The position numbers and the translations under genes are program-made. The notes below the pieces were generated by a model. The model did no database searches. It was not told where the DNA came from and saw only the letters and a program-made list of their open reading frames with translations. 64,000 nucleotides of DNA from Salinispira sp. GTDB lineage: Bacteria > Spirochaetota > Spirochaetia > DSM-27196 > Salinispiraceae. Positions 1 through 64,000 of the stretch are shown here, piece after piece; positions within the stretch are counted from its first letter, which is position 1, and each line of letters starts with the position of its first letter. The stretch lies in NCBI GenBank assembly GCA_965602015.1, contig OZ271918.1:1664001-1728000 (forward strand). Direction: 5' to 3'.

Positions 1-1
1 A

Positions 2-310
2 ATGATCAATCGAACCACGGTAAAGGTTAGCACTGGGGAACTCACGATTACACACGGTCCCGTCCCCTGGCCGTCACCGAAGCCCATTAGTCATCATCAG
101 GTCCGTCAGGTGTACGGGAAGGAGCGGGTCAGCCGATCGAGCCGAGGCGGCACCAGTGTTCGCTACGAACTTCGTACCCTGACGACAGACGGGCGTGATA
201 TCAAGTTGCTCAGCGGCTTGAATGACCGAGCGCAAGTTTTATTCCTGGAGCAGGAGATTGAACGCTACTGGAATATCAGCGATGAACGGGTCGGCGGCGA
301 AATGGTTTGA
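2..310 (+). CDS. hypothetical protein, probably the 3' part of a gene entering the window
   Basis: Open frame from the window edge; converges on the M23 gene. Confidence 0.55.
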   Translation: MINRTTVKVSTGELTITHGPVPWPSPKPISHHQVRQVYGKERVSRSSRGGTSVRYELRTLTTDGRDIKLLSGLNDRAQVLFLEQEIERYWNISDERVGGEMV

Positions 311-415
311 GCGAATACTGCGGGGACTCATCCACAGGCTCACGGCCAATTACGAAGCACGACGTGGGTCTGCGCGCCAACGTCAGAGACTTCCCCAAAG
401 CTCGCGGCCGAATAT

Positions 416-1942
416 TCACGCTTCCGTCCTTTCATCGGCTAACTCGAGCGCGGGTAGCTGATCAATGGGAATCCACAACAGCCGGCGTTCATCGTCCAAA
501 AGTCCCGCAGCCTGGCTGCGCGTTGCAACCAAGCGCCCGATTATGGAACCTGCCGGGAAGACAATTTCCTCGCCCCAACCTTGTTCGAGAACGGGTTTTG
601 CCTCCGCGGGAATGCGCTCACCATCGTAGCCAATGATGCTGGGACTTGAAAGGGTGGGATTACTTCCCGGCAGCCGCCGAAAAAGCGTGGTTACCTGAGA
701 GCTTCGCAACTGTGACCCGAACTCAAATCCGGCGACTTCATTTGCCGCCGGTGGTACATCTGATACCGGCACCGGGATAAAGAAATACCAGGGGTCGAGG
801 GGACGGCGCCAACTGCGGTCGTAGATTCCAATGTGGAGGTGGGGCGGGCCGCCTAAGGCATTACCGCTGTCCTCTACGGTGCCAAGCACCACCCGGTCAT
901 CGATGCGCTGGCCTTCGCGCAGCTCGCCATAGCTTTCCATATGGGCGTAATAGATCATAAGACCCCGCCATTCATCGCTGAGGCTGACGGTCCTTCCGCC
1001 CCGTTCCCTCTCCCCAACCCGTCGGACGAGGGATGGAGAGACTGACAGAATGTCGGTTCCCCGGGGAGCAATGATGTCTATTCCATGGTGCACCCGACGG
1101 CCCCCGTCGCGGTCCGCACCAAAAACGCTGATCACATCTTCGGGGCCGCTGTCCCTGACGGGCCAGCTCAGGCTGGCGTCTGCGGATACCCGGATGACGA
1201 AGCGCCCTCCCTCCAAAAGCCGCGGCTGAATTCTCAAAAGATAAAAACGTTGTTGACGGGGTTCAAAGCTCATCACCCCGCTGCCCTGCAGCGCCCTGGC
1301 GCTCCCGACGGATTGTGGGGATACATCTGGAATACCGGCCCCCGAGGACTGACCATCGCCGCCGGCAGTTCCCATGTCTTCAAGCCGCGACATGGTTTTT
1401 GCCGAGGCCACGGTGGTAAAGCGCAGCTGCCGCCATTCTCCATCCTGGGAATCCCGGGGATCCCAATCACCTTCAATGGCGAGGACGTCGGCAAAGTAAC
1501 CCGCGGTGGACTGGCTTTCGATTTCAATGGAGATTTCCTGCCCCCTGATGCCCTCAATAAGATACCAGGCTGCATCGGGCTGCTCGGCGGAAAAAACCCG
1601 AATCTCTTCAAACGGGGTCAGTGACAGGGAACGGGGATTCTCCCGGGGGTTTCCCGCAGACTCCCAAAGCCTCCCCATGCTGGATTCCAGCAGCCCCAAT
1701 TGTTCGAGAGCGTAGAGATACTCATCATGAGAGTTGTTGGGGAAAAACTCTTCGGGCACCCGTTCGGGGGAGCCGCAGGAAGTTACGCCAATTGCCAAAA
1801 GGGCAAGAGCCGCAACCCTGAGGGCACCGGTTCCAGGACCTTTCCCATCTTTATCGTTATATCTAAAAAAGGTATGCGTGGTTGATTTTTTCATTGAGAT
1901 AAAAATATCAATCTGTAATTCCGGCGGCAAGTTTTCTGTCAT
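416..1942 (-). CDS. M23 family metallopeptidase (lipoprotein-like)
   Basis: HHGIDI (HxxxD), YYAHM and PHLHIG (HxH) motifs; VTSC lipobox-like segment; true start may be downstream. Confidence 0.85.
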   Translation of the reverse strand: MTENLPPELQIDIFISMKKSTTHTFFRYNDKDGKGPGTGALRVAALALLAIGVTSCGSPERVPEEFFPNNSHDEYLYALEQLGLLESSMGRLWESAGNPRENPRSLSLTPFEEIRVFSAEQPDAAWYLIEGIRGQEISIEIESQSTAGYFADVLAIEGDWDPRDSQDGEWRQLRFTTVASAKTMSRLEDMGTAGGDGQSSGAGIPDVSPQSVGSARALQGSGVMSFEPRQQRFYLLRIQPRLLEGGRFVIRVSADASLSWPVRDSGPEDVISVFGADRDGGRRVHHGIDIIAPRGTDILSVSPSLVRRVGERERGGRTVSLSDEWRGLMIYYAHMESYGELREGQRIDDRVVLGTVEDSGNALGGPPHLHIGIYDRSWRRPLDPWYFFIPVPVSDVPPAANEVAGFEFGSQLRSSQVTTLFRRLPGSNPTLSSPSIIGYDGERIPAEAKPVLEQGWGEEIVFPAGSIIGRLVATRSQAAGLLDDERRLLWIPIDQLPALELADERTEA

Positions 1943-1978
1943 CGACCCAGCCTAAAGCGAGGACAGTCTTAGTCCGGA

Positions 1979-2404
1979 TCAGTCCGGATCCGCCGATCCC
2001 CGAAGCCGCTTAATATGGCCCCTGCGCTTCTTTTGTGTTAGCCGGCGTTCCACCGCTGACCGTCCGGGTTTGGTGGATATCCGACGGGCGGGCCGATATA
2101 GTGCACGGGCGACGAATTCCCGAAGTCGATTCTCCGCCTCACGACGATTGGCTCTTTGGCTGCGGTGACCGTGGGATTTTATAACTAGAACTCCCCGGTT
2201 GTTTATGCGCTGATCGCCGCATTCAAGCAGACGACTGCGGATCTCCGGCGGCAAACTGGAAGATGGGATGTCGAAGCGAAGACATATGGCGGTCGAAACC
2301 TTGTTAACGTTTTGACCGCCCTTGCCCGGCGAACGGATAGCCGTATACTCCAGCTCATCCTCACCAATTTCCAGGTCACGGTAAATATGTATCACCATGT
2401 TCAT
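1979..2404 (-). CDS. arfB: alternative ribosome rescue peptidyl-tRNA hydrolase ArfB
   Basis: GKGGQNVNKV motif and basic C-terminal tail. Confidence 0.92.
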   Translation of the reverse strand: MNMVIHIYRDLEIGEDELEYTAIRSPGKGGQNVNKVSTAICLRFDIPSSSLPPEIRSRLLECGDQRINNRGVLVIKSHGHRSQRANRREAENRLREFVARALYRPARRISTKPGRSAVERRLTQKKRRGHIKRLRGSADPD

Positions 2405-2419
2405 ACCAGACTACGCGGA

Positions 2420-5011
2420 TTAGTCCTCCTCGGACAACAATAGAAAGCCCTGCACAGCCTGTCCGGTTGTCCTCACTTCTCCAAAGTACGAACCGTCTTG
2501 GCCGTAAATCACGATGACATTTCCCTGCAGAGTATCGAGATACAGCTCTTCATCTTCACCCAGACGGTAAACCGGTACGGGATTTCCCGTGGCATTTATA
2601 AAAAACAGTTCAGCGCTTTGTCCGGAATCATTATAAAAATACAGCCTAACCTCCCGGTTGTTTTCCTGAGAAAAGAAATTCCGGGGGTACTGAGCGAAAA
2701 TCTGGGTGGAATAACCTTCAAATCTGGTTCGGGGACCGCGGAGTTGTCGGGGCTCGTCGGCATCATCGAACAGTTCTGTCAGGCGAATATCCGGGCGGGA
2801 AATAAAATCATCAGTGTCGAGGTCGTCGTTGTCATCCTCGTCGTCGGCTCTGTCGTCGTCATCACCGTCGTCACCGTCCCGGTTGTCATCCTCGGCCTCA
2901 TCGTCGTCATCATCGCCGTCGTCGTCGTCATCGTCCCGGTTATCATCATCGGCGTCACCTCCGACCGGTGCCGCCCGACCGGGATTGGTTCCCGATGAAT
3001 CGTCGGTACCGGCCCTCCCGCCCCGGGCATCAGAATCCGGATCAACTGCAGAGCTTCCCGGCCCGTTTCCCGGCTGAGCAGGACTCAGGGGCCGAGGCCT
3101 GGTTTCTCCGGGCGCCTGCACCCCATCATCGCCGGCGGCCCTGCCCATAGGGGGACGAAGAACCACAACAGCAGGTTTATCCGCCCGATCCTCGCCTGCC
3201 TCGTCCTGAGTGCCTTCGGTACCCGCTATGGGCCGTTCTTCAGAAGAAGATTCCCCGCCTTTGGTGGGCTGATCCTCATTCGCGGCATCACCGGAATCCT
3301 GGGTCGAATCGCCGGGGTTCTGTATTTCAGCTTCGGCTGGCACGACGGCCCCGGCAAGGATCAGGATTTCCCTCACTTGAGCACTTCGCGGGTTTGAGCC
3401 CGCCAGCTGATACGGCGTGCGTCCTTGACGGTTTGGCAGGTTGGGGTCGGCTCCCGCGATTAACAGGGCGCGCACTGATTCAGGATCTCCGCTGATAACC
3501 GCAAAATGGATTACCGAGTTACCCTGGCGGTCCGCCGCAAATACATTCGCCCCATTTTGGAGCAGGATTCGAACTATTTCATTGGACTGCCGTTCTACGG
3601 CATACATCAAGGCTGTCTTCCCAACATCATCACCGATATCTATACGGGGCTGATAATCGAGCACCACATTGACCATGTTCACCCGTTGGCCGATTACTGC
3701 CCGGATCAGCGGACTGGCCCCCTCGTCATCCTGGTAATCGACATCAAATCCGCTGCCGAAGATGATGTCGGCGACTTCCTCATTTCCCCTGAACAGGCTT
3801 CGCGCGAGAATCGGAGCGAGCATCTCTTCCGATGTGCTCAGCGCAGCGCCCTGATCCCGCATGATCCGAGCCTGCGCCGTTAGCCCTGCGGCCTGATCTG
3901 CCGATTGACCCAGGGCAAGGGTAAACGGAGTCATTCCCATGTCGTCAAAACGATTTACTTGTGCACCGCCTTCCAGCAGCAGGGAAAACACGGCGGTAGA
4001 GGGTTGGATTGCGGCGATAAAAATCGGAGTCTGGCGATTGCCATCGGGAATATTTGGATTGGCCCCTGATTGAAGAAGAACCTCAGTTATGCCAGGATCA
4101 TCCCGGCGAACAGCTATGTGCAGCAAACTCCCCTCATTGCCGAGCTGAGGTTCCAGCGCTGCCCCATATTCAATAAGGATTTCCACCCGTTGGCTGTCGA
4201 GCCTTTCCACCGCCTCGACAATCGGCAGCCTGCCGCCACGACCGGGTTCATTTGGATCGGCACCGTTGACCAAAAGAGTCTCCAGTGTTCGTCGCCCATC
4301 CTGAGGCGAAACATCGGGATTCAAACTAAGAAAGAGGGCGCGGTTTCCCTGATTGTCCTCAATACCAATAATTTCAGGACCATCATTATCAATATACAGT
4401 TCCACCAGTTCATAGGCCCCTGCACGGGCGGCGATGTGGAGGGCGCTGTAGCCATTGGTGGTTTCCCGGGCCGACGGGTCGCTCCCGACCAGCATCAACC
4501 TCGCGGCGATGCTGCTCTGGCTGTTGGAAGTCAAGAGATGAAGCAGCGTGCGTCCCCGGCCATCCCGGTGACGGGGGTTTACCCCTGAAGAGAGGAGAAA
4601 CTGCAGCACTTCGAAACGACCGCTTCCCACCGCATAAAAAAGTGAGTTTCGAGAAGCGTTATCGAGGAGATTCACATCGGCCCCTCTGGCGGCCAGGGCT
4701 TCTACCATGTCGAGACGGCCCTTCCCCGCCGCCAAAAGAAGAGGGCTGGCCCCTTGACGGTCCCGCGGATCGGGCTGGGCTCCGCTGTCGAGAAGAAAGA
4801 GGAGGCTTTGAAGCTGATCAAACTCAACCGCAATATGAAGCAGAGCCTGACCGTTGTTTTGGACTGCATTTGGATCACCGCCGTCCCGGATGTACTCCTG
4901 GAGATCCTCGAGGTTTCCCTGTCTCACAGCCCTGACCTCTGCGCTGGCACAGGATGTAATAAACAAGGCGATGAGCGCTACTATTGAAATCGAAAATAAT
5001 CCCTTCTTCAT
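2420..5011 (-). CDS. ankyrin-repeat lipoprotein with Asp-rich linker and C-terminal VHL-beta-like domain
   Basis: FITSC lipobox; many GxTPL/ALH..A..G ankyrin repeats; poly-Asp tract. Confidence 0.85.
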   Translation of the reverse strand: MKKGLFSISIVALIALFITSCASAEVRAVRQGNLEDLQEYIRDGGDPNAVQNNGQALLHIAVEFDQLQSLLFLLDSGAQPDPRDRQGASPLLLAAGKGRLDMVEALAARGADVNLLDNASRNSLFYAVGSGRFEVLQFLLSSGVNPRHRDGRGRTLLHLLTSNSQSSIAARLMLVGSDPSARETTNGYSALHIAARAGAYELVELYIDNDGPEIIGIEDNQGNRALFLSLNPDVSPQDGRRTLETLLVNGADPNEPGRGGRLPIVEAVERLDSQRVEILIEYGAALEPQLGNEGSLLHIAVRRDDPGITEVLLQSGANPNIPDGNRQTPIFIAAIQPSTAVFSLLLEGGAQVNRFDDMGMTPFTLALGQSADQAAGLTAQARIMRDQGAALSTSEEMLAPILARSLFRGNEEVADIIFGSGFDVDYQDDEGASPLIRAVIGQRVNMVNVVLDYQPRIDIGDDVGKTALMYAVERQSNEIVRILLQNGANVFAADRQGNSVIHFAVISGDPESVRALLIAGADPNLPNRQGRTPYQLAGSNPRSAQVREILILAGAVVPAEAEIQNPGDSTQDSGDAANEDQPTKGGESSSEERPIAGTEGTQDEAGEDRADKPAVVVLRPPMGRAAGDDGVQAPGETRPRPLSPAQPGNGPGSSAVDPDSDARGGRAGTDDSSGTNPGRAAPVGGDADDDNRDDDDDDGDDDDDEAEDDNRDGDDGDDDDRADDEDDNDDLDTDDFISRPDIRLTELFDDADEPRQLRGPRTRFEGYSTQIFAQYPRNFFSQENNREVRLYFYNDSGQSAELFFINATGNPVPVYRLGEDEELYLDTLQGNVIVIYGQDGSYFGEVRTTGQAVQGFLLLSEED

Positions 5012-5204
5012 ACCTGAACTCCTATCCTTATCAGTTTAATGGATTTTCCGGAGACCGACATCAATGGATACATCTCATCCCGAAGGGCGTTACACTGTGC
5101 CGGGGTTTTTTCTATCCCCTGGCGTCCAATCTGTAACCGGCGAGTGCACGAGTCAATCAATACAAGCGGCGGGGGACATCATTTGTGATTTTTGTTAGCG
5201 GGAT

Positions 5205-5675
5205 TTATTTCCTTGAAACGCTGCGGGGCTTTAGATGACTTCTGAGATCACTGACAAGATCTTCAGGCTTTTGACCGTATAACTCCGGCAGGAATGCATC
5301 CGGGATGCGTTCCCCAGGATTGGACTCCCGGGTGTGCGAAGCAGAAGCTGTGCTATCGGAATAGAACCAGCCGATGCGCTGTGTCCTTCCGTCCCGCATG
5401 GTTACGGAGGTAAAGCGCGATACCTTACTCCATGGGACTTCGTAGGTCTTGAAATACACCCGGTAACGAAAAGCGTTCTCGTCAATCTCAAGAAAAGCGC
5501 TGCCGGGTATGAGCTGGATAACAAACATAACCCCTCCAAGCGAGCCGGATATAATTCCAAGCCAGCCCAGAACGGGCTGCTCTGCCCGTATGGTGATTCC
5601 CGCCGAAATGAAGCCAATCATTGCGAGAAACAGCAGCGCGCTGCGGGTTTTTGACGGATGGTATTGTGCTTTCAC
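5205..5675 (-). CDS. two-TM membrane protein with PH-like domain (STM3941-like)
   Basis: Two N-terminal hydrophobic helices followed by LEIDE..VPWSKV pattern. Confidence 0.6.
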   Translation of the reverse strand: MKAQYHPSKTRSALLFLAMIGFISAGITIRAEQPVLGWLGIISGSLGGVMFVIQLIPGSAFLEIDENAFRYRVYFKTYEVPWSKVSRFTSVTMRDGRTQRIGWFYSDSTASASHTRESNPGERIPDAFLPELYGQKPEDLVSDLRSHLKPRSVSRK

Positions 5676-5740
5676 CTTCTGAATCCTCTCTATCGATTGA
5701 TGGGAGTGACAGCCTGGCTAATCCATTTCCTGCACTGTTG

Positions 5741-6613
5741 TTATTCTACCATGCTTTCCTGAATTTGCCTGGAAATTACCGCCTTTACGCCCATGAGGTT
5801 TCTCTCAAACTCCGTGTCAAAATGATTTGTCAATTCGACGGTGATGTTACGGTGTCCGATTGAGTAAAACCAGTCATCAGAGCTGCCGGTGATATCGAAT
5901 CTCCGGGGTTCTTCGGGATCACGAATCCGGGGCGCAGCGAGCCGGTAGCCGCTGGCCTCGGCATAAACGCCGGCCAGTTCTCCAGCAGGCTCCCATCCAT
6001 ACTCGGCGCCGCTGTACCACAAAAAAGCTCCGGCACTCTGGAAAAAGATGCTTCCTTCGGGTTCAATGCGGGTAAAATAATCCCTCACCGCCCTGGTTTC
6101 CGGTTCACTGAACGGCCCGGTGCCGGTATTTACTTCCCTGGTACCCCAGTAGCTGACGGTTTTCCAATCGGCATCCCAGTTACGGTTCAGATCAACACCG
6201 TTGGCGTTGAATCGGCCGGGTACCCTCTCTACATCCATAAAAGGAAAACTCGACGGATCGGCGTCTCCAGCTATGAGGTAGAGCCCATCGGGATTCATCA
6301 GGTCGATTACATGGAGGGTTACAGAAGATCCAAGTTCTAATGGACGCATCCGGAAATAGTCCGCAACTTCCCGGGCGAGCACCACCGAGTTCGCTTCATA
6401 GCCCCCGTGGATTCCCCCCACTATGAGTAAGTCGATGGGACCGTTGCCGATACGCTCCACCGAAATTTCCCTCCCCTGGACTGAGTAGCCGATAATTTCA
6501 CGTTGAGTTATGCCACCCCATGACTCGGCATAGGCCGATGCGGTTAAAACCACTAGCAGAACCAGCATCGCCAGGGCTACACGCGATAATGTGTTTTTCG
6601 CAAAAGAAATCAT
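5741..6613 (-). CDS. M14 zinc carboxypeptidase family, secreted
   Basis: GYSVQGR, GGIHGGYE, RFNANGVDLNRNW, PFSEPET motifs; signal peptide. Confidence 0.9.
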   Translation of the reverse strand: MISFAKNTLSRVALAMLVLLVVLTASAYAESWGGITQREIIGYSVQGREISVERIGNGPIDLLIVGGIHGGYEANSVVLAREVADYFRMRPLELGSSVTLHVIDLMNPDGLYLIAGDADPSSFPFMDVERVPGRFNANGVDLNRNWDADWKTVSYWGTREVNTGTGPFSEPETRAVRDYFTRIEPEGSIFFQSAGAFLWYSGAEYGWEPAGELAGVYAEASGYRLAAPRIRDPEEPRRFDITGSSDDWFYSIGHRNITVELTNHFDTEFERNLMGVKAVISRQIQESMVE

Positions 6614-6680
6614 GGAGTAAAAGCTAATACCTTACCTGCGCAGAGCAAAGACCGATTTTTCTGTCTGTAAAAACCCTGTA

Positions 6681-7493
6681 TTACCGAACAAGTCTGGGAA
6701 CAACGATGGCGGAAAACTCAGCCTTAATAAAGCGCTCGGTGAAATCAAAAGGACGCGCCATAAACTCGCCGGCATATCGGTGCTCATTCCAGGAGAGCTG
6801 CCACTGGAGTTTGTATACATCCGACAAATGCAGTATTCCATCAGCATAGGCCTGCTGGGAATACTGGGCGGATTGCCCGAAATTCAGGCTCCAGCCCGTG
6901 GCATAGTGAATGCCGAAGCCAAAAAGAACCGTGCGATCACGGAAATGACTGTAGCTCAGTCCTGGACGGGTATAGAGGGACAAATGACCGTTGTACGTAT
7001 TAAAAACTAGCCGACTTTTAAACATAGCCACCCAGTCGCGTCCCGGCAAAAAATCCAGAAGGAATCGGGGGCTTAAATCAGCGATTAGCAAATGCTCGGC
7101 GCGGGCGGAGCTGTCTGCCCATACCCAGTGGTCGTCAGCGTTGAGGATCCAGTCTTCGTCATGCCGGCCACCGATCTGCAGTCGATAAAAGCCGCCGATC
7201 TTGAGATTGGGATGAAGACGATAATAGGCCCCGGCTGTTAATGCGCCATAGCCCAAAAATGCGCTATTTCCGGGAAATTCGCCCCGCAGCTCAAGGTAGG
7301 GATCAAGCTGCCCCCCATCGGCAAGCAAAAGGGTACGAACGCCAAAGCGAAACTCAATGCCGTCAGCCGGGGATTCACCGGTTCCCCCTTCGCTGGCAAA
7401 CAGCGGCATGACTGAGCATGCTACCAGGATTACAACACATAAGGTAAATTTGCGCTTCATATCAATCATAATCAAAGTCCAAAGGATCATCAT
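6681..7493 (-). CDS. secreted putative outer-membrane beta-barrel protein
   Basis: Signal peptide and aromatic amphipathic strands; coupled to the FecR-domain gene. Confidence 0.55.
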   Translation of the reverse strand: MMILWTLIMIDMKRKFTLCVVILVACSVMPLFASEGGTGESPADGIEFRFGVRTLLLADGGQLDPYLELRGEFPGNSAFLGYGALTAGAYYRLHPNLKIGGFYRLQIGGRHDEDWILNADDHWVWADSSARAEHLLIADLSPRFLLDFLPGRDWVAMFKSRLVFNTYNGHLSLYTRPGLSYSHFRDRTVLFGFGIHYATGWSLNFGQSAQYSQQAYADGILHLSDVYKLQWQLSWNEHRYAGEFMARPFDFTERFIKAEFSAIVVPRLVR

Positions 7494-8130
7494 ACAGGCT
7501 GTTCAAATCAGTATTGTCCCTGATATCGCCGAGCTCGGGGTCCATATTCCAGTTGAGATTTTCAGTCCAGGCAAAGAACTGGGGCGGTGTTATATCCCGG
7601 CCGGAGAGAATGTTTATCCCCTCACCTTCGCCTACCTCCACCGATTCACCGGTATCAAGCCGGACTTCTACAAGACCTTCATTTACGCACAACCAGACAT
7701 CCGGCTGGTCCTCGATGGTTTTCCCGAATGCCGTGAAAAACTCAGTTCCCCTCACTCCTGCCAGGGCGCTGCCGGCACGCACATTGAAGCTGCCCCCTCG
7801 CAGACGGTCCAGCCGGGAGAACAAGGATCCGCTGCGTAACTCTACGGTCATATTCAGATCCAAATCTTCAAGGCGTAATTCGGTGTTCGGCTGCAATTTC
7901 AAAACACCGCGATCCCCCAACGCAATAACCGCAACCCCGTTGCTTCCGGTTATTATCCTGTCTTCCGCCGCCAGAAGATCGCCGATAAAGGCTTCGATGT
8001 TTTGCCCATTCCGGAGAACCGATACTTCCCCGTCAATAAACTCGAATAAGGCCTGCTGACCTGCCGGCTGAGCCGTCAGTGCTGCTGTAAGAAGTGTTAC
8101 GGCCAAAAGTAGCCACCCTGCTCTTTTCAT
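7462..8130 (-). CDS. FecR-domain protein
   Basis: DRIITGSNG..LKLQPNTEL..AGVRGTEF..VNEGLVEV pattern; signal peptide. Confidence 0.85.
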   Translation of the reverse strand: MKRAGWLLLAVTLLTAALTAQPAGQQALFEFIDGEVSVLRNGQNIEAFIGDLLAAEDRIITGSNGVAVIALGDRGVLKLQPNTELRLEDLDLNMTVELRSGSLFSRLDRLRGGSFNVRAGSALAGVRGTEFFTAFGKTIEDQPDVWLCVNEGLVEVRLDTGESVEVGEGEGINILSGRDITPPQFFAWTENLNWNMDPELGDIRDNTDLNSLYDDPLDFDYD

Positions 8131-8270
8131 TACTGCTGTCTCCTAATCTCGAATCGCGTTCAACAAAGCTGAATATAACACTCATATATTTTCTTGCAAG
8201 TGCACATAGATTTTTTTTTTGATTTCTTGCTTGTATGGCGGAACACTTTATCTAATGGCGGTGGATGAAG

Positions 8271-9071
8271 TCATGGAATAGATATCGTACCCTGTAGATA
8301 CAAAACAGCCTCCCCGCGGATGATCACCCGGCGGGCTTCAGGCCGGTAGTCGCACAACAGCTCTCCGCCCCGTGCGGACGCCTGATACCCATGTATTCGG
8401 TTTTTGCCGCGCTGCTCTGCCCAGTACGGCACCAGTGCGGAGTGAATTGAGCCGGTAACCGGATCTTCCGGGATCCCGGCGCCGGGAGCAAAATAGCGGG
8501 AAACGCAGTCGTATTGCCGGTCCGGGCCGCTGACTGCAAAACCGTAATTCGGCCATTGTTCTAAAAAAGACAAGTTCGGCATGAGCTTTCTCACTTCATC
8601 GGAACTGCGGTATATCAGGTGATAGTTAGGATCTTCACGAGTGCGAAAGACTTTGTCAGGTGAAATATCGAATGCGTCGAGCATTCTGCCCGGAACTTCA
8701 ATTTCTTCTAGCGCATAGGCCGGGAAATCCATTGCGAGCCATTTTCCATCCCGGCGGACGCTCAGAGGCCCCGCTTGGGACGTAAAGCGGATTTCATCCT
8801 TATCCACCCCCAATATCGAGAATAGCACAAAGGATGCAGCCAGGGTGGCATGACCACAGAGGGGCGCTTCCATTCGGGGAGTAAACCAGCGAATGGAGTA
8901 TTCTTCACCCCGTAGGACAACGAACGCTGTCTCGGCCAGGTTATTCTCGGCGGCTATCGCCTGGAGCGTGGTGTCCGGCAGCCATTGCTCCAATGGACAC
9001 ACGGCAGCGGGATTTCCCTCGAAAACTCTCTTTGCAAAGGCGTCGACCTGGTACATTATTATGTTCGACAT
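8271..9071 (-). CDS. PhzF family isomerase
   Basis: QVDAF..GNPAAV, ETAF, LCGHATLA, EDPVTGS motifs. Confidence 0.92.
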   Translation of the reverse strand: MSNIIMYQVDAFAKRVFEGNPAAVCPLEQWLPDTTLQAIAAENNLAETAFVVLRGEEYSIRWFTPRMEAPLCGHATLAASFVLFSILGVDKDEIRFTSQAGPLSVRRDGKWLAMDFPAYALEEIEVPGRMLDAFDISPDKVFRTREDPNYHLIYRSSDEVRKLMPNLSFLEQWPNYGFAVSGPDRQYDCVSRYFAPGAGIPEDPVTGSIHSALVPYWAEQRGKNRIHGYQASARGGELLCDYRPEARRVIIRGEAVLYLQGTISIP

Positions 9072-9160
9072 TGCTCATGGCTCCTTTCCCGGCCAGAATC
9101 CCATCCGGGAGGAATGTGCGCGATATTATCCCGGTCCTCTACCCAAGCGCGAACTAAAAA

Positions 9161-10005
9161 TCAAATGGTCAGTTCCATGCCTTCCCGGACCGGAAAAATT
9201 TGCGTTTTGGTGGATTTTCTCTGGCCGTAGGCCTCTGCGGCCTGGGCGAGCTTGTCAATCTGGTCATCGGTTCTATCGGGATCGTGATGGAAGAGGCCGA
9301 GTTTCTTTACTCCTGCGGTATGGGCAATATCAACCGCGCTGAGAACGGAGCTGTGCCCCAGCCCTTTCTCTGCCGGAACTCCTCCGGCGTGTACTGGGCA
9401 TCGTGAAAAAGCAGATCGGCATTTTTAAAGTGTTGTATATACTCGTAGTAGCTTTCTCCCTGTGGATACTCCGCGCCTTCAAGTTCATTGTCTGGCATGT
9501 AAATAAAAGTTTTGCCCCCATCGCGGATCTTGACCCCAAAACCTCCGTTCGGATGGTTCAGGGGAATCGGATGCAATTCGGCCTTCCCTACGGGCTTCAT
9601 GAGAGGAACACCTCTGGTAAAATCGAGCTCTGCTTTTACCCGTCTTTGTGTGCTGGGAAAGAACGGGGCTTTAAGAGAACTCAGAAGGTAGTCCTGCACC
9701 GTTTCTTTTGCAATTGGTCCTCCGCGAAAATGAATGCGGAAACCCTCGGAAAAGATGGGGAGGAAAAACGGCAGTCCTGAAATATGATCCCAGTGGCTGT
9801 GGGTAAGGAAAATATAAAAATCCCTGGGACTGCGGTCAGCCGATATTCGCTTTCCCAACAGGCGGATTCCCGTGCCCCCGTCGAGGATGACCTGATTGCC
9901 GTCGCTGAGTTCCACCTGAACGCACGAGGTATTGCCCCCGAATCGCACGCTGCCCTGTCCAGGCACGGGCACCGACCCCCGGCACCCCCACACCGTTATT
10001 TTCAT
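9161..10005 (-). pseudogene. MBL-fold metallo-hydrolase, frameshifted
   Basis: WGCRGS, GGNTSC, THSHWDH, HDAQY; the GWG|HSS..LFHHDPDRTDD C-terminus continues in another frame after the C4 run at 9356-9359. Confidence 0.8.
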
Positions 10006-10022
10006 TTTTCCTCCCGATTACA

Positions 10023-11540
10023 CTACACTTCTATTCCCAAGGCCTGGAGAATACGAAGTCCATTTCTTTTTGAAACGATTCCCTTTTTTGGAAGATAATC
10101 AAAACTGATGACATCTCCTTCGACCCTGCCGTCAAAATAGATTTGAAGGTATTTCCCATCCAGCTGTTCGGCGATTTGCAGGTCGTGGGTTGCCGACAGC
10201 ACAATCGAGTCCTCGAACTCGGAAAGATGGCTCAGCACTTTGACCGAGGCATAAATACGCTCCTCGCAATTGGTGCCGGTGAGAATCTCATCTATTAGAA
10301 CCAGGGATGGCCTTGATTTAACCTTCTGGATTAAGGATGCCAGACGTTCGGCTTCGGCAAAATACCGGCTTTTGCTCTCCAATAGCCGGTCAGGAACCCG
10401 GAAGGAGCTCACGATAGCCAGATCGCGGGTTGAATAGCGTTTGGCGAAACAGAAACCGAAGCTTGTTGCCAAAAGCTGATTCACTCCGACGGCCCGCATC
10501 AGTGTTGATTTGCCCGCCATGTTCAAGCCGGTGATTACCGCCCCTTTGGGCAAATCAAGGGTCTGGACAACGGGATTTTGAACAAGGGGATGATAGAGTC
10601 CGGTAAAACCGATGGCTTTGTCCGTGCTATATTTTGAGTAGCAGCTTGGGTTGTCGGAGATAACCCGGGCAGCGCAGCTGATCACATCGTAGTAGCCTAT
10701 GAATGATACAATCTCACGTACTGACGCAATGTTCCGCTGAACTATCCTGTTCGTAAAGAAGAAGGCTATAACTTGAAGCCCAAGGAATATGCGCAGATAA
10801 TCAATTAGTAGCGCTGCGATATCCTCCGAGCCGGCGCCACCGAACCCGTCCTTGAAGAATATGCCGAATCCCTTAATCTTCCGCAAATCCCGGTAACTCG
10901 GAAAAGCCGGAGTGAGGACCCCCGCTCGCCGCTTTTTTAGCTTATCCAGAAAACGAATACCGGCAATGCAGTAATTGATTGAACCCGACAATCGGGCGCT
11001 GGTGCGGTCCACCAGCACAAAGGTCGCCAGGTTAATCCCGAGAAAAATAATTAGCCAATACAATAAAAATTCCGTAAGCACCATCAGCAAGACAATAAAT
11101 GTCGCATAGCTGACGAGAATGAGCAGGGGACTGATTTTTATTAGTCTGGATCGGATGCCGAATCCATTCCAGAGATCACTGACAATGAAGCCCAGATTCT
11201 GCTTGCCAAGCCGTTTAAGCAGAACATCAATCTCCTTGCCTTCCCGGGAACCATCACCGAATTTCCGTAAATCCTGCTGTATGAGACTGATCTCATTTTT
11301 ACCCTTGGTACACCTGAGCCAGTGATCGAGGACTTCGTCCCCAGATGAGCTTTGAGGATGAAAAAACCTCTCCTTTACCTCTAATACATGGAGGTCCTCG
11401 TATGTGGCGTCGTCGATACGTGAATGGCGCAAAGACGGACGGGTCTGCATCATTTCTTTGTGAAAGCTTGTGCTTTTATGCAACGGCTTACGGGCAAATA
11501 ACTCCCAAAAGGCGTTGCGGATTGATTGTAGATAACTCAT
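10023..11540 (-). CDS. membrane-anchored MutS domain V ATPase (MutS-related)
   Basis: ITGLNMAGKST Walker A, LIDEILTGTN, SATHD; TM helices. Confidence 0.85.
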   Translation of the reverse strand: MSYLQSIRNAFWELFARKPLHKSTSFHKEMMQTRPSLRHSRIDDATYEDLHVLEVKERFFHPQSSSGDEVLDHWLRCTKGKNEISLIQQDLRKFGDGSREGKEIDVLLKRLGKQNLGFIVSDLWNGFGIRSRLIKISPLLILVSYATFIVLLMVLTEFLLYWLIIFLGINLATFVLVDRTSARLSGSINYCIAGIRFLDKLKKRRAGVLTPAFPSYRDLRKIKGFGIFFKDGFGGAGSEDIAALLIDYLRIFLGLQVIAFFFTNRIVQRNIASVREIVSFIGYYDVISCAARVISDNPSCYSKYSTDKAIGFTGLYHPLVQNPVVQTLDLPKGAVITGLNMAGKSTLMRAVGVNQLLATSFGFCFAKRYSTRDLAIVSSFRVPDRLLESKSRYFAEAERLASLIQKVKSRPSLVLIDEILTGTNCEERIYASVKVLSHLSEFEDSIVLSATHDLQIAEQLDGKYLQIYFDGRVEGDVISFDYLPKKGIVSKRNGLRILQALGIEV

Positions 11541-11561
11541 TGTACTCGAGTGCCTTGTAAT

Positions 11562-13145
11562 TTATTGCCTGGAGATCATGGAACGATAATAAGATAAAAG
11601 GTCCCTGCACACGTCGTCATCAACGTTTATGCAGCGCTCTTCAAGAAAAGCGGAGAACGTGCGGATCTCCTCTTCTCCCCCCTTTGCCGGCACATAGGTT
11701 TGCATCGACCTGTCGGGAAACAAGCGCTGAGTGGCGGGGCCCTCAAATAGCTTGATGCAGTTCCTATTGCGCTGATCCTTGCCTATGGTCTCATACAGGG
11801 AAGAAACAATTAAGCGGTGACCTTCTATCAGCTGAAGAAACGTACCGTTCGCAAAAATGAGCAAACCGGTGACCAGGTTATCGTGATTCTTTTCAGCGAA
11901 TTCCCGGCTGAGCTGTTGAAAACGAAGCAGATCCATTTCGGCCGCGGCTTCACTTTGATACATGAGCTGGTAAAGATCCTCATTTTTGCGGATGAGCGGA
12001 AGGCCGATTCCCACGGAAGTCCCGCGGTGCTCGGTACTCCGGATGGAGAAGGTCCCGTTCTGCTTTTTTATAAAATCCTTTACGAGGCCAAGCCCCAGAC
12101 CACTACCCATTTCCCGGTTGGTGCCCCGGGTTGACCGTAGGACCCCGTCGCCCAGAATTTGATCGATCACCTTCTGTGGCATGCCCACCCCCGTGTCGTT
12201 GACGGTGATTACACAGCCATCGTCGTTAATTTCATCTCGTACGGAAATGCTTCCGCCGTTTTCTGTGAACTTTACCGCGTTGGACAGAAGGTTGCGCGCC
12301 GCGGTGGCAAACATGTTTCGGTCTCCTACCAGTCGCAGAGCAGGGTCTATTTCATTGTGAAATTTGATGGCCTTATTCCGGGCCGCATCGATGAGCAGTT
12401 CCCAGGAGTTTGCGAATATTTTTGCCGGATCCACGGCCTGAAAGCGTGGTTCGAGGCGCTGATCCTGGCTTCTTACCCACTGAAGAAGTTGGGTAATTAT
12501 TTTTTGGGTATTGTCCGCCGAGGAACGCACGTGGCTGAGATTCTCCTTGAGCTCGGAAACGCTCAGGCTGTCGGCTTCACTGTCCAGCAGCTCAGCGAAC
12601 TGGGACAGGGTTGCCAAGGGGGCCCGGACGTCATGAGCGATAACGCTTAGCAGCCGGTCGCGTACGGCGGTGGACCGCTCGAGGGATGTTACCTGTTCCC
12701 TCAGCGCTGCCTCTGTTGACACCTGCTGCGTCAGGTCTATGGTCACCCCGGCAAGATATTTTCCGCCAGTGTCTGAGAGAGGAAACTTAAACGAAAGAAA
12801 ATGCTTTTGGTCCGGTCCGGTTCCCACAGACTCGATAACCTTCACAGTGTTCTGTGATGCGAGTACTTCGCGGTCATTGGCAACTATGGTTTCGGCCACA
12901 TTAGAGGGGAAAATATCCCCAGCAGCCTTGCCGCGCCAATCAGAGCGGTCTATTGAGAAATACCGCTCAAATGCGGGGTTCATGTATATCAGGCGATGAT
13001 CCGAATCCTTAATCCAGGCGAGCCCGGGCATTTCTTCAAGAATGGCGCGAAATCTACGTGCTTCTTCCCGGGCCTCGGCAAGTTCTCGCCGCAGCTCGCC
13101 TATATCGGCTGACTGGCCCGATTCACCGTTCTGTTTTTTTTTCAT
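11562..13145 (-). CDS. PAS sensor histidine kinase with C-terminal BLUF domain
   Basis: PAS; IAHDVRAPL H-box; NLLSNAVKF, DTGVGM, GSGLGL; BLUF LMYQS..N..VTGLL..FLQLIEG..RLFPDRSM. Confidence 0.88.
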   Translation of the reverse strand: MKKKQNGESGQSADIGELRRELAEAREEARRFRAILEEMPGLAWIKDSDHRLIYMNPAFERYFSIDRSDWRGKAAGDIFPSNVAETIVANDREVLASQNTVKVIESVGTGPDQKHFLSFKFPLSDTGGKYLAGVTIDLTQQVSTEAALREQVTSLERSTAVRDRLLSVIAHDVRAPLATLSQFAELLDSEADSLSVSELKENLSHVRSSADNTQKIITQLLQWVRSQDQRLEPRFQAVDPAKIFANSWELLIDAARNKAIKFHNEIDPALRLVGDRNMFATAARNLLSNAVKFTENGGSISVRDEINDDGCVITVNDTGVGMPQKVIDQILGDGVLRSTRGTNREMGSGLGLGLVKDFIKKQNGTFSIRSTEHRGTSVGIGLPLIRKNEDLYQLMYQSEAAAEMDLLRFQQLSREFAEKNHDNLVTGLLIFANGTFLQLIEGHRLIVSSLYETIGKDQRNRNCIKLFEGPATQRLFPDRSMQTYVPAKGGEEEIRTFSAFLEERCINVDDDVCRDLLSYYRSMISRQ

Positions 13146-13410
13146 GCCGCGACCTCTTTATGTATAGTGCAAGTATAGTTCGGATGGGCGTGGTGAGCAA
13201 ACATGCGCAATCTCGGAAAAAACATGTCATGAACTCCACATCCAGAGCCTTCAGGAGCGCGGCCGCCGTTGCCCTCAACCTCGAAGAGCAATTACGGCAG
13301 ATCGCCTACGTCTGACGCTGATCTACCATAAATGTACTGTACACAGAACTGCGCAGATTCAGACCTGTGTATAAATCTATTATCTATATATACTTACCGA
13401 TTTAAACTAT

Positions 13411-13439
13411 TTGACGGATGCAATTTTCGGTAATAAAAT
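13411..13439 (+). promoter_or_regulatory. sigma70-type promoter of the amylase gene
   Basis: TTGACG-17 nt-TAAAAT. Confidence 0.65.
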
Positions 13440-13581
13440 CAAAGCAGCATCAAGGCGCCAACGCCTGATAATTCCCTTCGAAGGCCGCAAATATTTGGGG
13501 AAATACTGCGGCTTTAGGAACCGTACAGCATAAGGAACCCTTTGATCGGATAGCTCCCGGCCGCGGCGTCGAGGGGGTTTT

Positions 13582-16275
13582 ATGTCTATACGGTCAAAGC
13601 TGACCAGGACAGCTATGCTGCTGCTTTCTGCAGCAGTCCTATTCGCATTGGGATGTTCGCTTCCTGGCGATACATCATCGGACTATTCGAGCGTTGCAGT
13701 CAGCAGGGCTCCAATCCCGAGTTCCTCGGTCGATTTCCGCGAAGAATCAATCTACTTCCTGATTCCCAGCCGCTTCTACGACGGGGATTCAAGCAACAAT
13801 GTTCCCACCGAGTGGAGCTCCTATAATCCTGACAACCCGAACTCGGAAATCACAGATCCCAACGACGTGACATGGCGGGGGGACTTCAGAGGGCTTATTG
13901 AGTACGGGCTTGATTACATCCAGGACCTGGGTTTCACCGCAGTTTGGCTCACGCCCATCGTCCACAACCGCAGTCCACTGGACTATCACGGATACCACGC
14001 ATGGGATTTTAACGCCGTTGATCCGCGATTAGAGACTCCCGGCTATACATACCAGGATTTTATTAACGCGGCTCACGATAGGGGCATAAAAGTCATTCAG
14101 GACGTGGTCTGGAATCACTCGGGTCGATACGGCATCAAGGATGTGGCGGAACTCAAATACAATACCGATCCCGACGCGCCGTGGTACGCCCCGCCAAATC
14201 CCGACTGGGAATACGACGGCATCACCCCGAACCCTTGGGATGGAAAAATCTGGAGCCGGGCGAACATCGCGCCTATGCCGCCGCCGTATAATCAGGACCT
14301 GAGCCTGTACAACTGGCCGAGCACAGAAAGTTTTATTAACACCTCTGATCCTGCCTGGTACCATCATTCGGGCAACGGCTTTGCACAGGGCTGGGATGAT
14401 ACAGAAAATCTGTACAACAGGGCGCTGGCGGATGACACTCCTGATCTGAACACCGAATCTCCGGTGGTGCGTCAGTATCTTGTCGACGCCTATACGCGCT
14501 ATATCGACATGGGTGTCGATGCGTTCCGGGTTGATACGGTCAAACATATGGACCGGGACTCGGTGCTCTTTTTCATCGACGCGTTTAAAAATCACGATCC
14601 CGACCTGTTTATCTTTGGCGAGGTCGCGCAAAAACGGCATGAACTCCATCAAGTGGAGGAAATCAATCCTCACTGGTATACTTGGGACGGACCGGTTGGA
14701 AACTCGAATAACTCGGGAATGGCCGTTATTGATTTCTACGCCCAGGCGACCTTTCATGGAGTATTTGAATACAACCAATCCTTCGGTGAAGCCAGGGCGG
14801 CAGCCCGCTACGACCACCTGTATTCCGATGCGTCCACGAACGTCATGTGGCTCGACAACCATGACTTCGGTCCCAATAACGACTGGAACCGTCGCTTTTC
14901 CGGCAGTGCCGAGACCATGGCCAGCTACGTCAACTTCACCTGGACATGGAGAGGAATCCCAACACTTTACTACGGCAGCGAAATCCAGTTTATGAGTGGT
15001 GCCTATACGGATATCCACGAGGCTTCGGATATTAACCGGTCCATCGACCTCACCGGCCGGGCCTACTACGGCGACAATATCTTTACCGCATCAAGCCATC
15101 CCTTGTACCAGCACATCAAAAAGATGAATGAAATCCGTTCCGCCCTGCCCGCTCTTCAAAAAGGCAATTGGTACTGGGCGGGTAATCCTTCCAGCGGCGA
15201 CGGTGTCGGATATGTCAGGGAATACAATGGCCAGGTAATTGCCGTCGGTCTGGCGAAGAACTCCACAGTCAGTTTTGCCTTTGAGGGCTTGCCCTCCGGA
15301 ACCTACCGGGATGCGGTAACCGGAGCCGAGATCAGCTCCTCGGGAAGTCTCAGTTTTGATGTCAGTTCCGCCTCTGCGGGAATTTACGTTCTCGACGGTC
15401 CGGGCCTCATCGGCGGACTAGGAGCCGGTTTTTTCCAGACAAGTTCCAACGGTCAGGGCGGCGGATCGGGCAGCGGTTCCGGCGGATCGGATCACTGGGA
15501 TGGGGCATTTTTTCGAGGGACTCCAAATGGATGGGGCACCAGCGAAATGACATGGAACGACTCCGAAAGGATGTGGGAAACCACCCAGTATTTCCAGGGA
15601 GATAATGCGCGATTCAAGGTCGACAGATACGGCAACTGGACGGAAAACTATCCGGCACAGGACTATCTTATCACCGAAGGACCGGGCAACTATTTCATTC
15701 AGTTTGATGACGCAGGGAAAACCTTTGTGGTCACAAAATTATTGCCAAGCTCTTACAGCATTTCGGGCCGGGTAACGGACCAATCGGGCGACGGAATCCA
15801 GGGAATTATTGTCAGTACCGGGACCCATTCAGCGGTAACGAATTCCCAGGGCAGCTGGCAAATTGCGAATCTTTCGCCGGGGAACTACAGCGTGAGCCCC
15901 TCGGGTGATGGCCTGGTATTCTCGCCCGGAAGTCGGGAAGTTACGCTCCAGACAGGAAACGCCACGGGCATCGATTTCACCGGAGCCATGCCGGGCAGTG
16001 ACCTGATTGTGTACTATGCAGAATTTGAGTCCGCAGCCCTGTACTACATCCACGCGTGGGACGGTTTGTCGGGGGATATTCCGATGTCCTACGAAGGCTA
16101 TATTAACGGAAGACATTGGTGGCGGGCGTCAATCAGCAATCCCCCGCCAACATTCACGTTCTGCTTCACCAACAGCAACGGCAACTGGGACGGTGGCAAT
16201 AGAGCATATAACGGGCAGTCAGACGATATCTATGTGCTCTCCTGGAATAACCAGGTATACCCGTATCGCCCCTGA
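13582..16275 (+). CDS. GH13 alpha-amylase family lipoprotein with C-terminal starch-binding/beta-sandwich modules
   Basis: ALGC lipobox; YHGYH, DVVWNH, FRVDTVKH, FGEV, LDNHD catalytic motifs; Gly/Ser linker. Confidence 0.92.
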   Translation: MSIRSKLTRTAMLLLSAAVLFALGCSLPGDTSSDYSSVAVSRAPIPSSSVDFREESIYFLIPSRFYDGDSSNNVPTEWSSYNPDNPNSEITDPNDVTWRGDFRGLIEYGLDYIQDLGFTAVWLTPIVHNRSPLDYHGYHAWDFNAVDPRLETPGYTYQDFINAAHDRGIKVIQDVVWNHSGRYGIKDVAELKYNTDPDAPWYAPPNPDWEYDGITPNPWDGKIWSRANIAPMPPPYNQDLSLYNWPSTESFINTSDPAWYHHSGNGFAQGWDDTENLYNRALADDTPDLNTESPVVRQYLVDAYTRYIDMGVDAFRVDTVKHMDRDSVLFFIDAFKNHDPDLFIFGEVAQKRHELHQVEEINPHWYTWDGPVGNSNNSGMAVIDFYAQATFHGVFEYNQSFGEARAAARYDHLYSDASTNVMWLDNHDFGPNNDWNRRFSGSAETMASYVNFTWTWRGIPTLYYGSEIQFMSGAYTDIHEASDINRSIDLTGRAYYGDNIFTASSHPLYQHIKKMNEIRSALPALQKGNWYWAGNPSSGDGVGYVREYNGQVIAVGLAKNSTVSFAFEGLPSGTYRDAVTGAEISSSGSLSFDVSSASAGIYVLDGPGLIGGLGAGFFQTSSNGQGGGSGSGSGGSDHWDGAFFRGTPNGWGTSEMTWNDSERMWETTQYFQGDNARFKVDRYGNWTENYPAQDYLITEGPGNYFIQFDDAGKTFVVTKLLPSSYSISGRVTDQSGDGIQGIIVSTGTHSAVTNSQGSWQIANLSPGNYSVSPSGDGLVFSPGSREVTLQTGNATGIDFTGAMPGSDLIVYYAEFESAALYYIHAWDGLSGDIPMSYEGYINGRHWWRASISNPPPTFTFCFTNSNGNWDGGNRAYNGQSDDIYVLSWNNQVYPYRP

Positions 16276-16289
16276 TTCTGTCTGACATA

Positions 16290-16321
16290 AAAACGCCCTC
16301 GGATTTCTCCGGGGGCGTTTT
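16290..16321. terminator. bidirectional intrinsic terminator
   Basis: AAAACGCCCTCGGA-TTTC-TCCGGGGGCGTTTT between convergent genes. Confidence 0.85.
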
Positions 16322-16349
16322 CGGCATTGCTCAGGAAAATAGTGCACTG

Positions 16350-16817
16350 CTACAGACCTTGGACTCCCATATTGCGGATTTGGGCGGCATGATAACTGTC
16401 ATGGGTGGCGATCCAGGCCAGCGCCTGACCAACCGAGCAGTCCCATTCATCGATTCTCCGTTCAATGTCTTCATCACTGAGGTTCTCAAGCAGCTTCATA
16501 TACTCGGCGTGAATGTCATCGCTGATCCCGATAGTTCTCTGCCAATTCTCATCCGTAACCTCAGGTATGGCGGGAAAGGATTTCTTTTCATACGGCCACG
16601 GATGCTCCCCGGGCTGGAAATATTCGAGGACCTTCCATTTGAAGAAGGCGTCGTGAAGTACAACGGCCCATGCGGAAAAACCGTCTATGGTGCCGGTATC
16701 AGAAGCCTGCTCCAGGCTGAGTTTTTTTACTGTCTGGATAAATGCCGGACCATTAAATGAGCCGGCGGTATACTCCCGCTCGGTGAGATATCCTATCCAT
16801 TTCAATTGTTCGATCAT
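16350..16817 (-). CDS. DinB family protein
   Basis: SAWAVVLH and THDSYHAAQI motifs; start trimmed to MIEQL. Confidence 0.8.
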   Translation of the reverse strand: MIEQLKWIGYLTEREYTAGSFNGPAFIQTVKKLSLEQASDTGTIDGFSAWAVVLHDAFFKWKVLEYFQPGEHPWPYEKKSFPAIPEVTDENWQRTIGISDDIHAEYMKLLENLSDEDIERRIDEWDCSVGQALAWIATHDSYHAAQIRNMGVQGL

Positions 16818-16924
16818 CACAAGGCTCCTGGATGCATATATTTGCTCAGAGTATAGCCCGAATTGCTGCTCATGAGGCAGGCCAAAAGGATAAATTTCCA
16901 TCTTTGCCGCAGCCACTCTTTCCT

Positions 16925-18178
16925 TCAGAACAGAAAATTAAATCGCGAAGTGCTGCGGTTTTGAGAACCCAGCCAATTAAACCAATCGTCCGCCGGCAGA
17001 AGCAGATCCTCGATCGGACCATGTATCTCTCCGCTTGTGTGCGCAGGTAAACCAGGTCCTTGCCAATCATACGCGAGGCTTTCCAGCCTGGTTGCATTAC
17101 CCGGCTGTCCCTGAGGATACGTCAGAATTACGACCCGGCCGCCGTCCCGGCTCACCGGTCCGCCCGACCCGGGAACCGGCCTCAGCGGCACATCAAACAT
17201 CACCGGGCTTGGATCAGTGCCGCTGCAGCCCTGGCACTCGATGCTTCCGTCGGAATATACGATTGTTGAAGGGATATTTTGATTCACCGGTGAAGCGGGA
17301 GCGGGAATCAGGGCAACCCCGCCTTCCGGCGATGGTTCGCTGGGCGGACTATCACCAAACCCAAGATAATAAAGCACGCCCGATGAATCGGGAAGCCAGG
17401 CCATATTGCTGTAGTTTCCCGTTTCGTCCTCCCCTGCTAGCTCCCAGGAGTCAAGAAGTGCTTCGTTGTTCCACGGATTTCCCGTAACCCAGGACGTTCC
17501 CTGTATTTCCAGATTGTCCGAATCGAGAAAAACCACGAGGCGGTAGTGAGCAAAGGGATCAAAGACACTTGCCCCTTCCTGAAGCACGCTAAAATACTGT
17601 AAGGCGATGAGCTGGCCATCCGGGGATGGAATAGCTGCCGTAGGCGTCAAAATGTTCGCAAGGAGGTCTGGGGTCAGCTCAGCCGGACGCGATGGAGCGT
17701 TAAGTCGTGGATGAGTTTGAATGGCCTGGCGTAAACGGGCTGTGCCGACTTCGAGAGGCCGGGCTGACCCATCGTCTAATCGGTAAATAAACGGGTTGGC
17801 CTCCGAAAAAACCACAAATCCCTTGGCCTTGTTCCAGAACACCATGCTGTATTGCGCCCCTCCGCCGGTGGCGACAATCGAGTCATATTGGATGCCTTCG
17901 GGGAATGAGGCAAGAAGCCGTCTGCCTTCCGAAGGATTTCCCGGATCCTCCGCTTCATACAGAAAAACCATCCAATCTCTGGCTCGTTGATCGGCAAAAT
18001 GCGGATTCGATGGTCGCATGGTTTTGTAGCGCGATTGAACGATGAGCAGAGATTCTCCGTCCTCGGCGTAAGCCCCCCTGACATCGCGGATTACCTCGGT
18101 TCTCAACAAGTCGCAACCAGCGATAACAGACAGAAAGACAGGAAGTAGGAGCAACATGGTTCGGGATAACTGTGTCAT
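16925..18178 (-). CDS. hypothetical lipoprotein (possible beta-propeller elements)
   Basis: IAGC lipobox; SPDG and WLPD motifs. Confidence 0.65.
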   Translation of the reverse strand: MTQLSRTMLLLLPVFLSVIAGCDLLRTEVIRDVRGAYAEDGESLLIVQSRYKTMRPSNPHFADQRARDWMVFLYEAEDPGNPSEGRRLLASFPEGIQYDSIVATGGGAQYSMVFWNKAKGFVVFSEANPFIYRLDDGSARPLEVGTARLRQAIQTHPRLNAPSRPAELTPDLLANILTPTAAIPSPDGQLIALQYFSVLQEGASVFDPFAHYRLVVFLDSDNLEIQGTSWVTGNPWNNEALLDSWELAGEDETGNYSNMAWLPDSSGVLYYLGFGDSPPSEPSPEGGVALIPAPASPVNQNIPSTIVYSDGSIECQGCSGTDPSPVMFDVPLRPVPGSGGPVSRDGGRVVILTYPQGQPGNATRLESLAYDWQGPGLPAHTSGEIHGPIEDLLLPADDWFNWLGSQNRSTSRFNFLF

Positions 18179-18361
18179 GTATAAAGATTAGCCGGATAGT
18201 CAGGTAAATTCAATGTGCCCCATGCTCGATTCTGATTACCGCCTGTTTTCTGCTCAAATTACTCAACATTACAGGAAACTTTTAGTCCCATGCACTATCT
18301 TAGTAAAAAAGGCAGAAATTATTGTGTACAACAGCAAAACTACTCGCTTTCGGGGGGAGAA

Positions 18362-21037
18362 ATGAAAAATGGCAATCACGTGGTTCGAACAGCAGTACTT
18401 ATCCTGTCCATCCTCGTAGTTTTTTCGGGATGTGATTTTCTCACAGGGATAATAAACGGCGAGCCGGTAGCCGACGCCGGTGAAGATCAGATTGTGACCC
18501 TTGGGGATGTTGTACGTCTCGATGGAAATGAATCATTTGATCCTGATGGGGATGTAATCTCAGCCACTTGGGAAGTTGATTCGAGGCCTTCGGATTCCGG
18601 CATAACCGAGCTTGATTTTAGTAATCAGCGGGGCTTTTTTACAGAAATAACCCCTGATGCTGTGGGTGTCTACGTTTTCCGGCTCTTGGTTAGCGACGGC
18701 GACTCCGATGCTGAAGACAGGGTTAGGGTTGAAGTCATTGCCGATGACGGGAGCGGCGGCAGCGGTGGTTCCACGAGCGATGCAACCCTTTCTAACCTTT
18801 TGATAGACGGTGTTTCCCCGGCGGCGTTTACCGCTGGTCAGAGCGCTCCTGATGGCGGCTTTTTTGTCTCCATCAGCGACACCGATAACGATGGTTCTGA
18901 ATTTGTAACAATAGCCGCCTCGGCAACTCAAGCTGATTCGGACGTCTCCTTTATTGACGAAACTGGAAATCCATTGGCGGATGCCGACTTAGCGGAAACC
19001 GGCTTTCAATTTCTCATAGACGGAACGAGCACTGTGGCAATTGTCCGGGTTATCACAGCTGATGGAGCCGGTACGGAAGATTACCAGGTCTCTTTTACCT
19101 TGGACTCCAGTGTTCTTCCCAGACTATCCTCCATTTTGGTGGAAGGTGTTGAGATCACCGGTTTCAATTCAAATATCTTCAGTTATAACGCCGAAGCCAA
19201 TTTCGGCTTTGGTACCGCATTGACTATTGTTGCCCTTCCGGTAGACAGCAGTCTGTCAGTCCAAACTGAAGCGGGCATCACCCCTACAACGTTTGCCGAC
19301 GGATCTATTCAGTTCGAGTTTACGCCTACACAGGCGGACAATGACGTTACCATCAGCGTTGATGACGGAAGCGGATTTCCCGCCAGCTATTCTATATCGT
19401 TCAGTGATACCTCCGAACCGGTAAATCTGTCTGACGCTCTGTGGGCCCGATGGGATTTTACCGGTAATACGGAAGACAGCTCGGGTAACTTCAACAACCT
19501 GAATATCATTCAGGGTAATCCCGAAGGCAGCGCTTCAGACCGGGACAACAACTCAAATTCCGCCCTCCAATTCACCGGGACAAATGATCGCCTCGAACAA
19601 CCCGGCAATGCGGCAATTAACAGCACCCCCGACGGTGTGTCAATTTCGCTGTGGGTTCAGGGACTACCGACTCCCGGCAGACTCATAAGCCGGAGGAACG
19701 GCCCGGGCAATTCCAGCTGGGAGGTCGATGTGGTTGCAGCAGGAATCAGAACCAGCTTTGCCGGAAGTGTAATCGGAATTACCTTTTCGGCAAGTGATCT
19801 CGATACCGACAGCGACAATGTTTTTGATGATTGGAATCACCTGGCATGGGTTTTTGACCAGCTTAGCAATACCTACACCTTCTATCTCAACGGTGCGGAG
19901 TACTATCAAAACACCTGGTCGGCTGCCAACGATATCAGCACGACCAACCCAATACGCATTGGAAATAGCGCTTTGTCTGGCAGTCCCAATGCAGTTCTTG
20001 ATGACATTCGTCTGTACAGCAGACCGGTGAATGCCAGCGAAATTCAAGCACTGTCAGATCTCGCACCGGTGGCTAATATAGGGGGAGGTCCGGGCCAGGC
20101 AGGAAGTCCATCGCCTGCCAATTCGGCGATAGATGTAGCGCTGGCCACCGGGCTGAATTGGAGTTCTTCTGCAGACACCTCGACGGTAGATATCTATTTC
20201 GGGACGTCAAATCCCCCGACATTTCTATTGTTTGAAAACCGCAATGCAGGCGCCGGCCCGGTCAACGCCGCTGACATGACAGCAGCATTGGCAGCCCAGG
20301 GACAAGTTCTCGAGGCGGACACCCAATACTTCTGGAGGGTGGATTCAACCAGCAGCTTTGGCATAACGACAGTGGGACAAGTGTGGAATTTCACCACTGA
20401 ACTACCGGTAAATCTGTCTGACGGATTATGGGCTCAATGGGCATTTGGAGGAAATTATCTCGACTCTGCATCTCCGTTTAACAATCTTGTGGCCAATGCC
20501 CCGTACCCCCTACCCGCAACCAGCGCCACGAATCGCTTCAACCAAGCGAACAACGCCCTGCAGATTTCAAGCGTAGATGAAGGATTGGTGACCGTGCCGG
20601 GCCAGTTTAATATTATTAACTCCAGCCAATCCCTTTCGATTATATTTTGGATGGAGGGTGTTCCCGGCAACGGACGCATAATATCCCGGCGAAACGCTGA
20701 GGGCGGCGGCGGTACCCAACTGTGGGAGGTTGACGTTTTTAACGGCAGTCTGCGCTTTAGTTTTGGAGGTGGTGTGTCGGCAATCTGGAATGCCTCCGGT
20801 CTCAGCGGCTGGAATAACATTGCCCTCGTTGTTGACGGAGCCAACTCCCGCTTAAGAATATATGTAAACGGGGTGCTTGAAATCGACCAGGCATTCAGCG
20901 GAGCAATTGATGCCGCCAATAATCCGATTACCATCGGCAGAACCGAGAGCAATTTAGGCGCAGCCCCGGGAATTTACGATGATTTCAGGATATACCACAG
21001 AGCGATTAACAGCGCAGAGGTCAATGCCTTACAATAG
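18362..21037 (+). CDS. surface lipoprotein with PKD, cadherin-like and two LamG domains
   Basis: FSGC lipobox; PVADAGEDQ..LDG..S.DPDGD; duplicated PVNLSD.LWA.W.F...DD.R.Y.R.N..E..AL modules. Confidence 0.85.
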   Translation: MKNGNHVVRTAVLILSILVVFSGCDFLTGIINGEPVADAGEDQIVTLGDVVRLDGNESFDPDGDVISATWEVDSRPSDSGITELDFSNQRGFFTEITPDAVGVYVFRLLVSDGDSDAEDRVRVEVIADDGSGGSGGSTSDATLSNLLIDGVSPAAFTAGQSAPDGGFFVSISDTDNDGSEFVTIAASATQADSDVSFIDETGNPLADADLAETGFQFLIDGTSTVAIVRVITADGAGTEDYQVSFTLDSSVLPRLSSILVEGVEITGFNSNIFSYNAEANFGFGTALTIVALPVDSSLSVQTEAGITPTTFADGSIQFEFTPTQADNDVTISVDDGSGFPASYSISFSDTSEPVNLSDALWARWDFTGNTEDSSGNFNNLNIIQGNPEGSASDRDNNSNSALQFTGTNDRLEQPGNAAINSTPDGVSISLWVQGLPTPGRLISRRNGPGNSSWEVDVVAAGIRTSFAGSVIGITFSASDLDTDSDNVFDDWNHLAWVFDQLSNTYTFYLNGAEYYQNTWSAANDISTTNPIRIGNSALSGSPNAVLDDIRLYSRPVNASEIQALSDLAPVANIGGGPGQAGSPSPANSAIDVALATGLNWSSSADTSTVDIYFGTSNPPTFLLFENRNAGAGPVNAADMTAALAAQGQVLEADTQYFWRVDSTSSFGITTVGQVWNFTTELPVNLSDGLWAQWAFGGNYLDSASPFNNLVANAPYPLPATSATNRFNQANNALQISSVDEGLVTVPGQFNIINSSQSLSIIFWMEGVPGNGRIISRRNAEGGGGTQLWEVDVFNGSLRFSFGGGVSAIWNASGLSGWNNIALVVDGANSRLRIYVNGVLEIDQAFSGAIDAANNPITIGRTESNLGAAPGIYDDFRIYHRAINSAEVNALQ

Positions 21038-21064
21038 GGGCAAAAAGCGATTCGCATTTTAGCA

Positions 21065-21102
21065 AAAGAAGGGCTGCCTGTAGCAATAGGCAGCCCTTCT
21101 TT
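21065..21102. terminator. bidirectional intrinsic terminator
   Basis: AAAGAAGGGCTGCCT..AGGCAGCCCTTCTTT between convergent genes. Confidence 0.88.
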
Positions 21103-21145
21103 GTCATAAGAGAACTATGAACCTTTTTACAACCGACAGCTGGTA

Positions 21146-21652
21146 TTACAGCAAATCCGCTTTGAGCGAGTCGATGTGCAGCCGTTCATGAACGGCGGAA
21201 AATACCAGCCATTCATAGAAATTCATCCTTCCCACATACGGATGAGGGAAGCTGACATCTGACACCTCGTGAGCATCGGCGAAATCCATCAAATCCTGGA
21301 GTGCGGCAGTATTGAGTTTCGAAAACTCACGTAAATCGTCCGGAGACATACTGCCCGCCGGTTCGGTTCCATTGAATGCGGGGACTTCCATTGCACCAGG
21401 ACCGAAATCGGTCAGCAATTCTGCTCGTATAGGCCAGGGTTTTCCGCTCTCCCTAACCTCGGGCGACTTGGCTTTGACCTTGAGTCGGGATAACAGGGCG
21501 ATTATGCTTTTCTCAGTCAACAGTATATGCTCTAGCACCTGAGCAGGAGTCCAGGCTCCGCTGCGGTCCCTTATTTCTTTGGATTGGGCTTCAAGGAGTT
21601 CGAAGCGGTTTTTGCGGTGCTCGATAGCCAGGGCTGCCTTGGAATTTATCAT
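21146..21652 (-). CDS. DinB family protein
   Basis: WTPAQVLEH, FPHPYVG, HERLH. Confidence 0.85.
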   Translation of the reverse strand: MINSKAALAIEHRKNRFELLEAQSKEIRDRSGAWTPAQVLEHILLTEKSIIALLSRLKVKAKSPEVRESGKPWPIRAELLTDFGPGAMEVPAFNGTEPAGSMSPDDLREFSKLNTAALQDLMDFADAHEVSDVSFPHPYVGRMNFYEWLVFSAVHERLHIDSLKADLL

Positions 21653-21803
21653 ATTAGCTCCTTTTACATTGCTAACAATTTAAAAATATTACCCCAATGC
21701 CGTTTGTGTTGTCATTGCTCTTAAGGATGTCAGGCGCAGTTTTTTATCGTGTTCGGAAATCCAGTATAGCGTGCTGTACATTACTCACAAGGAGTTCTGC
21801 GCA

Positions 21804-24542
21804 ATGAAAAATGTCACCGTCTTTATGAGCGTTTTGCTGATCACCGGCAGTATGTTTGCTTCACCATCTTCAGAGAATCCTGTAAGGGCGGCAGACGGTC
21901 CGACATCTCAAAAGCCTGAAGTTACGCAGGTACGGGTCGGAACCGGAATCATCAACAACTATATTCCCAATATCGGGGTGAATGAGTTCGGCGACAGCGG
22001 AGGAACGGCGTATGCAGCCGGCAATCTTATACCGGATGCCGGATTCGAACCGATTTCCATCAGGCGGCTGTACCGGGTTCAATCCAGGGGCACCGTTGAA
22101 AGGGAAGGTGTCAGATACCATTGGATGCAAACCGATGGCGGAGGAATAACTGAATGGGATCTGGTCACCACAGGCTTCCTCAACGGAGCAACATATCGGC
22201 TTTATCGCCTTGTCGATGAAAATGATTTGCCCTTGCCCGCAAACGCGGGATACCTCGATTTATCCATGGCACAAAGAATGGTTCGAATCGGCGAAGGCAG
22301 GGTGCCTGAGGCCGGCGAGCCCGGGCTTCCCCTTGGGGGCTTTGTTGACGAGCCAGGCGAAAAGCGAATCTATTTAGACGGTGCCGCCCCCGTCGAGTGG
22401 GACTACATCGTCTTTGAAAAGGTGATTCTCCGGGCGGATCCCGACTGGTCGCATCCCCGTCTCGATGACAGCGGTCACTCTGATCAGGTTGCAGAAACTT
22501 GGCGGCCCGGTTGGGGGCTCGATGAAGAGGATCTTCAGATTGAACGGATTAGTCACGATAGCCTGGAAAGCGAAAGCCGTAAAACCGATGTTGCCAGAGA
22601 GTTTCCGTGGCAGGGTGACAGCGTCATGAGCTTTTCTTCCGAAGTCGCAGGCCGGCTTCAGGCGAACGGCCCGTATATCTTTTTTCCGCTTAATCAAAAC
22701 ACTGAAGGAGACTGGTATGGAACCCTGGAACCCGGGGTGCGCTACCGCTATGAAGCCTGGATGCGCAGCGAATCACCGGTGAATTCCACAAGGGCGGTCC
22801 TCGGTTTTTTCTCAATGTACGAAGGTATTTCCCGGCAGTTTGATATAAGCAATGACTGGGAAAAGTACAGCTTTACCTTTACCGCACCTGAGGCGCCACG
22901 GTTCGACGGGTGGCATGGCGGCCCGTCAATCAGTTTCGACGGTCCGGCGCGTTTGTTTGTGGACAATATCCGGCTCTACCCGGTGGAAGACGGCAGGTAC
23001 AGCCCGGTAATTGCCGGCGCGCGACCAGACAGCTCGCCAGCAGAAAACTCACAGGAACCTGCCTTTGATTTTGCACCCAGCCGTCGGAGCATGGAGCTGC
23101 TCCTTAACAGCCAGGGGGCAGAGGGACCCAAAGGCGTACTGCGGAGCATGTACGTTATGATGAATAATGCGCGGATGCAGAGCCTCTTGACTCCCTTTGC
23201 CGATAGCTCGGTTACCTACGACTGGTATCTGGCGGTTAACGGAGCGTCAGCAATGACTCTGCCGGCATTTCTAAATTACGCCGCGCTAACCGGAGAAGAT
23301 CCTTTACAGCGAATGAAGCCCTGGCTCAATATTTCCTCACGGGCTTCCGAGGAGGAGTGGGCCATGCTCATTGAGTATCTCGCTGCTCCCATTGATCCTG
23401 ATGATCCAAATGATGTGGCGGCAAAACCCTGGGCATATCTGCGCTATCAACTCAGGGGGACTCCTGAACCATGGACAGATGCGTTCGACCGCATATTCGT
23501 CGAGTTCGCCAATGAGACCTGGCATAACGGCGCTGTGGAATCCCAATGGCAGGGCTGGGCGCAGGCCTACCACGTACATCAAGGAAGCGTGGAATTCGGG
23601 TTATGGGTTGAGTATTTAACCGGATGGCTATCTGAAAACTCCCCGTGGTTTACCGACGCGATAGTATCGGGTTCCATTCGCCTGGTGATGGGCAGCAATT
23701 ATGATGATTATGCCGAGCGCGCTTTGGAATCCGTCGATGACCCGGCGGTAATCGCCGCCATCGGCCACACCACATATGTGGGACCCCGCTGGGAACAGGG
23801 TGAAAACGTCATCCCAAAACTGAATGATCAAGGGTACCAGGCTACCCTTCTGGGCTATATCGCCGGCTTGGATGCCGAGTTCGCACGGTATTCCGCACTG
23901 CGCAGCCGGGCTGCATCGGAAGACCGGAACTATGAAATCCTCGGTTATGAGGGCGGCCCAAGCGGCTATGCCCTTCCTGGCCAGGACAGCGATGAACAGC
24001 GGGAAATTGCCGAGGCCTACGGTAAGAGCCTGGCCATGGGCGTAGCCGCCGCCGACAGTTGGCTTGGCGCCAGAAGCCAGGGTTTTCGGGAAATGGCGTA
24101 TCATGCTTTTACTCAGGGTACCCATTGGAGTTCCCACACTAGCCTTCGCAGAGGTTTGCGGCCGCATCCCGGATGGCTCGCACTGACCCTTATCAATCGG
24201 CATACTGGAGGTTCAATGCGTGAAACCACGGTAAGTAACAGCCCGATGATCAACTGGGCCGGGGAAACCCTGCCGTTGTTAGGCGCATACTCGTTTGAAA
24301 ATGACGATTCGTTTTCCGTGGCTTTGGTGAACCGCAGCCTGACGGAGACTATCACTACCGCCATCGATATTCCAGAATGGTCGGGAACTGTCATTACTCG
24401 TTATGCACTGGAGGGTGATCCCCGGGCGACTAATCGCTTTGCCACGGAAGTGGAGATTACCGAATCTATCGTCGATGCAGAAGCTATCCACGATCTGCCG
24501 CTGAAGCCTGGGAGTTTTGTCATTCTCACGTTTGAAAAGTAG
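21804..24542 (+). CDS. secreted clan GH-A glycoside hydrolase with CBM4/9-like domain (arabinofuranosidase-like)
   Basis: Signal peptide; EFANETW acid/base and YEGG nucleophile-like motifs; C-terminal beta-sandwich. Confidence 0.7.
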   Translation: MKNVTVFMSVLLITGSMFASPSSENPVRAADGPTSQKPEVTQVRVGTGIINNYIPNIGVNEFGDSGGTAYAAGNLIPDAGFEPISIRRLYRVQSRGTVEREGVRYHWMQTDGGGITEWDLVTTGFLNGATYRLYRLVDENDLPLPANAGYLDLSMAQRMVRIGEGRVPEAGEPGLPLGGFVDEPGEKRIYLDGAAPVEWDYIVFEKVILRADPDWSHPRLDDSGHSDQVAETWRPGWGLDEEDLQIERISHDSLESESRKTDVAREFPWQGDSVMSFSSEVAGRLQANGPYIFFPLNQNTEGDWYGTLEPGVRYRYEAWMRSESPVNSTRAVLGFFSMYEGISRQFDISNDWEKYSFTFTAPEAPRFDGWHGGPSISFDGPARLFVDNIRLYPVEDGRYSPVIAGARPDSSPAENSQEPAFDFAPSRRSMELLLNSQGAEGPKGVLRSMYVMMNNARMQSLLTPFADSSVTYDWYLAVNGASAMTLPAFLNYAALTGEDPLQRMKPWLNISSRASEEEWAMLIEYLAAPIDPDDPNDVAAKPWAYLRYQLRGTPEPWTDAFDRIFVEFANETWHNGAVESQWQGWAQAYHVHQGSVEFGLWVEYLTGWLSENSPWFTDAIVSGSIRLVMGSNYDDYAERALESVDDPAVIAAIGHTTYVGPRWEQGENVIPKLNDQGYQATLLGYIAGLDAEFARYSALRSRAASEDRNYEILGYEGGPSGYALPGQDSDEQREIAEAYGKSLAMGVAAADSWLGARSQGFREMAYHAFTQGTHWSSHTSLRRGLRPHPGWLALTLINRHTGGSMRETTVSNSPMINWAGETLPLLGAYSFENDDSFSVALVNRSLTETITTAIDIPEWSGTVITRYALEGDPRATNRFATEVEITESIVDAEAIHDLPLKPGSFVILTFEK

Positions 24543-24596
24543 CCAGTCTACACAGTGATTGGCCGGCTCCCTCGTTTCATCTGCATTCTCCACGGG

Positions 24597-25691
24597 TTAC
24601 TCAGCAGCCGCAGTCATGGCGACCCTGTTTCGCCCCTGATGCTTTGCCCGGTAGAGAGCCCGGTCCGCTTGCTTTACCAAATCATAGGCATCCACCGGAC
24701 CGTCTTCCATCGAAGCCACGCCGATGCTCACGGTAATAGAACGAACTTCCCCATCTATATCAATTGTAGTTTGACGTACCACTTCCAGCATTTTATCTGC
24801 GAAGAGTCGGGCATTATTACGTTTAATTCTCGAGAGAATAAGGAATTCCTCGCCGCCGTAACGAACGCAAATATCCTCGCTCCGGCTGTTGTCCTTTATA
24901 ACCCGGGCAATACGGGCAATCACCTGATCGCCGAACTGATGGCCGAGACTATCGTTTATGGACTTAAAGCGATCGATATCCAACATGATACAGCTCAGGT
25001 CGCCATCACCGGTTTTAGCCCTTTCAAATTCGCTCAAGAGAAGGTCGTCGAAATTCCGGCGATTTAGGAGGCCGCTCAATGGATCGGTCATGGACATTGA
25101 GCTGAGGTTGCGGTTCTGAATTTCCGAGCGAAGCAGCCTGGTGATTATTCGCTCGAATTCCCGGTTATTTGCCTGTGCCAACAGGCTAATAAGCATGAGA
25201 ACCAAAAACGGCACTAAAAGATTTGCGCTGGCCAAAAGCACCCAAAGAGGAATATCACCAAAGACCGTTAACGTAACAATCAGCTGAAAAAGAAAGAGGG
25301 CCGGAAAAAGATTAATTATCAACCGGGTCCCCAACAGTCCCGCCAAAAAGGTGAGCAGGCTGTAGACAACGAAAATAAAAAGCAGGAAAAATTCTAGGGT
25401 GGCGAGTGGATCGTCGGTTACCAGGGGGAAGAGCACAAGAACGACTGCCAGACCTGAACTAAATAGTGAAAAAGACCGCCGAATCCGATTGGAACGGAGA
25501 AGAACAATCAGTCCAGCCCAGGTGGTTACCAGGGCGATGAGCGGGATGAAATAGTAGTCCGCCAGACTTCCTGCAATGAGTGAAATAATGGTTCCAAGGG
25601 GAATGATTATGCTAAAAACAGAGAGGGTTGGCAGCAATACCTTCCTGCGAAAACGGTGGAGCTGACTGTCGACAAAATCCCTGTTAGCCAT
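24597..25691 (-). CDS. membrane diguanylate cyclase
   Basis: TDPLSGLLNRR, DIDRFKSIND, RSED I-site, GGEEF; N-terminal TMs. Confidence 0.92.
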   Translation of the reverse strand: MANRDFVDSQLHRFRRKVLLPTLSVFSIIIPLGTIISLIAGSLADYYFIPLIALVTTWAGLIVLLRSNRIRRSFSLFSSGLAVVLVLFPLVTDDPLATLEFFLLFIFVVYSLLTFLAGLLGTRLIINLFPALFLFQLIVTLTVFGDIPLWVLLASANLLVPFLVLMLISLLAQANNREFERIITRLLRSEIQNRNLSSMSMTDPLSGLLNRRNFDDLLLSEFERAKTGDGDLSCIMLDIDRFKSINDSLGHQFGDQVIARIARVIKDNSRSEDICVRYGGEEFLILSRIKRNNARLFADKMLEVVRQTTIDIDGEVRSITVSIGVASMEDGPVDAYDLVKQADRALYRAKHQGRNRVAMTAAAE

Positions 25692-25763
25692 CTGCTATAA
25701 GTATCGATAAGTACATGTGATCAGGCAATACGAACATAAAAAGTTGCGTCCTCTACCTTTGCT

Positions 25764-26183
25764 CTAGTCTGTATCAGCTCTGTTGAGCAGCAACACAGTA
25801 CCGGAAGGGTCTTTTATCCAGTGCATTCCATCTGGTAAATCCTCAAGCTCATCTACCAGTCGAGCACCGTGAGATACCAAATCTTTTACTGCGGCATGCG
25901 GTTCAGCAGTTTGCAGTTCAAGCCAAACTTGAGCTTGGGGATATCGGTCCACACAGTCAAGCCAGAGGGTGATTGGGCCGAAACTGAGGCGATAACTAAC
26001 AGATACCGGTCTCGCCGGATTATCCACCGGCGTTAGCGCAAAGCCCAACACATCGCGATAAAATGATACAGTTTGATCATAGCGGTCTTTTGGCAGCTTC
26101 AGGGCAATATTAGCCCCGCCGGAATAACGCCTGTGTTCACTCATCATTAACCTCCTGGGAAAATCTCCTTCCTCCTCCACCAT
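25764..26183 (-). CDS. VOC/glyoxalase family protein
   Basis: FYRDVLGF and WIKDPSG motifs. Confidence 0.8.
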   Translation of the reverse strand: MVEEEGDFPRRLMMSEHRRYSGGANIALKLPKDRYDQTVSFYRDVLGFALTPVDNPARPVSVSYRLSFGPITLWLDCVDRYPQAQVWLELQTAEPHAAVKDLVSHGARLVDELEDLPDGMHWIKDPSGTVLLLNRADTD

Positions 26184-26262
26184 TGTAGCATGGTATCGAT
26201 TCAGGGCATTTTTTGCCCGGACTTACAGATTTTATTGATGAGAAAATAATTTTTTACGCCCT

Positions 26263-26313
26263 ATTCTTGACCTTCTTAATCAAGTTAGTTAACATAGTGA
26301 ATAAGTCAAGTAT
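26263..26313 (+). promoter_or_regulatory. promoter (TTGACC-17-TAACAT) overlapped by two tandem Rrf2/IscR-like boxes
   Basis: ATTCTTGACCTTCTTAATCAAGTTA and TTAACATAGTGAATAAGTCAAGTAT resemble the IscR type-1 palindrome; lie upstream of a sulfur operon. Confidence 0.55.
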
Positions 26314-26328
26314 AAAAAGGCGGGAATC

Positions 26329-27423
26329 GTGAGTGGCAAGCAGGGTGGAAAACATCAAAACCTCGTGAGCATTGCCGGTGTCATAGCAGTGTTTCTCGGG
26401 TTTACTTTATTCGTAGCATCATTTGAGGGGAGGTCAGTGTCTTCCGGAATGGCTCGATCATCTGCTCAGGGTGCGGTTTTCCTTTTGCGGAACGACAATT
26501 TGCATATTATCGACCACGTACAGGGTTATACAATACGTAGCTATCCACTTAGCGGCAAAGCCTCGGGTATTGTGCCGACGCCCGGCGGTGTTTCAGTATT
26601 TGTCCACTATCGGGACCAAAGCTATGTAGACATTTTCAGTTCCCAAACATTCGAATATCAGGGAAGAAATGACATCCCCCTTTCTTCTGTAGACCAGATG
26701 AGTTTCTCCCCTGACGGATCGAGGGTTTATCTGATAGGTGAAGACTCATTGGGCAACGAGCTGCTGGCCGAGGCCTCGCATTCATTATTGACGTTTGGTG
26801 AGTTCCGGACGGTGGGCGCACCAGGCGGGCAAGGTCCCCTTGTGCCCGGTAACCGGGGAGCTTTTCTTCATCGGGCATCTTCCAACGGCATAATTGCCTT
26901 GTCGCGCCTTAACCTCCTCCCGCAGGCTGCGCAGGAAGAATCGGGTTCCGGGGATATTGGGAACTTGCGTAACCTCATTTATGCCGAGCAGAACGATCTG
27001 TTTTTTGCCGTTCGTTCGACCGATGAAGGAACGCATCGGGGTCTGCTTATCAATGCCCAAGGCGGCGGGACAGTGTTGACCTTTGAGGACGCGCTCCGGG
27101 AGAACGCTGTCCCGGTGGTAAATGAAGACCTCATATGGACCCTCAGCTCGGATGGAGGAGCAGCCATAGCATATGCATCTAAGACCAACGGAAGTGCTTC
27201 CTCGCCGGCAAATCTGCCGCTGGGCTTCTCCGCTGATTTTATACTTTCTGCGGGCCCGGGGGTGTTATGGGCAGTGTCAGAACGGGGATTTGTAGCAGTC
27301 ATTGAAAATCAGCGCGTGAGCCGCAGCTTTCAACTATATCAGGTTGACGGAAGTGAAATCGATCAGATTGAGATTACCGCAAGCGCTTTTCGGCGGGAAG
27401 GCGCTAGCTTTGCCTGCTTTTAG
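26329..27423 (+). CDS. membrane-anchored YncE-like beta-propeller with C-terminal Cys (…SFACF)
   Basis: N-terminal TM; TPGG and FSPDGSRVY repeats. Confidence 0.65.
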   Translation: MSGKQGGKHQNLVSIAGVIAVFLGFTLFVASFEGRSVSSGMARSSAQGAVFLLRNDNLHIIDHVQGYTIRSYPLSGKASGIVPTPGGVSVFVHYRDQSYVDIFSSQTFEYQGRNDIPLSSVDQMSFSPDGSRVYLIGEDSLGNELLAEASHSLLTFGEFRTVGAPGGQGPLVPGNRGAFLHRASSNGIIALSRLNLLPQAAQEESGSGDIGNLRNLIYAEQNDLFFAVRSTDEGTHRGLLINAQGGGTVLTFEDALRENAVPVVNEDLIWTLSSDGGAAIAYASKTNGSASSPANLPLGFSADFILSAGPGVLWAVSERGFVAVIENQRVSRSFQLYQVDGSEIDQIEITASAFRREGASFACF

Positions 27424-27431
27424 GGGATGAG

Positions 27432-28469
27432 ATGAACTGGATTGCAATAATAAGCGGAACGATAACAGGAACTATTTTAGGTTGGGCACTTCAGGGTGGC
27501 GGGTTTTGTATGAACACCGCTTTTCGGAGCGTGATATTTGAAAAGGATAAGAGCCTCCTTCGGGCCTGGTTCCTGGTGCTTTTAATTAATATTCCGGGAG
27601 TGACCCTTCTGACCCAGCTGGGAGTAGTAGACCCCATTTCCTCACCGTTTTTCTGGCCAGCCTTGCTCATCGGCGGAGTGCTGTTTGGCATTGGGATGGT
27701 AATGGCCGGCGGTTGCGCCAGCGGCACCTGGTATCGCGCCGCCCGGGGCATGCTCGGTTCCTGGGGTGCGCTGACTGGTTTTCTTATCGGGAGCGCAATC
27801 GTATTTACCGGGCCCCTAAACCCTGTACTGGAACTGTTAAGAGTCAGCCCGTCTTCCTGGGAGGAGGAGGCAGTTACCCTTTTTACCCTTAGCGGAGCGG
27901 AAACTCCCATCATTCAGTGGATAGTAGTTGCTGTGATCTGTCTTCCCCTTCTCATTTTTGTGCTCCGAGCACCAAAGGAGAAGTTCATTCTGGGCTGGAG
28001 TTGGAAATTCACCGGGCTTGCCGTCGGCCTGACAGCCCTGGCAGTGTGGATTGTTTCTGGCCTCCAGGGACGCAATTTCGGACTATCGTTCACTCAACCC
28101 GGAGCTGCATTGATGGATCTGCTGGTGAGCGGAGATGGGCGGGCCATCGGTCTTCCGACCTATATCCTGCTCGGAGTACCTCTCGGTTCGTTTTTGGCCG
28201 CCAAAGCGAGAGGTGAGGCCCGTTTTACCCTGAGCAGTCCCGGGGCAATGGTCCGTCAGGCAGGTGGCGGTTTAATAATGGGAGTCGGGGCGGCGATCGC
28301 CGGTGGTTGTAATATCGGACACGGGGTTACCGGTCTGTCGGTATTGAGTATCAGTTCAGTGCTCGCCGTTGGAGCGATTATGAGTGGATGCTGGATTGCA
28401 ACATGGGTAGTTATCAAGAGCGAATCACGGCAGGCGGCTGCGGGCTCACCGAAGCCGGCGGTAAGCTGA
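27432..28469 (+). CDS. YeeE/YedE (TsuA-like) thiosulfate/sulfur transporter
   Basis: GGFCM, AGGCASG, AGGCNIGHG conserved Cys motifs; multiple TMs. Confidence 0.9.
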   Translation: MNWIAIISGTITGTILGWALQGGGFCMNTAFRSVIFEKDKSLLRAWFLVLLINIPGVTLLTQLGVVDPISSPFFWPALLIGGVLFGIGMVMAGGCASGTWYRAARGMLGSWGALTGFLIGSAIVFTGPLNPVLELLRVSPSSWEEEAVTLFTLSGAETPIIQWIVVAVICLPLLIFVLRAPKEKFILGWSWKFTGLAVGLTALAVWIVSGLQGRNFGLSFTQPGAALMDLLVSGDGRAIGLPTYILLGVPLGSFLAAKARGEARFTLSSPGAMVRQAGGGLIMGVGAAIAGGCNIGHGVTGLSVLSISSVLAVGAIMSGCWIATWVVIKSESRQAAAGSPKPAVS

Positions 28470-28541
28470 TTATTGGCACAGGTCTTGGATTACAAAGAAA
28501 ATAGAGCATCAAGGATTGATGCCTCGCTATAGGAGGACAGC

Positions 28542-29459
28542 ATGGCGAATTGGAATTGGAAGTCTCATATATTACGGGGATTTATTGGGCGGGGAATACT
28601 AGCTGCTGGATTGTTGGCGTTAATGATAGGGTGCGCTGCCGCAGATGTCACCCGCACAGCCGGTGAAGAAATCCTGGTGGATGCCGCGTGGATTCAGGAT
28701 CAGGGCAGCAATATCACCATTATTGATGCCGGTCGTTCTCTGGATGATTTTCTGGAGGGTCATATACCCGGTGCAGCGTGGGCGGAGCGAAGCCTGACCT
28801 GGGATGAAGTTGGTGGTATATCCGGAATGCTGCCGGAGTCTGATTTGGTCGCAGAAAACCTGGCCGCTCTTGGGGTTTCCAGCGATAAACCGGTGGTGAT
28901 TTACGATTCCGGGAATGCCCTCTGGTCATCGAGACTTTTCTGGGCTTTGGAGTACCTTGGTCATCCGCAGGTACACATCCTCGATGGCGGCTTTGCGGCA
29001 TGGGAGGCAGCAGGTTTTGCCAGCTCTATTGACGTGCAGATTCCCGAGGCCGGCAATTTCACTGCCAATGTTCAGACTGAACTTCTCGCCGATAGGGAAT
29101 ATGTATTGGACAGCCTGGGTAGTGACAATATCGTTGTCATCGACACCCGAAGCCAGGGAGAGTACGCCGGGACCGATGTCCGTGCCGAGCGAGGCGGCCG
29201 GATTCCCGGATCAGTAAACCTGGAATGGCGGGAAAACCTCGGCGAGGGACAGTCCTTCAAGGCGGCGGTCGAGTTGGCGGGTTTGTACGAGACAGTTGTG
29301 AATACCGAAGGGGAAGCCATTACCCTCTGTCAGACCGGTGTACGAGGAGCCCATAGCTATGTTGCGCTGCGGATTGCAGGGTACCAAAATGTCAGACTGT
29401 ATGACGGTTCCTGGGCCGAATGGGGTAATGATTCCGCCCTCCCGATTGAAGTAAATTGA
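28542..29459 (+). CDS. tandem-domain rhodanese/sulfurtransferase, lipoprotein
   Basis: MIGC lipobox; GHIPGA; CQTGVRG active loop; YDGSWAEW. Confidence 0.9.
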   Translation: MANWNWKSHILRGFIGRGILAAGLLALMIGCAAADVTRTAGEEILVDAAWIQDQGSNITIIDAGRSLDDFLEGHIPGAAWAERSLTWDEVGGISGMLPESDLVAENLAALGVSSDKPVVIYDSGNALWSSRLFWALEYLGHPQVHILDGGFAAWEAAGFASSIDVQIPEAGNFTANVQTELLADREYVLDSLGSDNIVVIDTRSQGEYAGTDVRAERGGRIPGSVNLEWRENLGEGQSFKAAVELAGLYETVVNTEGEAITLCQTGVRGAHSYVALRIAGYQNVRLYDGSWAEWGNDSALPIEVN

Positions 29460-29480
29460 TACCCAGTGTAGAGGAATAGA

Positions 29481-29735
29481 ATGATGCGCAAAGAGACTGC
29501 AAAACCTGAAGTTACGCAAAAACTTGATCTGGAAGTGGAAGTTTGTCCCTTTTCCCTCATCAAATCGAGAATTGCCCTTGAGGCCTTGGCCCCAGGGGAA
29601 ATCCTGGAAGTAACCCTGGGCAACAGCGAATCCGCTGCCAATGTGCCCCGGACCCTGGATCTCGAAGGTCATGATGTTATTTCAGTGGACAAATCCGGGC
29701 CGGGAATTTGGTCTGTGATAATCCAGAGGGCATAG
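29481..29735 (+). CDS. TusA/YeeD family sulfur carrier
   Basis: LDL....CP motif; ~84 aa. Confidence 0.85.
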   Translation: MMRKETAKPEVTQKLDLEVEVCPFSLIKSRIALEALAPGEILEVTLGNSESAANVPRTLDLEGHDVISVDKSGPGIWSVIIQRA

Positions 29736-29739
29736 GCAC

Positions 29740-30540
29740 ATGAAACTGCTGCTGGAGCCGTATGAACTTGTCACCGCAGAAGCGAATATTCACAGGATTC
29801 CGATTGACTGTCGGTCCCCGGCAGAGTTTTCTAAAGGCCATATCCCCGGGGCAGTTAACTACCCCGCTTCCGACTGGATAGACCGGGAGTCTCCCCGCGG
29901 CCAGTTGCTCCCCTGGGAGCAACTGGCCGATGCCTTGGGGAGCCGGGGGATCGGACCGGACAGTGAGGTGGTGATGTATGACAACAGCGGTCTGGTGCCT
30001 TCGGCCAGACTGCTGTGGATCTTAGATGTGCTTGGAATTAGTGGTGCCAGAGTGTTGGACGGCGGATTCGCCGCCTATGTTTCCGCCGGGTTACCCGTAG
30101 AACGGGAAATTATACCCCGACAAGAACAGGAGTTTCCCGTAAACCTGCAGCACAGTCTCATCGCAGATGCGGATGAAATACTGGGAATCATACAGAACGG
30201 TAACGGAACAATCATCGATACCCGAAGCGCTGGTGAATACAGTGGCGAGATTCCCGGGGCCTTGCATAACGGGCACATACCCGGTGCCATTCATCTGGAT
30301 TGGCAGGAAAACATCAGCGATCTATTGTATCCCCGCTTCAAACCGGTGGAGGAACTATCCGCGCGCTACGAGAATGCGGCATCTGACAAGAACAGCCGCA
30401 TTATCTGCTACTGCAGGTCGGGAAACCGATCAGCCCACACCTATCTCAGCCTGAAGCATCTTGGCTATACCAATGTGGCTAATTACCCGGGATCCTGGCT
30501 CGAATGGGGAAACAATCCTGAACTTCCCTTCGAGACATAA
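29740..30540 (+). CDS. tandem-domain rhodanese/sulfurtransferase, cytoplasmic
   Basis: GHIPGA twice; CRSGNRS; YPGSWLEW; no signal peptide. Confidence 0.9.
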   Translation: MKLLLEPYELVTAEANIHRIPIDCRSPAEFSKGHIPGAVNYPASDWIDRESPRGQLLPWEQLADALGSRGIGPDSEVVMYDNSGLVPSARLLWILDVLGISGARVLDGGFAAYVSAGLPVEREIIPRQEQEFPVNLQHSLIADADEILGIIQNGNGTIIDTRSAGEYSGEIPGALHNGHIPGAIHLDWQENISDLLYPRFKPVEELSARYENAASDKNSRIICYCRSGNRSAHTYLSLKHLGYTNVANYPGSWLEWGNNPELPFET

Positions 30541-30562
30541 GCGTCTGCCCAAACTGAGCTAC

Positions 30563-32737
30563 TCACTCTGCTGGGAGTTTCCGCCCGAGGATAGTGCGGA
30601 CAAAAGCCCTCGCCCCGTCTGCAGCTAATAGGGCTTCCCTCATCTCATCATCTCGCATGGTCTTTGCAATGGAGGCTAAGAGCTGCAGATGGGGTTGGCG
30701 GTTTTCCGTTCCTGATGCAATGAGGAAAATTATGGTCGTCGGTTGTCCGTCAAGACTCTGAAAATCGATTCCTTCGGGTACAACGCCGACGGCAAGGGCC
30801 ATCCCCTTAACCCCCTCCGATCTCCCGTGGGGAATCGCAAGGCCCTTCTCCATTCCGGTGCTGAAACTGGCCTCCCGCTCGAACACATCCTTGAGAACAA
30901 GATCAGGATCCTCAAGCCGTCCCTCCCGGGCGAGACAGTCGACAAGTTCGCGGATAATACCGTCCTTGTCCCGAGCCTTTAGTGGTATAATAACCTGGGT
31001 CGGTATGAGGAAATCCTCGAGCTTGATGGTGCTTCGACCCGAGCCAGCAGCAACATCCCTTCGCAGCTCTTCAGGAACATTTATGGCGGTTATTCTCGCC
31101 ATTCGCTCCCGTACATGCACAATGACCTCATAGAGAAGGGTCTTTGCTATGCCGATATCCTGTGGTGCGCAGACAATTTCAATCTGTTTTTCATGGCGAT
31201 GAATTGTGAGATATATTTCATCCCGGCGAAGCCTATATACCGTGCCGGTGATTTCCAGCCGATGAACAAAAAATCCGTCTTCTTCAGCAATCCGGAGAAT
31301 ACCGTCGGTTATTAATGAGGTTATTTCTTCATTCGGCAAGTCGAGGGTTGAGGTTTCGGTCTGTACCCTCCCCCAGCTGCCTTTTGTACCCGCCCCGCCA
31401 CGTCTTAAGGAGAGGGCAAAAAGCGGGGCCCCGAGGCCTACCGAGAAGACAATCATTACAACCATGACTTGAAAGACCTCAAGGGAAAAGTCTCCGAGGG
31501 CAAGCCCCAGAGATGAAATTATCAATGCGACCTCGCCACGGGGAACCGTGCCGAGCCCGACCCTCAGAGCACCCCAGCCGGTGAAACCCGAAGCCAGTGC
31601 AGGCACCGCGCTACCGGCAATTTTTGCGAAGCCCGACAGGAGAGCAAACCCGAGTCCCGGCAGTATGATAGACGGATCCATGAGAACCCGAAAGTCCACG
31701 AGCATTCCCATTACCACATACAGCACCGGTACGAAGAACTCAGATATTGACTGAGACTTCTCGGCGAGAACATCCCCCATATCCGTGCGGGAAAAAGACA
31801 GACCTACCACATAGGCTCCGATAATAGCCGCGACTCCAAAGACCTCAAAGATCCCGGAGAGCGCAAGGGAAAAGGCCAGTACAAAGACAAGAAAGAGATT
31901 GGGATTTCCCCATCTTCTGAGAACTCGTGCAAGGTGAGGCGCAATAAGGAATGAGAACAGGGTTCCGCCCAACAGCATGCCGATGGCTCCCAAGGTAACC
32001 GGCAGCGCCGCGGCCCACACATCACCGCCGGGTTCGCTTCCGAGCTCCACAGCACCCACAGCGACGGCAATGGCTAAAATGACAATGGCAAAACCGTCCT
32101 GGAGCAATGAAGTACTGACAATGGTTGCCCCCTCGGGGCTGACCATTTGATGCTGTCCATGCAGAATCCTCGCCTGTACCCCCAAGGATGTGGAAACCGA
32201 AAGGGCTGCCAGGAAGAATACCCGACGATCCAACAGGGTAAATCCGAAAAACATGGTTCCGATCAACACTCCTGCCAACAAGGCCAGGATGCTGCTTCCC
32301 ATAGCCACCGCGAAACCCCTTCTGCGGGTCCGGGAAAAAAGCCCGACGTCGGATTCCAGCCCCACAACGAGTATATGAATTACCGCGCCTACCGCCGCGA
32401 ACGCATATAATTGAAGGGGTATTGGAAAAGCCCCCTGGCTGAGGGGAACCAAACCGTCGCTGAATCCGGGGATGGGCAGGCTCCCTAAGGCGTAAGGACC
32501 GAGAATTACTCCAACAGTCACCTCCCCCATAAGGGCGGGCAGATGGAGCCAACGTGCGATCCTGCCCGAAACCTTGGCGGCGAGAAGAATTACTCCGAGT
32601 TGGAGAAGCAGGCGGGTTACTTCATGGGTTACCACCACGTCCTGTAACCCTTCAACAGCCCCAAGGGGCAGTATCGTAATAAAAAGCCCAATAAAAAGCA
32701 GGGGAAACGTCTTATTTTTTGGGTGAAATACGTCCAT
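30563..32737 (-). CDS. CPA2 cation:proton antiporter fused to PTS EIIA domain
   Basis: ~13 TMs with VPRGEVAL; C-terminal ERE..STG...LAIPHGR. Confidence 0.88.
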   Translation of the reverse strand: MDVFHPKNKTFPLLFIGLFITILPLGAVEGLQDVVVTHEVTRLLLQLGVILLAAKVSGRIARWLHLPALMGEVTVGVILGPYALGSLPIPGFSDGLVPLSQGAFPIPLQLYAFAAVGAVIHILVVGLESDVGLFSRTRRRGFAVAMGSSILALLAGVLIGTMFFGFTLLDRRVFFLAALSVSTSLGVQARILHGQHQMVSPEGATIVSTSLLQDGFAIVILAIAVAVGAVELGSEPGGDVWAAALPVTLGAIGMLLGGTLFSFLIAPHLARVLRRWGNPNLFLVFVLAFSLALSGIFEVFGVAAIIGAYVVGLSFSRTDMGDVLAEKSQSISEFFVPVLYVVMGMLVDFRVLMDPSIILPGLGFALLSGFAKIAGSAVPALASGFTGWGALRVGLGTVPRGEVALIISSLGLALGDFSLEVFQVMVVMIVFSVGLGAPLFALSLRRGGAGTKGSWGRVQTETSTLDLPNEEITSLITDGILRIAEEDGFFVHRLEITGTVYRLRRDEIYLTIHRHEKQIEIVCAPQDIGIAKTLLYEVIVHVRERMARITAINVPEELRRDVAAGSGRSTIKLEDFLIPTQVIIPLKARDKDGIIRELVDCLAREGRLEDPDLVLKDVFEREASFSTGMEKGLAIPHGRSEGVKGMALAVGVVPEGIDFQSLDGQPTTIIFLIASGTENRQPHLQLLASIAKTMRDDEMREALLAADGARAFVRTILGRKLPAE

Positions 32738-32803
32738 CTCTTAACTGTAATAGCTCGTAGGCTTGGAGACAAGTATCATCAAATCCCCCGCGATGTGGAG
32801 AGC

Positions 32804-33226
32804 TTATGTAGGAGTTACATCGCGTATCAGGGATTTAACCAGGTCTCTCTCTAACGGTCCATAGCGATATCCTTGATTGGTAATCGATGAAGCTGTGCCC
32901 TGTGGAAAGAGTTCCGCGGGATTTCTGGTATCACCGGGACATGGATTGATGTGGAGGAAATCGCCCTCTGCAGTTTTTTCGTGGATTATCGCGGGCTTTT
33001 CAAGGGCGAAACAGAGCTCGGAGTACGTGTTGAGCAATGCAGGACGCAGCCCCTTGGTACTCAAATAGCCCTGATTCATGGCCCGCTCCAAATCCCGTCG
33101 CTCGTTTTCCCGTAAGCGGTGCGGAACTGCCCTCGATCCGATACGTCTGCGGCTAGCCTGGCCCCGAGAAAGTTTCATGATATCATCCACGAGTTCTTTG
33201 CTTCTTTTCTGTTCGCGTTTTGACAT
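32804..33226 (-). CDS. hypothetical protein
   Basis: ORF in line with the SDR operon; basic N-terminus. Confidence 0.6.
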   Translation of the reverse strand: MSKREQKRSKELVDDIMKLSRGQASRRRIGSRAVPHRLRENERRDLERAMNQGYLSTKGLRPALLNTYSELCFALEKPAIIHEKTAEGDFLHINPCPGDTRNPAELFPQGTASSITNQGYRYGPLERDLVKSLIRDVTPT

Positions 33227-33240
33227 TGCTTCCGGACCCG

Positions 33241-33894
33241 CTACCAGGCCAATTTCCCGCCCTGATAATCAACAAAGCCAAAATGATCGGTTTTGCGGAT
33301 GGTTTCTATCATGCTCGATACCGAAAACTTTATCTCGAGGGAGGCGTTGGATCCGCCCATATCAGTTTTCACCCATCCGGGATGAATCAGGATAATAGTT
33401 TGACCTTGTAAGCGGTGCTGCAATTTGCGCCCAAGCATATTGAGGGCCGCCTTGCTCACGCTGTAGGCTACAGCATAGTCCCCATCAGCCATGGCTATGC
33501 TGGCAAGGCTTGAAGAAAGCATGACGAACTTTCCGTCGGTTTTTACATGGGGAAGCAGCGCCTTCACGATATTCATTGGTCCTACTACATTTGTGCGGAA
33601 ACTGCTCATCAGATCTTCATCGGTGGGAAAACCATCAACCCGGGCAGCAGGCAAAATTCCCGCATTATTAATACAGATATCCAGCCGCTCATCACCGATA
33701 AGCTGTCGGATTTTCTCACCAAGCAGCGGGTCGGTCACATCTCCTTGAATCAGATTAATACCGGCAGTCTCTAACTCGCCGAGCACGCTGATGTCTCTGG
33801 CGACACCATAGACCTTGTTTCCCGCGCTAGCATACTGCAGCGCAAACTCCCGCCCTATTCCCCGGGATACTCCGGTTATAAGAATATTTTCCAT
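33241..33894 (-). CDS. SDR oxidoreductase (CsgA-like)
   Basis: TGVSRGIG, NNAG, YSVSK, HPGWVKTDMGG. Confidence 0.92.
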   Translation of the reverse strand: MENILITGVSRGIGREFALQYASAGNKVYGVARDISVLGELETAGINLIQGDVTDPLLGEKIRQLIGDERLDICINNAGILPAARVDGFPTDEDLMSSFRTNVVGPMNIVKALLPHVKTDGKFVMLSSSLASIAMADGDYAVAYSVSKAALNMLGRKLQHRLQGQTIILIHPGWVKTDMGGSNASLEIKFSVSSMIETIRKTDHFGFVDYQGGKLAW

Positions 33895-34005
33895 ACTATC
33901 AATATCGCGTTTTTAGTATGAGGTTCCAATAAAAAGTGCGGTGCATTTAAAATCAATGATTGCTATCCACCGGTCAGCTCCCGGCAAAAAAAACCAAAAT
34001 ACGTC

Positions 34006-34791
34006 TCAGATTCCCTTTGAGGCTATAAAAAGGGCTACATCAGCGCGTATTTTTAGACCGCCCTCCCCCGTCAGCTTCTTGTTAAATCTCGCCTTTATAT
34101 CGCCGTTATTTTTACGTACCAGTTCGGAAATCCTCTCGTCCTTTACCGATAGTAAATAATTCTGTATGGCATCAAAGTCGGTCACCAAAAGGGTATTGCG
34201 GTACCTTTCGATTTGTATCTGTGGAAAGGACTGAGCAAGAGCAGCCTCTCCGGATTCTGCACTAAACGAGGCGGTGATCAGGGTATTAGGCCATAAGCTC
34301 TCACCGGATATACCAATAAAGTCTCGCAACTCCGCAAGATGGAGCATCGAGTTTGTGGTGGCATAGAGAGTTCCCCGGGGCTTTAGCACCCGAAAAATCT
34401 CCGAGACCACTGTGCTCACATCCTCTGCATGGTAGAGATTGTGATTTGAAATGACGATATCGAATCGGGAATCGGGAAATGGAATGTTATGGTAATCGAT
34501 AGTTTTATATATGAATCGCTCGCTGCCCAGCATACTTCGCGATGAGACAAGCATTCCCTCGGATATGTCCGACAAAATGATTTCGGCTCTCGGGAATGAG
34601 CCGAGAAGATCCTTCCACAACATGCCGGTGCCGCATCCCAATTCAAGGATGTGAATATCTTCCTGTGGTGGAAATTTGCTAACGAGCCATTGGGATAGGG
34701 TCTCCTTGCGCAGTGCGTAATCGTAAATACTTATCCTCGCGTCCAGATTTCTCGAATCTTCATATTGCTCGCTTATCCGTTGTGAAACCAT
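34006..34791 (-). CDS. class I SAM-dependent methyltransferase
   Basis: ILELGCGTG; VLKPRG. Confidence 0.9.
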   Translation of the reverse strand: MVSQRISEQYEDSRNLDARISIYDYALRKETLSQWLVSKFPPQEDIHILELGCGTGMLWKDLLGSFPRAEIILSDISEGMLVSSRSMLGSERFIYKTIDYHNIPFPDSRFDIVISNHNLYHAEDVSTVVSEIFRVLKPRGTLYATTNSMLHLAELRDFIGISGESLWPNTLITASFSAESGEAALAQSFPQIQIERYRNTLLVTDFDAIQNYLLSVKDERISELVRKNNGDIKARFNKKLTGEGGLKIRADVALFIASKGI

Positions 34792-35509
34792 GATGTCGTT
34801 CTCCTGTTTGAATTATGCAATCTGCTCAACTATGCTGGACGTATATACACTATGAAACGAAATTTATTGTATCAGGTCAAGAGAACCATGTCCTTCAGGG
34901 ACGCCAGCCCGACCGAGCTGGAAGATCTCAGTAAATCACTGATGCTGTATATTTTCAGTTTTGTTGGCATAGGCTTGTTTGCCGTGTTTGCTGTGGTTTT
35001 TGCTCTCCGGGGAGAAATCGGACAGGTAATAATTAATGTAAATATCGTTCTAATCCTTGCCTTTATTGTGGTATTCGCCCAAACCGAGCTGATCCAAAAA
35101 ATCAAACTTCAAATCGGAATCATCATCATCATTTTTGCCACCATGTATCTCTTTGTCACTGCGGAGGAAGATGTATCTCGGATGTTCTGGATACTGAGCA
35201 TACCGCCGGCTTTGTACTTCCTCCTGCGTTTGAAGCCGGCGCTGATAATCAACACCCTCCTGTTGCTGTTTATATTCGGTTTTCTTTTTATGCCGTTTTC
35301 ACCCGCCGTTCCAGGCTACAATGTATCCGCAATCTACCGCACCCGCTTTGTCCTTAGTTACGGGGTAATTTCGATTTTATGTCTGGTATATGCAGCCGTG
35401 AGACAAGAGATGCATCGCCGGCTCATGGAAAACCGCGAGGTGTTAGAAAAGCAGAATACAGAACTTAATTCCGCAAATGAACATGTGAAGCTGCTTCATC
35501 GAGAAATGA

Positions 35510-36860
35510 GATCACGTCCAATAATGTTCGCAATTTAGAAAAGTAAAAGGAGCCACAATTCTCTCCGAAGGTTAAGTAGCGATACACAACCAGAAGGAGT
35601 AAGTAATCATGGCCCCAAAAAACTCTACCGCAGATTTCAAGAATCTGCTATCCCAATTCACCGGTGAATCCGATCCCTTGTTTGAGATGCTCAAATGGAC
35701 AACAGAGCAGCTTATGAAAATCGAAGTCGAATCCAAGGTCGGTGCCCCCAAAGGTCAGCACTCCCACAACCGGGCTACTCACTTTTCCGGAACACGGGTT
35801 CGCCGTTTTGATACCCGATTAGGTACCATGTATCTGGTGGTTCCAAAGCTCCGAAAGGGAGGGTATATCCCCTTCTTTGTCACCGAGAAGCGCCGGTCTG
35901 AGCAGGCGCTTCTTCAGGTTGTCCAGGAAGCATTCATTAACGGCGTTTCAACCCGGAAGATTGATCGTCTGGCAAAACAGCTGGGAATCGAGAATATTTC
36001 CGCAAGCCAGGTTTCAGAAATCAACAAAGGTCTTGATGAACAGGTTGATACATTTCGCAATCGCCCCCTTGAAGCGGAGTACCCAGTAATCTGGATAGAC
36101 GCCCTGTATGAAAAGATCCGGGATGACGGGAGAGTCTACAATCATGCGGTTATGGTCGTGTGCGGCCTCAACAGGGCTGGAGAACGGGAAATCCTGGCCA
36201 TAGAGCCCATGGATGCTGAAAATGAAGACAATTACCGGTTCCTGATCCAGAGGTTGAAGGAGCGTGGCCTTCGGTCCGTGTGGCTTGTGGTCTCAGATGC
36301 GCATCTGGGATTGAAGAATGCTATCCAGAAAGAATTCCTTGGTTCCAGCTGGCAACGCTGCAAAGTACATTTCATGCGGAACGTGTTGGCAAAAGTGAGA
36401 GCCAAACACAAAGAGCATGTTGCCGCCCGTATCAAACATATCTGGCTTCAACCGGATGCCGGTACCGCACGGGAATATGCCAAACAGGTGATGGATGATC
36501 TGGAATCGCAATTCCCTGAGGCGGTGGAAATCCTGGATAACGGACTTGAAGACTCACTCCAGTTCTATGAATTTCCAAAGCTCGATCATCGGAAGGTCGC
36601 TTCGACAAACATGCTGGAAAGACTGAACCGGGAGATCCGTCGGCGGTCGAAAGTCGTCGGGATTTTCCCATCTCAGGATTCTTACCTGAGATTGGTGACC
36701 TGTTTCCTGATTGAATACACGGAAGACTGGACAGCCGGCAAGGCCTATATTAAAAAGGAAATACTGGATGAGCAACGAGATCTCATCCCGAAAATAGCCG
36801 CTTAACCCGCTGGAGGAAGCTGGCTCCTACATGAAATTGCGAACTAATTTGGACACCATT
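35510..36860 (+). mobile_element. IS256 family element, copy 1 (1351 bp)
   Basis: Imperfect IRs GATCACGTCCAATAATGTTCGCAAT / ATTGCGAACTAATTTGGACACCATT; 9-bp TSD GAGAAATGA. Confidence 0.95.
35609..36805 (+). CDS. IS256 family transposase
   Basis: GVSTRK, IDA, VSDAH, QRCKVHF, STNMLERLNREIRRR. Confidence 0.95.
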   Translation: MAPKNSTADFKNLLSQFTGESDPLFEMLKWTTEQLMKIEVESKVGAPKGQHSHNRATHFSGTRVRRFDTRLGTMYLVVPKLRKGGYIPFFVTEKRRSEQALLQVVQEAFINGVSTRKIDRLAKQLGIENISASQVSEINKGLDEQVDTFRNRPLEAEYPVIWIDALYEKIRDDGRVYNHAVMVVCGLNRAGEREILAIEPMDAENEDNYRFLIQRLKERGLRSVWLVVSDAHLGLKNAIQKEFLGSSWQRCKVHFMRNVLAKVRAKHKEHVAARIKHIWLQPDAGTAREYAKQVMDDLESQFPEAVEILDNGLEDSLQFYEFPKLDHRKVASTNMLERLNREIRRRSKVVGIFPSQDSYLRLVTCFLIEYTEDWTAGKAYIKKEILDEQRDLIPKIAA

Positions 36861-37448
36861 GAGAAATGAACCATCGTGTTAAGAACAGCTTGAGCATAAT
36901 CAACAGCATCATCGACCTCGAAACTTCACAGATTGATGATCCACGAGTCCGGGATACCCTCGATACAATTCAATCGAGAATATTCACCGTTGGCTTGGTT
37001 CACGACAAGCTTTCTGCCCGTCCAAGTTCGAACGATGTTAGTCTTTCGGAATACTTACATACCGTCATACACCAGATCATTGATTCTCACAGTACGGTAG
37101 AGATCGATCTTGAACTCGACCTGCAGTCCATCACCCTCGATTCCTCCAGGACAGTCTCAATCGGTCTGGTCGTTTCCGAGCTATTAATCAATGCCATAAA
37201 ATACGCTTTTGCGGAGAATAATTACTGCAATATCAAGGTTTCGATGGAGGAAATATCAGATACCATCAGAATTCGACTGGCCGACAACGGGAAATCCGCT
37301 GACATCAATAAGCTAAAAGCCCGAAGCGGTTCAATCGGAATGGCGCTTATCTGGGGAATTGTCGAGCAGCTCGGCGGGACGATGGAGATTAAAACCACAG
37401 CGGGCACGGAATTCGAAATACGCATTCCGACGCAACGCCCGGTGTAAC

Positions 37449-37484
37449 AAGAAGGTCGTCCTGAAAATCCTGGACAACCTTCTT
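37449..37484. terminator. hairpin between convergent genes
   Basis: AAGAAGGTCGTCC..GGACAACCTTCTT. Confidence 0.6.
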
Positions 37485-37496
37485 TATATGCTGGGG

Positions 37497-39695
37497 CTAC
37501 GGGCGAATATCGCCGAAAAAATACAATCGGTGATTGTGCGGGTCAACATAATCATCAAAGGAAAAAATTACCAGCACAGTCCCGTCGCTGTTGGTAGTAA
37601 AAAGTGATTTGTCAGAAGTATTGACCGAATCATCGTAGGGAACAGTACCGACGTGCACATACGAACGATTGAAGATCTTAAGACCATCTCCGTAGGTGTA
37701 AACATAGGTGTCATCGGGGCTGAACGCAGCGTATCTCGGATAAGCACCGGAGTTCCACTCCCCTGCATACGCGGAAATATTCCCCGGATTGATGTCAAAC
37801 ATTGTATATCCCGTGCCGTTGCCGCCGCCCATTGCATAGATGAGGCTCGCCTCATCGGGGCTGGTTACCAAAAATTGTCCATTGCCCCCATAGTCCCGCT
37901 GTACGCTCAATTCCGTAATGGAGCTTCCGGAAATGCCCCAGGACTTCAGCGTGGCGGAGGAGATACCCTCGTCGCCGGTTAGGATATCACCACTTGAGTC
38001 GGTAATAGCCAAAAGCGTTCCGTCCGCCTGACCGCTTGCGATATCATTTCCATTATCCATATCGATGACAAAAAGATCTTCTCCCTCGGTGAGCACATAA
38101 ATTCGGCGGCTAACAGGTGCAATCTCCATCTGCCGGGTTTTCCGGGTCTCAGCTCCTGAATCGAAATCAAACTCAGACAGGAAAGACGATGTTCCCAGAT
38201 TATACCGGCTTATCTGATCATTAAATGCATAGGCTATGTATAAGCTGTTGTCCGGTTGGGAAAATCCGATGGAAATGGGGTTTGTATAGGGTAGATCGAT
38301 GAGTGAATCAATCCTTTCATTATTCACGTCAATTTTCACGAGGTGATGCTGAGTATAATCCACGCCGTAGACCCATTGGGGATCACCGGAAGCGGTCAGC
38401 TCGGTAATTTCCCCCAGCGGTATGTAGGGCACCACTGCCGAAGCAGTAGCTGTATTGCCGTTCCCCACATTGTCCTCAAAGGTATTTTCCACAATTTCAA
38501 TACTGACGTCGCCCTGAAATGATGGAATGACTTGAACAATAAACCGCATACCAGGGGAGTAGTCCATATCTCTGTTGATTCTCTCGACTACCCCATTTAC
38601 AACATTAACATCCGATGAGCTTAACGGAGAAAAGGTATTTTCATCGACAAGCACCTCGAAATCGATCAAAGAATAATAGTAGGGGCTTTCTGACGGTCCG
38701 CTGATCGTTACGCTCGGCGCAGTCCCATCATATTCGATTGTGGATGTCTCTGCTGAGTTTGAAGCCCCATCAATGTTGGTAACCGTGTCGGCCGGAAGGG
38801 ATACGATCACATCCCCGTCGGCAATAGGCGTGACGTGAAGGGAAAAAACAATATTGTCAGCCGTCGTCAGCGAGCTCACTGTTCCGTTGGTAATGTCAAA
38901 GTCCGCATCACTGAGGTCGCTGATTTCACCGTCAAAGGTTAAGAGAAAAAGAATGGGAGATTCGTTGGTGCGTAAGAGATTAGGTTCAGGGCGGATATCG
39001 ACATTGATGCCGCTGGATATGGTAATGGTATAGGTTGCAATAGCCTCTTCGGAATATTCGCCCGAAAGACGGGTAACCGCCCGGACAGTCGTGGTTTCGC
39101 TTAGTAAAATTGGGGAAACATAGACACTGCGAGTCGCGCTGCTTGTCGGATCGCTATTGTCCAAGGTGTAGTAGATTGTCCCGCTGCTCTCGGTGGTACT
39201 TAACTCCACTTCTAACGGGGAACTATAGTTTCCTCCAAGTATATTAAATTCCGGCGAGGCGACTTGTGATTGGGGGGGAGCGTTTACATCAACACCATTG
39301 TGAATAAAGCTGAAGGTATCTTCATTAATAATAAGCTCATAGCTTTCGCCATCCTCAAACAGGAATTCGAAGGTATCACCGGTAAGCGATGAGATCAGGC
39401 GGGTGGTGTAATTCGTATTGCCAAGCACATGGGTGTACCAGATGTTTATAGACTGATCCAGCGGCACCTGGTCAAACATGACATTCGATCCGCTCGCCAC
39501 GGGTTGTGAAACTGCCAGAGCTTCCCGGGTAGAATAATCCCCAAAATTAATAACGATATTTTCATCGCTTGAGTTATTGGTAATCCGCAATTCTGCTGAT
39601 GGCTCGGGGAGATCCGGCCCCAAAATAAAATCACAGCCGGTAAAAAAAAGTATAACTGCGCTTATTACAATAATTGCTTTGCCCGTGTTTTTCAT
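37497..39695 (-). CDS. surface lipoprotein with Fn3-associated/Ig-like domains and C-terminal beta-propeller
   Basis: FTGC lipobox; IYYTLD.SDP; two Ig-like repeats; FSPDD propeller motifs. Confidence 0.8.
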   Translation of the reverse strand: MKNTGKAIIVISAVILFFTGCDFILGPDLPEPSAELRITNNSSDENIVINFGDYSTREALAVSQPVASGSNVMFDQVPLDQSINIWYTHVLGNTNYTTRLISSLTGDTFEFLFEDGESYELIINEDTFSFIHNGVDVNAPPQSQVASPEFNILGGNYSSPLEVELSTTESSGTIYYTLDNSDPTSSATRSVYVSPILLSETTTVRAVTRLSGEYSEEAIATYTITISSGINVDIRPEPNLLRTNESPILFLLTFDGEISDLSDADFDITNGTVSSLTTADNIVFSLHVTPIADGDVIVSLPADTVTNIDGASNSAETSTIEYDGTAPSVTISGPSESPYYYSLIDFEVLVDENTFSPLSSSDVNVVNGVVERINRDMDYSPGMRFIVQVIPSFQGDVSIEIVENTFEDNVGNGNTATASAVVPYIPLGEITELTASGDPQWVYGVDYTQHHLVKIDVNNERIDSLIDLPYTNPISIGFSQPDNSLYIAYAFNDQISRYNLGTSSFLSEFDFDSGAETRKTRQMEIAPVSRRIYVLTEGEDLFVIDMDNGNDIASGQADGTLLAITDSSGDILTGDEGISSATLKSWGISGSSITELSVQRDYGGNGQFLVTSPDEASLIYAMGGGNGTGYTMFDINPGNISAYAGEWNSGAYPRYAAFSPDDTYVYTYGDGLKIFNRSYVHVGTVPYDDSVNTSDKSLFTTNSDGTVLVIFSFDDYVDPHNHRLYFFGDIRP

Positions 39696-39723
39696 AATGT
39701 CTCCAAAAAATGTATAAAGGGGT

Positions 39724-40974
39724 GGGCACCTCTGGAAACTCGATGTTCAGCCGCCTGGATGCGCATAACACCTGGTTTTCCTTTTTACCCGCTTACTTTT
39801 TCACATCGGTAACTGCGGTCACCGATCCATTGCTATCTATTCCGGTGGTTTACCCCACTGGTTGCTTAACCAGGAAGCAGAATCTCTGAAGATTGTACAC
39901 AAGGTTTCCAAGGCCAATCTCAAAATCTGCTCGTTGTAATCCTTTTCTCCGAATTACCCGGAAATTAAGAACATGCTTCTTGTGAGCAAATACATGCTCA
40001 ACCCGGGAGCGTGTTTTAGACCACAAGGCATTTTCTTTGCTCTGCTCCGCAGTAATCGGGGTACCGCGTTTTCCTTTGTGCATTATGCGGGCACAATCTT
40101 TTCCTGCTGTCCGGATTACCGCGGTTAAACATTTCTGTCCCCAGTAGCCCTTGTCCGCGAATACTTCCTGACGAAAATCCTGTTCCCTGTTCAGCACCGG
40201 CGCAAAAGACTCCGAATCATGGACTGACGCATTTGTTGAATGGTAGTCCAGTATTAACTTGGAACCGTTATCTATTTTTGCAGTATTCTTATAGCCAAAA
40301 TAGGACTTACCGTGTTTCACGGTCCAACCGGCATCCATATCAATCTGACTTCGACGAGGGCTGGATTCACTTTCTTCAGTATCCTCACTTTCAGCTTCAA
40401 ATTTCTCTTTTTCACCCTTCTTAAGATGACGTTTCGGCGCTTCAATAACCTCCGCATCAACAATACGTCCATCATTCAGGATAAGTTCGTTGTCGTACAA
40501 AACAGCATCAAATCTCCCGAACAGCTTTTTCATTGCTCCTGTTTTTGTCAGCTTCTCTCGAAACTCCCAGATGGTTTTTTCATCAGGCACCTTGTCACCG
40601 CTGCGAAGGCCAATAAAATCTCTGAAGCTTGTTCTGTCTTCAACCTGAAATTCCAGTTCCCCGTCGCTGAGATTATATATGCGTCCCAGAATCAGCATCT
40701 TAAACTTCATCAGTTCATCGAAAGCCGGGCGTCCACCCGGTCCTTTGGGGATGCTTTTGAGGGCTCTGCGGATAATCGGCCTAAAAATTTCCCAATTAAT
40801 GTGTTCATTCAGCTGCAGTAGCTTGTTACGCTTTCTAAGGCGCTCAAGTCTGGCATTTTCTTCACTGTCTGAAAATGATAATTGGGATCCCATATAAATC
40901 CTCCGGATGCAATCTCCGGTTATTCTAGATTCTTACTCTTCCTTTGTAAATTCTTTGAGTTTCCAGAGGTGCCC
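39724..40974 (-). mobile_element. IS5 family element, copy 1 (1251 bp)
   Basis: IR GGGCACCTCTGGAAACTC; 4-bp TSD GGGT. Confidence 0.95.
39850..40893 (-). CDS. IS5 family transposase
   Basis: GGRP, VPDEKTIWEFRE, IVDA, FGYK, ADKGY, RSRVEHVF. Confidence 0.93.
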   Translation of the reverse strand: MGSQLSFSDSEENARLERLRKRNKLLQLNEHINWEIFRPIIRRALKSIPKGPGGRPAFDELMKFKMLILGRIYNLSDGELEFQVEDRTSFRDFIGLRSGDKVPDEKTIWEFREKLTKTGAMKKLFGRFDAVLYDNELILNDGRIVDAEVIEAPKRHLKKGEKEKFEAESEDTEESESSPRRSQIDMDAGWTVKHGKSYFGYKNTAKIDNGSKLILDYHSTNASVHDSESFAPVLNREQDFRQEVFADKGYWGQKCLTAVIRTAGKDCARIMHKGKRGTPITAEQSKENALWSKTRSRVEHVFAHKKHVLNFRVIRRKGLQRADFEIGLGNLVYNLQRFCFLVKQPVG

Positions 40975-41100
40975 GGGTATTTTTTGAATTATTATAACTA
41001 TATCACGAATTGAGGAATCGCAAAAGACAAAAGCTTTCTTTTTTTACTCGAACGCCTCGGAGATTTATCAAAACTTGTGCGCGCAATAAACGAACTGCAA

Positions 41101-41922
41101 TTACCAGGAGCCTTTACCTGCTTTGATTATTTCCCAGAGAAGAATCGATCCGGCACATGCCACATTCAGAGAGTTCACATTGCCGTCACCGGGAATCTTT
41201 ACCACAAAGTCACATAAATCCTTGATTGACCGGCTCATTCCCTTCGCTTCATTTCCCAACGCAAGCACTATCGGTAAGGGGTACTCCACATTCGAGGCAA
41301 TATTTTCCCCAGTTGAGTCAGATCCAATAAGCAATCCGGAAAATTTACTCCGAAAAAATGCGATCCATTGAACCAGCTCATCCAGCGACTGGATTTGATA
41401 GATCGGAGTATGAAAAACGCCGCCCAATGATGCTCTGATAACCTTGGAATCAAAGGGATCGACCCCATGTCCGAAAATAAGCACCCCGTCGACCCCAAAA
41501 CTATTTGCCGTACGAATGAGGGAGCCCAGATTGCCTTTATCACTCGGTCTGTCAACAAGTAAAAACACAGATTCGGGTCGAGTTATGTTTGTGGAGAATT
41601 CCCTGATGGGGTATAAAAAGGTTGCCAGCAGTTCAGAAGGCTCGCTGCGTTCACTCAGCTCATTGAATAGAAGTGCATCCATCTCAATGACATGCTCGAC
41701 AATCGAGGATTCAAGGATACCTTTTGCCCAATCACTCAAGGTTCTGTCTTTCTGATAAATCATCCGGGTGAACTGACAGCCTGCGGAAACAGCCTGCTTG
41801 AGGCTTTCTGTCCCTTCAATAAAGCCTTGTTTCAGCTTTGTTCTCTTGGATCGATTATTTTTTAACGATTCGATAATCTGAAATTCGGAATTTCTCGTAC
41901 TAATACGCAACAATCTGCTCAT
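41101..41922 (-). CDS. TrmH/SpoU RNA 2'-O-methyltransferase (AviRb/Tsr-like N-terminus)
   Basis: DRPSDKGNLGSLIR, GNEAKG, SLNVACA SPOUT motifs. Confidence 0.88.
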   Translation of the reverse strand: MSRLLRISTRNSEFQIIESLKNNRSKRTKLKQGFIEGTESLKQAVSAGCQFTRMIYQKDRTLSDWAKGILESSIVEHVIEMDALLFNELSERSEPSELLATFLYPIREFSTNITRPESVFLLVDRPSDKGNLGSLIRTANSFGVDGVLIFGHGVDPFDSKVIRASLGGVFHTPIYQIQSLDELVQWIAFFRSKFSGLLIGSDSTGENIASNVEYPLPIVLALGNEAKGMSRSIKDLCDFVVKIPGDGNVNSLNVACAGSILLWEIIKAGKGSW

Positions 41923-42161
41923 ATCTCCCCCTCTTATATCATATCATTTCTTTCAAAGTATCTAGGCTCTCCCAAAGATTATGATAAATAGCATGGTTTC
42001 CTTTATTGGGGCTAAATTGGAGTGTTACCATTCCATCACTCAGGAGTAGATGGAAGCTGCGGATTGTGCGACGCTCCCCCAAAAAACACAATTTTTATGA
42101 GCAAAATGATTATACTTATAGATGCAAATCCAAGTTCAGACGAGCTGAATCCGGAGGAAGT

Positions 42162-42869
42162 GTGGAAAATTTAACAGATGCAGTAATTATTGTCGCCGGT
42201 GGCACCGGGTATGTTGGCGAAGGTCTTGTTTCCAGTTTTCTGCGAGAGGGCGCTCGGGTTGTTGTGCCCTATCGCAATGAAAAAAAAGCCGATTCTCTTA
42301 AAGCCCGACTGGGACCTGAGCTTTTACAGAATTTGATTCTTTACCCTGCTGAGGTGAGCAATGAAAAAAGTATGGATAAGCTCGTGGATGACATAGTAAA
42401 GAAGTTTGGAGCAATTGATGGGGCAGTTGCTTCCCTCGGGGGATGGCATTACGGCTTCAGTCTTCATCGAATGCCCATGAAGGATTGGCAGCGTGTTGTT
42501 GAAGACAATCTGACTGCACATTTTGTTTTCATGAGCCCGGTAGTCGAACATTTTTATGCCCGGAACGCCGGTGAGTACATCATGATTAATGGCGGTGCCG
42601 CAGAGGTTCCAGCCCCTGAGGCAGGAGCCAACTCGGTTCTCGCCGCAGCCGAGAAAATGATGGCGCAAGTTCTTCGGGAAGAAGCCCATGGCACCAATGT
42701 GAATATCACCGCGGTAATCGCAACACAACCGATCAAAACCAGGGAACGCAAAATAGACAACATCGAAAATTGGCTCTCCGCAGAGGAAGTTGGGCAGTAT
42801 TGCTGTAGAGTAATGACCGGAACAGCAAATCCCAGGCAAGACGGCCTTCATTATCTGGGAACCCGCTGA
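42162..42869 (+). CDS. SDR family oxidoreductase
   Basis: AGGTGYVG Rossmann motif; GTG start after GGAGG. Confidence 0.8.
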   Translation: MENLTDAVIIVAGGTGYVGEGLVSSFLREGARVVVPYRNEKKADSLKARLGPELLQNLILYPAEVSNEKSMDKLVDDIVKKFGAIDGAVASLGGWHYGFSLHRMPMKDWQRVVEDNLTAHFVFMSPVVEHFYARNAGEYIMINGGAAEVPAPEAGANSVLAAAEKMMAQVLREEAHGTNVNITAVIATQPIKTRERKIDNIENWLSAEEVGQYCCRVMTGTANPRQDGLHYLGTR

Positions 42870-43080
42870 TAAACACTGTCGTAAGAATAATGTAGTCTGT
42901 CATCGTATTTTCAGGGCTGCAAATTACCGTGCCCTCGCAGCTTTCGGAATAGAAAATCGTGTACTGCGCAAATTTTTCTGAGTGATGGTATGAAAGCGGT
43001 GCCTCCCCCGAGATCCTGCCAGTCAGGGTCTATATTAAATACTGAACCGCCCCGGGAATCCCGGAGAGTGTTTTGTATGA

Positions 43081-43980
43081 CTACAGCCCGCTGGCTGCGT
43101 CTTGCAGTTGATCATAATATGCCTTCTCAAACTCTGCCGGAGGCATATATCCCAGGATTTCATAAATCCGTTTATTGTTGTACCAGCTTACCCATTCCAG
43201 CGTAGCAGCCTCAATAGCATCCAGGTTTTTCCACGGTCCTTTACGGTAGATCATTTCGGATTTGTACAGTCCGTTTATGGTTTCAGCCAGCGCGTTGTCA
43301 TATGAGCTGCCTACACTCCCAACAGATGGGGCAATGCCTTCTTCTGCTAAGCGGTCAGAATACCGGATTGACAGATACTGGCTCCCACGATCACTGTGGT
43401 GGATCAGCCCATTTTCAGGTTGCCTTGCCCACAGGGCTTGTTCCAGAGCATCCAGCGTCAGCTCTGCGCTCATGGACCTCGAGGCACGCCATCCGACGAT
43501 CATTCGTGAAAATACATCGATGATAAATGCCACATATACAAAACCCACCCAAGACGCGCAATAAGTGAAATCCGCCACCCACAGCTGATTCGGACGGTCG
43601 GCACTGAATTCCCTGTGCACCAAATCGAGCGGACGTTCATTTTTCGGGTCCGGTACTGTGGTTCGCACCTTGCGGCCTCGTATGACGCCTTTAAGCCCCA
43701 TGACAGCCATGAGACGGGCCACGGTACATCGTGCGATCTGGAATCCTTCTCGCTTCAGCTGGTGCCAGACCTTGCGAACGCCGTAAACCTCATAATTCTC
43801 ATCCCAAACCCTCTGGATCTCTGGCTTCAGGATTTCATCGCGCTTTACCCTTGCGGGAGCTGTTTCAGGGTGTTTTACTCGCTTTTTCTGTTCGTAGTAC
43901 ACCGAAGGAGCGATTGGCACCTGAGTACAAATCGGCTCGACCCCATAGTCATCGCGGTGTTCATCAATGAAGCAGACTAT
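43081..43980 (-). CDS. IS3 transposase OrfB
   Basis: YGVRKVW, WVADFTY, HSDRGSQY, DNALAE; -1 frame overlapping the orfA stop. Confidence 0.9.
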   Translation of the reverse strand: MVCFIDEHRDDYGVEPICTQVPIAPSVYYEQKKRVKHPETAPARVKRDEILKPEIQRVWDENYEVYGVRKVWHQLKREGFQIARCTVARLMAVMGLKGVIRGRKVRTTVPDPKNERPLDLVHREFSADRPNQLWVADFTYCASWVGFVYVAFIIDVFSRMIVGWRASRSMSAELTLDALEQALWARQPENGLIHHSDRGSQYLSIRYSDRLAEEGIAPSVGSVGSSYDNALAETINGLYKSEMIYRKGPWKNLDAIEAATLEWVSWYNNKRIYEILGYMPPAEFEKAYYDQLQDAASGL

Positions 43981-44303
43981 TTCTTGTGTTGGCGGTCGAG
44001 CTCCGCCTTCGCGAAATATGCGGAAGCCAGACGTAGAATCTCATTGGCTTTCTTGAGCTCCCGGTTCTCCCGCTCGAGCTCCTTGATTCGCTTCTTCTCG
44101 TCGGTTGTAAGTCCCTCCCGACTACCATTATCTTTCTCGGCTTGGCGAACCCACCGCCGTAACGTCTCTGCAGTACAGCCTATCTTTTCAGCTATCGACT
44201 CAATTGCGGCCCACTGAGAATCATATTCACCTTTGGCGGCGAATACCATGCGGATTGCCCGCTCCTTAACTTCCTCAGAAAACCTGCTGTTTTTCTTTAC
44301 CAT
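43977..44303 (-). CDS. IS3 transposase OrfA
   Basis: HTH plus LERENRELKKANEILR zipper. Confidence 0.9.
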   Translation of the reverse strand: MVKKNSRFSEEVKERAIRMVFAAKGEYDSQWAAIESIAEKIGCTAETLRRWVRQAEKDNGSREGLTTDEKKRIKELERENRELKKANEILRLASAYFAKAELDRQHKK

Positions 44304-44353
44304 GACTCCATCCTCTCACAAGATTTTGTCTCCGGTAAAGCCGGGGCGGTTCA

Positions 44354-45103
44354 CTTCAAAAAGCAGGCACACTGCCTACTGTGTGGATTCCACCAGGAGA
44401 ATTGCGTGATAAACGAGAACTCTATCGAACCCGGATGCAGTTCGTTCAGGAGTTGATACGTGAAAAGAACCAAATTCATGCCGGGTTCGAGAAATATGGG
44501 TTTCGATTCAATGATGTGAGCGATCTGTTCGGAAAAGCAGGTACAGAAGCCATGAAGAAGGTAATGCCAAAACTCCCCGAGCATACCCGCACCATGATGA
44601 AACTCAAGCTCGATAATCTCGCGTTTATTAAGCAATCTATCACCGACTGCGAACAACGAATGCATGAAGCGTTTGATGAAAATGCTGAAATGAAGTTGGT
44701 GAAATCCATTCCCGGGATCGGATTTATTCTCAGCGCAGTCATTGTGCATGAAATTGGAGACATACATCGCTTTAAGACCGCTGAACATTTTGCATCATAC
44801 TGTGGTACAACGCCGCGCGTTCACTCGAGCGGAGGTAAAACTCATTATGGTCGAACATCGAAAGCATGTAATCGATACTTGAAGTGGGCACTTACTGAAG
44901 CAGCTAATGTAACCTGTCTTAATCAAAGAAATTGGGCGAACCGACATACGGTAAAACTCTACAAGAGAGTTCGTACTAAACGTAATCATAAGGTTGCAAT
45001 AATCGCCGTGGCACGGCACTTAGCAGAAGCAATATTTTGGATATTGCAGAAAGAACAGCATTACAAAGATCCTGCATTAGCGGGTTTGTCCAGACAGGGG
45101 TAA
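44354..45103 (+). pseudogene. IS110 recombinase, N-terminal DEDD domain missing
   Basis: SIPGIG, FASYCG..P...SSGG, LKWALTEAA, AVARHLA. Confidence 0.88.
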
Positions 45104-45256
45104 GCGCGTTTTTGGGGCTACAGCGCGAATACGAGGCTGTGCAAAGTGATTGCGACACCCCTGGAAGGACATTTTCATGCCACGTGGATGGCGGAGATAT
45201 GACTCGGACAAAACCGATTTGCAGAATTTTTGTAATAGAACATTGAAAACTCTTGC
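45095..45256 (+). ncRNA. putative bridge/seek RNA of the IS1111-type element
   Basis: Stems CAGGGGT/ACCCCTG and ACAGC/GCTGT enclose segments matching the reconstructed target; further segments match the donor junction. Confidence 0.65.
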
Positions 45257-45479
45257 GGGGAGGCACCGCTTTCAGATATGCCCCTAAGCTTGTTGAATTT
45301 ATTAAGAGCTCGCAGGATACCGGGATTGAAACGGGAGTCCCGCACGAGATACGGAATAAAATTGCCTTGTTCAACAAGCTTCCGGGCAAGGTGTATTTAA
45401 CATAATTCTATGTCTCCCTTGACGCATATTTAATATTATCCTATTTATATATAAATTTTTAATTATATATGAGGAATAT

Positions 45480-45719
45480 ATGGCACGAATCATAATCGAC
45501 GTTCGAAGTGCAGCAGAATACAGTAACGGACATGTGGCCAGAAGCAGAAACCTTCCATTAGGACAACTCAGGAGTAAAATCTCAAAGTACGCACAGCGCT
45601 TAGATGAGATTTGGGTATGTTGCGCCAGCGGTAGCAGAAGTGGAACAGCCCGAAAGCAGCTATTAGAGATGGGGTATAAACGGGTCAAGGACATAGGACC
45701 CTGGACAAATCTAAAATAA
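45480..45719 (+). CDS. single-domain rhodanese-like protein
   Basis: IIDVRSAAEY..GH; CCASGSRS. Confidence 0.8.
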   Translation: MARIIIDVRSAAEYSNGHVARSRNLPLGQLRSKISKYAQRLDEIWVCCASGSRSGTARKQLLEMGYKRVKDIGPWTNLK

Positions 45720-45769
45720 TTACCATATGGATATATAGCGCCTTCAAGATGAGGAGCAAATCTAAGTCT

Positions 45770-46217
45770 GATACCAACACCCAGTACAACAATCTACCCA
45801 TTAAAGCGAATCTGCTGCGTGCATCGAATCGAGAAGGGATCGAAGATCGCTTCGAACCCGAAGCAGTTCGACAATCGATTCTCGCGGACAAGTATTTACT
45901 CGATCATTACGACCGAGCAATCCTTGATATTGAGTCGACAGTCATGCGCCAAGCAAAAGCGGATGATGCATACGCGCTCAACCTCCTGCGCTCAATTCCA
46001 GGCATTAGACCAGTACTCGCCCTTACTATTCTCTATGAAGTCGGTGATATAGAACACTTCCCCAAGGTCGGCAATTTCATCTCCTATTCTCGCCTGGTCA
46101 AAGGCGCTCATGAGTCAGCGGGAAAACGATCTAAGGGAGGACATAACAAGATCGGAAATGCACATCTGAAATGGGCATTCAGTGAAGCGGCAGTCTTACT
46201 CATCCGGGAGAGAGATG
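45770..46217 (+). pseudogene. internal fragment of a second IS110 recombinase
   Basis: SIPGI, FISYSRL, ESAGK, LKWAFSEAA; cut by an IS3 IR; left boundary approximate. Confidence 0.8.
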
Positions 46218-46239
46218 TGAACCGCCCCGGAAATCCCGG
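46218..46239. mobile_element. isolated IS3 terminal IR remnant
   Basis: TGAACCGCCCCGGAAATCCCGG, one mismatch to 43043-43064. Confidence 0.8.
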
Positions 46240-46442
46240 TGTAGACTGGCACATTAAATTGAGCAAACCGGCAAAGAAAATCTCAGAAACAGTTAAACAA
46301 TCTCTCAATCTGCTTAGGCAATAATTTACCCCTACCGAAATAAAAAAAAAGAGCAATGGGTCGAAAGTTTGGCGACTTCCCCATTGCTCTGACATCTCTC
46401 CCCAAGGGGAAAAACTAAACGTTATTTACTTGTCGGATAGAT

Positions 46443-46730
46443 TTGGAAAAAGTTCAAGAGGAAGGCAAGCAGTACTGCTGGAAAAAGCCAGGAAACTGTC
46501 CCGAATGCGGTAGCTGTAGACTGTGGGGGCATGGATTCGTCTTACGGAATTTCGTCGGGTTTTCTCTGGGTCTGTGGATGAAACGCTATCGATGCCCGGA
46601 CTGTTATGCTGTTCACACCTGCAGGCCAGATACTTTTCTACCGGGAATGCAATATCCTGTTCAAACTCAAATCTCCAGCCTGGAAGCAAAGCTTGCAGGA
46701 AAGCCGTTCCTTCAAACTGTGTCGAGGTAG
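46443..46730 (+). pseudogene. Zn-ribbon accessory ORF, likely prematurely stopped
   Basis: CPECG..WGHG..RYRCPDC; frame continues IQQHWW after TAG. Confidence 0.6.
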
Positions 46731-46936
46731 ATCCAGCAGCATTGGTGGAAGACATTTCTCAACCACTGCCGCCGTAGCGGCAACTGGACTGCCCCACATT
46801 CGGTTTTCCTCCGCAGGCAGAGCGATGATCAAATACCAGTAACAACCAGGCGAATATACCGTGAGATCTGGTCAGAAGCCTGTGTACCCTACCTGCCTTT
46901 TGCGCTGACAGTGAAACCGCGTCCATTTAGCCTTGA

Positions 46937-48253
46937 GTGAGAAAACGTATCACTCTCAAGGAGGAGAAAATGGACAGAGAAAAGAAAGAAAAGATCGCAG
47001 TATTCCGCTTCGGGGTCATCTTTCCGCTTGTGGAGAAAGACCTACACCAGTATTGGGGAGAGAAAGAGCGAATCCTGCGGGAGCTGGTCAGCAAGGAATG
47101 GGAGATTCCCTTTTCAAACCGAAACTACATCAGCAAGGCCACCATCCTGACCTGGGTAAAGCGCTACGAAGATGGCGGGCGGAAAATCGAAGCCTTGTTC
47201 CCCGAAAGCCGGGGAGACAAGGGGCGAATGAGAAGCATTACCGATGAGCAAATTGATGCGCTCATGCTGCTTCGAAAAGAGCATCCAAAACTCTCCACCC
47301 CGCGTCTGGTTGAAATTGCTCAAGGAAACGGCGTCTTTCCGTCCGGAAAAGAGGTCTCCATGGCCAGCATTTACCGGCTCATGAAGATCCGCAAAGCCCA
47401 ACGGGTCAAGGTCGAGTCTGACATGAGGAAGTTCGAGGTACAACTACCCAACGACCTGTGGCAGTCAGACTGCATGCACGGTCCGAAAGTTCTGCATGGC
47501 GGGAAACTGAGAAAGACCTATCTGTTTGCAATCATTGACGACCATTCAAGGCTCATTACCCATGGCCAGTTCTACCTGGCTGAAACACTGGAAAATTACC
47601 TGGACTGCTTATGGACGGCGTTACGCAAGCGGGGAGTTCCCCGAAAGCTCTATGTCGATAACGGGGCATCATTTAAGGCGCACAGGCTCCAGTTGGGATG
47701 TGCTTCGCTGGAAATCGGGCTGCGCTATGCACGGCCGTACCGACCCCAGGGAAAGGGCAAGATTGAACGGTTCTTTCGTACCGTACGTAGCCAGTTTATC
47801 CCCGAGCTTCCCGAAGAACTTCCCCTGGATGAGATCAACCGGCTGTTTCACCACTACATTGAAAACGGTTATCACCAGAGGATCCATGGCGGTACGGGGC
47901 AGAAGCCCCTGGAGCGTTACCTGCAGGATGCCCATGCCTTGCGAAAAGCGCCGGAGAACTTGCCTGAATACTTTCGAAAACGCGAGGAGCGAACGGTAAA
48001 CAACGACCGGACAGTGAAACTCGATGGCCGTTTGTATGAAGCTCCTGCAGGTTTGGTGGGCATGAAAGTCGTCCTGCGGTTTGAGAATTACGATCGGATT
48101 GAAGTCTTTCTCGAGAATCAGTCAAAGGGATTCTTAAGAGATCTGGATCAGGGAGTGAACAGCCGCATTAAGCGGGACGGCACGGGTCCGGTCATGCCGT
48201 CGGCTTCGGGGGGAGCTCTTTTTGAAAAGCTGGGCTCAAAGGCAGGTAGCTAA
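46937..48253 (+). CDS. DDE transposase/integrase with Mu-transposase-like C-terminus
   Basis: WQSD, IIDDHSR, YVDNG, PQGKGKIERFF. Confidence 0.9.
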   Translation: MRKRITLKEEKMDREKKEKIAVFRFGVIFPLVEKDLHQYWGEKERILRELVSKEWEIPFSNRNYISKATILTWVKRYEDGGRKIEALFPESRGDKGRMRSITDEQIDALMLLRKEHPKLSTPRLVEIAQGNGVFPSGKEVSMASIYRLMKIRKAQRVKVESDMRKFEVQLPNDLWQSDCMHGPKVLHGGKLRKTYLFAIIDDHSRLITHGQFYLAETLENYLDCLWTALRKRGVPRKLYVDNGASFKAHRLQLGCASLEIGLRYARPYRPQGKGKIERFFRTVRSQFIPELPEELPLDEINRLFHHYIENGYHQRIHGGTGQKPLERYLQDAHALRKAPENLPEYFRKREERTVNNDRTVKLDGRLYEAPAGLVGMKVVLRFENYDRIEVFLENQSKGFLRDLDQGVNSRIKRDGTGPVMPSASGGALFEKLGSKAGS

Positions 48254-49059
48254 TGGATACGCTGCGCCACCACTTTGGATTCCGGCACAACCCGTTCCCG
48301 CAGAATGTAGCGGTAAAGGACCTGTACCCCTTACCGGCATTGGAACCCCTGCAGAAGCGGGTGTTCTTTGCCCTGGAGCAGAAAGCCATTGCCGTCATCA
48401 CCGGAGATGTGGGGTCGGGAAAGTCTACGTCATTGCGCTATGTCTCAAGCAAATGCCATTCGAGTGAGTATGAACTGATTACCATTGTCGGCGGGAACTT
48501 CTCACCCATGGAACTGTACCGGCAGATCCTGCTCACTTTCGGCATGAGCTATATGTCGTTCCAGGTATCGATCATGATCTCGAAGATCCGGGAGCTTATT
48601 CTGGAAATTGCATCCCGCAATGTCATCCCGGTGCTGGTAATCGATGAGGCTCATCTGCTGAAACGGTCAGTGTTTACCCAGCTGCATACCCTTGCTCAGT
48701 TTGAATTCGATTCCAAACCGGTCATGCCGATGATTCTCTGCGGTCAGGATTTCCTGCTCGATCATCTGATGGCTAACTCAGTTCGGCCTCTGGCGTCCCG
48801 GGTGCTGGGCAAGAATCATCTGGAGTCTATTAAGAAGGAGGTGATGGAAGATTACCTGAATCATCACATCACCCTGGCCGGGGGAACAAAGAAAGCATTC
48901 AGTGATGAGGCGATCTTTGCCATTCATCAGGGATCCGGTGGTCTCTTGCGGAAAGCCAACTCCCTGGCGAAAACGGCTCTCCTTGCCTGCGCCGGAGATG
49001 GTGGACAGACTGTTTCTGCAGAACACGTCCGGGTCGCTTCCACCGAGATTTTTATGTAA
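48253..49059 (+). CDS. ExeA-family AAA ATPase
   Basis: GDVGSGKST, VIDEAH, ILCGQ; TAATG coupling to the transposase. Confidence 0.9.
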   Translation: MDTLRHHFGFRHNPFPQNVAVKDLYPLPALEPLQKRVFFALEQKAIAVITGDVGSGKSTSLRYVSSKCHSSEYELITIVGGNFSPMELYRQILLTFGMSYMSFQVSIMISKIRELILEIASRNVIPVLVIDEAHLLKRSVFTQLHTLAQFEFDSKPVMPMILCGQDFLLDHLMANSVRPLASRVLGKNHLESIKKEVMEDYLNHHITLAGGTKKAFSDEAIFAIHQGSGGLLRKANSLAKTALLACAGDGGQTVSAEHVRVASTEIFM

Positions 49060-49168
49060 ATGCTGCCCCTGCCGCGAATGCGGCAGGGGGTACCCTTCGT
49101 CAGTTTTACTTGTAAAATTGTTTGTCTGTACGTGCGAGGGTTAGGCTAATTTAATGTGCGAAGCTACA

Positions 49169-50058
49169 CACATTGCGGTAGTAGTGAACAACACACCGTT
49201 GCCAACGGGCTTTCGGAAAAAACTCCTTGATGGATTCTACAAGTCCAATGCATTTATCAGTGATAAATAGCTGACTATCCTTCAATCCACGAGCTTTCAG
49301 ATGGGTCAAGAAATTGCTCCAACCGGCTTTATCTTCCTTTTCACCTTCAACAATGCCCAATACGCTGCGATATCCGCTCTCTGAGACACCGATTGCCACC
49401 AGGATACTGACATTTCGCACTTCACCGGCCCAGGAGCGCTTGAGAATTGTACCGTCCAGGTAGACATAGGGATAGTCTTCGGTTAGCGGCTTATTGCGCC
49501 AGGCATCGATTTTCTCGTAGATCTCTTGATTGAGATTGCTGATTGTTGAGGGACTTACTTTGGTTCCCCAGAGCGCTTCGGTGATATCTTCTACCCGGCG
49601 GACGGAAACCCCGGCAAGATACATTTCTACCAACGCTTCCTCGACAGAAGTTTCCCGGCGCTTGTAGCGCTCGATTATTGCAGTTTCGAAGGGCAAGTTT
49701 CGAAGCTTGGGAACTTTGAGCTCGACTCGACCGGCGGTAGTATCGAGCTTTCGCTTGTAGTGCCCGGCTCGGGTGTCTTTGCGCGCATCTGTGCGCTCGT
49801 ACTTTTCTGCCTGGATCAGCCGATCGGCTTCTGCATCGAGCATGGCATTCAGAGTTTCTTCGACGGTTTCTTTGACCATCTGGGTTACCTGACTCTGTAC
49901 GAGACCCTCATCAATTTGTATGATCCTCCGAGTGGGATCGTTCTTCGGTTCCATTCTGTCCTCCTGGTTGAATGGTCTTGTGGTGATTCCATTTCAGCAT
50001 TGGAGGACATTTTTTTTCAATATCTTTTTTGAATGTGCGAAATTTTTTGGACGCTATC
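49169..50058 (-). mobile_element. truncated second IS256-family element (transposase 5' part from 49954)
   Basis: IR GATAGCGTCCAAAAAATTTCGCAC at 50058; GVSVRR, YLDG, WQRCVVH, then cut by the TGT..ACA element. Confidence 0.88.
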
Positions 50059-50496
50059 TCGCCATAGCGGGGCGTCGTGTTCTAATGGAAGAAAAACATG
50101 CGGCATTGCGACCGCCGAATATTTCCATTGTAGGATGCCCGTTTCGCTGAATCCCTTGTCCTTGATTGGTGAGCTGTCCTGTGTCCTTTTATAAATACGA
50201 AGTGTGCCGTTGGTCATTTGCTTGTCTGACCGTTTAAGAACCTGCATATGTAACTGAGGCAAGGCATCTGCCTTCGACCTCCTCTTTTGAATCAGGCTGA
50301 AACGGATACTGAATTAATTCTACGGCTGGCAATGACTGCCTGATCGTCTATATGTGTTTGGTGCAGACAAGTTCTGCTACCCAGGGAAGAATAATCCCCT
50401 CAGACAATGAATGACTTTCGGCACAGGTCGTCAGCAATCTGCTGTGGAAACGGAAATTTTTCGGGGCCGGGTTAGAAACGTCCCTTGACGTCGGGG

Positions 50497-50517
50497 GGCC
50501 TTATATGTGTTATATTG
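50497..50517 (+). other. array-terminal recombination junction, attI-like candidate
   Basis: GGCCTTATATGTG|TTATATTG: cassette-1 end present but no attC body to its left. Confidence 0.45.
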
Positions 50518-51298
50518 CTTGAAATTCTTCTTTATCAAAATGTCTTCTAAAAATGATTACCTGGTTGGCAAGGTAGAAAACTGTCGTAGGAATTAACAGA
50601 AGAGTGAAAATAATGTTCATAGAACTGGAGTGCATTAAATTCTCACCTCGTGTCACTGAAATTATCACAATTGGAACTATCGTTGCAGCGTAGACTACTA
50701 AAAATGGAACTATTCCAAGGATTGTATGTAGAGTATTTTGTTTATAAACTTTAATTCCAATTTTTGTAGCAGACCAAAATTGATATTTTGTTACTGTTGC
50801 AACGGGTAGGATATGCACGACCCGAACCATGCCAAATAACACAAGTACAAAAGTGACAATTATAGATATATTTAAAAAAATATTGCTGTCACTTTGGAAG
50901 GCAATTTGTAATACTGTTGGAATCATCGCACCAATTACTGCTAATAACCAATAAGGTATCAGCCTAATCAATATAAATAATATTGTAACTAAAAGACTTG
51001 GTAGTCTGCGTATAACAAAAAATAGCAAATTACTTGAAGCCCGAGGTGATTCGACCGGCTCTAATAATTTAAGAAAGAAGTATAAATAAACTATGCTGGA
51101 TAGAATCCCAAAAATAGCAATGAAAAGATAATCTCCAATCGACTGCGTTTCAATATCTCCTTGTATACTTCCAGGGCGAACTATCAGCTGTCCGAAGGAT
51201 ATAACCATTGAAAAAACGGCGAAGTGAATCAGGGGTCTTTTATTCAGAAGAATAAAGTCTTTAACTACACTAAAATGTGTTTTAAGATTTTCTATCAT
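50510..51298 (-). CDS. cassette 1: multi-TM hypothetical membrane protein
   Basis: AT-rich; ~6 hydrophobic helices; stop codon inside the ATATAAC core. Confidence 0.75.
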   Translation of the reverse strand: MIENLKTHFSVVKDFILLNKRPLIHFAVFSMVISFGQLIVRPGSIQGDIETQSIGDYLFIAIFGILSSIVYLYFFLKLLEPVESPRASSNLLFFVIRRLPSLLVTILFILIRLIPYWLLAVIGAMIPTVLQIAFQSDSNIFLNISIIVTFVLVLFGMVRVVHILPVATVTKYQFWSATKIGIKVYKQNTLHTILGIVPFLVVYAATIVPIVIISVTRGENLMHSSSMNIIFTLLLIPTTVFYLANQVIIFRRHFDKEEFQAI

Positions 51299-51333
51299 AA
51301 AAAAAAATATATCACATTTAGTAAAATATTAGT

Positions 51334-52584
51334 GGGCACCTCTGGAAACTCGATGTTCAGCCGCCTGGATGCGCATAACACCTGGTTTTCCTTTTTACCC
51401 GCTTACTTTTTCACATCGGTAACTGCGGTCACCGATCCATTGCTATCTATTCCGGTGGTTTACCCCACTGGTTGCTTAACCAGGAAGCAGAATCTCTGAA
51501 GATTGTACACAAGGTTTCCAAGGCCAATCTCAAAATCTGCTCGTTGTAATCCTTTTCTCCGAATTACCCGGAAATTAAGAACATGCTTCTTGTGAGCAAA
51601 TACATGCTCAACCCGGGAGCGTGTTTTAGACCACAAGGCATTTTCTTTGCTCTGCTCCGCAGTAATCGGGGTACCGCGTTTTCCTTTGTGCATTATGCGG
51701 GCACAATCTTTTCCTGCTGTCCGGATTACCGCGGTTAAACATTTCTGTCCCCAGTAGCCCTTGTCCGCGAATACTTCCTGACGAAAATCCTGTTCCCTGT
51801 TCAGCACCGGCGCAAAAGACTCCGAATCATGGACTGACGCATTTGTTGAATGGTAGTCCAGTATTAACTTGGAACCGTTATCTATTTTTGCAGTATTCTT
51901 ATAGCCAAAATAGGACTTACCGTGTTTCACGGTCCAACCGGCATCCATATCAATCTGACTTCGACGAGGGCTGGATTCACTTTCTTCAGTATCCTCACTT
52001 TCAGCTTCAAATTTCTCTTTTTCACCCTTCTTAAGATGACGTTTCGGCGCTTCAATAACCTCCGCATCAACAATACGTCCATCATTCAGGATAAGTTCGT
52101 TGTCGTACAAAACAGCATCAAATCTCCCGAACAGCTTTTTCATTGCTCCTGTTTTTGTCAGCTTCTCTCGAAACTCCCAGATGGTTTTTTCATCAGGCAC
52201 CTTGTCACCGCTGCGAAGGCCAATAAAATCTCTGAAGCTTGTTCTGTCTTCAACCTGAAATTCCAGTTCCCCGTCGCTGAGATTATATATGCGTCCCAGA
52301 ATCAGCATCTTAAACTTCATCAGTTCATCGAAAGCCGGGCGTCCACCCGGTCCTTTGGGGATGCTTTTGAGGGCTCTGCGGATAATCGGCCTAAAAATTT
52401 CCCAATTAATGTGTTCATTCAGCTGCAGTAGCTTGTTACGCTTTCTAAGGCGCTCAAGTCTGGCATTTTCTTCACTGTCTGAAAATGATAATTGGGATCC
52501 CATATAAATCCTCCGGATGCAATCTCCGGTTATTCTAGGTTTATTGCCTTCCTTTGTAAATTCTTCGAGTTTCCAGAGGTGCCC
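51334..52584 (-). mobile_element. IS5 family element, copy 2 (1251 bp)
   Basis: Same IRs as copy 1; 4-bp TSD TAGT; abuts the attC1 extended core. Confidence 0.95.
51460..52503 (-). CDS. IS5 family transposase
   Basis: Protein identical to 39850-40893. Confidence 0.93.
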   Translation of the reverse strand: MGSQLSFSDSEENARLERLRKRNKLLQLNEHINWEIFRPIIRRALKSIPKGPGGRPAFDELMKFKMLILGRIYNLSDGELEFQVEDRTSFRDFIGLRSGDKVPDEKTIWEFREKLTKTGAMKKLFGRFDAVLYDNELILNDGRIVDAEVIEAPKRHLKKGEKEKFEAESEDTEESESSPRRSQIDMDAGWTVKHGKSYFGYKNTAKIDNGSKLILDYHSTNASVHDSESFAPVLNREQDFRQEVFADKGYWGQKCLTAVIRTAGKDCARIMHKGKRGTPITAEQSKENALWSKTRSRVEHVFAHKKHVLNFRVIRRKGLQRADFEIGLGNLVYNLQRFCFLVKQPVG

Positions 52585-52590
52585 TAGTCA

Positions 52591-52706
52591 ATATAACAAC
52601 CACTTAACCTGTGAGCCGTAATTGGCGTGGAGTTTGCCCTGCCCTTCAGGGCAGGAATAGCAGACTCCATGACAATAGGCGAATCAGGTTGAAGTGCTTG
52701 TTATAT
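52591..52706 (-). repeat. attC1 (type A, 116 bp)
   Basis: Minus strand ATATAAC-AAGCA-CTTCAACC…GGTTAAG-TGGTT-GTTATAT; extra C in L''. Confidence 0.92.
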
Positions 52707-53099
52707 TGCCCAATTCTCTATCTCTAACTCAGTAATCCGGCCGAAATGCTTTTCATTGTTTGTTACAAGAATCAGGTTATGTGTAATAGCTGTCGAGGCA
52801 ATCAATAAATCCATATCTGCAATAATGTTTCCATCCATTGCAAGTTTTGCTTTGAGTTGGCCAAAAGTTTCCATAACTGAATGAGTAATTGGCAGCAGAG
52901 GAAATATTTCTGCGATTCGATGAATGTTGGCCAGATTTTTTTCTCTATGAGTAGATTTATTAGCACCATATATTAATTCACCATAGGAAATAACAGAGAG
53001 AGATTTAGGTGAGTTTATATTTTTCTCGAAGTTCGATATAACCGTGGAGTGATTTTTGAGGCTATAGACTATTATGTCCGTATCAATCAAATAATTCAT
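52701..53099 (-). CDS. vapC: cassette 2: VapC/PIN toxin
   Basis: YLIDTD, YGEL, DLLIAS, LVTNNEKHF. Confidence 0.9.
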   Translation of the reverse strand: MNYLIDTDIIVYSLKNHSTVISNFEKNINSPKSLSVISYGELIYGANKSTHREKNLANIHRIAEIFPLLPITHSVMETFGQLKAKLAMDGNIIADMDLLIASTAITHNLILVTNNEKHFGRITELEIENWAI

Positions 53100-53361
53100 T
53101 CGAGTTCTCAAAGCGATCGGAATTTCCCCTGGACCGTTTTATATCCATTACTATTTCTTCCGCAGATCGATCATCTGTCCAGCTTCCTGCCATTTGAAGA
53201 AATTCTTTTGTCGGATTTTTATGAAACTGTTCCGGTGTAGATAAATACTTTTGGATGATTAATATGACTTCTTGGCTAACCGAGCGCTTCTCCATCGCCG
53301 CCCGTTCTTTCAGCGAGTTATACAATTTATCATCGATGTCTTTCACTTGGAGATTTGCCAT
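53083..53361 (-). CDS. cassette 2: FitA-like ribbon-helix-helix antitoxin
   Basis: MANLQVKDID..LKERA...RSVSQEV; overlaps vapC. Confidence 0.85.
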   Translation of the reverse strand: MANLQVKDIDDKLYNSLKERAAMEKRSVSQEVILIIQKYLSTPEQFHKNPTKEFLQMAGSWTDDRSAEEIVMDIKRSRGNSDRFENSNELFD

Positions 53362-53455
53362 GAGGTTCCTCCCAAACACGTATTATTCATGAAATATTAG
53401 TATATTTTCATGCAAATGTAATTGTAATCCGGAATCCTTCAGGGGTCAATATAAC

Positions 53456-55231
53456 GAGGCTGTAGAAAAAGTCCCTGCAGCCATCAATAATTCTACCCGG
53501 ACAGGCCTTTATAGGCAAAGCATAAAATGGCCTTCGTTTAATAAAGCGACTACGCCACCCTGTGTTTCCGGATTGCACTGGGAATCTCCAGTATGCCTCT
53601 CTTTCTTTTCTACTGCCAGCACATCTTCAGCTTTTCTATATTGTGCACCATACAAAACAACCGCCACTGGGTATTTACTTTTGTCTTCCCTCGCACCGTG
53701 AATCTGTTCAGCCCCTTGGTTCCGCATAAATCACCGAACACCGGTTCAACCGCCCCCATTCGCCGGGAGTAAATGCTTCGTGCCTCTGAGGTATCAAATC
53801 TGTCCTGACTAATCTTTAGGTAATCGATGGTCTGTGGCGTTTGTGTCCGCTTAAAAAACGTCACCTGCCTGAATGGACTTGCAGGTTTTCGAATACACTT
53901 GCTACGCAACTCACAATTGCTGCACTGTTCTTTGCTTGCCCTGTACCGATCCCCGACGAGCTTTCCGTCGGCGGATTTGAAATTCTTCATGTTTAGCCGC
54001 AATATATGCCCGGCCGGACAGGTAGCTATTTTCTTTTTCCGGTCGTAGTGAAAATCTGAGGGCTGGAAGTAGCGTTTGGTATGTACCGCCCTCCAGTTAT
54101 CAGTTTTCTTTTTATGAACTTCATTGCCAGTGAAGCGGATATCACGCTTGCGAAACTGATTATCCGGGATATATGCTTCAATCCCATGTTCAATGAGATA
54201 CTTCATATTCACAGCGTTATGAAACCCAGAGTCTGCTGTGATCACGGTTTTCCCGTAAATGTCAGATGAGATCCCGGTACTGCGGCATTGTTTCTTAATA
54301 CCAGTCAAGATTTCCGGCAAATGACCGGATTCATTGATATCACCATAGGCTTCGGCCCATACAATGACCTGATGTTTATCATCAACTGCAGCAATTCCAT
54401 TGTAGCCTTGAATGACACCATGGGAACTGACCATTTTTGCACTCTCATTGTCGGTGAGATTACTCTTCACCGGTTTGCCTGAGGCACCAAGCCTGTCATC
54501 ATTATCATCCAGCCAGCGGTTGATTTTATCTGCCTTGGTTTCCAGCTTTTTGATTGCTGCAATTTCCTGAACTTGATTCTCAGCAGGTGATTTCTGACCA
54601 TCCTCATTTTGATGCTTTTCAACCAGGTAGGCGATGGACTTTCTGATACTCCTGACTTTCTTCAGAAGCTCCGCCTTGGTCCCGCTCCATTCCTTGGAAC
54701 AGTTTGATGAAATCTTGCAGCCATCTATGGCAAACATTTCCTTGCCAATCAGGTTCTCTGAATAACAGATGGCAAGCACCTTGGTGAACAAATCGACACA
54801 TTCACTATCCATAGTTGCAATAAAATCGGCGATGGTGGTGTGATGCGGATGTGTATCGGCGGACAGAGCCATACAGATAATATTCTCATCACAAAACCGG
54901 GCAATCTTGCGACTGCTGGTTATCCCCCGTGAATAGGCAAAGAGAATAATCTTCAAAAGCACCGCCGGGTTATAGGCCGGGGCACCGGTAATATCATTCT
55001 GGCACCGCGACTCGAAAATAGAAAGATCAAGTTTTTTGCTGAAGAGGATGTGGAGTGTATGCTCAAATGTTCCAGGCAGAATTTGTTTTGACAGATTGAC
55101 CGGCAGCATTAACTGCTGATCGTAGGAATAGTCTTTGTATCGAGGCATGCCGTCCCTCCCATAGGCTGGCTGATACATGAATTTTACCATGGAACTACAT
55201 TTACTAGAAGCGGGACTTTTTCTACAGCCTC
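53456..55231 (-). mobile_element. IS1182 family element (1776 bp)
   Basis: 20-bp perfect IR GAGGCTGTAGAAAAAGTCCC; 3-bp TSD AAC. Confidence 0.92.
53610..55148 (-). CDS. IS1182 family transposase
   Basis: GAPAYNP, SSRKI, AIDGCKI, ADSGF, CPAG, RRMGAVEPVFG. Confidence 0.92.
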   Translation of the reverse strand: MPRYKDYSYDQQLMLPVNLSKQILPGTFEHTLHILFSKKLDLSIFESRCQNDITGAPAYNPAVLLKIILFAYSRGITSSRKIARFCDENIICMALSADTHPHHTTIADFIATMDSECVDLFTKVLAICYSENLIGKEMFAIDGCKISSNCSKEWSGTKAELLKKVRSIRKSIAYLVEKHQNEDGQKSPAENQVQEIAAIKKLETKADKINRWLDDNDDRLGASGKPVKSNLTDNESAKMVSSHGVIQGYNGIAAVDDKHQVIVWAEAYGDINESGHLPEILTGIKKQCRSTGISSDIYGKTVITADSGFHNAVNMKYLIEHGIEAYIPDNQFRKRDIRFTGNEVHKKKTDNWRAVHTKRYFQPSDFHYDRKKKIATCPAGHILRLNMKNFKSADGKLVGDRYRASKEQCSNCELRSKCIRKPASPFRQVTFFKRTQTPQTIDYLKISQDRFDTSEARSIYSRRMGAVEPVFGDLCGTKGLNRFTVRGKTKVNTQWRLFCMVHNIEKLKMCWQ

Positions 55232-55346
55232 AACAACCACTTGAGCGGCGAGCCGTAATTGGCGTGGAGTTTGCCCGCCGCCAGGCGGAATGCGCAAACT
55301 CCATGACAATAGGCGAGTCCGTCTCGAAGTGCTTGTTATATGGCCC

Positions 55347-56027
55347 TCAATATTCTACCAGATAATCTTCCTGGTAACCTTCTATAAATTTCAAAATAGA
55401 TTCATCATATTTCACTCGGATCGATTTGATAATTATCAATGTTGCAATATCAAAAAATTGCTTCGTCCTGGACATCGTGAAATATGAATTATCCAAATTT
55501 GATTTTTCATACGAGCGCGTACGGATATCAGATATCCACAGAGCAATTTCGTTTTTTGTGAGAATACCGGGAATCTCGGTTATCTCAGAGTCTGTAATCG
55601 AATTGAGAATGCCATCAAATTTATCTGGATCACCATGATAAATTGCCGATTCCAAAAAAGAATTTTCCGTTCGGTAGAGCTGTTCCCGAATATTATTACT
55701 CATCTCGGGATTGTATCGAAGTTTAAAATGCCAATTTAGCCAGTACAACATCAGGAAATCAGCTTGGAGATGAGACAACCATCCAAAAAGATAGCTGTGA
55801 TTAATCTGGCCCTCATACTTCTGGTAGAAATTCATCAGATTTTGAAATCGGACTGAAATATCTCTAGGGCCATACATATGGATGGCTCGCTTCTCATCAA
55901 GGGAAGCGTTTTTTCTCATGTGGATGGCATCGGGAGCTATACTCCCAATCAGGAACTGGCTTCGATCAAGATTGATCGTGTTGAGAATTCTGTCTGCAAT
56001 CTCAAGATGCAAAATGGTGTACGGCAT
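55347..56027 (-). CDS. cassette 3: zinc-dependent phospholipase C-like protein
   Basis: MP....H, GSIAPDA, GWLSHLQAD. Confidence 0.7.
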   Translation of the reverse strand: MPYTILHLEIADRILNTINLDRSQFLIGSIAPDAIHMRKNASLDEKRAIHMYGPRDISVRFQNLMNFYQKYEGQINHSYLFGWLSHLQADFLMLYWLNWHFKLRYNPEMSNNIREQLYRTENSFLESAIYHGDPDKFDGILNSITDSEITEIPGILTKNEIALWISDIRTRSYEKSNLDNSYFTMSRTKQFFDIATLIIIKSIRVKYDESILKFIEGYQEDYLVEY

Positions 56028-56081
56028 ATTTATTATTCAGCTTTCCTTATTGCAGATAGATTTCCGTTCTCCGAATAGTCC

Positions 56082-56181
56082 ATATAACAACCACTTAACC
56101 TGTGAGCCGTACATTGGCGCGTGTTTTTGCGAATGCAAAAACCGTGACAATAGGCGAATCAGGTTGAAGTGCTTGTTATAC
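56082..56181 (-). repeat. attC3 (type A, 100 bp)
   Basis: Same arms as attC1, shorter apical hairpin. Confidence 0.92.
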
Positions 56182-56221
56182 GGCATTTTATCATCTTTTT
56201 AGTATTTTGATTATTATTTAT

Positions 56222-56626
56222 TTAATTTGAGATCAATTTAAGCCCATCAGTTACATACTGTTGGATTTTCTTGTCGTGTGAAATTAGTGTATATCCAGAT
56301 TCAATCGCCTGCCAGACTAACATTCGATCAAACGGATCTTTATGGTTTTCTTTTTTGGGTAAGCGATAATACGAAGTCAAAATCTCATTGGAGATCTCAG
56401 AAATTTCAAACCCCGATTTTGATATTTGGATCAATAATTGATCAGGATTGAGATCCCCCAAATCGAGTTTACCAAGAGAATATTTAATTGAAATTTCCCA
56501 TAAACTTATTCCCGACACGAATTTCTGATCTGAGGATGATTCCAAAATCTGGAGAATTTCTTTTGATAAGTTTTCGGGGTTGAAAAGTGTCCAGAGTAGG
56601 ATGTGGGTATCAACTAGATACATCAT
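56222..56626 (-). CDS. vapC: cassette 4: VapC/PIN toxin
   Basis: YLVDTHILLW, SLWEI, HKDPFDRML. Confidence 0.9.
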   Translation of the reverse strand: MMYLVDTHILLWTLFNPENLSKEILQILESSSDQKFVSGISLWEISIKYSLGKLDLGDLNPDQLLIQISKSGFEISEISNEILTSYYRLPKKENHKDPFDRMLVWQAIESGYTLISHDKKIQQYVTDGLKLISN

Positions 56627-56859
56627 TGGCCAATTAATTCTTCTTCAGTCATTTCGAAATCATTTGTGAATGCGATTTCGTGTTCTTTCAAGAGGCCAAT
56701 TTTAACTGAATGATTTTGATTTAATTCAGAGATCGGAATTAACGCTGCAACGCTTTTTTTATTCCGGCCGTATGTGATTATAATTTTTTCTCCAGATTCA
56801 ACTTCTTTAAGAATTTCAGAAAAGTGTGTTTTAAATTCTCCAACGGCAAAGGTTTTCAT
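56623..56859 (-). CDS. cassette 4: Phd/YefM antitoxin
   Basis: EFKTHFSEIL..V..GE.IIIT; ATGA overlap with the toxin. Confidence 0.88.
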   Translation of the reverse strand: MKTFAVGEFKTHFSEILKEVESGEKIIITYGRNKKSVAALIPISELNQNHSVKIGLLKEHEIAFTNDFEMTEEELIGQ

Positions 56860-56929
56860 AGATTAATAATCTAATTATTTTGTCAACTTGTCAAGATCGT
56901 TTTCTGAGAGTGAATCAAATTTTATGTCC

Positions 56930-57044
56930 GTATAACAACCACTTGAGCGGCGAGCCGTCAATTGGCGTGGAGTGTGCCCGCCGCCAGGCGGAACAAGCAA
57001 ACTCCATGACAATAGGCGAGTCCGTCTCGAAGTGCTTGTTATAT
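56930..57044 (-). repeat. attC4 (type B, 115 bp)
   Basis: GTATAAC…GTTATAT imperfect palindrome. Confidence 0.92.
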
Positions 57045-57051
57045 TCCGCTT

Positions 57052-58206
57052 CTATTCAACCTTCGTGAAGTACACTACATACTTCAATGATGTCTCTGCT
57101 GTGACTTCGCGATCGTCATTAAATTCAACTCCATTTTCTTCGAAGGTTAATGCGATTCCTCCTTTATAGAAGAATAGTCGTACTTCCCGAAATCCGACGC
57201 CTTCTCCGAATGTCCAATGGAATGGGGTATCTGCTTGAGTTTCGACAAAATATAAATCGAAATCACCTACACGAGAATTTTCTGCATAAATTCTATGGAG
57301 AGCCCTGATTGGTACGACTAGACTTTTCATTTCACTGGAAAATGTTAGCTCAATTTCAGAATTTTGAATCTGTTCAATATCAAACTCTAAATTTTCATGT
57401 TCCATAATACTGTGTGATTCATAAACATATCTACCTGCGAAATTTGTAAGGTAATCTGATGTAAATTGCTGAACGATTAGTTGAAGGGGAGCATCTATCG
57501 AACCGGCAAAAATATAAGGTTGTCTATATTCCCAAGTTCCAAGCCATTTCCTATCGGGTACATTTTCTTGATAATAGATATAAATCTGATCTCCGTCGGT
57601 CTTTAAATAGTTATTCCCATTAGAAAACGTTCGTCCATCAAATTCGAGTGTTATTTGATTGCGGATTATCTTGTTACCATTAAAAATATCGATTTCACTG
57701 ATAACAACCATCGAGTTTGAGATTGAAAGTTCCAATATTTCTGGTGCATGACCAGAACCTTGGAATCTACGAGGTAATTGCTGGACGTAGAAACCTTCAA
57801 ACTCAGTTATTTCCTGTACGGACTCAATGTTTGTGGTCTCCGGGAGTTGGAATCTGGGATAAGTCCCCGGAACTCGATTTGCGATTCTTGATGAGATTTC
57901 ATTAGCAATATTCGTTTCTATTTGCTCAATATAGCCGGAGAAGCACCAGCCGGAAAAACCTGTTTGGCTCTGCACTCTTACCCAGGGGGCAGTTATCGAA
58001 TTAATCGTTTCCACCTCCCCCGTTTCCAAAATCGTCACGGCGGTAAACTGTGGTAGCGTGGTGATTATTTCTGAATTAAGCGATTGATTTTCTCTAATCC
58101 TTAGGTTGTAGGTGACATAGTGCGTTGGAATAAATTGTTGCGCAAAAATATTTGCCGATATAATCATGAGCAAAATACATAAGAAGCGTTTCATCATCTC
58201 TCCCAT
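57052..58206 (-). CDS. cassette 5: secreted SH3-domain protein
   Basis: Signal peptide; LRIRE…WVRV…GWCFSGYI. Confidence 0.8.
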   Translation of the reverse strand: MGEMMKRFLCILLMIISANIFAQQFIPTHYVTYNLRIRENQSLNSEIITTLPQFTAVTILETGEVETINSITAPWVRVQSQTGFSGWCFSGYIEQIETNIANEISSRIANRVPGTYPRFQLPETTNIESVQEITEFEGFYVQQLPRRFQGSGHAPEILELSISNSMVVISEIDIFNGNKIIRNQITLEFDGRTFSNGNNYLKTDGDQIYIYYQENVPDRKWLGTWEYRQPYIFAGSIDAPLQLIVQQFTSDYLTNFAGRYVYESHSIMEHENLEFDIEQIQNSEIELTFSSEMKSLVVPIRALHRIYAENSRVGDFDLYFVETQADTPFHWTFGEGVGFREVRLFFYKGGIALTFEENGVEFNDDREVTAETSLKYVVYFTKVE

Positions 58207-58261
58207 CTAGATTGGAGCTATCTATCGATTCCATTAAACAACACACAGATATCATGCGTGA

Positions 58262-58376
58262 ATATAACAACCGCTTGAGCGGCGAGCCGTCAATTGGCGT
58301 GGAGTTTGCCCGCCGCCAGGCGGAATTCGCAAACTCCATGACAATAGGCGTGTCCGTCTCGAAGCGCTTGTTAAAT
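58262..58376 (-). repeat. attC5 (type B, 115 bp)
   Basis: ATATAAC…GTTAAAT imperfect palindrome. Confidence 0.92.
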
Positions 58377-58395
58377 GGCGCTCCATCATCAACGA

Positions 58396-58671
58396 CTATT
58401 CGATCACGATTTTAATTTTTCGATCCAGAGCCCTCGCATATTTCTCGATCGTGGAAAGCCGGATATCTTCTGCATGATTCTCGATTCGGGAGATCGCAGG
58501 TTTCTTGGTATGTAGCTTCTCGGCCAGTTCTTCTTGAGTCATTCCTTTTTCAATTCTAGCTTGTTTCAGTAGGGCACCGATTTTGAAGTTCTCATATTCA
58601 GAATCATAATTAAGAGAAAATTCTGGATCCTTCTGCTTGCGATCATTAATATATTTTTGGAGATCACTCAT
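58396..58671 (-). CDS. cassette 6: XRE-HTH antitoxin (HigA-like)
   Basis: LKQARIEKGMTQEELAEKL…ISRIEN; ATGA overlap. Confidence 0.88.
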   Translation of the reverse strand: MSDLQKYINDRKQKDPEFSLNYDSEYENFKIGALLKQARIEKGMTQEELAEKLHTKKPAISRIENHAEDIRLSTIEKYARALDRKIKIVIE

Positions 58672-59015
58672 GTGTTCCTCCTCAGCCAATCTGCTTTGCG
58701 CCTCTCGGCCAAATTAATTTCTTTGGCTGGAGTCTTCTGTGATTTCTTGGAAAATCCATTCGTTAATACCACGAACTTGTTCCCATTTTGAAATCCCAGA
58801 ATACGATATGCGTTCCCTGAGCTTGGGGCCCGAACTTCCCAAATGTCGTCCGTGTTTTTCAATTTCTTGAAATATGAACTTGGAACCACATCCAGGTCTT
58901 CTATCAATTGAAGGACCCAAGTTACTTTCTCGGCATCTTTAGCTTTTAGATTATCCAAGAATTCAGCAATGGGCGATTCGCCGTTTTCTGTTTTGTAAAA
59001 GACAATCTGCCGCAT
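58668..59015 (-). CDS. cassette 6: RelE/HigB (Gp49-like) toxin
   Basis: IWEVR…YRILGF…LTNGFSKKSQKTP. Confidence 0.88.
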   Translation of the reverse strand: MRQIVFYKTENGESPIAEFLDNLKAKDAEKVTWVLQLIEDLDVVPSSYFKKLKNTDDIWEVRAPSSGNAYRILGFQNGNKFVVLTNGFSKKSQKTPAKEINLAERRKADWLRRNT

Positions 59016-59021
59016 AGATAA

Positions 59022-59041
59022 TGTTAACTTAAATGTTAACA
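59022..59041. promoter_or_regulatory. palindromic operator candidate for the TA pair
   Basis: TGTTAAC-TTAAAT-GTTAACA just upstream of the toxin start. Confidence 0.5.
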
Positions 59042-59222
59042 GTTTGCAACCCAAAGAATTCATTCAAATAACATTCGAATTTTAATAACTGATAGAGCAA
59101 AAAGAAGACGCTTCATTGTGATATAGGTTCGATTCTTTGAACTCAGCTCACAAGACCAGATCACAATAACGCGCCAACCCATATTTCTGAGATCACGCAA
59201 CTGATTGCGATCTCTTCGCTTA

Positions 59223-60573
59223 AATGGTGTCCAAATTAGTTCGCAATTTCATGTAGGAGCCAGCTTCCTCCAGCGGGTTAAGCGGCTATTTTCGGGATGA
59301 GATCTCGTTGCTCATCCAGTATTTCCTTTTTAATATAGGCCTTGCCGGCTGTCCAGTCTTCCGTGTATTCAATCAGGAAACAGGTCACCAATCTCAGGTA
59401 AGAATCCTGAGATGGGAAAATCCCGACGACTTTCGACCGCCGACGGATCTCCCGGTTCAGTCTTTCCAGCATGTTTGTCGAAGCGACCTTCCGATGATCG
59501 AGCTTTGGAAATTCATAGAACTGGAGTGAGTCTTCAAGTCCGTTATCCAGGATTTCCACCGCCTCAGGGAATTGCGATTCCAGATCATCCATCACCTGTT
59601 TGGCATATTCCCGTGCGGTACCGGCATCCGGTTGAAGCCAGATATGTTTGATACGGGCGGCAACATGCTCTTTGTGTTTGGCTCTCACTTTTGCCAACAC
59701 GTTCCGCATGAAATGTACTTTGCAGCGTTGCCAGCTGGAACCAAGGAATTCTTTCTGGATAGCATTCTTCAATCCCAGATGCGCATCTGAGACCACAAGC
59801 CACACGGACCGAAGGCCACGCTCCTTCAACCTCTGGATCAGGAACCGGTAATTGTCTTCATTTTCAGCATCCATGGGCTCTATGGCCAGGATTTCCCGTT
59901 CTCCAGCCCTGTTGAGGCCGCACACGACCATAACCGCATGATTGTAGACTCTCCCGTCATCCCGGATCTTTTCATACAGGGCGTCTATCCAGATTACTGG
60001 GTACTCCGCTTCAAGGGGGCGATTGCGAAATGTATCAACCTGTTCATCAAGACCTTTGTTGATTTCTGAAACCTGGCTTGCGGAAATATTCTCGATTCCC
60101 AGCTGTTTTGCCAGACGATCAATCTTCCGGGTTGAAACGCCGTTAATGAATGCTTCCTGGACAACCTGAAGAAGCGCCTGCTCAGACCGGCGCTTCTCGG
60201 TGACAAAGAAGGGGATATACCCTCCCTTTCGGAGCTTTGGAACCACCAGATACATGGTACCTAATCGGGTATCAAAACGGCGAACCCGTGTTCCGGAAAA
60301 GTGAGTAGCCCGGTTGTGGGAGTGCTGACCTTTGGGGGCACCGACCTTGGATTCGACTTCGATTTTCATAAGCTGCTCTGTTGTCCATTTGAGCATCTCA
60401 AACAAGGGATCGGATTCACCGGTGAATTGGGATAGCAGATTCTTGAAATCTGCGGTAGAGTTTTTTGGGGCCATGATTACTTACTCCTTCTGGTTGTGTA
60501 TCGCTACTTAACCTTCGGAGAGAATTGTGGCTCCTTTTACTTTTCTAAATTGCGAACATTATTGGACGTGATC
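59223..60573 (-). mobile_element. IS256 family element, copy 2 (1351 bp)
   Basis: Inverted copy of 35510-36860; 8-bp TSD TTCGCTTA. Confidence 0.95.
59278..60474 (-). CDS. IS256 family transposase
   Basis: Protein identical to 35609-36805. Confidence 0.95.
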   Translation of the reverse strand: MAPKNSTADFKNLLSQFTGESDPLFEMLKWTTEQLMKIEVESKVGAPKGQHSHNRATHFSGTRVRRFDTRLGTMYLVVPKLRKGGYIPFFVTEKRRSEQALLQVVQEAFINGVSTRKIDRLAKQLGIENISASQVSEINKGLDEQVDTFRNRPLEAEYPVIWIDALYEKIRDDGRVYNHAVMVVCGLNRAGEREILAIEPMDAENEDNYRFLIQRLKERGLRSVWLVVSDAHLGLKNAIQKEFLGSSWQRCKVHFMRNVLAKVRAKHKEHVAARIKHIWLQPDAGTAREYAKQVMDDLESQFPEAVEILDNGLEDSLQFYEFPKLDHRKVASTNMLERLNREIRRRSKVVGIFPSQDSYLRLVTCFLIEYTEDWTAGKAYIKKEILDEQRDLIPKIAA

Positions 60574-60934
60574 TTCGCTTATTGTCACGAAATTTCTTTT
60601 GCCAATAGTTCCGATTATTACTAATTGATTTTCTTCTTTTGCATTTGTGATTATGCCAAAAGCAACCGTTGATCAATATCACTGTCTTAAATCGGGGAAG
60701 AACAATATCTGGGGTACCGGGCAATTTCTTATTGTGGATAGTAAATCTATATCCATTTCTATGAAGAATGGATCTTATTAAAACCTCGGGCTTTGTGTTT
60801 TTCGAATGGATTTGCGACATTATGTAGCTTCGCTGGCGTGGCGAAAAAATATCCATGAACAACCCGGGTTATCTGTTTCCTATTACACTCCTGGAAATGA
60901 CTGTCTGATTTCTGATTGAAAATTTTTTACGTCC

Positions 60935-61051
60935 ATTTAACAACCACTTAACCTGTGAGCCGTACATTGGCATGGAGTTTGCCCTGCCCTTCAGGGCAGG
61001 ACCAGCGGACTCCATGACAATAGGCGAATCAGGTTGAAGTGCTTGTTATGA
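60935..61051 (-). repeat. attC6 (type A, 117 bp)
   Basis: ATTTAAC…GTTATGA; apex GCCCTTCAGGGC as in attC1. Confidence 0.92.
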
Positions 61052-61732
61052 CGCGCCTTTATTTTTATGGCAGTTCATCTGATGAAGGTAAATTTCAATA
61101 TCCTTTTCATCTATACCCTGATTTTCAATCAGTTGCCATCTATCGCTGTTCTTTAGTAATTGAATTATTTCTTTTGCCGACATTGATAAATCTTCGCCAT
61201 AATGTTTCCCAGTGATTTCATAGATATGTTGTGAGATAGTAAAAGTCTTCGGAATCTCTTGCTTCAAGGTAGCGTTATAACATAGGTGTCCACCCGCAGC
61301 ATAAATTAGGAAACCTTTCTCGGTAAGATGATTTTCTTCATCGATAAAATGCTTTTCTTTCAAAATCTTATAATTTTTATTTTCTACATCGGGTTCTTTC
61401 TTGAAATAGCATTGTTGTAATAATTTCCAATTTGCCTTTTCTGAAAGAAGAGAGAAGAAATCAGAAACAGTAGAAAAATCCTCGAGATAATTTCCGATCG
61501 CATATGTCGGAAGATTTGTTGTGTACCAACCATTTTCCAAATCATATGCCAGCAATTGCGATAATCCTTGATGGGAATTTTCATGGACTACTTTCTTTAG
61601 GTTTTCTAATGCAACATCGTGACCACAAACTACACTCGTCGGTTCGGAATCTGAGTCTATTTCCGAAAGCTTTGCTTTTAATCGTGTGATTTCTTTTTTC
61701 AAGAAGGCTCGGTTATTTTCAAACTGATTCAT
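61046..61732 (-). CDS. cassette 7: hypothetical protein
   Basis: Fills the cassette; stop codon in the attC core. Confidence 0.7.
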   Translation of the reverse strand: MNQFENNRAFLKKEITRLKAKLSEIDSDSEPTSVVCGHDVALENLKKVVHENSHQGLSQLLAYDLENGWYTTNLPTYAIGNYLEDFSTVSDFFSLLSEKANWKLLQQCYFKKEPDVENKNYKILKEKHFIDEENHLTEKGFLIYAAGGHLCYNATLKQEIPKTFTISQHIYEITGKHYGEDLSMSAKEIIQLLKNSDRWQLIENQGIDEKDIEIYLHQMNCHKNKGAS

Positions 61733-61813
61733 GGAGCATCCCGATAATTTTAGAGATTACAAACATAGTATCATAAATACCATTAATTAACAGTAAGAAA
61801 ATCTTCTACGTCG

Positions 61814-61924
61814 TCATAACAACCTGTTGAGCGGCGAGCCGTACATGGCGCAAAACTTGCCTGGCGAAGCCAGAAAAGCAAGTTTTGTGACATAGGCGAG
61901 TCCGTCTCGAACAGCTTGTTATGT
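61814..61924 (-). repeat. attC7 (divergent type B, 111 bp)
   Basis: TCATAAC-AACCTGTTGAGCGGCG…CTCGAACAGCTT-GTTATGT with compensatory changes. Confidence 0.9.
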
Positions 61925-61932
61925 ACTGTATT

Positions 61933-62352
61933 TCAATTTATTGATCGTCTCTCGCCAAGTTTTTCCACAATATCATCAACTACTGCAGATAAATTTTTCT
62001 TAATATCTGATTGCCAATAGCGTAGAACTTTCCAACCATCATGTTCTAAACTGGATGTAACTTCCCGGTCTCTCTCTTTATTTCGCGAAATCTTTTGTGT
62101 CCAGTAATCCACGTTTGTTTTTGGCATACTAAAATTTTCTGGGTGCATATGCCAAAAATCTGAATCAATGAATACAATAACCTTTCCATTTCTAAAGACA
62201 ATATCCGGCTTTCCAATTATTTTTTTTACATGCTTTGTAAAATATATTTTCCTTTTACGTAATTCCTTAAAAACCATTTTCTCCGGCTGAGTATTAATAG
62301 ATTTTATATTTTTCATATTTAGATGTCTTTCTTCAGGAGTTAGATTATCCAT
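61933..62352 (-). CDS. vsr: cassette 8: Vsr very-short-patch repair endonuclease
   Basis: MKNIKS.NT.PE, GKPDI, DSDFWH, GWKVLRYW. Confidence 0.92.
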   Translation of the reverse strand: MDNLTPEERHLNMKNIKSINTQPEKMVFKELRKRKIYFTKHVKKIIGKPDIVFRNGKVIVFIDSDFWHMHPENFSMPKTNVDYWTQKISRNKERDREVTSSLEHDGWKVLRYWQSDIKKNLSAVVDDIVEKLGERRSIN

Positions 62353-63347
62353 TAGAAATAATTATCTGTTTTAGAAAAGTCCATCAAATAGTTTTCATCA
62401 TCGATTTTATAAAAAGTAACGTGGACTCTTCCATATCGCTCTAGATCCGATCTACTTACGTAAGCCCCATTTGCCAAACCTAATCGGTGACGAAAATATT
62501 CACCTAATAAACTATTATTATGTGGTGTTTCTATTGCTTGACCATTTTCATCTTTTTGTGCACGTGCACAATTAAATACTTTAGAATCGTCAGTTACGAC
62601 TGTAAAATGCTGAGGCTTTGGTGGAAAGAAATCGCTTCTATAAACATCCGGTGTCAATTGAATATATGCTTGATTTGGTTCTCGCCCTGGTCTTTGCCCC
62701 CAATTTAAACCACCTTTACTTTGCACTTCACCATCACGAGAAGAAATTAAAGGAATTCGTACAGATTCAACGTTAGTTAAATTGGATTGAGAAGCAGTGC
62801 CGGAGTGCTCTTCCGTTGTATGTTTACGATAATATCTGTAATCGCTATATACAGTTATATAATTTTCGACTTCCGAATGATTACAATAAACGGAGTCTTT
62901 TTCGATCTCATTATAATAATCTATCACATCCAGATCACTGATCTGAGACAGAATTTCCCTCTGTTTAGTTCTTTCATTCTTTAAAAATGCATTCTGTGTG
63001 TAATTCGCAGAGCCAATAAATGATTTATACAATTCATTCTTTTTTTTCCAAATATATAATTTGCTATGAACTGCAGGAGCTTCAGAAACATAACCACATG
63101 AAAACCGATTTTGAAAATCAGTGCCCATTATTGATTGAAAACCTTTATGATTGCTAATGGAAATACCATCTGAAGGTACCATGCCAACTAGTAGTGATAC
63201 CTTGATGTCAGAATTAATCTCAGAAATTTCTGATAAGTGGTGAAAAGCCATAGCAGACGTAGCATAACCAGATATGATTAATAATTCATCTGCCCCTTCT
63301 CGAGCTGGTACAATTAACGATTCATGGTAAAGTTTTTTTGTTAACAT
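62352..63347 (-). CDS. cassette 8: PLD-domain type II restriction endonuclease (NgoFVII-like)
   Basis: HSKLYIW..IGSANYT; GGLNWGQ. Confidence 0.85.
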   Translation of the reverse strand: MLTKKLYHESLIVPAREGADELLIISGYATSAMAFHHLSEISEINSDIKVSLLVGMVPSDGISISNHKGFQSIMGTDFQNRFSCGYVSEAPAVHSKLYIWKKKNELYKSFIGSANYTQNAFLKNERTKQREILSQISDLDVIDYYNEIEKDSVYCNHSEVENYITVYSDYRYYRKHTTEEHSGTASQSNLTNVESVRIPLISSRDGEVQSKGGLNWGQRPGREPNQAYIQLTPDVYRSDFFPPKPQHFTVVTDDSKVFNCARAQKDENGQAIETPHNNSLLGEYFRHRLGLANGAYVSRSDLERYGRVHVTFYKIDDENYLMDFSKTDNYF

Positions 63348-64000
63348 TAGTTCGTTATGTATACATCCTCTTTTTCAAGTATGTACAACTGCTCCTTCGA
63401 TGTTTCATTATATAATTCTAAATGCTCTGGAAGAATGATAGATTCAAAATTTGGTTTTATCGACTCATATTGTTCACCGGAAAAACTTTTCAAAACAGCT
63501 TCAAAAATAATTCTTGCGCCATCAACAGGAACAGCCATTCCGATTTGCTTTCTCACGCTTTCTTTGGAACCTATAAAAGTAAATGAATCGGGAAATGTTT
63601 GAAGCCGTGCTCGTTCACGATTAGTCAAAGCTCTGTTTTCACTCCAATGGTAGACATGTGTTCCTCCACCGCCACTTCCTGTCACTGTATATGACGGTTT
63701 TGTAGGGTCTAACCTACGATAAATTTGACTAATTTTTGCACCTTTAACATTTAACTGTAAATGCTCTGGAATAACCGCTGTAAATGCATTTTGTCCGGGT
63801 TTTATATATTTTAATCTTTCAACCACAGTTGGGGACTGCTTAGTAAACTCATTATTACTAGCATTCTCAGGGATAGGTGGATTTTCTATAGCATCCTTAC
63901 AGGTTCTTAACTTTGTCTGATATGGATTGGGTGATGGAATTTGAAAAGTTACATTTTGACTCTTATGAATTCCAATAATAATAATTCGATGCCTAGCTTG
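63347..64000 (-). CDS. cassette 8: DNA (cytosine-5) methyltransferase, 3' part
   Basis: QARHR (motif VIII), RERARLQTFPD (IX), KQIGMAVP (X); frame open to the window edge. Confidence 0.93.
   Translation of the reverse strand, partial: QARHRIIIIGIHKSQNVTFQIPSPNPYQTKLRTCKDAIENPPIPENASNNEFTKQSPTVVERLKYIKPGQNAFTAVIPEHLQLNVKGAKISQIYRRLDPTKPSYTVTGSGGGGTHVYHWSENRALTNRERARLQTFPDSFTFIGSKESVRKQIGMAVPVDGARIIFEAVLKSFSGEQYESIKPNFESIILPEHLELYNETSKEQLYILEKEDVYITN

Follow-up and report, generated by a model that had tools for sequence, protein, structure and literature searches.

An IS1111-type element of Salinispira, broken in one copy and intact in nine, with a likely guide RNA downstream of its recombinase gene

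The window, a stretch of 64,000 nucleotides of Salinispira sp., carries a broken copy of an IS1111-type element of the IS110 family, with a guide RNA likely encoded in its 3' non-coding region. Nine intact copies of 1,305 bp each, all coding for an IS110-family recombinase of 350 aa, are present in the same genome. Our reading, which we hold with a probability of about 0.9, is that the two-arm guide RNA of the element would direct insertion at AG-TG-CCCC(S)AAAAC, and that the intact copies would use this RNA while the window copy is defective. A preliminary description of this DNA had proposed an IS1111-type element with bridge/seek-RNA guides in the 3' non-coding region and had advised searching for an intact copy. 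The element and its RNA are real; an IS1111-type element with a two-loop guide RNA in this region is well supported, covariation can now be added, and the search returned the nine copies. The boundaries had been misplaced: they were given as 42975..45290 around an AT core, but the element extends from the TG at 42983 to 45278, followed by the right TG, with the following parts:

42979..42982 (+): left target flank TGAG, of which AG is common to all 10 left junctions in the genome
42983..42984 (+): left copy of the TG core and start of the element, from unoccupied targets (AG-TG-CCCC) and from the left ends of homologues
42985..42990 (+): left terminal extension ATGGTA, which would become the right half of the donor site once the element is circular
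42991..43008 (+): left subterminal inverted repeat, 18 bp, perfect
43043..44353 (-): IS3-family element of 1,311 bp, with orfA/orfB and an ALIL frameshift pseudoknot
44354..45103 (+): remnant of the recombinase gene, codons 102-350, with a coiled coil and the Transposase_20 domain with its SG motif
45257..45278 (+): right subterminal inverted repeat (45257-45274) and extension GATA, up to the end of the element
45279..45280 (+): right copy of the TG core, from unoccupied targets and the comparison of junctions
45279..45388 (no strand): MITE-like element of 110 bp with 19-bp inverted repeats TGCCC..AAGCTTGTTGAA, one end of which is the insertion target of the window copy

The intact copies are 99.1-99.9% identical over the part they share, with 24 internal differing positions. 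Their protein (P0001) matches PF01548 and PF02371, scores 226.8 bits against NF033542 (cut-off 140), and has identifiable D9, E54, D92 and D95 as well as S260-G261. Judged by these predicted domains, the intact copies have the features of the IS110 family, an N-terminal DEDD domain and a Transposase_20 domain with the SG motif, and the window copy keeps the C-terminal part only. The C-terminal motif, GTTPRVHSSG, has the looser form G--P----SG compared with GL-P----S(t)G in IS1111. Similarity to the solved relatives IS621 and ISCro4 is limited to the C-terminal part (residues 189-333, E 1.7e-11 for IS621). A scan of GTDB contigs with the single protein returned no homologue, whereas a scan with an alignment did. 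The closest homologous protein is 61% identical, so the geometry of the homologues is carried over a long branch to this element; plasmid matches are ~31% identical. We looked for a named IS among the relatives and found none.

Since the tree of homologues held no named IS, the placement in the IS1111 group rests on DNA features. With one TG counted, the terminal extensions are TGATGGT (7) and ATA (3), allowing one mismatched outer position of the repeat, in line with the rule of 7-bp left and 3-bp right extensions described for the IS1111 group (PMC11187229). The perfect repeats would be separated by 12 bases with one TG, and by 9 in the AT reading. At 18 bp, the subterminal repeats are slightly longer than the 7-17 bp given for the group in PMC11208160. 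The intact copies have ~175 non-coding bases downstream of the gene and ~77 upstream. By these features, the element belongs to the IS1111 group and its mechanism would be IS1111-like.

The IS3-family element in the window copy has 7 identical copies in the genome. It lacks a target duplication and occupies a site where 320 bp of the host element are missing, namely the ribosome site, the start and codons 1-101, including D9, E54, D92 and D95. The lost piece occurs in the genome only within the nine intact copies. The earlier remark that this copy lacks its DEDD domain was therefore correct, and an IS3 insertion accompanied by a 320-bp deletion would account for the loss of the catalytic domain. 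Without it, the window copy would move only with the recombinase of sibling copies; as it keeps both ends, both cores and the RNA, it may be mobilisable in trans only. It had also been suggested that its RNA could act in trans. This would add little, because 7 of the 9 intact copies have exactly the same 135-nt region and the other 2 a version with a single changed base, and the relation is more likely the reverse, with a sibling recombinase acting on the intact ends of this copy. Likewise, the proposed new programmable-recombinase ortholog is best sought in an intact copy. Among the contigs listed, one of low depth continues from this left flank into intact sequence, a link that the 62 shared bases do not settle.

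The surroundings are rich in mobile elements. Elsewhere in the genome (G000:C1:2612958-2614408), another copy of the same IS3 cuts the end of a MITE, also without target duplication. Within the window, positions 39850-49954 form a dense cluster with a DDE_Tnp_1/DUF772 transposase, an integrase-core protein with an AAA ATPase and a DUF6431 protein, and a Mutator-family transposase. At 45749-46324 lies another IS110-family fragment, unrelated to the first (121 residues at 35% identity). Its end is marked by an IS3-type terminus near 46219, which is 79% like five other places in the genome.

As deduced from its junctions, the target of the element is AG-TG-CCCC(S)AAAAC, which belongs to the terminal repeats of MITEs and of an IS1-like element. 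The sequence AG-TG-ATGGTA is present at each of the 10 left junctions and GATA-TG-CCCC at 9 of the 10 right ones, the tenth being the joint of a tandem duplication; this corresponds to one target used in one orientation, a trait of the IS1111 group. A 1,247-bp element (12 copies) and MITEs of 142-145 bp carry the main repeat as their terminal inverted repeat. "IS1-like" is a weak label, since the 376-aa protein of the 1,247-bp element matches the IS1 model with E 7.7e-8, below the cut-off; this transposase (L002:438-1565, G000:C1:153353-154599) has no Pfam match above the cut-off. AG precedes the TG at all 7 occupied main-repeat ends and at 68 of the 119 unoccupied ones (Fisher p=0.041). The window copy sits in a second, 110-bp MITE-like family. 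Its MITE has no close paralogue, and the family of its end has 27 matches genome-wide with up to 1 mismatch, 18 of them preceded by AG. Between two genomes of the same genus, the target repeat is unevenly distributed, with 89 matches in G001 and 2 in G002. IS4321/IS5075 are reportedly inserted in the terminal repeats of Tn21. Insertion in the repeats of other mobile elements also has a precedent in IS1111 within QMITE2 (Wachter et al. 2018, PMC5896051); the hosts here are instead the IS1-like element, its 143-bp MITEs and the second, 110-bp MITE family.

The RNA and its guides are placed as follows:

45083..45216 (+): predicted guide RNA of ~135 nt, from fold and covariation, with predicted ends
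45108..45118 (+): right target guide GTTTTTGGGGC, from pairing and covariation, complementary to the second core base and the repeat end (G-CCCC-S-AAAAC)
45143..45148 (+): left target guide AAAG and core TG, from covariation
45171..45178 (+): likely right donor guide in the register of the family, ATTTT, then CA opposite the core, then T
45179..45192 (+): donor-arm hairpin GCCA/TGGC, which in the family is a stem of the RNA and does not serve as a guide (99% of cells paired, one pair having 19 double changes)
45195..45201 (+): left donor guide AGATA and core TG, whose variable base is the right-end base

The predicted fold is more stable than that of shuffled sequences (z -2.1 for 45085-45260, z -3.0 for 45080-45220) and contains both stems named in the preliminary description, CAGGGGT/ACCCCTG and ACAGC/GCTGT. 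Target arm and donor guides lie in a multiloop, which an outer stem (45086-45091 paired with 45206-45211) closes. Compensatory changes support the fold: across 56 aligned RNAs, 94.4% of cells are paired compared with 78.2% after shuffling, and 16 of 22 pairs show double changes. For the outer stem, which was named from the alignment, the values are 80.1% and 63.4%, and 31-50% in slid controls. A local 3' hairpin considered in place of the outer stem had no covariation support. Searching Rfam with the RNA region matched no family, and only the ALIL pseudoknot of the IS3 passed. Among 58 elements, a junction promoter of at least 9/12 was predicted in 53 with the TG junction and in 34 with a junction shorter by 3 bases. 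None passed in the scan of this element, where the -35 reads TTGCGG by eye. The end-to-end joint of a circle was absent from four contig sets of one sample, contigs being prone to drop rare forms.

All motifs quoted earlier for the guides stand at their coordinates: GGGGC (45114-45118), AGTGAT (45145-45150), TTTCATGCCA (45173-45182) and AGATATG (45195-45201). With TG as the core, and with the right donor guide most likely in another register, two of the four guide assignments have to be revised. TTTCATGCCA matches the donor at 9/10 positions, a level reached by 16 of 500 base shuffles of the RNA, and is unlikely to be the guide: its exact matching across 55 homologues is 4.96, compared with 4.92 after shuffling. 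As ATGA occurs twice at the junction, four of these donor matches fit either register. The core-anchored register reaches 3.85/6 in homologues against 2.83 after shuffling, and prevails in 9 of 24 close pairs against 4, with 11 ties. In this element it pairs weakly, with one mismatch and two wobbles.

Such degeneracy, in an element that spread to 10 places, together with the weak test on close pairs, leaves some room for the seekRNA model, in which the RNA guides the target only, recognition of the donor ends falls to the protein, through the subterminal repeats, and the donor matches would be vestigial or reflect ancestry. Indeed, a short RNA with target matches suffices for ISEc11 (PMC11187229). 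We nonetheless find this model unlikely, if the most serious of the alternatives: the left donor guide agrees with the right end in every one of 55 elements, which represent a few clades and not 55 events, the donor arm and the closing stem are conserved with compensatory changes, and donor guides in a multiloop have been described for many IS1111 RNAs (PMC11208160).

A more speculative idea is that the donor arm has drifted and reads a second DNA register by opening the GCCA/UGGC stem, in which case the RNA would encode an alternative donor specificity that captures flanking DNA. It builds on the poor pairing of the family register here, on the CC kept opposite GG in all 8 homologues with ATGG left ends, and on the RNA segment AUGCCA (45177-45182), the exact complement of TGGCAT, a type of reading found at 0.39% of TG sites. 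We think it quite improbable. TGGCAT is the chromosomal site joined to the right end in a tandem duplication (G000:C1:3399413-3402532, L003) of two identical 1,560-bp units, each with 255 bases of a host gene and the element, joined at the right-end TG. This duplication fits half-match recombination and LD-only tandem expansion, described in bioRxiv 10.64898/2026.08.31.748434 and 10.64898/2026.08.14.744561, which would explain it; that work concerns IS621 and genome mining, and the term IS1111 is absent from 10.64898/2026.08.14.744561.

Some further observations concern the donor arm of homologues. In 45 of 56 cases the first target base is identical to the RNA base that follows the donor TG, and in 11 it differs, mostly following clades; the two are equal in L046, L069, L134, L143, L147, L153 and L158 (G/G six times, T/T once), mostly within one clade. 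A "bottom-strand handshake" between these two bases was set aside as mostly clade-driven. In locus L174, a tandem repeat comprises the right end and ~46 bases of the RNA tail, with its joint at the TG within the left donor guide.

The target guides were compared with the flanks of homologous elements. Loci with short or masked flanks or unparsed guides were dropped (104 of 118 left) and the rest collapsed at 90% RNA similarity to 58 representatives, 57 without this element. Per position, the left flank agrees with the four bases that precede TGA[AT]TGCG at a rate of 0.88-0.95, compared with 0.32-0.46 after shuffling. Over the 57 representatives, the left guide matches the left flank at 4.37/6 positions (2.19 shuffled) and the right guide, which follows AGCGCG, complements the right flank at 4.77/7 (2.56 shuffled), values reached in 0 of 2000 shuffles each. 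Among 28 disjoint closest pairs of homologues, from which one badly translated row was excluded and where this element is unpaired, the guides fit their own flanks better than those of the partner in 25 and never the reverse, with 2 ties and 1 pair with identical guides. Hence, the covariation between guides and targets that had been suggested as a check is found for the target guides. In this genome, 8 of 10 right junctions can pair with GTTTTTGGGGC over 10 of its 11 bases, four of them with a wobble at the eleventh, and the target of the window copy at 7 of 11 positions plus 2 wobbles. The GGGGC noted earlier as a target guide resembling the bottom strand is thus the end of a longer guide. 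In AGTGAT, taken to be the target top strand, AGTG holds and AT matches the left end of the element itself. The segment 45108-45118 lies 5' of 45143-45148, i.e., the top-strand match comes first, as in the IS1111 group. In 10 of 104 loci scattered over the tree (window 45117-45120; L045, L048, L069, L075, L078, L144, L160), the right target guide ends in CT and not in the usual CAT, so only the second core base would pair.

If protein contacts or DNA structure at the repeat ends chose the target, the RNA matches would be incidental. Only AG-TG is strictly matched on the left in this genome, and one copy lies in the second repeat family with an imperfect match, as such a choice would allow. The joint change of guide and flank in 25 of the 28 closest pairs, never in reverse, makes it very improbable, and favors guidance of insertion by the RNA.

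The duplicated core is TG and not AT, as read from paralogous and homologous sites. Main-repeat ends have 126 matches with up to two substitutions, 7 of them occupied; an AT core would require GTGA in front of these ends, and it is found at none. Genome-wide, AGTGCCCCNAA occurs 73 times and AGTGATGCCCCNAA 0 times. AG precedes TG in 37 of 42 unoccupied paralogue rows, and GTGA in none; these rows count partly the same elements for two queries, and one is the duplication site. We examined 164 homologous loci, 150 with a parsed RNA and 127 with both ends, the right-end TG being part of the parsing anchor and the left-end TG not. Their left ends read TG-N6-TGA in 118 of 127, with AT after the TG in 77 and AA in 41. 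An orthologous empty allele was sought in five relatives and not found, as 1 of the 5 has the upstream gene (58% identity) and none has the right flank; the TG core therefore rests on paralogues and homologues. Given these data, the proposed target CTGAGTG-AT-GCCCCTAA and donor junction TTTCAGAT-AT-GGTATGAAA were not confirmed: unoccupied targets read AG-TG-CCCC and the predicted junction is CAGATA-TG-ATGGTATGAAAG. The AT geometry as a whole (target AGTG-AT-GCCCC, junction AGAT-AT-GGTATGAAA, right donor guide TTTCATGCCA) expects an empty allele AGTGATGCCCC, where the TG geometry expects the target AG-TG-CCCCGAAAAC; it can draw on the 9/10 match, with no homologue above 7/10 in that register, on a register score with wobbles slightly above shuffles (6.45 against 6.25, 0/2000, 53 rows) and on an RNA base after TGA that tracks the DNA base after TG-A (0.74 against 0.48), yet it is hardly credible, as it fits none of the 126 repeat ends or 42 rows, 41 of 118 homologous left ends lack AT, the tracked base belongs to the left end of the element with a signal that follows clades, the register is without exact-match covariation (its score is reached in 441 of 2000 shuffles, and 20 of 24 pairs are tied), and GCCA is a covarying RNA stem.

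With the TG core, a course of events can be proposed that goes beyond the anatomy, core, target consensus, covariation and fold observed here, and is modelled on IS621 and ISEc11. An intact copy would form a circle joined at CAGATA-TG-ATGGTA. In the complex of recombinase and RNA, the right target guide would pair with the top strand and the left one with the bottom strand, with the same arrangement on the donor, and strands would be exchanged at the TG.

The closest known systems are the seekRNA elements ISEc11, ISKpn4, ISPa11 and ISPst6 (Siddiquee et al. 2024, PMC11187229). They share the DEDD recombinase of ~350 aa, the subterminal repeats, the 7+3 end extensions, the downstream non-coding region, the top-strand match in first place and natural retargeting among relatives. 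They differ in their target and in their usual repeats of 11-13 bp, against 18 bp here; donor-matching segments are visible in the element described here, which is known from its sequence alone. IS621 and its bridge RNA (Durrant et al. 2024, PMC11208160; Hiraizumi et al. 2024, PMC11208158; 2026, PMC13626964) have in common with it the two-base core at both ends and four guides for target and donor, whereas here the RNA lies downstream of the gene, the guide order is reversed, the core is TG and not CT, and the donor guides are in a multiloop. No paper on this clade was found by title or abstract, and large datasets may still include it. A look for two RNA motifs and one peptide motif in 7 supplementary files of PMC11208160 found none of them, while the larger dataset of that study may still include them.

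The element brings a further recombinase that is apparently active and RNA-guided, with its target mapped and TG as its core; the mechanism has been known since 2024 and no new one is proposed. Its clade offers at least 57 natural combinations of guide and target on one scaffold of ~135 nt, and marks the positions that may be reprogrammed, four bases to the left and about six to the right of the core. Whether IS1111 RNAs bind the donor as well is a point on which the seekRNA and bridge-RNA papers differ, and to which the closing stem and the covarying left donor guide are relevant.

Follow-up and report, generated by a model that had tools for sequence, protein, structure and literature searches.

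A spare T beyond the R box: a putative additional feature of attC sites mostly confined to one bacterial class

The attC sites of the chromosomal integron described here are a real and apparently selected structural variant of attC with a putative function: the two ends of each cassette match over 9 bases, leave one base unmatched (T on the bottom strand) and then pair again over 1–5 bases. The most likely explanation, to which we give about an even chance, is that the integrase reads this T on the bottom strand of the excised circle, aiding correct reinsertion. The window is the whole stretch of DNA that was analysed (64,000 nucleotides), its plus strand being the bottom strand of attC, and arm positions are numbered outward from the crossover C. 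Papers are cited by PMC number.

Organisation of the integron

The window represents the distal end of a chromosomal integron, where the array genes lie on the minus strand and the plus strand is thus the attC bottom strand (Table 1). The integron integrase is located at G000:1743026 (G000 denotes this genome), about 15 kb beyond the window and divergent from the array; it scores 380 bits on TIGR02249 (cut-off 265) and matches 2A3V with an E-value of 2.6e-72. An attI-like junction ahead of the first cassette is presumably attI. In Treponema the array is placed downstream of the integrase (PMC3607928), as are the arrays of the relatives; this arrangement and the named homologues point to a spirochaete as the probable host.

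A BLAST search with four window sites identified 18 attC bodies in the main array, a second array at 3.44–3.46 Mb which lacks an integrase, and two isolated matches. The two arrays hold 34 cassettes genome-wide, 25 of which are distinct, and the duplicated cassettes at new positions show past shuffling rather than the strand used. The window array also carries an IS5-like and an IS1182-like element. No Rfam match occurs within positions 49900–64000.

Table 1. Features of the cassette array, in window coordinates
Feature	Position	Strand	Remarks
Cassette 1 3' end (R'' arm, positions 1–12)	50509..50520	+	attC hairpin body expected to the left is missing
Presumed IS5-like element	51334..52584	-	in leader of cassette 1; DUF772 and DDE transposase 51460–52503
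Cassette 1 5' end (R' arm)	52585..52597	+	spare T 52588, neighbour G 52587; 4-base target duplication left by the IS5-like element at positions 10–13
Cassette 2 attC body and R'' arm	52594..52711	+	cassette carries PIN toxin and RHH antitoxin
Cassette 2 5' end	53444..53455	+	spare T 53446
Presumed IS1182-like element	53456..55231	-	inserted at attC crossover, AAC on both sides
Cassette 3 attC body and R'' arm	55232..55346	+	
Cassette 3 5' end, then cassette 4 attC body and R'' arm	56077..56186	+	spare T 56079; L-arm extrahelical G 56166; distal T 56159, 9 bp from L box start
Cassette 4 5' end, then cassette 5 attC body and R'' arm	56925..57049	+	spare T 56927
Cassette 5 5' end, then cassette 6 attC body and R'' arm	58257..58381	+	spare T 58259
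Mutator (IS256-type) transposase in cassette 6	59278..60474	-	
Cassette 6 5' end, then cassette 7 attC body and R'' arm	60930..61056	+	spare T 60932
Cassette 7 5' end, then cassette 8 attC body and R'' arm	61809..61931	+	spare T 61811
Left ends of cassettes 1–8 (starts)	50509, 52700, 55335, 56175, 57038, 58370, 61045, 61918	+	

Bulged pairing of the cassette ends

The first-pass annotation had described, in seven cassettes, a left end reading GTTA-N5-C and a right end reading G-T-N5'-TAAC, with 9 bp, a bulged base and a further pair, all of which is confirmed in 7/7. It had called these cassettes complete, which does not apply to cassette 1, as no attC hairpin body lies to the left of 50509. 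Cassette 8 does carry the T that had been reported in place of C; it is however no exception, since an A partner at about 64582, just past the window, compensates, and pairing continues for 5 bp past the bulge. In the larger set given by both arrays the pattern persists rather than disappearing: all 25 distinct cassettes contain the 9 matched bases, the unmatched bottom-strand T and the further pair. In each cassette start the unmatched base is position 10, a top-strand A, and the base that follows it pairs with position 10 of the far end. This A and the pair next to it are found in 34/34 of all cassettes and the full 9 bp in 33/34 (one duplicate is mismatched at position 8), with the 9 bp given by construction for four right ends (two in the distinct set) located by an exact 9-base complement search, positions 10 onward being free of that construction, and one further end placed by hand. 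The pair after the bulge, previously given as a single G:C, is G:C in 22 and A:T in 3 of the 25 distinct cassettes (cassette 8 among the latter), and the stem is longer than this one pair.

A covariation check, in which the ends were permuted among the 25 cassettes, revealed pairing in excess of chance past the bulge, at positions 10–12. Positions 5–9 are paired in 125/125 cases (null 68), position 10 with the bulge in 25/25 (null 19.7, p = 0.0005), and positions 11 and 12 in the bulged register in 18/25 (null 6.6) and 16/25 (null 8.3), respectively, while position 13 is at chance, the paired share at positions 10–13 being 100, 72, 64 and 32%. When each of the 16 N5 types is represented by a single cassette, matches number 36/48 with the bulge (null 23.2) and 8/48 without it (null 8.0), while position 10 alone is not significant (p = 0.06). 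The p-values overstate independence, as kin share cassettes. Other registers were rejected: ungapped pairing amounts to 15/75 (null 15.2), with 0/25 at position 10, offsets 0 and +2 show no excess at arm positions 10–12, and offset -1 is no better than non-cognate pairs at positions 11–12.

Positions 1–11 are kept in a homologous cassette pair only 76% alike, and in two other homologous pairs N5 differs between the members, each cassette still being matched to itself. The AAC/GTT triplets of R'' and R' frame an imperfect palindrome in 25/25 distinct cassettes, the consensus GTTRRRY is followed loosely (position 5 is T in 21/25), and a stop codon lies inside R'' in 7/25, making one arm coding.

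Predicted folding in the circle and in the array

In 18 reconstructed circles folded with DNA parameters, the bulged T is predicted to be unpaired at a mean of 0.96. The outer pair has a mean probability of 0.66 in circles versus 0.10 in the array, reaching at least 0.8 in 11/18 circles and at most 0.55 in 7/18, the latter counting against the preferred explanation; an outer pair on its own is unstable in the folding model. Array neighbours match at positions 5–9 in only 2/18 sites, and since most adjoining ends in the array fail to match, the bulge structure is predicted to be complete in the excised circle alone, which would make the full structure a property of the circle. A search for circles among the contigs of one sample listed four skip joints (sides of at most 30 bases, at repeated sites) and no go-back joint.

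A local mini-hairpin as second architecture

Pairing with the far end stops after 8 bases in family f3 and some others, and a local mini-hairpin follows, starting at position 11 in 44/54 versus 1, 1 and 5 at positions 8–10. Position 9 instead finds its partner in the base behind the hairpin (48 G-C and 8 C-G of 64), and the same T is left out. A cassette either closes the hairpin or pairs position 9 with the far end, the two excluding one another (55 vs 1), and this T is displayed whatever the neighbouring cassette. Both forms would thus present 9 bp, a spare T and then a helix. Six energy folds of the hairpin form leave the T unpaired at only 0.47–0.90, which counts against the preferred explanation, and the hairpin form rests on covariation because these folds are less clear. 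G..A loops would be extra-stable in DNA. The mini-hairpin loops are of this kind on the bottom strand in 41/56 and on the top strand in none; together with cUUCGg in only 14/58 tops, this led us to reject an RNA role.

Distribution among integrons

The survey comprised 521 raw cassettes, 386 of which matched at positions 4–7 (the true-partner filter) and 315 of which were distinct, including the 25 of this genome; 21/40 loci of the first relative set gave scorable cassettes, and the detector background is 1 match in 300 kb with both strands read. Other genomes of the phylum (presumably spirochaetes; 133 cassettes, 35 loci) keep the T in 87 cassettes, the 133 being divided into 31 of the bulge form, 56 of the hairpin form, 15 contiguous and 31 other. 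The covariation is reproduced in independent genomes, where 42 hairpin-free cassettes (A at position 10, position 9 paired) give 81/126 in the bulged register (null 44) and 28/126 without the bulge (null 26.6). The trait is not universal in the phylum (G226, 0/4; G790, 6/17; G799, 1/8), which counts against the preferred explanation.

The bulge form occurs in 2/23 cassettes of the metagenome relatives of the integrase, 2/16 of the phylum of a Desulfocapsa genome, 5/64 of Vibrionaceae and 1/54 of a mixed IntI1-like set (6/118 for the last two together), and viral contigs with IntI1-like integrases keep the T in 0/70 (104 raw, 77 filtered). A universal integron feature is ruled out by this rarity. 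Locus L157, from another phylum, is bulged in 2/2 cassettes. Pairing extends without a gap in Vibrionaceae, IntI1-like and viral cassettes, as it does in the class 1 GES and aadA5 cassettes. Position 10 of the IntI1-like set is usually a contiguous G:C pair (top-strand C in 41/54), so that the bulge looks like this common consensus with one base inserted.

The integrase

Forty-five integrases were placed in a quick maximum-likelihood tree, where those of the bulge-form hosts (G000, G005, G683 and G737) form one clade with support 97, and those of most hairpin-form hosts form another with support 99, far from the bulge-form clade. One genome (G278) combines hairpin-form cassettes with an integrase nearer the bulge-form clade. 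No integrase signature tracking the trait was found and the pocket residues vary, which counts against the preferred explanation. The integrase of this genome keeps the Pro and the second His of the pocket, with Tyr for the first His, and possesses an N-terminal extension that looks SAM-like (Atlas 0.96; Pfam E 0.07). This extra domain was considered as the reader of the T and rejected, as relatives with a similar extension lack the bulge; in the sister metagenome clade, which has such an extension, the trait occurs in 2/23. A HARP-like reading of the extension in the other clade, based on one match at E 0.03, received no backing from Atlas.

Mirror geometry and proposed role

The detector requires an L stem and finds 17/18 sites of this genome, all 17 of which have 9 L pairs, where the first extrahelical base (bottom-strand G in 15, A in 2) follows after 3 bp and the distal T after 6 more, seen as a top-strand A after 9 bp in 17/17. 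Its position matches the conserved distal T23/T24 of the attC L arm (PMC5027507), which the non-attacking monomer grips in cis through P232, H240 and H241 in the VchIntIA structure (PMC3053210). The R-arm T sits 9 bp outside the cut between AA and C, on the cleaved strand, and two-fold symmetry relates it to the distal L-arm T as its mirror image. The 5-base central spacer contains 3.6 Watson-Crick pairs in this genome (8 spacer variants) and is thus nearly closed, while hairpin-form hosts have 3.0, bulge-form hosts 2.4 and Vibrionaceae 1.7, a comparison confounded by lineage in which, as the count depends on register for 6-base spacers, Vibrionaceae (all 5/5) are the fair counterpart. Pairing the VCR spacer caused a 27-fold loss (PMC2727003).

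In the explanation preferred here, folding of the excised single-stranded circle would create an R arm from which a T is flipped out, and the integrase monomer on the R box would read this T as an extra binding and polarity cue. Since the circle alone would carry the complete cue, and the cleaved strand would present a T only if it is the bottom strand, correctly oriented reinsertion at attI may be favoured. The T may also make up for the nearly closed central spacer. The main difficulty for a purely positive role is that binding of T24 in cis is reported to disarm the monomer holding it (PMC2727003, PMC5027507) and to draw the catalytic tyrosine away (PMC2727003), so that docking in the same pocket should hinder cleavage. 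Single deletions of extrahelical bases often alter attI x attC recombination little (PMC5027507), which also counts against this explanation.

Alternative explanations

The same disarming, together with the exact mirror geometry, underlies the main rival, in which the T acts as a brake (PMC2727003, PMC5027507). Like T24 on the L side, it would occupy a His-His-Pro pocket, here that of the attacking monomer bound to R, and would damp attC x attC cleavage, either in excision or when circles enter array sites, with attI insertion still possible. The hairpin form, displaying its T regardless of the neighbouring cassette, suits this reading, as does the view that the two reactions are probably not regulated alike (PMC5027507). 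In this genome, however, the complete bulge is predicted for the circle alone, the form that is cut for every insertion, and a brake acting at that stage would work only if attI complexes were further assumed to be exempt from it; we regard it as rather unlikely. Similarly doubtful is a more far-reaching proposal, that attC has become fully two-sided in integrons of this class: the mirror T would dock in the pocket of the attacking monomer as a DNA-encoded switch, silencing attC x attC recombination yet letting circles enter attI, and two unrelated folds, the end-to-end pairing and the local extra-stable hairpin, would have evolved to present it.

The trait tracks the class of the host more closely than the clade of the integrase, and this sustains two further readings, cassette genesis and a host factor. 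The T may be a footprint of cassette genesis, left as a fixed extra base by a process that uses one end as the template for the other or attaches ends, and ignored by the integrase; the decay of pairing with distance over positions 10–13 and the coding R'' arms with their stop codons agree with this. We consider it unlikely, as the 76%-alike homologous pair keeps positions 1–11 and copying leaves unexplained a local hairpin with its own compensatory pair and the same T at the same distance. A class-specific host protein (for single-strand binding, repair or junction resolution), rather than the integrase, might instead read or protect the bulged T, which would account for the finding of both forms within a single bacterial class although its integrases fall into two distant clades, and for the hairpin-form cassettes beside a bulge-side integrase in G278. 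This appears quite improbable, as the constant spacing of 9 bp between T and cut is in keeping with a reader that the crossover puts in place, the locus from another phylum is bulged in both cassettes, and no candidate factor was identified. It is very improbable indeed that the A and C of the start and the G of the end are merely frozen ancestral bases, an inherited consensus without function. Position 10 does have a lineage consensus elsewhere, in the IntI1-like set, and cassettes and ends are not independent samples, but frozen bases do not explain the compensatory A:T pairs, the covariation of positions 11–12 in the bulged register only, or the compensated hairpin form.

Significance

The attC model of three unpaired features derives from Vibrio and class 1 sites. 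If the T is a real fourth feature, outside the R box, the recognised site would reach into the cassette's own ends, by a feature that occurs mostly in one bacterial class and has two architectures. It offers a single-base handle on why the ends match beyond the core, how insertion comes to prevail over excision and how the ends of cassettes arise. The T could also limit cassette exchange between lineages, and could improve attC models, which score the site in the array and miss pairing formed only in the circle.

Comparison with known systems

No R-arm bulge or flanking hairpin emerged from literature searches or from the available text of PMC2727003, PMC3053210, PMC5027507, PMC7439510, PMC2095811, PMC2811028 and PMC3607928, subscription journals, where a prior mention is possible, lying outside this scope; the words 'hairpin' and 'bulge' are absent from the available text of the Treponema cassette paper (PMC3607928). 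The first-pass annotation had proposed an additional determinant outside the R box. A structural determinant is supported by the covariation past the bulge, the retention in diverged homologues and the second architecture. The 9-bp extension itself belongs to the R'/R'' self-pairing over 9–11 consecutive complementary nucleotides that was already described (PMC2727003). The cassettes of this genome share with that extension the first 9 bp and the specificity for a cassette's own ends. Known extensions are contiguous (105/162 and 77/192 in the ungapped register of two control sets), whereas pairing here resumes after one spare base.

Canonical attC sites (VCR and attCaadA7; IntI, PDB 2A3V) share with the present ones the R box AAC/GTT, the L box with an extrahelical G, the distal T after a 6-bp stem, the variable terminal structure and an integron integrase heading the array. 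The sites of this genome differ in the extra unpaired T on the R' side and in a nearly paired 5/5 central spacer, and the integrase differs from canonical IntI in its extra SAM-like N-terminal domain and in Tyr at the first pocket His. Known extrahelical bases (G16, T20 and T23/24) lie on the R''-L'' arm, inside the hairpin and near L'' (PMC2727003, PMC5027507), whereas the T described here lies on the R' side, outside the R box. The closest counterpart is the distal T12'' (equivalent to T23/T24; P232/H240/H241), which is likewise a T, 9 bp from box position 1, on the strand that its monomer cuts or would cut. The known distal T belongs to the L arm, is intrinsic to attC and occupies the pocket of the non-attacking monomer, whereas the present T belongs to the R arm, is part of the cassette's 5' end and would lie under the attacking monomer.

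Insertion elements at the cassette ends

An element presumed to be IS1182-like is positioned at the attC crossover in both of its copies in G000, the genome holding the window, and is flanked by AAC on each side, the second copy being interrupted. The end motif of this element also adjoins AAC or GTT in all seven additional occurrences at other loci, and no attC-targeting member of the IS1182-like family was evident among the matches listed. A further element, which we take to be IS5-like, has generated a 4-base duplication that takes in the spare T (the unpaired bottom-strand base beyond the nine matched bases of the cassette ends) together with the neighbouring G, so that the start of cassette 1, the last cassette of the array, is still intact.

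Features and their coordinates
Feature	Location
Element taken to be IS5-like	window 51330-52588
Element taken to be IS1182-like	window 53456-55231; second copy G000:1729085-1733790; also L008, L009, L077, L259
Last cassette, left edge	window 50040-50509
Cassette genes (toxin-antitoxin-like pairs, Vsr, NgoFVII-type nuclease)	window 52701-53379, 56222-56859, 58396-59063, 60545-64000
Second array	G000:3439700-3456780
Isolated attC	G000:3339522-3339638
N-terminal extensions of long integrases	L001:1189-1488; N-termini of L028, L018

Array edge, second array and cassette genes

The last cassette has R'', the 3' end arm, and lacks the attC body; the sequence to the left of this R'' is unique within the genome. 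The second array has a near-duplicate of the attI-like site at its head and comprises 15 cassettes without an integrase; several are duplicates of main-array cassettes, one copy having lost the pair at position 8 (counted outward from the crossover C). The isolated attC, where the cassette-start pattern is missing on the downstream side, is possibly a cassette inserted at a secondary site. The cassettes of the window carry three toxin-antitoxin-like pairs together with two Vsr genes and one gene for an NgoFVII-type nuclease, whose adjoining gene looks like a candidate DNA methylase.

Cassette-end variants and integrase extensions

Several cassettes of L262-L264 (genomes G790 and G737) carry the mini-hairpin shifted one base closer and without the spare base, a natural control. 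In the viral contigs (L277-L340), position 10 is a top-strand C in 58 of 70 cassettes (counted over cassette rows), which is frequently unpaired, and some far ends contain GAA-type motifs farther out. The long integrases possess two types of N-terminal extension, namely a predicted additional SAM-like domain in the clade of G000, and, in the clade whose cassettes leave out the T through a local mini-hairpin, an extension unrelated to the SAM-like one, with a single weak HARP match.
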